Below, one piece after another: positions 1 to 23,401 of a DNA stretch of 23,401 nt (its first letter is position 1; each line of letters starts with the position of its first letter). Made by a program: the position numbers and the translations under genes. Source of the DNA: Bdellovibrionota bacterium (lineage in GTDB: Bacteria; Bdellovibrionota_C; UBA2361; JBGSMV01); assembly GCA_041739995.1 (NCBI GenBank), contig JBGSMV010000012.1, positions 1 to 23,401 of the forward strand, written 5' to 3'. A model generated the notes under the pieces. The model saw nothing but the letters and a program-made list of their open reading frames with translations. It was not told the origin of the DNA and made no database searches.

Positions 1-1
1 T

Positions 2-1534
2 GACGCACTCACGGCTGAGTACAATCGCATCGTCGGCACCACTACGTTCAACAGCAATAGTCTTTTGGGGCCCGGTTTTGATCGCCTCAGAATTCAAGCC
101 GGCTTCGGCATCGATGGAAGCTTGAGCTTTAACGTGGGAGAGCATACCAAAACTACCAAGGGCACTGGCTCCTTTTCTTCGGCGGGCACCTTCGCCCTTG
201 CAACAAGCGCCGACAAAGTAGTCATGGTTGACGTTAATAGTGACGGAATTCTCGATCTTATTTCAGCTGCCTCGAACGGAGCAGGTGGCTCCCTCCAAGT
301 AAAGCTCGGCATCGGCGATGGAACTTTCGCGGGGGCGGCATCGCTGAGTGATACATTTGGAGGCAGTTACGGCGGTTCTCCAGTGGATATCATAGTTGAT
401 CAGGTGAACGGCTCAGGCGGGGTAGACATCCTTCTGATCATGAACAACATCGTCTCAGGAAATAGTGACGTCTGGCTGTACTCTGGAAATAATAACGGAA
501 CCTTTGCCGCCGAAGTTAGCGTGGTAAACACCAGCAGTGGGTCCAGTCGGTATAACAGCATGGCTTACACCGACTTCGACGGTGACGGGATAAAAGATCT
601 GATCGTCAACGATGACGGGGACTTCGGCGCTGGAGAAATTAACGTCCTTCGTGGTTCCGGCACGGGAACCTTTGCCTCTCAATTGGTTATCTCAAACCCA
701 TACTCAAACATTACGATCGCTGATTTCGATGGTGACGGGGTAAAAGATATCGGAGGTCTAAATAGCGGTGGCACCTTCCAGGTACTGAGGGGAAACGGCG
801 GTTTTTCTTTTGGCTCTGCGATTTCCACCACTCTCGGCTCAGCCGGCACTTCCGTCGTAGCGGGCGACTTCAACCGAGATGGAATACTAGATATCGTCAC
901 CACTCATGCAGGCACGGTTGATGTTCGTTTCGGAAGTGGTGATGGTACTTTTGGTGCCGCCACTTCATACAGCGTCACGGCCGGATCCTCGAAGGACGGA
1001 ATTAAAATGGCAGATATGAATGGTGATGGGATAACTGACCTAGTCACCAACTCAAGGGTGCTGTTCGGCAAGTCGGACGGCAGTTTCGAGAGTCCTGTCA
1101 CCTACGCCGGCTCAGGTATTTTTGCGTTGGGAGATACCAACGGTGATGGAGTGACGGATATCTTCGCAAGCACTACCTCTTACCTTCAAAGCACCGAAGA
1201 GAATGCAAACTCGCAGTATTTCACTTTGTCTACTGCAGAAGACGCGAGAGATGCGATTGACCTAATTGACGCGATCTTCGAAAGAGTCGCACTTGAGAGA
1301 GGTTCGATTGGAAGCTCGCTGAGTCGCCTTTCCAGTGCCCTGAACACCACCAGCTCCACCGCCCTCAACTACACTGCTGCGGAATCGTTAATTCGAGACG
1401 TTGATGTCGCCGCTAGTACTGCGGCGCTAGTACGGGAACAGATTCTGCAACAAGCCACCGCCGCCATCTTGGGGCAAGCCAATCAGGCACCAGCACTGGC
1501 CCTACAACTCCTTCGAATCCAAAGCTCCTCCTGA
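2..1534 (+). CDS. fliC: Flagellin-family protein with about 7 FG-GAP/VCBS repeats in the hypervariable region (5' end outside window)
   Basis: The frame is open from nt 2: DALTAEYNRIVGTTTFNSNSLL...RLRIQAG matches the end of the flagellin N-domain. The C-terminus ERGSIGSSLSRL...AAESLIRDVDVA...ILQQATAAILGQANQAPALALQLLR matches Flagellin_C. The centre has DVNSDGILDL, DQVNGSGGVDI, DFDGDGIKDL, DFDGDGVKDI, DFNRDGILDI, DMNGDGITDL and DTNGDGVTDI. Confidence 0.92.
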   Translation, partial: DALTAEYNRIVGTTTFNSNSLLGPGFDRLRIQAGFGIDGSLSFNVGEHTKTTKGTGSFSSAGTFALATSADKVVMVDVNSDGILDLISAASNGAGGSLQVKLGIGDGTFAGAASLSDTFGGSYGGSPVDIIVDQVNGSGGVDILLIMNNIVSGNSDVWLYSGNNNGTFAAEVSVVNTSSGSSRYNSMAYTDFDGDGIKDLIVNDDGDFGAGEINVLRGSGTGTFASQLVISNPYSNITIADFDGDGVKDIGGLNSGGTFQVLRGNGGFSFGSAISTTLGSAGTSVVAGDFNRDGILDIVTTHAGTVDVRFGSGDGTFGAATSYSVTAGSSKDGIKMADMNGDGITDLVTNSRVLFGKSDGSFESPVTYAGSGIFALGDTNGDGVTDIFASTTSYLQSTEENANSQYFTLSTAEDARDAIDLIDAIFERVALERGSIGSSLSRLSSALNTTSSTALNYTAAESLIRDVDVAASTAALVREQILQQATAAILGQANQAPALALQLLRIQSSS

Positions 1535-1608
1535 GCCTCCGGGCGCAGCTAAACCCTTGGTCCCGCGTGGCACATAGCGCACTACGAGTATAATGAGATC
1601 TCTCAAAA

Positions 1609-1908
1609 TTAACTCTGGCGCCCTCGATCAGCATTCTCAACTTCTAAAGTATCGCCCTGTGTTAGGTTTAGAAATTTAAGCATCTGCTGCATCAGCACTT
1701 TGTGATCTTCCGGGTTCCCCATGTTGAGACGATATTCGTTGAGCACCTTCATCTGCATATCATCTCGCCATTCGCTCCATGCGCGCTGCGAAACAGTATC
1801 AAAGATCTGTTTGCCGACGTGGCCGGGAAATGGTGGTTTCTGGAGTCCAGGCAGCTCTTCCCCATACTTTACGCATTTTACCTTCCGATCTTGTCCTGAT
1901 GACTCCAT
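1609..1908 (-). CDS. yggX: Fe(II)-trafficking / oxidative damage protection protein YggX
   Basis: VKCVKYGEELPGL..PPFPG..GK.IF..VS..AW.EW...QM..LNE.RLNM is the YggX family pattern, including the conserved Cys. Confidence 0.92.
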   Translation of the reverse strand: MESSGQDRKVKCVKYGEELPGLQKPPFPGHVGKQIFDTVSQRAWSEWRDDMQMKVLNEYRLNMGNPEDHKVLMQQMLKFLNLTQGDTLEVENADRGRQS

Positions 1909-2228
1909 ATTGCTTTTCCCTCGTAGATTCTGTGTTCGTGCGCCTCAAAGCGCGCCCTTTTTTACAATGCCCGCCAGACTATCTACAGCTCTGAGAGGGA
2001 AATTGAACGAAATACTCCTGTGAAACACATCAAAAAACGTCCTAACGCTCTATCTTTATTCAATATATTCAGACTCTTATACGAAGATACAAACCCTTTA
2101 CAACCTTTTTACAAAAGCATGACAAACCACCTCCCCAGCCCTGGCACAGTGCCACCATGACCAGTTGGTCCCTTCGAACGCTCAGTTCAGAGGAATCAAC
2201 GGCAAAGGTAGTAGGGAAGGTGGTAGTC

Positions 2229-2882
2229 ATGATGGACAAAAAGCTTGATACCGATTTGGTTGCTGAGTTCCGCAAAGGAGATGTTGATGCCTATGCCGAG
2301 CTTCTTAATCGTTATACCCAGAAGGTTCACAATCTTGCACTTCGCATCACCAGAAACGCGGAAGATGCCGAAGAGGTCCTTCAAGATGTCTTCGTCACGG
2401 TCTATCGCAAGATAGACAAGTTCGAGGGCAAATCAGCTTTCTCAAGCTGGCTCTACAGAATCACCGCCAACACGGCATTCATGAAACTCCGTAAGCGCAA
2501 GCAAACTCCTGCTATATCGCTGGAGGATGTCGCTCAACCGATACGCGACAACTATGTCGGAGATCGTAGCGACCTGAGCGATACAAACTTTATGTGCTCA
2601 AAGCACGAGCTCAGAGAGGAAATTGAGCGCGCTGTGGCAAAGCTACCAGAGGAATACCGCATTATCTTCGTGCTAAGAGATATCGATGGGCTCTCAAATC
2701 AAGAAGTGGGAGAAATTCTGCACCTCTCAGTCCCTGCGGTGAAATCACGCCTGCATCGCTCGCGCTTAATGCTTCGCAGAAAGCTTCAGAAATTTTATGA
2801 CGACTACTGCAGTGAGGACGAGATTGCCTACGGTCCAAGCGGTGCCTCACTACGACGGGAGGACAAGTCAGTAGCAGCCTAA
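2229..2882 (+). CDS. ECF (sigma-70 group 4) RNA polymerase sigma factor
   Basis: Region 2 DAEEVLQDVF...FSSWLYRITAN and region 4 LPEEYRIIFVLRDIDGLSNQEVGEILHLSVPAVKSRLHRSR. ATG 2229 follows GGGAAGG; the ORF is open from 2157. Confidence 0.93.
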   Translation: MMDKKLDTDLVAEFRKGDVDAYAELLNRYTQKVHNLALRITRNAEDAEEVLQDVFVTVYRKIDKFEGKSAFSSWLYRITANTAFMKLRKRKQTPAISLEDVAQPIRDNYVGDRSDLSDTNFMCSKHELREEIERAVAKLPEEYRIIFVLRDIDGLSNQEVGEILHLSVPAVKSRLHRSRLMLRRKLQKFYDDYCSEDEIAYGPSGASLRREDKSVAA

Positions 2883-2906
2883 CTGACCTGTCCGCACTGA
2901 ACGCCT

Positions 2907-2962
2907 AGAAAGGTCTCTGTGGGGGTTTGTATACGCTCCCCAGAGGCCTTTCTCCTTTTGTT
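2907..2962 (+). terminator. Probable intrinsic terminator after the ECF sigma gene
   Basis: AGAAAGGTCTCTG...CAGAGGCCTTTCT stem with an inner GGGG/CCCC pair, followed by CCTTTTGTT. Confidence 0.65.
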
Positions 2963-3065
2963 CCCCTTAAATTCTGCCGATTTCATGCTGGCTAGCTTTT
3001 GATAGAGTGTCCTCGAAGGGGCACCTTGCCCGCTTGTCGCACCCGTCTGGAACTTAAAGGTTTCA

Positions 3066-5006
3066 ATGACTTTCCTTGAGTGGTTCTCTTTTAGTCACGC
3101 GTCGCTGCTCGCATTCTTCGTCCTACCGTTTGCCGTGTACGCCTACGGTGCCACATTCTGGTACATGCCGCTTCGTGTACGAATTTTTAACTGGTCTATT
3201 ATCGTCACTTCAGGCGTAGCGGTATTGCTCACGCTTATTGAACTAAAAAATATCGTCGTCGCTGGCACGCCCAATCTCGCTCTTCTTGGCGTCTTGCACT
3301 TAGGACCCCCTTTGCTTGCCATTTGCGCCATATTGCTCGATCCAAGGCCGGCTGGCTCAAAACGCTCTTCACGAGGCGACGGTTCACCTAAGCCGTATAA
3401 GGCCAAGTCTCTAAGCAAGCAGATTGAGCGCCTGTCCTGGGACGAACTAATTATAGGCGAGGATCTTAAACGTGAACTTAATTCTGTAGTCGACCTGCTC
3501 CGAGACCCCGACACGGCCGACCGCTACGGCATCGAAACACCAAAAGGCATCTTGTTCGCAGGCCCTCCGGGCACTGGGAAAACCACCATCGCCCGAGTAG
3601 TGGCCAGTGTAGCGGGGCTGCAGTTTTTTGCATTTCGCGCTGACGAGGTCGTGTCTAAGTGGGTAGGAGAGTCAGAGAAGAACCTCACAGGACTTTTCGA
3701 GTCGGCAGCCAAGGCATCTCCCGCTGTGATTTTCATTGATGAGATCGACGCCATCGGGCGCAAACGCTCAGACGCTCAGTCTGACTCCGGCGACAGTTTG
3801 CTTAACCACCTCCTACAGCTGATGGATGGGATTGTAAAAACCAGGGGGCTTTACATTATCGCCGCCACTAATAGGCCTGACCTAGTCGACGATGCGCTAA
3901 AACGTGCCGGACGCCTTAATCGCACAATTATGATTCCCCTCCCTGACCAGCAGGCCCGACAAAAACTCTTTGAACTTTACCTCAAGAATCTTTCTCTTCG
4001 CGGAGACGTGGACTTAGACGCGCTCACTAGAGCAACCGATGGGAGCTCTGCCGCTGATATTAAAGAGATCTGTAATCAGGCGGGTATTCACGCCTACCAG
4101 CGTGAATCTTCCCTGGGCAAAGACCAGCGCGAGTTCCAAGTGAGCTCTGAGGATATCGAAGCTGCGCTCGAAGATTTTGCCATTGAGGAAGATGACGATC
4201 TCACCGACGAACCAAAATCAGTCGGAGACCTGCGGCCCCTCAACAGCGAAGTTGAGCAAATCACTTGGAATGACGTCATCATCGATCCCGAGGTTAGATC
4301 CGAGCTCGAGTCCGTAGTTACCCTCCTCAAGGACCCTGGAAGTGCTCGCAACTACGGCATTGATGTGCCAAAGGGAATTCTTTTAAACGGCCCCCCCGGA
4401 ACCGGCAAAACAACTCTCGCTAAGATCATAGCCACCACGGCGGGGCTCTCCTTCTTTGTTCTAAAAACTGACGAGGTAATTTCAAAGTGGGTTGGAGAAT
4501 CAGAAAAGAACCTTACTCGCCTTTTCAAAGCCGCGGCGAAACATGCACCCTCAGTGATTTTTATCGACGAGGTTGATTCGATTGGCAAAAACCGCGCGGA
4601 AGGAAACGCGCAGCATGCCGACAACCTACTTAACCACTTGCTTCAGCTGATTGACGGCGTAATCAAGCGTGAAGGTGTCTATGTTATTGCGGCAACTAAC
4701 CGTGCTGACCTGGTCGACCCCGCACTGAAGCGCGGTGGTCGTTTGAATAAGGTCATTGAAATTCCACTTCCATCCTTAGAAGCTCGCAAACAACTGTTCG
4801 AACTTTATTTGAAAAAATTGCGTTTGAGCGAGCCGCCCGACCTCGACCATCTCGCTTCTTTAACCGAAGGAAAGGCCGCCGCAGACATTCGCACTATCTG
4901 CAATCAGGCAGGACTAAACGCATTTAAGCGAGAGTCTTCGTCGGGGTCCAGAGAGTTCATAGTTTCGTCCGAGGACCTGGACTCAGCGATCGAGGAACTC
5001 ACCTAA
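3066..5006 (+). CDS. Membrane-anchored tandem AAA+ ATPase (Cdc48/VAT/FtsH classic clade, no protease domain)
   Basis: About 3 hydrophobic segments in the first ~90 aa, then two AAA modules. Each has Walker A GPPGTGKT, pore loop KWVG, Walker B IFIDE and SRH AATNR.DLVD.ALKR.GRL. Confidence 0.9.
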   Translation: MTFLEWFSFSHASLLAFFVLPFAVYAYGATFWYMPLRVRIFNWSIIVTSGVAVLLTLIELKNIVVAGTPNLALLGVLHLGPPLLAICAILLDPRPAGSKRSSRGDGSPKPYKAKSLSKQIERLSWDELIIGEDLKRELNSVVDLLRDPDTADRYGIETPKGILFAGPPGTGKTTIARVVASVAGLQFFAFRADEVVSKWVGESEKNLTGLFESAAKASPAVIFIDEIDAIGRKRSDAQSDSGDSLLNHLLQLMDGIVKTRGLYIIAATNRPDLVDDALKRAGRLNRTIMIPLPDQQARQKLFELYLKNLSLRGDVDLDALTRATDGSSAADIKEICNQAGIHAYQRESSLGKDQREFQVSSEDIEAALEDFAIEEDDDLTDEPKSVGDLRPLNSEVEQITWNDVIIDPEVRSELESVVTLLKDPGSARNYGIDVPKGILLNGPPGTGKTTLAKIIATTAGLSFFVLKTDEVISKWVGESEKNLTRLFKAAAKHAPSVIFIDEVDSIGKNRAEGNAQHADNLLNHLLQLIDGVIKREGVYVIAATNRADLVDPALKRGGRLNKVIEIPLPSLEARKQLFELYLKKLRLSEPPDLDHLASLTEGKAAADIRTICNQAGLNAFKRESSSGSREFIVSSEDLDSAIEELT

Positions 5007-5035
5007 GGTCTTGAGTTCAGAGTTGGACGAATAAT

Positions 5036-5107
5036 TCTCGCCACGCTCGCTGAGCTCTTTGTCAAAATTTATTCAATTACACAATGAGTTCAGCGAGACC
5101 AACGAGA
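5036..5107. repeat. Long imperfect inverted repeat between convergent genes (possible bidirectional terminator)
   Basis: CTCGCTGAGCTC (5046-5057) pairs with GAGTTCAGCGAG (5086-5097), with an outer TCTCG/CGAGA pair and an AT-rich loop. Confidence 0.5.
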
Positions 5108-5174
5108 AAGACGCTTAAATGAACTTTTGACTGAGAGCCCCGGCAGAAGGTGAAAAAAGTCTTTGACAACCATA

Positions 5175-6053
5175 CTAGACGGACCCAAGCTCAGCATTTC
5201 GAGGAATCGCATCTGCTGCCCCTGGCCTTGCCACACATAGCGAGGCTGCTTTGGCGCCGCGTTCAAGGCACACCGCTGGTGGACACCCTTCAAACAAAGC
5301 CGACATGAAATATCCCAAAAAGGTGTCGCCTGCCGCCGTGCTATCGACCACATCGACTGGCAACGCTTGCTGCAAAAGCATCTCACCGTTCGCCACATAT
5401 ATCGACCCACGCTCGCCCAGTGTCGCAACAATCTCAGTGCTGGGCAGCAGCTTGTGCAGATATCGCAACCCGGGCTCTGCCATGGAGTGCCCAGAAAGCT
5501 GCGCAAGCTCGCGCTCATTCACAAAAAGGTAGTCAATAGCTCCAAGCGCATACTCTTTCACTTCATCAAGCATTGGTGAAGGGGTGAACACAATCTGCAT
5601 TCCTCGAGCACGACCTTCCTTGATAAACTCATTCACTGAACTAATTTCGTTCTGTAACACAAGCACATCACCGGTAGAGCAATTCTTGAGCAGTTGTTTG
5701 GGGTCTTCAGGAACGAAGGTGTGGTTTGCCCCCGCAAACAATAAGATGCTGTTGTCGCCCGAGTCCGTGACTTGAATGACCGCGTGTCCCGTAGGGCCAT
5801 CGACATAGGCACAACCACTGGTGTCGATCTGCTCTCTGTTAAGGTGCTCGATGAGGACCGTCCCATCAGCGCCTACCCTTCCAATAAATGAAACTTGAGT
5901 TCCCGCGCGCGCCAGCGCGATGGCCTGATTAAGGCCTTTGCCGCCACAGAAAACTTCTCGGCGAGTAGCCGCTAAAGTCTCCCCGTCACGGACGAAATGG
6001 GGGACCTTATAGACCAAATCTAAGTTGGCAGATCCGCAACAATATACCTTCAT
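5175..6053 (-). CDS. rbsK: Ribokinase (PfkB family)
   Basis: GSANLD, GGKGLNQAIALARAG, LQNE, FVNERE, DSTAAGDTF. Confidence 0.92.
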   Translation of the reverse strand: MKVYCCGSANLDLVYKVPHFVRDGETLAATRREVFCGGKGLNQAIALARAGTQVSFIGRVGADGTVLIEHLNREQIDTSGCAYVDGPTGHAVIQVTDSGDNSILLFAGANHTFVPEDPKQLLKNCSTGDVLVLQNEISSVNEFIKEGRARGMQIVFTPSPMLDEVKEYALGAIDYLFVNERELAQLSGHSMAEPGLRYLHKLLPSTEIVATLGERGSIYVANGEMLLQQALPVDVVDSTAAGDTFLGYFMSALFEGCPPAVCLERGAKAASLCVARPGAADAIPRNAELGSV

Positions 6054-6964
6054 AATTCCTGATTTATTCCCTGTATGAGGTCGGCCCTAAACACTGCAGG
6101 GTCAATGCGCTCCACCACACTCACATTATGTTTTTTATTCGGTACTGCGCGCAAATCAGCTACGAGCATCCCTCTCGTAAAATCGCCTTGAGTCTCAACC
6201 ACCACATCGTGCTCTACGACTGTAGCAGCTTTGGGATTAACGAGAAAATGGAGCGCCAGCGGATCGTACATAATCGCACCGCGAATGCCTTCCTCCGCCT
6301 CATTTGCTTCAATGTAGGGTTCCATCAGGTCGAGCGCCATGGTTCGACTCGCTTCATCTCGAATCCCTAGGAAGTCCTCGCGCTGCAACACCACCTGGAA
6401 ACAAGCATCCAGCGTAATAAGTGTTTTGGAGAACGCATGCTCAATAACTCGCTTGGCAGCTTCTGGATCAACCCAGAAGTTGAACTCCGCCACGCGACCC
6501 TTATTGCCCGGCGGACGAACCGCACCACCAAGAATAATCACTTTTTTGGCCTTCTCTATGGCGCCAGGAAATCGCTCAATGAGATTTGCGAGGTTGGTGA
6601 GAGGCCCGAGCGCTACGATGGAGATCCTGCCTGGCTCAGCGCACAAAAATTCATTCATGCGCTCTACCGCGTCATTGGTCAGCTCAATTTCGCCTGGGGC
6701 GACAATCCGTCCAAGACAACTCTCGCCATGCACGACCGCTGGCTGCCATTGAGCGTTTAACGGAGTCTTTGCGCCTGAGAATACGGGGATTTCGGGCTTA
6801 CCAAGGGCGTCCAGCACATAGCGTGCGTTCTTGGTCACTAATTCGATTGGGCCATTTCCACAGACAGTGGTAAGCGCTCGGATGCGAAATCGTCCGCAGC
6901 GAACCGCAAACATAATCGCCAGGGCGTCGTCACATCCGGGGTCCGTGTCGATGATAACATCCAT
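6050..6964 (-). CDS. Nucleoside hydrolase (IU-NH / Rih family)
   Basis: DTDPGCDDALA (DxDxxxDD), TTVCGN, VHG, LGPLTNLA, AEFNFWVDPEAA, MYDP. Its stop overlaps the rbsK start (ATGA). Confidence 0.93.
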   Translation of the reverse strand: MDVIIDTDPGCDDALAIMFAVRCGRFRIRALTTVCGNGPIELVTKNARYVLDALGKPEIPVFSGAKTPLNAQWQPAVVHGESCLGRIVAPGEIELTNDAVERMNEFLCAEPGRISIVALGPLTNLANLIERFPGAIEKAKKVIILGGAVRPPGNKGRVAEFNFWVDPEAAKRVIEHAFSKTLITLDACFQVVLQREDFLGIRDEASRTMALDLMEPYIEANEAEEGIRGAIMYDPLALHFLVNPKAATVVEHDVVVETQGDFTRGMLVADLRAVPNKKHNVSVVERIDPAVFRADLIQGINQEL

Positions 6965-6997
6965 TTTATCTCGCCAAGTCTAATTTTGGCAGAAACA

Positions 6998-8959
6998 CTA
7001 CGCCCCGTTCTGCCGCTCTTTTAACCGAGCATATTCGATCTGGTGGAGAAGATTAACTACCCCAAGGGTCAAGTTGACTGTAGTGCTATAGCGACATTGT
7101 GCAAGTTGCCCGTCGGTAAGGCTATGATTCCCGACCATCCCGACATCTACACCACCGTTTGGCTCCACGAAGTCGCTCATGGAATTGCCAATCATTGTCA
7201 CTCGATGGCCAAATTTAGCGAGCATACGAAGCGTATCAGCTTTGCCGCTTCGAATTGGGCAAGGATGCATGGCGAAGAAACCGTAAATTCCCGCACGAGG
7301 ACTTGCGTCTACTCCAAAGGTCTGCAAATTAGCTTCATCTTCGAACTCCCGCTTCAGGTCCTCGATGAAATCAACATCTCCAAATACACTGATGGAGGTC
7401 TGACGATCTCTACCAAAACTGTAGGTCCCTGTTTCGATCCTTGAGCCTGAACCTCCGAACTCGACCGCAACGCGATCATCCCTGACGGTGAGTTGTCTCC
7501 GACTAGCCACCTGATTAATTCGATCTCTAAGTGCGTCAATGTTTTCAAGTCGCCGTAAAATTGTCTTCTTCCCGCTATTTGAAATTATATTTCCGTTCTC
7601 AGCGATAATGGGCCCCGTAATACCAAACTGTGCCGCAAAATTGATCATCTGAGGCAAGGGGCTATCAGAGCAAAGCCCTACACTCACTCCAAGATCTTGA
7701 AGCTTTCTGATGCGTCGTTGAAGCTGCTCTGTCACCAGAGCATTCACCTCAGAGTCTCCCGACTTGAGAATGGTGTCGTTGATGTCAAGGAAGACTATAT
7801 CCTGCGGCAACCCTAGCGGCCTTAAGTCGCTTTGCACCCTCTCCAGCTCTGTACGCCGATTAATTCGATGCTCAAGTCGTTCACTGCACGAAGCCAAAAG
7901 TCCTTGCACAGGAGACTTTTCGTCAAACCCATGAAGCACCATTAACCGTCCGAACAAAGGATCAAGATCCGCCACAACGGGCTCCTTCCCGGTGACTTCG
8001 GCCCAGGCTCTAAAAAATCCTTGGTTCAAGGTTATCAGTCGACGAGAAAATGGTGTCGCCTCATTTGCGGGGATACTGGCACGATCTACTGGGCTGCCAA
8101 ACGGCAGCACATAAGGAGCACGAGCGAGCTTTTTATTAGGAAGCTCCACCACGCAACCCGCCGACCCAATCAAAAAATATCGCGGCTCAACGAGGTCGGC
8201 GCGCTCCAGAATACGATCTCCAACGAAGCCCTTTACCGGCTTTACTTCAATGCCGTCAAGCTTGAGAGAGTTTACCCGAGTATAGGTAGTAACACTCTTA
8301 ACAGAAATTTCCTGCTGTCGAAGAAGAGAAACGACGCTTTCAATCGTCTTGCCCGAGAAGGCATGGTCGTCGACCAACACTACTTCCGAGATGCCTCTTT
8401 CAGCCAAAGCCCCTTTGAGAGCTCTAAGTTGCTCGTCGATTGCATCACTTCCCGGTCGACTGGTATGGGTAAAGAATCTCCCGCCACCGAGAGAGAACAA
8501 GCGTGATAGGCCTAGGCTAAAATCTGCCCAAGCATCACCTTCATTAAGGGAAACAGTAAAGGCACCAGAAGCATGTCCGCGAACACCAGCAGTTACTTCC
8601 GCAAGATCTAATGCGCAGACTTTAATCTGCTTCCCGCTCGAATTTCCTGACTCTCGGATTGCCTGCAACGTGCCACTCACGAAGCGATCGTATGCTGAGG
8701 CCAGCTTATCAATAAATCGACACTGAAGCTGTTCATCCCTTGGATGCTGAACAACTGCAAGCGGCAAGAGCGCCCTGAAATGGTCAGGGACCGTTACAAA
8801 GGTAAAGGCATCAGACGGCAAGGTGATCTGAGACCCGGATGTATCCAGATCAGATGGATGCTTATATTTATCAGCAAGCCTTTGCTGCAGCCTGACTGCT
8901 CCTGCATTGCGCGACATGACCGTCCTCGATGTTTGGAATTGCAGTAGATTGAACCGCAT
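6998..8959 (-). CDS. Fusion protein: type I phosphoribosyltransferase-like domain plus C-terminal HAD (Cof/IIB-like) hydrolase domain
   Basis: PRPP-loop-like VVLVDDHAFSGKTI; HAD motifs VFLDINDTIL, CSDS, GPIIAENG, SGKA, VTMIGNSMSD. The start codon is uncertain. Confidence 0.7.
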   Translation of the reverse strand: MRFNLLQFQTSRTVMSRNAGAVRLQQRLADKYKHPSDLDTSGSQITLPSDAFTFVTVPDHFRALLPLAVVQHPRDEQLQCRFIDKLASAYDRFVSGTLQAIRESGNSSGKQIKVCALDLAEVTAGVRGHASGAFTVSLNEGDAWADFSLGLSRLFSLGGGRFFTHTSRPGSDAIDEQLRALKGALAERGISEVVLVDDHAFSGKTIESVVSLLRQQEISVKSVTTYTRVNSLKLDGIEVKPVKGFVGDRILERADLVEPRYFLIGSAGCVVELPNKKLARAPYVLPFGSPVDRASIPANEATPFSRRLITLNQGFFRAWAEVTGKEPVVADLDPLFGRLMVLHGFDEKSPVQGLLASCSERLEHRINRRTELERVQSDLRPLGLPQDIVFLDINDTILKSGDSEVNALVTEQLQRRIRKLQDLGVSVGLCSDSPLPQMINFAAQFGITGPIIAENGNIISNSGKKTILRRLENIDALRDRINQVASRRQLTVRDDRVAVEFGGSGSRIETGTYSFGRDRQTSISVFGDVDFIEDLKREFEDEANLQTFGVDASPRAGIYGFFAMHPCPIRSGKADTLRMLAKFGHRVTMIGNSMSDFVEPNGGVDVGMVGNHSLTDGQLAQCRYSTTVNLTLGVVNLLHQIEYARLKERQNGA

Positions 8960-9127
8960 GGGCGAATCTGAATCAAGTCAGAGCCCTAGGAACCCGCGCG
9001 GCTCCGAAATCTTGAGTTTCTACAGCAGTTTCACTAACTCATAAGTCGCCCTTGGTAGGGCATTTTGCTCACCGCCGCAAGAAACCATGCGCTTGACTAG
9101 CGCCGAAGACGCAGCGCAAGACGGTTC

Positions 9128-10477
9128 TTAATTAAGCAAAAGAAGCGCTAACTGTGGTTGGATGGTGGCTTGCGCGAGTATCGAGGCCCCGACTTGCTGC
9201 AGGATTGAGAAACGTGTGAGCGCAGCACTCTCTTGAGCGACATCAGCATCTCGAATGCGACTTTCAGCGGCAGCGTAGTTCTCTCCCGATGTCCTGATTA
9301 CTTCCACCGCAGCGCCTATCCTACTTTGCGAAGCTCCAATTTGTGAGCGCTTATCATTCAAAAGATTCAGTAGCGACTGAAGTGAATCAAGCGCGTTGAG
9401 TGCCGATTGTTGAGTGAGCAATCAAAAACCTGTTTGAGCAAGTGACTCGGTATAAGTTGTGGTAACTACCTGGAGTTGCGTGTCTTGAAGTTCAACCAGA
9501 AAACTTCCCACATCTCCTGTGACTCGATCGGTTACGTTGTCGCCATTGAAGTCATAGACTCCCGTCGAGAAGGTAAAGTTAGTAGGGGCCTCCACCGTAA
9601 AGGGACCTCCAAGGAGATTAAAAAAGGCAGGATTATTAAGAAATCCAACGAGCCCGCCGTTCCCGCCATCGGCAGAAAATTCCACGGAGTTGCCGACGAT
9701 CTCCGCTTGAAAGTTGCTGAGCCCTCCACCAGCGAGCGCCATTAGTTCCTCAGCCTGCTTAGTTAGTCCACCCACCCCACCATAATAAAGCTCAATTCTC
9801 AACTGCAAAGTGCCATCAACGAACTCATCAAACACCAACAAATCATCGAATCCATCATTGTTGAAGTCGCCTGCAACCATTTCTGCCTCGGTCAATGGAG
9901 AGATTCCACTCACATTCAAATTGAAGTTTGTGTCTCCATTATTATAGGTACCCAATCCTACTGCCTGCGAACTAGTGGAACTACTTTGCTCGAGAAATTG
10001 TGCTATCAGGATTGCATTAATGCCAGAGCCGGCTTGAAGCTGAAGTTTTGCATTGCTTCCGTCAAGGAGGCGAAGCCCGTTGAAGGAAACACCTTCAAGC
10101 AGTCTCTGGTATTCATCCGCAAGTTGCTGCGCCTCACCATTGATCACACTGCGTTGGCCAGTTGAGAAGATTCCATTTGAAGCCTGCTCCGCGAGTTCCC
10201 GCTGGCGAGTTACAATTTCAGTCAGCTGCGCGATACTTTGATCCGCAATTGACAGAGCTGAGATTCCGTCGTTTAGGTTTCGTAACGCCTGGCCAAGAAT
10301 TCGTCTCCCCGCCTCTAAGCCAGAGGCGACCGCAAGACCTGCGGCATCGTCTGAAGCACGATTGATTCGCTGGCCGCTACTAAGGCGCTCGGACACACGA
10401 CCAAGCGCCTCACTCGAGTGAGCGAGCGAGCGCTGCGTACGCAGCGCGTAAATGTTCGTACCTAAAGTAACAGGCAT
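9128..10477 (-). pseudogene. fliC: Second flagellin-family gene with FG-GAP-like insert, interrupted by one in-frame TGA (9422-9424)
   Basis: MPVTLGTNIYAL...ERLSSGQRINRASDDAAGLA is Flagellin_N. The centre has GDFNNDGFDDL and YDFNGDNVTD. After GGT TTT TGA the same frame continues LLTQQSA...RSQIGASQSRI...AAESRIRDADVA...QPQLALLLLN, which is Flagellin_C. Confidence 0.85.
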
Positions 10478-10569
10478 CCTTGCCCCACACACCTTTCACA
10501 CAGAACCCTCGCACGCACTCGTCACCGCTCAGACGATGCAAGTCACAAGAAGGTTCACCACATCTCATA

Positions 10570-10596
10570 AGGTCGTCTGAAGGGCGTATAAAGTTA
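10570..10596 (-). promoter_or_regulatory. Possible sigma28 (FliA)-like promoter of flagellin 2
   Basis: Minus strand TAAC-N15-GACGACCT against the consensus TAAA-N15-GCCGATAA, about 90 nt upstream of the ATG. The match is partial. Confidence 0.3.
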
Positions 10597-10763
10597 ATAG
10601 AGGTAGGAAAATTTCGTATACGGATTACGAGAGCTTTCGTAAGGGAGGTCACGATTTAGCGTTATGTAGGGCATTTTCGCTTAAGAGAGCTCGGGTAGCT
10701 CCCGACTCTCCATTGGGTGATGTTAACGCCAAATTTTAGCGAACTATCCACAGGGGAGCTGCA

Positions 10764-11030
10764 ATGATCACGACGCGCACACTCACAGTGGCTGCATGCA
10801 TGGGCGTCCTCATTGGCGCCCTATACTTCCCACCGAGTGAGGCCTTGGGTGGCCCTGAGCCAGACATCATCCCGGCGGAGCCGGCATCGCAACATTTACT
10901 AAATGCCTTAGCCCCGTGTGCATACACTGACACCGTTCAAATGGACGATCCGGACGGAAATCCGAGACCGTGCACGGGCGGTGGCGGTAACCCCACGCCG
11001 ACTCCAACCCCTTCACCAATCTGCCCTTAG
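10764..11030 (+). CDS. Small secreted Cys-containing, Pro/Thr-rich hypothetical protein
   Basis: SD-like GGGGAG upstream; N-terminal signal-peptide-like segment (..PPSEA|LG); C-terminal GGGGNPTPTPTPSPICP. Confidence 0.6.
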   Translation: MITTRTLTVAACMGVLIGALYFPPSEALGGPEPDIIPAEPASQHLLNALAPCAYTDTVQMDDPDGNPRPCTGGGGNPTPTPTPSPICP

Positions 11031-11130
11031 AGAGGGTGACTCCCTCTTGGCAACCCAAATGCACTAGGAGCTACGACGTCTTTCCTCCGTCTCAGTTGGG
11101 TAACGACGTATTCCAGGTTATTAGAGTGGA

Positions 11131-12096
11131 ATGAGAGACCACTCCCAGGGATGTCCTTCTTCGAGTCCTTCAACGCGAGATCAAACGGAGCTTCGATTCC
11201 CCACGGATTTCGAGCGCCCGGTTGGTGTACGAGCAGGGCATGACCCGATCGCTCAGCGCCAAAGGAGCTTAGATCTACCCACCTCCGTGGGAGCTGTCGC
11301 GGTCGCCCCGGTACTTACGCTTGCGCAGCTCCGACAAATTATTGAGTCTGATAAGAAGTGCACCGTGGCGATTAGTGACGTACACGGATACGCACAGCTG
11401 CTCACTTCGGTCTTAGAGGAACTCGGCATTGTGTCTCACGGGGAACGAGTCAATTCCAAAGTACGCCTCATTTCCATGGGTGACCTCGTTGATGGTAGAT
11501 CGCCCACCGACTTCGAATGCGCACGAATTGGCGAGAAGTTCTTTGATGAAATAGTCGCGGGCAACCACGAGGCCGCGATTCTCGGAGGTCCTTCTATTCA
11601 GAGCGTGCCTAAGTTTCAAACACCAGAACTTACGGACTCCCTGTGGCGCATGTGTCGTAGTGGCAAACTTAAAGCGGCCACCACAGTCGACGATATCCTC
11701 TTAACTCATGCTGGCGTCTCACGGTACTTTGCGGAAGATCTCTCGGATCCAGCTGAACTCGCGTCCGCATTGAATAGCTCCTGGTCTGAATTTCTCGGTC
11801 GCCCTTCACTTAGAGCAGAAGAGCTGTTCCAGATTGGCTTCGAGAGACTCGACCCCACGGTTCGAACAATTCTTTCACCCGGTAGTGGGGGTGCACTGTG
11901 GGAAGACTGGTCTAGTCTGCTTAAATCTCATCCTGAGAGGCTTCGCCAGATGGTGGGGCACAGCTCCCGTGGTCGGCCAGAGAAATCTACGGATGGATTG
12001 CTACACAACATTGATCTTGCAGGCTACCGCTTGGGAATTGCTGTGGTGCTTCAATCGGGAGAAGTTGTGGTGGGCACCGATTACTTCCCGAGTTAA
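11131..12096 (+). CDS. Calcineurin-like metallophosphoesterase
   Basis: Motifs SDVHG, GDLVD, GNHE, THAG and VGHS, preceded by a low-complexity N-terminal extension. Confidence 0.85.
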   Translation: MRDHSQGCPSSSPSTRDQTELRFPTDFERPVGVRAGHDPIAQRQRSLDLPTSVGAVAVAPVLTLAQLRQIIESDKKCTVAISDVHGYAQLLTSVLEELGIVSHGERVNSKVRLISMGDLVDGRSPTDFECARIGEKFFDEIVAGNHEAAILGGPSIQSVPKFQTPELTDSLWRMCRSGKLKAATTVDDILLTHAGVSRYFAEDLSDPAELASALNSSWSEFLGRPSLRAEELFQIGFERLDPTVRTILSPGSGGALWEDWSSLLKSHPERLRQMVGHSSRGRPEKSTDGLLHNIDLAGYRLGIAVVLQSGEVVVGTDYFPS

Positions 12097-12479
12097 TCTG
12101 TAGAAATGTCTTTCATCGACCAGGCCAGCTGTCCCCATGCGAGTATAAAGCAAATTCCGCCAACCGGAGTAATGGCTCCGAGCCAGCGCTCTCCGGTAAG
12201 TGCAAGCAGGTAAAGAGATCCGGAGAAGAAGATCACTCCGACAAAGAGCAAAGCGCATACTCTCTTCGCCAAGGCAGCAGGTATCGTTCCGCTGGCTGCA
12301 CTAAGCGCGACTACCAGCGCTCCCAGCGCGTGAATGAAGTGATAGAATACAGCCTTCTCGAATATCTCCTTCTCGTAGTTTCCAAGGACATCCTTTAGGC
12401 CGTGCGCTCCAAAGGCACCGAGTATTACCGCGAGGGCGAGAAGAGCGGCGGAGAGTGAAATGAGGCGGGAGAGCAGCAT
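12093..12479 (-). CDS. DUF423 (YgdD/TMEM256-like) membrane protein
   Basis: LGAFGAHGL, AVFYHFIHALG, FSGSLYLLALTG, LGAITPVGG. Confidence 0.9.
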   Translation of the reverse strand: MLLSRLISLSAALLALAVILGAFGAHGLKDVLGNYEKEIFEKAVFYHFIHALGALVVALSAASGTIPAALAKRVCALLFVGVIFFSGSLYLLALTGERWLGAITPVGGICFILAWGQLAWSMKDISTD

Positions 12480-12557
12480 GACATTTTTCGATGAGGAACG
12501 ACGGTCGGTCTCCCCGCCACTTCGAATTAGCGGACCAAAGGCCCACTAATGTGAAAG

Positions 12558-12632
12558 TGGCGGAGTCGACGGGACTGCTCGCCAATGGCGAGCAGGACTC
12601 GGCAGTATTTTTCGGTTCGAGTCCCGTCGACT
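12558..12632. repeat. tRNA-Asp 3'-end fragments (one direct, one inverted) enclosing a palindrome
   Basis: 12558-12576 is identical to 12657-12675 (19 nt including CCA). 12614-12632 is the reverse complement of 12663-12681. Palindrome GCTCGCCA-A-TGGCGAGC at 12577-12593. Confidence 0.85.
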
Positions 12633-12656
12633 TGGTGAGCCAGGGACGAACAAAAA

Positions 12657-12733
12657 TGGCGGAGTCGACGGGACTCGAACCCGCGACCTCTCGCGTGACA
12701 GGCGAGCGTTCTAACCAACTGAACTACGACTCC
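12657..12733 (-). tRNA. tRNA-Asp(GTC)
   Basis: GGAGTCGTAGTTCAGTTGGTTAGAACGCTCGCCT-GTC-ACGCGAGAGGTCGCGGGTTCGAGTCCCGTCGACTCCGCCA; 77 nt cloverleaf with encoded CCA. Confidence 0.97.
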
Positions 12734-12762
12734 ACTTCCGGTTAAACTAACCGCTTCTCAGG

Positions 12763-12933
12763 GAGAGGTCGCGGGTTCCTTTCCGAACCCTGCAAGGAAA
12801 CAATGCTACGCCAGCTCGCATTGCTATTGTTTCCCTACGTCGCTTATCGCCATCGCCCTTTCGGGCTCATGGCTCCGCAACGTCCTCTCGCGTGACAGGC
12901 GAGCGTTCTAACCAACTGAATTACGTTCACTCC
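12763..12933 (-). repeat. Degenerate tRNA-Asp 5' half with hairpin-rich insert and an inverted tRNA fragment
   Basis: 12884-12925 matches 12687-12728 at 41 of 42 nt (D and anticodon arms). 12763-12778 is the reverse complement of 12677-12692. The intervening stems are GGAAACAAT/ATTGTTTCC, GCCC-TTTC-GGGC and GGGTTC/GAACCC. Confidence 0.85.
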
Positions 12934-12969
12934 TTCGACCTGGACTAAAACTCCAAATCGAGAGCGGAA

Positions 12970-12996
12970 AGTATAGCAATTCCATGCTCATAGCAA
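12970..12996 (-). promoter_or_regulatory. Probable sigma70 extended -10 promoter for the tRNA-Asp locus
   Basis: Minus strand TTGCTA-N15-TATACT with TG-n immediately before the -10; it lies upstream of the degenerate tRNA half. Confidence 0.45.
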
Positions 12997-13090
12997 GAAA
13001 CTGAACAAAACCCCTGAATTGCTCAGGCTTCTAGCCCAATGATATACAATCCCCTCACCTAGTACCAAAATTAAGAAGGGAATCGCAGCC

Positions 13091-15787
13091 ATGGCTGAGT
13101 TTGACCATAAATCGGTAGACCGTAAATGGCAGGGATATTGGGAGGCGAATAAGACCTTCCGAGCCGACCAGCCCTCGGCCAAGAAATTCTACTGCCTCGA
13201 CATGTTCCCCTACCCCTCGGGCTCAGGCCTGCACGTTGGCCATCCGCTCGGATATACCGCCACCGACATTGTGTCTCGCCATAAGCGCATGCAGGGATAC
13301 TCAGTTCTGCACCCCATGGGCTTTGATGCCTTTGGGCTGCCCGCAGAGCAGCATGCAGTCTCTACTGGAGAACACCCCAGCGTTATTACCAAAAAAAATT
13401 GTGAGGTTTTCACCAAGCAACTAATGATGGTTGGGCTTTCCTACGACTGGGACAGAAACCTCGCTACCTGCACCGAAGACTACTACCACTGGACTCAGTG
13501 GATTTTTCTTAAACTCTACAACTCTTGGTTTGACCAAGAAGCCCAGCGCGCGCGACCGATTGAAGAACTAAAGATTCCTTCAGAGATCCAATCAAAGGGC
13601 CCGGCAGCGATTGAAAACTTCCGTGCAGAGCATCGCCTCGCCTTCTACGCCGACGCGATGGTGAACTGGTGCCCAGCACTCGGCACCGTGCTGGCGAACG
13701 AAGAAGTCATCGACGGCAAATCCGAACGTGGCGGGCACGACGTTATCAGAAAGCCCATGAAACAATGGCTTCTGCGCATTACTTCCTATGCCGAGCGCTT
13801 AATTTCCGAGCTCGAAGGAATTGATTGGCCCGAGAGCATCAAAGACCAACAAAAAAACTGGATTGGGAAAAAACGCGGTGCAGAAATTCGTTTTACAATA
13901 GCTGATTCGAAGCACGAGCTGGTGGCCTTCACCACCCGCCCCGATACGCTCTTTGGAGTTACCTTTTTTGTTATCTCGCCGGAGCATCCCCTGGTTGAAT
14001 CAGTGACCACACCCGCGCAAAAAGCCGCGGTTGAAACGTACAGGGAAGAAGCGAAAAAACTAAGTGAGCTGGCACGTACCATAGAGAACCGCAAAAAGAC
14101 TGGTGTGTTTTCTGGTTCGTATGTCGTGAACCCCATTAACTCCGAGAAGGTGCCGCTCTATATCGGCGACTACGTTCTCATGACCGTTGGTACCGGCGCC
14201 GTGATGGGCGTTCCTTCGCACGATGAACGCGACTTTGAGTTCGCCACCACCTTTAAGCTCGAAATCAGAGCCGTGATTGCGCCTAAAGGCGCAAAGCCTG
14301 AAGTAATCGAAGCCGTGAAAAACGGGACTGCCGCCTGGACTGAACCAGGGGTCATGCTCGCCAACAACAGCGCGGTGGCCAAGGAGCTCTCATTAGAGGG
14401 ACTCGCGAACAAGGAAGCCGCCTCACGCATTGTTTCCTGGCTTTCAAAGAATGAGAAGGGCAACGCCACAGTTACCTACAAACTGCGCGATTGGCTGTTC
14501 TCGCGTCAACGCTACTGGGGCGAGCCCATTCCTATAATCCACTGGGAAGACGGCACGTCTTCGGCTCTAGACGAGTCAGAACTGCCTCTAAAACTTCCCG
14601 AGGTCCAAGAATACAAACCTTCAGATAGTGGAGAGTCCCCCCTGGCGCGTGCCACCGAGTGGCTCAAAGTAACCGACACAAAGTCAGGTCGTGTAGGCAG
14701 GCGCGAAACAAACACCATGCCTCAATGGGCTGGTTCGTGTTGGTACTACCTGCGCTTCATTGACCCTAAGAACTCGAAAGCCGGCTGGGCTCCAGATTTA
14801 GAGAAGGGCTGGATGCCAGTGGATCTCTACGTCGGTGGCGCTGAGCATGCGGTGCTACACCTTCTCTATGCCCGATTCTGGCACAAAGTGCTCTTTGATC
14901 TTGGTTACGTATCAACGCGAGAACCGTTTCAAAAGCTTTATAACCAAGGAATGATCCTGGCCAACGCCTACAAGAACGCCCGGGGTGCGCTCGTTCCTAC
15001 CAACGAAGTGGTCGAAGGTGAAGATGGCATCGCTCGACATGGTACCAGTGGAGAACAGCTGGAGAAGATCGTGGCGAAAATGTCGAAGTCGCTTCGCAAT
15101 GTCGTGACTCTTGATGAAATCGTTCAACAATATGGCGCCGATACGTTTCGCATGTACCTAATGTTCATGGGGCCCCTAGATGTTGCTCGCGCCTGGGACT
15201 CACGCGCCATAACGGGAATTCACCGTTTTCTTCGTCGAGTGTGGACCTGGGGTACCGGGGACCAGGAAACCGGCGTCCGCGCCACAATCAAGGAACAAGA
15301 CGAAACGGAGTTGGTCAAAAAGGCACTTCATCGCCTGGTTAAGAAGGTGGGAAGCGACATTGAAGCTATGTCTTTTAACACTGCAATCTCCAGCATGATG
15401 GAATTCTTGAATACAGTTCAGGACCAACCGGTCAGCAACGAAACTGTCCGTCGCTTCGTGCTGGTACTCTCACCATTCGCCCCCCACATGGGCGAAGAAC
15501 TCTGGGAGCGCCTCGGTAACACTTCAAGTATTTCCAAAGTAGCGTGGCCGGAATATGAGGAGAAGTGGCTCCAGGACTCAGTGGTCACCGTCGTCGTGCA
15601 GGTGAATGGCAAGAAACGCGCGCTGCTCGAAGTCGACGTTAACATCGACGAACAATCACTGAAAAACATGGTAATTGAGCGTTTGGATTCCACCGACTAC
15701 AAAGTAACGGCAGCGGATCAGTTCGTTACGGTGAGGAACCCCGCCACTAAAGCGCCAAAGTTGATTAACATTGTGAAGGCCGGCTAA
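13091..15787 (+). CDS. leuS: Leucine--tRNA ligase
   Basis: MFPYPSGSGLHVGH (HIGH motif), editing-domain FTTRPDT and GTGAVMGVPSHDERD, SRQRYWGEPIP, KMSKS, C-terminal VVQVNGK. Confidence 0.98.
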   Translation: MAEFDHKSVDRKWQGYWEANKTFRADQPSAKKFYCLDMFPYPSGSGLHVGHPLGYTATDIVSRHKRMQGYSVLHPMGFDAFGLPAEQHAVSTGEHPSVITKKNCEVFTKQLMMVGLSYDWDRNLATCTEDYYHWTQWIFLKLYNSWFDQEAQRARPIEELKIPSEIQSKGPAAIENFRAEHRLAFYADAMVNWCPALGTVLANEEVIDGKSERGGHDVIRKPMKQWLLRITSYAERLISELEGIDWPESIKDQQKNWIGKKRGAEIRFTIADSKHELVAFTTRPDTLFGVTFFVISPEHPLVESVTTPAQKAAVETYREEAKKLSELARTIENRKKTGVFSGSYVVNPINSEKVPLYIGDYVLMTVGTGAVMGVPSHDERDFEFATTFKLEIRAVIAPKGAKPEVIEAVKNGTAAWTEPGVMLANNSAVAKELSLEGLANKEAASRIVSWLSKNEKGNATVTYKLRDWLFSRQRYWGEPIPIIHWEDGTSSALDESELPLKLPEVQEYKPSDSGESPLARATEWLKVTDTKSGRVGRRETNTMPQWAGSCWYYLRFIDPKNSKAGWAPDLEKGWMPVDLYVGGAEHAVLHLLYARFWHKVLFDLGYVSTREPFQKLYNQGMILANAYKNARGALVPTNEVVEGEDGIARHGTSGEQLEKIVAKMSKSLRNVVTLDEIVQQYGADTFRMYLMFMGPLDVARAWDSRAITGIHRFLRRVWTWGTGDQETGVRATIKEQDETELVKKALHRLVKKVGSDIEAMSFNTAISSMMEFLNTVQDQPVSNETVRRFVLVLSPFAPHMGEELWERLGNTSSISKVAWPEYEEKWLQDSVVTVVVQVNGKKRALLEVDVNIDEQSLKNMVIERLDSTDYKVTAADQFVTVRNPATKAPKLINIVKAG

Positions 15788-15788
15788 T

Positions 15789-15982
15789 TCGGGCGCTCTG
15801 GCTCGCCCGATCCTAAATGGAGCGCTAGCCCCATTTAGGATCATAAAAAGAGCCTAATTTTACTATGAGGCGGTCAAGTTTGCGCGAGAACTCCCTTCGC
15901 CAATCCGGTGACATCAGTGATACTCAAAACCTCAGCGGGTGCGCAAACTTGCCCCCTCCCATTAACCTCAACTGCTCTTTTT
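15789..15982. repeat. Cluster of inverted repeats between leuS and the convergent HD gene
   Basis: TCGGGCG/CGCCCGA (15789-15810); GATCCTAAATGG/CCATTTAGGATC (15809-15842); AAAAAGAGC/GCTCTTTTT (15845-15982) enclosing CAAGTTTGCGC/GCGCAAACTTG (15875-15951). Confidence 0.7.
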
Positions 15983-15987
15983 TGGGC

Positions 15988-16569
15988 TTAACTACCTTGG
16001 AGCTCTAATTCGACCGCTTTCTCTCTAAGGGCGGAGATCACGTTCTTTACGTGCTCCTCAAGCTCTATTCCAAGCTCCTGTGCTCCTAGCCGAATATCGT
16101 CGCGGTTACATCCACGCGCAAAAGCTTTATCTTTCATTTTCTTAAGAACAGACGAGGCTTCGAGGTTTCCAATGCACTTGTCGGGTCTGACCAGCACACT
16201 CGCGGTCACCAAGCCGCTGAGTTCATCGACTGCAAATAAAGCCTTGGCCAGTTGAGTCTCGCGAGCGACTCCAGTGTAAGCGGCATGCCCCATAATCGCG
16301 TCACGCATCTCTGCCGAATACCCTTTCTGCTCCAGGACTTTATTGCCAAAAAATGGATGTCCATCTGGAGGCGAGGGTTCAGGATGCCGCTCATAATCGA
16401 AATCATGCAGCAATCCGGTCTGTCCCCATTCCTCGATCTCAGCTTCGCTTTTACCGAAATGCTTTGCGTACCAACGCATCGCAGTCTCAACGGCTAATGC
16501 GTGCTTCAATAGACTCGGCGATTCCGTATATTCTTTAAGGAGCTTGAGGGCGTCTTCACGAGTCTTCAT
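15988..16569 (-). CDS. HD-superfamily (HDIG-like) predicted hydrolase
   Basis: LLKHALAVE, GLLHDFDYE, GHP, IMGH, LFAVDELSG, KKMKDKAFARG. Confidence 0.85.
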   Translation of the reverse strand: MKTREDALKLLKEYTESPSLLKHALAVETAMRWYAKHFGKSEAEIEEWGQTGLLHDFDYERHPEPSPPDGHPFFGNKVLEQKGYSAEMRDAIMGHAAYTGVARETQLAKALFAVDELSGLVTASVLVRPDKCIGNLEASSVLKKMKDKAFARGCNRDDIRLGAQELGIELEEHVKNVISALREKAVELELQGS

Positions 16570-17360
16570 TAATCTTGATTCTCCGATTTCTTCTCAAGCT
16601 GAACACTAGTATCTCCTGCAGCAAAAGCCATACCCACATTTTGGCCCGCATCTGGTATGGAGTGGTCTTGCGCTTGAGGACCTACATCTTCGTTCCCTAT
16701 GTTACTGACTGACGAACCTTCCGCAAGAACGACTGCCACCTTCCCGCCACCCGAAAACTCCTCAAACAACCTCATCATCAGCAACGCGGGCAGATTGCCT
16801 TCAATATCCCGACGAGAAAGAGTTGCTTGAAACGAACGCGAAGCCCCGCTCACTTCGATACTCACTACGGCTTCGCCCCCTACCACCGCGTCGCGCGGGC
16901 CGCGGCTGCGATCAAAGATGTCAGCCTCTTTCATCAAATCTAAAAGGCGTAGTATCTGATACGGGCGGTCAGTGCCCTCACTGGAATTAACAAGATATTC
17001 GGTAGCAGTGGTTTCTCCCGCCAAGCGAACAGTGGCCTTCAAAGATGGTAGCTGATCTAAGGCAGGCCCGTTCAAGACAGACCTTTGCAGGACCGGCCCT
17101 TTTACGGCAGGACTGTGCGCCTCAGCGCTACCTACCGGACCCAAGGAGCTCGACTGACCGACAGAGCCCTCCTCCTCCACCTCCGCACTATCGACGAGGA
17201 AACGCGTCAAGTCCTGAATCACTACACGCTGATCAACGAGCCACTCATCAAAGTCGTATTGAAGCGACGTCTGCACTGGGCGCAGCGACGAGCCAAACCA
17301 CACAAACAGTGCGGCCACAAAAAGCCCAATGACCGGATAGTGCAACCAAGAAAGCTTCAT
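16569..17360 (-). CDS. Hypothetical protein with N-terminal membrane anchor
   Basis: 263-aa ORF with N-terminal hydrophobic YPVIGLFVAALFVWF; its stop overlaps the HD gene start (TAATG). Confidence 0.7.
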   Translation of the reverse strand: MKLSWLHYPVIGLFVAALFVWFGSSLRPVQTSLQYDFDEWLVDQRVVIQDLTRFLVDSAEVEEEGSVGQSSSLGPVGSAEAHSPAVKGPVLQRSVLNGPALDQLPSLKATVRLAGETTATEYLVNSSEGTDRPYQILRLLDLMKEADIFDRSRGPRDAVVGGEAVVSIEVSGASRSFQATLSRRDIEGNLPALLMMRLFEEFSGGGKVAVVLAEGSSVSNIGNEDVGPQAQDHSIPDAGQNVGMAFAAGDTSVQLEKKSENQD

Positions 17361-17425
17361 ACTAGCTACAATATGTGTGACGCACCAAGGAAGGTCAATT
17401 TATCTCGAACCAGTCAGCAAAACTA

Positions 17426-18829
17426 CTAAGCCTTAAGAACTTCCAGATGGAGCCGGGCCCTCTCAAGCAATCCCTCCCGGGTATTCAGGTCTGGGTTCTC
17501 TATCACCAACTCCTCACAACCCCTAAGAAAGTCCCCCATGGCAACTCCAGGTTCAAACCCAATTTCCATGAGATCTCGCCCCCCAATCGCAAGGCGATCG
17601 CCCTGCGCTGCTATTCTCTCATGTTCCTTGAGAACCATCTGGTCAAAGCGCTGAAGCGAAGCCTCCACTTCACTGGTCGACATGACTGGAGGCGCATCGG
17701 CAAACTTAAACACCCTCCAATCATCATAGAAGGGATCCACATCCCGCATTATTCTTCGCACTCCGGCCGGCCCACATTCTAGTGGTCGCATGTGCATGCG
17801 TACAACTCGAGTAACTCGCTCGGTCTCATCCCGCGAGAATCGCAGTCGCTCCATCACCGAACGCGCAATGCGACTGCTCACCACTTCATGTTCGTAAAAG
17901 TGTCTTCGCCCGTCTTTGCCGGTTGAAATAGTCGCGGGCTTTCCGCTGTCATGAAACAGCGCTGCAAGGCGTAGCGCAACATCAACCGGACAACGCTCGA
18001 TGACCGACAAGGTGTGCTCGAAAACATCTTCGGTGTGAAACTCATTCTGCTCAACGCCGCTCATTGTAAGCAGCTCAGGTGCAACCTCCGCGAGTATGCC
18101 TAAACGTCGCATGGCTCTTAGCCCTTCAGCCGGCTGCTTGGAAATCAGAATGCGCTTCAATTCAGAATTAATTCTCTCTGGACTTATTCGGGCCAGAAGT
18201 CCCACGAGTTCCGCACAGGCACTTTCAGTTCGAGCGTCAGTCGAACGACCAGCGGCTGCACCAAAACGAATCATGCGCATTAAGCGCAGCGGGTCTTCCC
18301 GGAATCTCTCAGCAGGCTCACCGACTGCGCGTAGAGTTCCGTTCCCAAGGTCATCTAGCCCGCGCTGAGTATCTACAAAGCGCCGTTCCTTTAGGTTAAC
18401 GGCCATGGCGTTGATGGTGAAATCTCGTCCCTGAAGATCTTCTTCGATCGTACTAGCAAAATTATTCTCGTGATGGGGACCAGCATGTCTAAAAGTCGTG
18501 AGCTCTACATGCATACTGGAGAGCACTATCGTAACTGTTCCGTGCTTTACTCCCGTCTCCACCACGCGGATATCATTCTTCCCGCACCGGCTCACCACTT
18601 CGTCCGGTGAAAGCCGCGAAGCCAGGTCAAGGTCATGCGGCGTCTGGCCTGTGGCAATCTCCCGCACCGAACCACCGACCATGTGGACATCAGCATCATC
18701 GCCGAGCGCGCGAAGTAACGGAGCAAGTTCTCCTGCTGAGACCACAGCGAGACACTGAGAGACTATTTGCTCTTGGCTAAGAAGAAGCGACCCTGAGGAA
18801 CAGGTGCCATGAGATCGGGATGTTGCCAT
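17426..18829 (-). CDS. cca: Class II tRNA nucleotidyltransferase (CCA/CC-adding family) with HD domain
   Basis: VGGSVRE..PHDLDLAS, GVKHGTV, ELTTFR, EDLQGRDFTINAMA, RFREDPLRLMR, SPERI; HD domain QNEFH.EDVFEHT...FHDSGKP...FYEHE. The start is uncertain because of the overlap with the HNH gene. Confidence 0.88.
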   Translation of the reverse strand: MATSRSHGTCSSGSLLLSQEQIVSQCLAVVSAGELAPLLRALGDDADVHMVGGSVREIATGQTPHDLDLASRLSPDEVVSRCGKNDIRVVETGVKHGTVTIVLSSMHVELTTFRHAGPHHENNFASTIEEDLQGRDFTINAMAVNLKERRFVDTQRGLDDLGNGTLRAVGEPAERFREDPLRLMRMIRFGAAAGRSTDARTESACAELVGLLARISPERINSELKRILISKQPAEGLRAMRRLGILAEVAPELLTMSGVEQNEFHTEDVFEHTLSVIERCPVDVALRLAALFHDSGKPATISTGKDGRRHFYEHEVVSSRIARSVMERLRFSRDETERVTRVVRMHMRPLECGPAGVRRIMRDVDPFYDDWRVFKFADAPPVMSTSEVEASLQRFDQMVLKEHERIAAQGDRLAIGGRDLMEIGFEPGVAMGDFLRGCEELVIENPDLNTREGLLERARLHLEVLKA

Positions 18830-19289
18830 TGAGACGCATTGTAAGTACGGGCAACCAATCCGGTCGCACAGGTTTTTTCAGTAGTATCATTCTCGCTTCG
18901 GCTGGTGTTCGTCCGCCCTTTCGGCGATTACACGAAGCGCAACAGCACACGAGGTTATCCCACAGAGTCTTTCCACCGCGACTACGCGGAAGTACGTGAT
19001 CTAACGTCGCCTCTCTAGTTGAAAGCGCTGTAGAGCAGTACTGACACTGGAAATTATCTCGAGCGAGTATATTACTTCGGCACAAAGGAGGCGACTTTCG
19101 GCCAATACTCACAAAGCGGAGCAATCGCACCACGGCGGGTGCGCGGATGAAAAGCGATACAGAGCGGATGTGGTGGTCATATTCTTCCACCACTTCAATC
19201 TTACCCGTGAAGAACATCGTAACGGCACGTTGCCACGAAATCACCTTCAGAGGCTCGAAACTCGAGTTCAGAAGCAGAACAGGCTGCAT
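18777..19289 (-). CDS. HNH endonuclease (McrA-like)
   Basis: VLLLNSSFEPL, RDNFQCQYC, TLDHVLPRSRGG..WDNLV.CCASCNRRKG.RTP.EA. Confidence 0.92.
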   Translation of the reverse strand: MQPVLLLNSSFEPLKVISWQRAVTMFFTGKIEVVEEYDHHIRSVSLFIRAPAVVRLLRFVSIGRKSPPLCRSNILARDNFQCQYCSTALSTREATLDHVLPRSRGGKTLWDNLVCCCASCNRRKGGRTPAEARMILLKKPVRPDWLPVLTMRLNGNIPISWHLFLRVASS

Positions 19290-19464
19290 TCAGCACTCCC
19301 CAAAATTACGTTTCTGAGGAACGAGGTGTCTTCAACGATGAATTCACCCCTCAAAATTAGTATTAGTAATATCGGCACATTACGCAATTTCCCAAATACA
19401 AAGCTCACTTTGTTTTTTTCGAGGCCAAAAATCGACGTAAGGCCTTGAAAAGTCCTCGATTTAC

Positions 19465-19494
19465 TTGACACTTCGGAACCTACTTCACTATCTT
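19465..19494 (+). promoter_or_regulatory. Sigma70 promoter for the tRNA-Ile/Ala pair
   Basis: TTGACA-N18-TATCTT followed by GC-rich CCCCCG (discriminator-like), with T/A tracts upstream. Confidence 0.7.
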
Positions 19495-19532
19495 CCCCCG
19501 ACTCCGGTATTTGTTTAGATGCGGTTTTGAAG

Positions 19533-19609
19533 GGGCCAGTAGCTCAGTTGGTTAGAGTGCATGCCTGATAAGCATGAGGTCGGTAGTTCGAATCTACCCT
19601 GGCCCACCA
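19533..19609 (+). tRNA. tRNA-Ile(GAT)
   Basis: GGGCCAGTAGCTCAGTTGGTTAGAGTGCATGCCT-GAT-AAGCATGAGGTCGGTAGTTCGAATCTACCCTGGCCCACCA; CCA encoded. Confidence 0.97.
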
Positions 19610-19709
19610 CGTATTGATGTTTGGTGTATCGATATTTAGTACCGTTTTTGATTCGCATTCCTTGAGAGATCGGGGAGGGGCGGATGAGTCCAGAAGTAAC
19701 CCTGTGTAA

Positions 19710-19782
19710 GGGGCAGTAGCTCAGCTGGGAGAGCACCGGCTTTGCAAGCCGGGGGTCAGGGGTTCGATCCCCCTCTGCTCCA
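19710..19782 (+). tRNA. tRNA-Ala(TGC), CCA not encoded
   Basis: GGGGCAGTAGCTCAGCTGGGAGAGCACCGGCTT-TGC-AAGCCGGGGGTCAGGGGTTCGATCCCCCTCTGCTCCA followed by TTC; G3:U70 pair present. Confidence 0.96.
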
Positions 19783-19785
19783 TTC

Positions 19786-19817
19786 TTCGTCACTCGCCAA
19801 GGGCGAGCTTTGACGGA
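19786..19817 (+). repeat. Hairpin downstream of tRNA-Ala (terminator or REP-like)
   Basis: TTCGTCA-CTCGCC-AAG-GGCGAG-CTT-TGACGGA. Confidence 0.5.
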
Positions 19818-19987
19818 CTGGACTCGGTTCGAATAAATTCTCACCGTGTCCACATTTTAGATTTTAGCGCATCCCTTTCGTAGAGGTTTCTTGCGGACCT
19901 TAGGAGAGACACTGTAGGAGTGGAGAACGCTCGCTGTCGAGCTTGCCTCCTTAGTTTGTAATTTGATTGTCTCGTGCGTCCAGACCC

Positions 19988-20962
19988 ATGACGAAAATTC
20001 CGCCCGACTCAAATCCCTCCAAAATTGTTTCCCCATTTGAAATCATTGGAGCTGAGTTCGACTCGGGCGGTCGAGTGCGTGGAACTTCCTTGGCGCCCAA
20101 AGCGCTTCGCGAGTACGGACTATTTGATAGAATCCAACGACTCAGCTTACCCATTCATGAGGGGCACGACGTTTCTCTACCACCCACTCCCAGCGCCGAG
20201 ACTTTTCAAGAGAAACGCCCCGGACCGCCCCACGTCAATGACCTCGCTGCTGCAGAACGCTTCTGCCAGGCGCTCTACGATAACATGACCGCACTACTTG
20301 GACGTGGGCACCGTCCTTTGCTCATCGGAGGAGATCATTCGGTCTCAATCGCATCTATTTCTGCGGTAGCCGAGCATTATCGCCGCACCCACGGTCCGGA
20401 TGCTAAGATCGGACTGCTGTGGGTAGACGCGCATCCGGATCTCAACACGCCCGAGAGCAGCCCCAGCGGAAACCTACACGGCATGGTTGCTCGCACCTTA
20501 CTTGGAGAAGGTCCGACCTCTCTGACTTCACTGGGATCTGCCAGAGCAAAATTATCTCCTTCAAAAATCGCACAGATTGCTCTCAGAGACGTGGACCCAC
20601 CTGAGAAAGAATTCATTCGCAACAGCGGCATCACCGCGTTCACCATGAAGGATATTGATTGCGAAGGCGTGTTTCGTTGCATGCAACGCTGCCTTTCGGT
20701 GCTCTCCCAAGATACGGTGGGAATTTACGTTTCATTTGACCTGGATGCCTGTGACCCCTCTATCGCTCCAGGCGTTGATACGCCGGTTCGCGGAGGTTTG
20801 TCTTTCCGAGAAGCTCATTTGGTCATGGAGATGATCGCGGAACAGAACAATATCCTCGGCATCGAACTTGTGGAGTACGATCCAAGACGTGACATCGATC
20901 ACGCCTGCGCGGATCTCTCTATCGCGCTGATTGAATCTGCGCTTGGGAAAAGCATTCTTTAG
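19988..20962 (+). CDS. rocF: Arginase (ureohydrolase family)
   Basis: GGDHS, VDAHPDLNTPESSPSGNLHGM, SFDLDACDP..APG..TPVRGGL..RE, LVE. Confidence 0.9.
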   Translation: MTKIPPDSNPSKIVSPFEIIGAEFDSGGRVRGTSLAPKALREYGLFDRIQRLSLPIHEGHDVSLPPTPSAETFQEKRPGPPHVNDLAAAERFCQALYDNMTALLGRGHRPLLIGGDHSVSIASISAVAEHYRRTHGPDAKIGLLWVDAHPDLNTPESSPSGNLHGMVARTLLGEGPTSLTSLGSARAKLSPSKIAQIALRDVDPPEKEFIRNSGITAFTMKDIDCEGVFRCMQRCLSVLSQDTVGIYVSFDLDACDPSIAPGVDTPVRGGLSFREAHLVMEMIAEQNNILGIELVEYDPRRDIDHACADLSIALIESALGKSIL

Positions 20963-20973
20963 TTGATTTCAGC

Positions 20974-22140
20974 TTAACGTCGACGCTTCTGTCCACTTGG
21001 TGAGCTACGCATTGATTCAAGCATGCGAGCGACTTCCTCAGAGCGCCTCTCGGTGTAGCGCATCGTAACTTTCACATCTCCGTGTCCAAGCGCCTGAGAA
21101 ACAAGCCGAATATCTCCGCTGTGATCGAGCAGTTCAAGCGCAAATGTATGTCGAAGCAGATGAGGATGAATGCTTACTTCTTCGGACAGTCGATTGACAA
21201 GCCGCCACAGACTCTTTGCTCCAATCGCGAAGCTCTCCAGCTTCGAAGCACTCGCACCGTAGGTACTCACAAACAGTGCGAGCTTATGATCGGTCGTAAG
21301 TTTTAGTGGCGAAAAGAACTTCTTCAGTTCAACTTCCCGGGAGACAAGATAATCGCGCAACATCGGCCTCAAAGAGCTAGGGATATACACGTTACGAAAG
21401 CGACGCCCCTTGGTGCGCACCGTCTCAAACCATTCGAGCTTCTCGTCGAGCTGCTCGCGCCTCATTAGACGCAGTTCATCTGCGCGCAGCCCCGTTTCCA
21501 AAAGAGTGAGTACTAGCGCTTGATCGCGCAGGGTTTTAAATCCAGGCTTCTCCGCGACCCACGCCTTCGCCTGTTTCTTTAGAGCTGCGGTCTGTGCCTT
21601 CGTCAGTGCTTTCGGACGAGCAGTTTCAATCTTCGGCCCACGCACCTCGCGAGCGGGATTGGTAAATCCAGGAACTCTGTCCGCCAAGGTACGTCCCAGG
21701 TGCTTGATCGTGGCAAGCCTGCGCGCCACAGAAGCCGGAGCCTCTCCGGAACGAATGCGGGCATCAATAAAGCGCTGTGTGGCCGACTGATTCCAATCAC
21801 CAACCCGCACACGCCTAACATCACGCGCCGCAGTGAGCTCCTGCATGAAAGCGAGGAAAATTTTTAAATCAGTGCGCTTCGCGCGCGCGGTGTGAGCAGA
21901 CCCCATGGCGTAAAAGCGACTATAACTTTCAACTACCTCCAGCAACGCCATGTCATCGACAGAAGATCGAGCGCGCGTGTCTGAGAAGAGATTCCTCACA
22001 GGCACTTGCGCTTTTGACCTACTGCCGGGGCGTTTTTTTGGCTTGTCGCTCACCCCATAAGCTTTGGAAGCCTGGCGTACTCTGTCAAGAGAGGCGTTTC
22101 GCATGGATTGTCTCAGCAGGACCCATCTGCGAGACTGCAT
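20974..22140 (-). CDS. Tyrosine recombinase (XerC/D / phage integrase family)
   Basis: SVARRLATIK, LETGLRADEL, TKG, HPHLLRHTFA, LGH, TMRY (complete R-K-H-R-H-Y set). The true start may be ATG 22104 or GTG 22053. Confidence 0.9.
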   Translation of the reverse strand: MQSRRWVLLRQSMRNASLDRVRQASKAYGVSDKPKKRPGSRSKAQVPVRNLFSDTRARSSVDDMALLEVVESYSRFYAMGSAHTARAKRTDLKIFLAFMQELTAARDVRRVRVGDWNQSATQRFIDARIRSGEAPASVARRLATIKHLGRTLADRVPGFTNPAREVRGPKIETARPKALTKAQTAALKKQAKAWVAEKPGFKTLRDQALVLTLLETGLRADELRLMRREQLDEKLEWFETVRTKGRRFRNVYIPSSLRPMLRDYLVSREVELKKFFSPLKLTTDHKLALFVSTYGASASKLESFAIGAKSLWRLVNRLSEEVSIHPHLLRHTFALELLDHSGDIRLVSQALGHGDVKVTMRYTERRSEEVARMLESMRSSPSGQKRRR

Positions 22141-22148
22141 GCCAAGCC

Positions 22149-23018
22149 ATGACTACCTCACCTGCCTCATCTCTGATGCCTCAAATCGAAGCTGCAGTAT
22201 TAGCAGCAGGCCTGCAGATGCTTAAGACCATGGCTTCTCCCGAGGCGCTTAAGGTCTGGCGCAAACCAGATCAAAGCCTGGTTCTCAATCTAGACCTTGA
22301 GTCAGAGCAGATTCTTCTGAGTAAACTAAAGGGAGTTCTTCCTATCGTTTCAGAGGAAGATCCCTCAACCCATCACTTAATAGAGTCACACGGTGACTAT
22401 CTGCTTTTGGATCCGCTGGATGGGACAACCAGCTGCAAGCGCTTTACCAATCAGGTCGGGGGACAGCTTGGCTTCGGTCCACTCGTCGGCCTGGCCCTGG
22501 GTGGAATCATTGAAGCGGCGGTGTTTTTTCATCTTCCAAGGAGAACACTATTCACCGCGATTCGAGGACAGGGTACATGGATTTGTCCCTTAGAAAACGG
22601 CACCGTCGATTCCAAGCAACGTACGCACCTCAGTCCCCCGTTACCGAACGCCATTGAAGACTCGGCTATTCTATTTTATCCGGGAAGCTCCGGAGAACTT
22701 AAGCTGATCGACTACCTTCGCAGCCGAGACATGGTTGAAAACGCTTACCGATTTGGGGGCTTCGCAAATGACTGCACCCGCATTGCGTCAGGCTTCGAAC
22801 AGCTGCATGTTCAAATGTCGGTTCACCCTTGGGACTACTCGGCAGTACTCTTTGCTGCCGAAGCAGGCTCTGGCGTTCTTGTTGACCCATTAGGTAATTG
22901 CATTCGAAGCACGGAGTGGAAAATCGCAAAAAGTAATCCGGTCCTTATTGGTCCTCCGGCACTTCTGCCCCAACTCGCGCAGCATTTTCAGGAGGCGACT
23001 GGCGCCCGACTCAAGTAA
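22149..23018 (+). CDS. Inositol monophosphatase / FIG superfamily protein (SuhB/CysQ-like)
   Basis: K.DQSLV...D..SE, VSEED, LLDPLDGTT, RGQGTW, HPWDYSA. ATG 22149 was chosen because it avoids overlap with the recombinase. Confidence 0.85.
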   Translation: MTTSPASSLMPQIEAAVLAAGLQMLKTMASPEALKVWRKPDQSLVLNLDLESEQILLSKLKGVLPIVSEEDPSTHHLIESHGDYLLLDPLDGTTSCKRFTNQVGGQLGFGPLVGLALGGIIEAAVFFHLPRRTLFTAIRGQGTWICPLENGTVDSKQRTHLSPPLPNAIEDSAILFYPGSSGELKLIDYLRSRDMVENAYRFGGFANDCTRIASGFEQLHVQMSVHPWDYSAVLFAAEAGSGVLVDPLGNCIRSTEWKIAKSNPVLIGPPALLPQLAQHFQEATGARLK

Positions 23019-23401
23019 CCCCAGCGGAACCAGATGGAGATGTCCTGCACTGAATAGAACTCCATGGGGCGCCATCTCCGTTTAAACGGTGGACACAAAG
23101 GGGAAGTCTATCTCCATTCTTCTCCGAGACCTCTGCGTCCACCGCGTTATTAGTTCATCAGCAGCGAAGACCCAGAACTGACCGCAATTTACGTCCAATC
23201 GGGGATGCCGATGCGACGCATGGTGTCGATGGAAATTTGTGATCAGAGCACTAACGCTTAGGAGGCTGTCCGAAAAGTCTGCAGACGAGGGGGATCGAAG
23301 GATATCCTGAGAAGGTGTAGACATGTGGGATGGGAAATCAGAAGTTCCGTGAGCCTGAGTCTAGAAGTCAACTGACGCTATTGCCGCGAAGTATTGAGGA
23401 T

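Follow-up and report, generated by a model that had tools for sequence, protein, structure and literature searches.

Probable scars of two small non-coding cassettes at the tRNA-Asp gene of a hot-spring Bdellovibrionota bacterium, and the conserved two-hairpin module carried by one of them

Palindromic repeats of the REP, BIME and REPIN types are mobilised by RAYT proteins, which are Y1 HUH transposases. At the Escherichia coli tyrT locus, the tRNA gene is followed by tandem distal repeats, each of which closes with a copy of the tRNA-Tyr 3′ end. tRNA genes are also the classic landing sites of large integrating elements. Genomic islands and prophages regenerate the tRNA genes that they enter, leaving attL and attR repeats, and use sublocations at the anticodon loop, the T-loop, the 3′-end and the D-loop (bioRxiv 10.1101/2020.11.02.365908); the smallest islands in the available part of that source measure 2.8–3.5 kb. 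Hairpin repeats of a different kind, termed NTS/SRM, accompany the Ssn proteins, which are single-domain GIY-YIG nucleases acting on single-stranded DNA (Chenal et al. 2025, PMC11893778). The ssoA-type single-strand origins of rolling-circle plasmids combine an RSB with the CS-6 motif 5′-TAGCGT-3′ (PMC4598088, PMC5703833). At the locus described here, the probable lodger in the tRNA gene is a non-coding cassette of 140–200 nt.

The locus lies within a window of 23,401 nucleotides (the whole stretch of DNA that was analysed) from an uncultured hot-spring bacterium, a Bdellovibrionota bacterium assembly of 81 contigs referred to below as G000. The assembly has 42 tRNA genes, of which a single one is for Asp; this tRNA-Asp is surrounded by displaced pieces of itself. 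An earlier sequence-only reading had listed eight such pieces and inserts, and all of them were found on the minus strand where it had placed them. The features of the locus are, in minus-strand order:

12970–12996, minus strand: promoter-like motif TTGCTA, 15 nt, TG-n-TATACT (extended −10 type), upstream of the pseudo 5′ half; putative function
12884–12933, minus strand: pseudo 5′ part of tRNA-Asp, approximately positions 1–47 (sequence repeat)
12791–12883, minus strand: X module of two hairpins, 93 nt (covariance model match, 95.9–108.9 bits)
12763–12790, minus strand: fold-back clamp, made up of GGGTTCG (12784–12790), a GAAAG turn and a 16-nt antisense piece (12763–12778)
12734–12762, minus strand: spacer from the clamp to the intact tRNA, with no promoter-like site reported
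12657–12733, minus strand: intact tRNA-Asp (GTC) with encoded CCA (ARAGORN; Rfam, 73.5 bits)
12614–12632, minus strand: 19-nt antisense copy of tRNA T-arm/acceptor positions 53–71 (inverted repeat, 100%), where the downstream module begins
12575–12595, minus strand: palindrome with 10-nt arms and 1 nt between them (inverted repeat), within the T-loop region of the distal 3′ fragment
12558–12576, minus strand: second, distal copy of the tRNA-Asp 3′ terminus, 19 nt with CCA (direct repeat; blastn 19/19)

The pseudo 5′ half at 12884–12925 matches 12687–12728 of the intact gene at 41 of 42 positions (blastn, E 2.8e-14), and a repeat search extends the match to 45 nt at 96% (12881–12925). Its acceptor and D-stem region has decayed by a 2-nt insertion and substitutions, and Rfam scores 12879–12927 as a tRNA at 19.8 bits, below the gathering score of 29. 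Within the clamp, GGGTTCG is a sense piece of the T-stem, and the 16-nt piece that folds back on it is 100% complementary to 12677–12692 (tRNA positions 42–57). The 19-nt antisense piece on the other side of the gene is likewise 100% complementary to the tRNA. The palindrome beyond it has GAGTCC before it and AGTCCC after it, and the direct repeat of the 3′-end reaches 23 nt at 96%; the distal 19-nt copy is read as the displaced original 3′-end of tRNA-Asp. The 5′ repeats are about 150 nt apart and the 3′ repeats about 80 nt. The inserted sequence is thus bounded by direct repeats of tRNA parts with an intact tRNA-Asp restored, as in att-type insertions.

Several familiar structures were considered for the interruption and set aside. 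A tRNA intron, whether of group I or of the bulge-helix-bulge type, does not fit: the copy that bears X extends 7 nt into the T-stem before it folds back, and downstream of it stands a full tRNA without interruption. Rfam scans of the locus returned no intron family. For a group II intron, an IS200/IS605 end, an integron attC site, a retron, a K-turn and a self-cleaving ribozyme, neither a motif matching their consensus features nor an Rfam match was found.

The sequence-only reading had treated the outer pieces as a second tRNA interrupted at the T-loop by a single nested element. Comparison with relatives divides the arrangement into two modules, upstream and downstream of the intact gene, each of which occurs alone elsewhere: G042 has the upstream type only, and G027, G026 and G006 the downstream type only, with the same layout after tRNA-Asp and similar small hairpins at the position of the palindrome. 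The clamp arrangement has homologous counterparts in G042 and G073. The main cassette sits at the variable loop rather than the T-loop. What stands of the earlier proposal is that the outer pieces can be read as displaced halves of the ancestral gene, since at filled tRNA-Val loci (below) the native promoter abuts the pseudo 5′ copy. A promoter upstream of the pseudo 5′ half of tRNA-Asp is plausible but unproven. The motif at 12970–12996, about 40 nt upstream of that half, is shared with the tRNA-Asp upstream region of the congener G001. A sigma-70 consensus scan gave a single site farther upstream (13039–13068) and not the site that the earlier reading had put forward; the motif at 12970–12996 falls outside the scan rule, which requires a spacer of 16–18 nt.

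The X module is a conserved structured family that is apparently undescribed. Each homologue folds alone into two hairpins. Hairpin 1 is variable in sequence and conserved in pairing, with an A-rich internal loop on the 3′ side, and hairpin 2 carries the conserved loop GAGCTRGCG(N)A. Within this loop the G000 copy has GCTGGCG, most copies have GCTAGCG, and those of the G005 type have TAGCGT. The structure for the first model was set by hand because the MAFFT alignment of hairpin 1 was poor. Among 9 copies, 92.2% of the alignment cells are paired and 16 of 20 base pairs have changed on both sides, a result reached by none of 500 shuffles, with controls using a slid structure at 29–44%. With 58 copies (50 of them distinct), pairing extends to 91.6% of cells and compensatory changes affect 18 of 20 pairs, again with 0 of 500 shuffles reaching the result and slid controls at 30–46%; both alignments were fitted to the covariance model, which favours the model's own structure. 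The stems hold 31 G·U-type and 22 A·C-type cells, and since the former barely exceed the latter, the wobble bias does not separate RNA from DNA. The predicted minimum free energy (MFE) fold of the G000 leader is a four-way junction closed by GAGAGG/CCUCUC, in which the clamp closes X (−88.3 kcal/mol, z −4.67). A test of the duplex energy of the X flanks against mononucleotide shuffles gave z values mostly from −3 to +1 and is uninformative, because GC-rich flanks pair regardless; exact antisense matches were used instead. Rfam 15 holds no family for X. At gathering scores the window returns tRNA only, and a scan of 12450–13050 at E ≤ 10 gave nothing relevant, as did scans of 12 loci with dispersed copies of X and, at E ≤ 5, of one MITE-type copy. 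A search of a limited collection of the literature found no description of this bacterial layout.

Copies of X adjoin tRNA genes for Asp, Met, Gly, Pro, Trp, Arg, Ile, Val and Glu. A matching intact tRNA lies within 400 nt of X in 34 of the 75 copies examined, and on the same strand in all 34. Where the tRNA lies downstream of X, each of the 14 copies has, just after X, an antisense stretch that matches this tRNA exactly over 8 nt or more; in 11 of the 14 the match reaches at least 11 nt. Where the tRNA lies upstream, X is followed by a sense match to the tRNA of at least 10 nt in 18 of 19 copies (the exception ends at a contig end), and in the copies inspected individually this match is the 3′ part of the tRNA. 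The layout at these loci is always a partial tRNA copy, X, the antisense of a junction-spanning segment, a spacer and the intact tRNA, or the downstream mirror form of this order, and the antisense piece matches whichever tRNA is local. Its recurrence in relatives and at other tRNA genes shows that the layout is not due to chance. Extra tRNA-Asp pieces of at least 10 nt were present within 450 nt at 13 of the 19 loci in the order at which the tRNA was found, and tandem arrays and deletion derivatives of X exist in relatives.

The state of the tRNA-Val(TAC) locus varies among 35 genomes of genus g11: the locus is filled in 8, reduced to a deletion derivative in 4 and empty in 18. Four genomes gave no match, and 1 further match is left out of these classes. 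The cassette at this locus (136–140 nt) is 77–92% identical in 15 pairs of 6 species, whereas the flanks (120 nt upstream and 100 nt downstream) are 46–68% identical, compared with 47–54% in a shuffled control, and cannot be aligned. Presence of the cassette is thus polymorphic within a genus, and its sequence is conserved far more strongly than the flanks. Repeated gains, or a single old insertion with later losses, may underlie the filled and empty states.

The sequence-only reading would have been refuted by a pattern unique to this locus and unconserved, which is not what was found. The covariance model finds X in 47 of 91 genomes of the order (E ≤ 1e-3), and a search of the phylum at E ≤ 1e-4 found it in 41 of 124 genomes, including 1 of the 33 outside the order; the family is restricted to this lineage. 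The G000 copy is closer to copies of family f8 (65–71%) than to that of its congener G001, to which it is 63% identical overall and 42% identical in hairpin 1, and X lies downstream of tRNA-Asp in G001 and upstream of it in G000. Copy number in the search of the order is 1 in G000, 15 in G005, 14 in G029 and 11 in G065, with G111 also among the genomes rich in X, and blastn-short found no further copy of the insert or of the palindrome in G000. Dispersed copies have a setting of their own. In G029, G065 and G078 an X-like core lies within MITE-like repeats, with 16–29 terminal inverted repeat (TIR) motifs per genome versus 0–1 for a control pattern, and G005 has 13 equal-scoring copies with 23-nt TIRs; the single copy in G000 is bounded by tRNA pieces and lacks the MITE-type TIRs of these relatives. 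No transposase was found among ORFs of at least 120 amino acids next to 6 dispersed copies, and no pairs of MITE terminal repeats spaced as for an autonomous element were found in 3 genomes. Viral contigs gave 0 matches to two degenerate patterns of the X loop, and a distant-mode blastn of 12760–12890 against plasmid and phage collections gave none. Two ORFs appear transposase-like by eye, one at L076 about 1.8 kb from X and a short one at L079 about 1.6 kb from X.

Taken together, these observations make it rather likely that the locus bears the scars of two small and selfish cassettes, of a kind that settles in tRNA genes and restores them. The earlier suggestion of a footprint left by a tiny palindromic element targeting tRNA genes is in keeping with the evidence; the decoy att array that the same reading named would be a further candidate. 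Both cassettes would be non-coding and hairpin-bearing, and each would have regenerated the tRNA gene and left a displaced piece behind. The upstream cassette, consisting of X, the clamp, the spacer and a fresh copy of tRNA positions 1–47, would have entered at the variable loop after ..GAGAGG, and the original 5′ part would have stayed beside the native promoter as a decaying pseudo-half. The downstream cassette would be a smaller mirror type, made up of an antisense T-arm piece, a small palindrome and a sense 3′-end, with the original 3′-end displaced. We infer that such cassettes are selfish units, mobile or formerly mobile, whose integration may proceed by recombination within the shared tRNA segment, with an enzyme supplied in trans, and would generate the direct duplication. 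X and the clamp would then be the structure that the machinery recognises, in the form of either single-stranded DNA or RNA. The upstream cassette of G000 would in its entirety form the 5′ leader in the transcript of the only tRNA-Asp, and RNase P would presumably cut it off.

No integrase, transposase or nuclease was found beside the tRNA-lodged copies of X that were examined, and no recombinase or nuclease coding gene lies within 3 kb of tRNA-Asp, whose neighbours encode DUF423, a metallophosphoesterase, LeuS, an HD protein and a flagellin-like protein. Because no excised, circular or in-transit form of the cassette was seen, and phage and plasmid records held no match, the argument for mobility is drawn from distribution only. 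At some loci the duplication takes in the local upstream flank (about 55 nt at tRNA-Ile and 14 nt at tRNA-Trp), which fits duplication in situ or template switching better than the import of a pre-formed tRNA fragment. Mobility of the cassettes would imply machinery that recognises both the structure of a tRNA gene and a folded nucleic-acid core, which would be relevant to the biology of mobile DNA and to targeted insertion.

The strong conservation of the cassettes and their compensatory changes also fit a function for the host. X and the clamp might form a structured RNA in the leaders or trailers of tRNAs that controls the maturation, stability or level of the adjacent tRNA, either by antisense pairing with the tRNA or through display on a partial tRNA scaffold; this would be a new kind of tRNA-leader RNA. 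Such a role would account for the covariation in all three helices, for the fixed sense orientation of the tRNA-lodged copies, for the constant match of the antisense piece to the neighbouring tRNA and for the conservation of the cassette far above its flanks. There is no promoter-like site between X and the only tRNA-Asp of G000, and therefore the two are predicted to be co-transcribed. The MFE fold of the tRNA with its trailer is predicted to prefer the 19-bp antisense pairing over the cloverleaf (z −5.99); the earlier suggestion, that antisense arms compete with folding of the cloverleaf, is a prediction of this fold. Against a host role stand several observations on X: it is absent from 44 of 91 genomes of the order at E ≤ 1e-3, in genus g11 it is lacking at 18 of the 31 tRNA-Val loci with a match, its tRNA host differs from genome to genome and its side of the tRNA differs between congeners, 11–15 dispersed copies lie within MITE-like repeats in some genomes, and it forms tandem arrays and deletion derivatives. 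A host-serving RNA is an unlikely explanation of the family on this balance.

It is similarly improbable that the locus carries ordinary att scars of tyrosine-integrase elements, in which X would be a conserved attachment-site arm and the inverted pieces secondary rearrangements, with no separate cassette. Direct repeats of the tRNA 3′-end are common 100–300 nt downstream of tRNA-Asp in the order, tandem 3′-end units occur at this gene in G004 and G014, and the available part of the source cited above (bioRxiv 10.1101/2020.11.02.365908) reports genomic islands at T-loop and D-loop sublocations as well as islands that integrated upstream of a tRNA gene. G000 itself encodes four tyrosine recombinases, one of them in the window beside tRNA-Ala. 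That gene (ORF 20974–22140, with the nearest Phage_integrase match at 21043–21576) is however about 8 kb from tRNA-Asp, which has no neighbouring integrase, and only about 80–200 nt separate the repeats, with no kilobase-scale cargo. Hairpins maintained through compensatory changes are not expected of arm sites bound by a protein, and the att arm of one integrase would not explain X at at least nine types of tRNA and in MITE-like repeats.

A stronger version of the preferred reading, in which small cassettes lodge in tRNA genes, would make the antisense piece a guide or clamp rather than debris, and the X cassettes a new class of non-autonomous element carrying its own target-recognition structure. 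The antisense piece would pair with the target tRNA gene or its transcript, set the point of insertion and be renewed at each new tRNA, while X would serve as the scaffold for a putative enzyme, in a protein-poor counterpart of the guide-bearing RNAs of transposons. This version is quite unlikely as it stands.

Very unlikely, in turn, is a nuclease-less relic of a small GIY-YIG cassette of Ssn-like or homing type, whose recognition sites would be the hairpins and whose cut-and-repair products would be the tRNA fragments. In G000, small GIY-YIG ORFs lie directly beside tRNA-His (C48:18372–18584) and tmRNA (C41:46545–46757), the latter among sense and antisense fragments of the tmRNA T-arm, and two copies of X elsewhere lie within about 1.1 kb of such an ORF (G008:C145 and G029:C2). 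These two are, however, the only ones among approximately 125 X matches to neighbour a small GIY-YIG ORF, and there is none near tRNA-Asp. A search pattern for SRM taken from the available part of PMC11893778 had 0 matches in 12400–13100 and 25 genome-wide, with 9 in the first Mb compared with 3–12 in mononucleotide shuffles. As far as that part of the source goes, the likeness to the Ssn/SRM system lies in hairpin repeats, the structure of SRM being important as single-stranded DNA, and in the small GIY-YIG genes near tRNA-His and tmRNA. The locus differs in that the SRM pattern is absent from it and not enriched in the genome, in that no ssn-like gene is adjacent, and in that X is a two-hairpin unit of about 90 nt where SRM is a single hairpin of 20–50 nt.

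That repeat-induced misjoining of a metagenome bin produced the pattern is hardly credible: the contig does belong to a draft bin, short-read graphs break at the 42-nt repeat and the whole stretch is not covered by any one contig, whereas every unique junction is covered without differences in 2–3 of 4 runs at flank-like depth, and the same architecture was assembled independently in dozens of other genomes. The sequence-only reading had proposed to confirm the assembly with long reads. The Logan contigs behind the present statement derive from a single study with four DNA runs, which may be of the source samples, and bridge each novel junction independently. They cover 12687–12913 with 0 differences (two runs), 12704–12925 and 12541–12691 with 1 difference each, and 12891–13300, breaking only at the 42-nt repeat with depth similar to that of the flanks. 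Such scars can in general confuse the annotation of tRNAs and break assemblies at tRNA loci.

Among described systems, the tyrT repeats resemble the present loci in having tandem units downstream of a tRNA that carry copies of the tRNA 3′-end. They are not known to have a conserved structured core or antisense pieces, or to occur at many types of tRNA. Like the REP, BIME and REPIN sequences and MITE-like hairpin repeats, X is small, non-coding, hairpin-forming and non-autonomous, with a conserved structure and variable stems, and it is multi-copy in G005, G029 and G065. It differs in being single-copy in G000 with no RAYT nearby, and in being lodged in tRNA gene copies in a fixed orientation with sense and antisense tRNA flanks. 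The idea that a REP-like family driven by a RAYT or Y1 protein operates in G000 is not borne out: besides its single copy of X, the genome shows only two Y1_Tnp matches, both weak and both on contigs other than that of X, at C68 (29.9 bits) and, under the cut-off, at C14 (21 bits).

The ssoA-type origins, so far as the available parts of the sources cited for them describe, are also orientation-dependent folded single-stranded DNA of roughly 100–160 nt with a short conserved motif, and the X loop GCTAGCG approaches this motif, with TAGCGT exact in the G005-type copies. The resemblance is nevertheless limited to five or six bases; X has two hairpins in place of one long one, no plasmid context is present, and no RSB was noticed in the G000 copy. 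The double-hairpin and repetitive hairpin-forming elements of mitochondrial genomes (PMC2800124) are mobile-looking units of one or two hairpins that invade genes and intergenic regions and have no known adaptive function. Those elements are organellar and belong to a different sequence family, and the available part of that source does not describe regeneration of a tRNA or an antisense clamp.

Genomic islands at tRNA genes, as the available part of the source cited above describes them, resemble the present loci in several ways: the insert sits within a tRNA gene, that gene is made whole again, a tRNA portion repeated in the same direction bounds the insert, and units accrete in tandem. For islands, both downstream and, more rarely, upstream integration is known. 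Unlike them, the insert here is about 140–200 nt, non-coding and without an integrase, and its junction lies mostly at the variable loop. Its two-hairpin core covaries and is accompanied by an antisense piece copied from the target, and the same core, in a cassette that appears to regenerate the tRNA from either side, recurs at at least nine types of tRNA within one order.

The tRNA-Asp gene of this genome, the only one for Asp in an assembly with 42 tRNA genes, is flanked on both sides by sense and antisense fragments of itself. The upstream fragments enclose a 93-nt two-hairpin insert, here called X together with its homologues in related genomes. In minus-strand order the locus reads:

12970-12996, minus strand: promoter-like motif, the first piece
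12884-12933, minus strand: decayed copy of tRNA-Asp positions ~1-47
12791-12883, minus strand: X, the 93-nt insert
12784-12790, minus strand: T-stem piece GGGTTCG, followed by a GAAAG turn
12763-12778, minus strand: 16-nt antisense copy of tRNA-Asp positions 42-57, followed by a 29-nt spacer
12657-12733, minus strand: intact tRNA-Asp(GTC), followed by a 24-nt spacer
12614-12632, minus strand: 19 nt antisense to the T-arm and acceptor, followed by GAGTCC
12575-12595, minus strand: 21-nt palindrome
12558-12576, minus strand: last 19 nt of tRNA-Asp with CCA

Every piece listed by the sequence-only reading (5′ half, insert, GGGTTCG, antisense stretches, palindrome, 3′ copy) is present, and a repeat search and blastn confirmed all of the tRNA-Asp repeats (41/42, 19/19, 19/19 and 16/16). 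The middle copy alone is called as a tRNA by ARAGORN and Rfam; the upstream half scores a sub-threshold 19.8 bits in Rfam. The neighbours are ordinary, with a divergent leuS upstream and a DUF423 gene downstream, and the 3 kb around the locus encode no recombinase, transposase or nuclease. Elsewhere in the window, 9422-10492 (minus strand) encodes a 356-aa protein whose flagellin N-terminal domain precedes weak matches to FG-GAP-like repeats; it has no flagellin C-terminal match. The stretch 19533-22140 includes a tRNA-Ile(GAT)/tRNA-Ala(TGC) pair of the type usual in rRNA operons, with no rRNA match in the window. About 1.2 kb downstream of the pair, at 20974-22140 (minus strand), is a tyrosine recombinase ORF of 388 aa (78.7 bits to Phage_integrase) that may be part of an element integrated at tRNA-Ala.

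That the arrangement is a misassembly, as the sequence-only reading had allowed, is unlikely. Four DNA runs from a single hot-spring and biofilm study contain the stretch, and their contigs cover the junctions (12687-12913 in two runs with zero differences, 12704-12925, 12541-12691 and 12891-13300), end only at the 42-nt repeat and match the flanks in depth. Because no single contig bridges the whole stretch and the source sample is possibly among the runs, these contigs are support and not independent proof; more weight falls on the many other genomes in which this architecture was also assembled.

Comparison with the tRNA-Asp flanks of 20 relatives revealed that other genera and families carry homologues of the insert, upstream of tRNA-Asp in some and downstream in others. 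Every copy of X folds by itself into two hairpins. Hairpin 1, with an A-rich internal loop on its 3′ side, retains pairing while its sequence varies; in hairpin 2 the stem, 5-9 bp long, varies in sequence and the GAGCTRGCG(N)A loop is conserved. A covariance model was constructed from five copies with a hand-set structure and rebuilt from nine. The nine-copy alignment has 92.2% of cells paired and both-side changes in 16/20 pairs (slid controls, 29-44% paired), and a 58-copy alignment (50 distinct) has 91.6% and 18/20 (slid controls, 30-46%), with 0/500 shuffles reaching the observed values in either; fitting to the model favours the model and kinship inflates the shuffle tests, but the gap to the slid controls is large nonetheless. 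No Rfam family matched X in the window, at 12 dispersed-copy loci, or at permissive thresholds on one dispersed copy. The stems hold 31 wobble-type cells, only slightly more than the 22 of A·C type, and X may act either as RNA or as folded DNA.

Besides Asp, X adjoins tRNA genes for Met, Pro(GGG), Pro(TGG), Gly, Trp, Arg(CCT), Ile(GAT), Val(TAC) and Glu(TTC). In a non-random survey of 75 copies (all strong matches and hand-picked weaker ones), 34 have a matching intact tRNA within 400 nt, and X has the orientation of the tRNA in 34/34. Two layouts recur. Type A (14 copies, including the one studied here) has the intact tRNA downstream, in the order tRNA positions 1 to ~47, X, at times a few sense T-stem bases, an antisense copy of the stretch of tRNA across the junction, a spacer, and the intact tRNA. 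Directly after X, 14/14 have 8 nt or more that are exactly antisense to the locus's own tRNA, and in 11/14 this match reaches 11-16 nt; by chance, a 12-mer match is expected at < 1e-3 per locus. Type B (19 copies; typical of tRNA-Asp in genus g11) has the intact tRNA upstream; after it come a short hairpin, positions ~59-35 in antisense and diverged, a tight loop, positions 35-47 in sense, X, and positions 52-77 in sense with CCA. In 18/19, X is succeeded by 10 nt or more that match the tRNA in sense, the remaining copy being cut by a contig end; in the copies read, this match corresponds to the tRNA 3′ part. Type B is frequently tandem, with 1-3 units; array stretches in L011 (G018), L062 (G020) and L105 (G036) read as N, and copy numbers are uncounted there. 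In either layout the sense pieces are able to pair with the antisense ones across X, which then juts from a long helix. The junction mostly lies directly after the ..AGG of the variable loop; it is in the anticodon arm for tRNA-Arg and tRNA-Pro, and at one tRNA-Glu X directly follows the 3′ end. At locus L092 (G008:C181), a cassette (X with its fold-back clamp of tRNA pieces and spacer) and a duplicated ~55-nt leader precede tRNA-Ile in a tRNA-Ile/tRNA-Ala pair of rRNA-spacer type, and the X-bearing copy is a single 133-nt match to the Rfam tRNA model (24.9 bits). Further small hairpin modules occur downstream of tRNA-Asp in g11 (L041, L046, L047, L050, L051, L053) and at L004 (G014), splitting distal tRNA-Asp 3′ copies between T-stem and acceptor strand; one such module type also follows the tmRNA of the genome under study.

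The single nested arrangement proposed from the sequence did not hold up, since modules on the two sides occur separately in relatives. The downstream module is a simpler version of layout B (antisense T-arm piece, small palindrome in the T-loop region, sense 3′ end), and in G027, G026 and G006, where the upstream module is absent, tRNA-Asp is followed by this same layout, its small hairpins being unrelated. G042 has a very similar upstream module without the downstream one. The apparent nesting is thus two independent events on either side of one gene. Within the family, the genome under study has type A upstream of tRNA-Asp, its congener G001 has type B downstream, and G004 has neither; our X is closer to copies in family f8 (65-71% identical) than to that of the congener, at 63% overall (42% in hairpin 1).

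Presence and absence were compared at tRNA-Val(TAC), where the 35 g11 genomes searched comprise 8 full type A loci, 4 deletion derivatives, 18 empty sites, 1 further match outside this classification and 4 without a match. In the derivatives either the promoter runs straight into the 3′ half of X or hairpin 2 alone is left. At filled sites the pseudo copy lies directly against the native promoter and leader, and a cassette-specific spacer precedes the intact tRNA. Excluding tRNA parts, the 136-140-nt cassette is 77-92% identical across all 15 pairs of six species, whereas its flanks (120 nt upstream, 100 nt downstream) are 46-68% identical, at the level of a shuffled control (47-54%); the cassette is therefore under selection or has recently spread. 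Pseudo copies in three species (L116 in G076, L118 in G070, L127 in G060) carry an extra ~20-nt D-loop insertion at the same place.

The X model matches 47/91 genomes of the order (E ≤ 1e-3) and 41/124 of the phylum (E ≤ 1e-4), the sole one outside the order being G111 with seven copies. Copy number ranges from one in the genome under study to 11 in G065, 14 in G029 and 15 in G005, and dispersed copies form the mid-part of MITE-like repeats. In g11 the unit is ~560-600 nt with terminal inverted repeats, its end motif occurring 16-29 times per genome versus 0-1 for a control pattern. This unit (L071-L079 and L109 in G029 and G065; L088-L089 in G078) is abundant, and its large conserved non-coding core, ~330 nt common to all copies, contains the X-like module; it has no Rfam match, and no autonomous copy was seen. 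A different ~290-nt unit in G005 (L080-L083) has 23-nt terminal inverted repeats and an X-like core; it accounts for 13 equal-scoring X matches in the order search, and the 90-98% identity of three aligned copies suggests recent activity. Six dispersed copies had no transposase beside them among ORFs of 120 aa or more, and viral, phage and plasmid collections gave no match to X.

The simplest account is that X-bearing cassettes are selfish units lodging in tRNA genes, surviving because insertion leaves an intact gene. Integration would occur by recombination in the shared tRNA segment with an enzyme supplied in trans, duplicating the 5′ part of the tRNA in type A and the 3′ part in type B, and the displaced fragment would then decay. 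Promoter adjacency shows the displaced tRNA-Val copy to be the original; the promoter-like motif ~40 nt upstream, common to the congener, supports the same status for the tRNA-Asp 5′ half. The antisense copy of each new target may serve in a guide-like way, may arise at hairpins by fold-back or template-switch synthesis, or may be selected as part of a closing helix. Some duplications take in the local upstream flank (Ile, ~55 nt; Trp, 14 nt), which favours an in-situ process. As no promoter-like site lies between cassette and tRNA-Asp, the cassette probably forms the transcribed leader of the sole tRNA-Asp in the cell. This leader is predicted to fold into a four-way junction with GAGAGG/CCUCUC as its closing helix (-88.3 kcal/mol, z -4.67), and for tRNA-Asp with its trailer the minimum free energy prediction prefers the 19-bp antisense pairing over the cloverleaf.

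A leader RNA serving the host would fit the covariation, fixed orientation and conservation of X, but is improbable given its patchy presence, shifting positions, tandem arrays, deletion derivatives and copies within MITE-like repeats. We also consider it doubtful that the pieces are plain integrase att scars: these account for many simple 3′-end repeats in the order, and one study gives a precedent for upstream integration (bioRxiv 10.1101/2020.11.02.365908), yet they leave the hairpin covariation, the tiny size and a single core at nine tRNA types unexplained. A tie to small GIY-YIG nucleases, hinted at by such genes beside tRNA-His and tmRNA in this genome, is very improbable, as one neighbours only 2 of ~125 X matches and the published hairpin-repeat (SRM) pattern of Ssn nucleases (PMC11893778) is absent at the locus and not enriched in the genome. 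The ORFs in question, on other contigs of this genome, directly adjoin tRNA-His (G000:C48:18130-18600) and tmRNA (G000:C41:45932-46760), and the tmRNA trailer holds sense and antisense T-arm pieces of tmRNA among hairpins.

The literature collection searched yielded mitochondrial hairpin elements, REP elements and tRNA-targeting islands, and no description of this bacterial layout. The X cassette lacks defining features of most of the families tested. In its workings it resembles a tRNA-targeting integrative element in miniature, and in appearance a hairpin repeat of the REP/MITE type.
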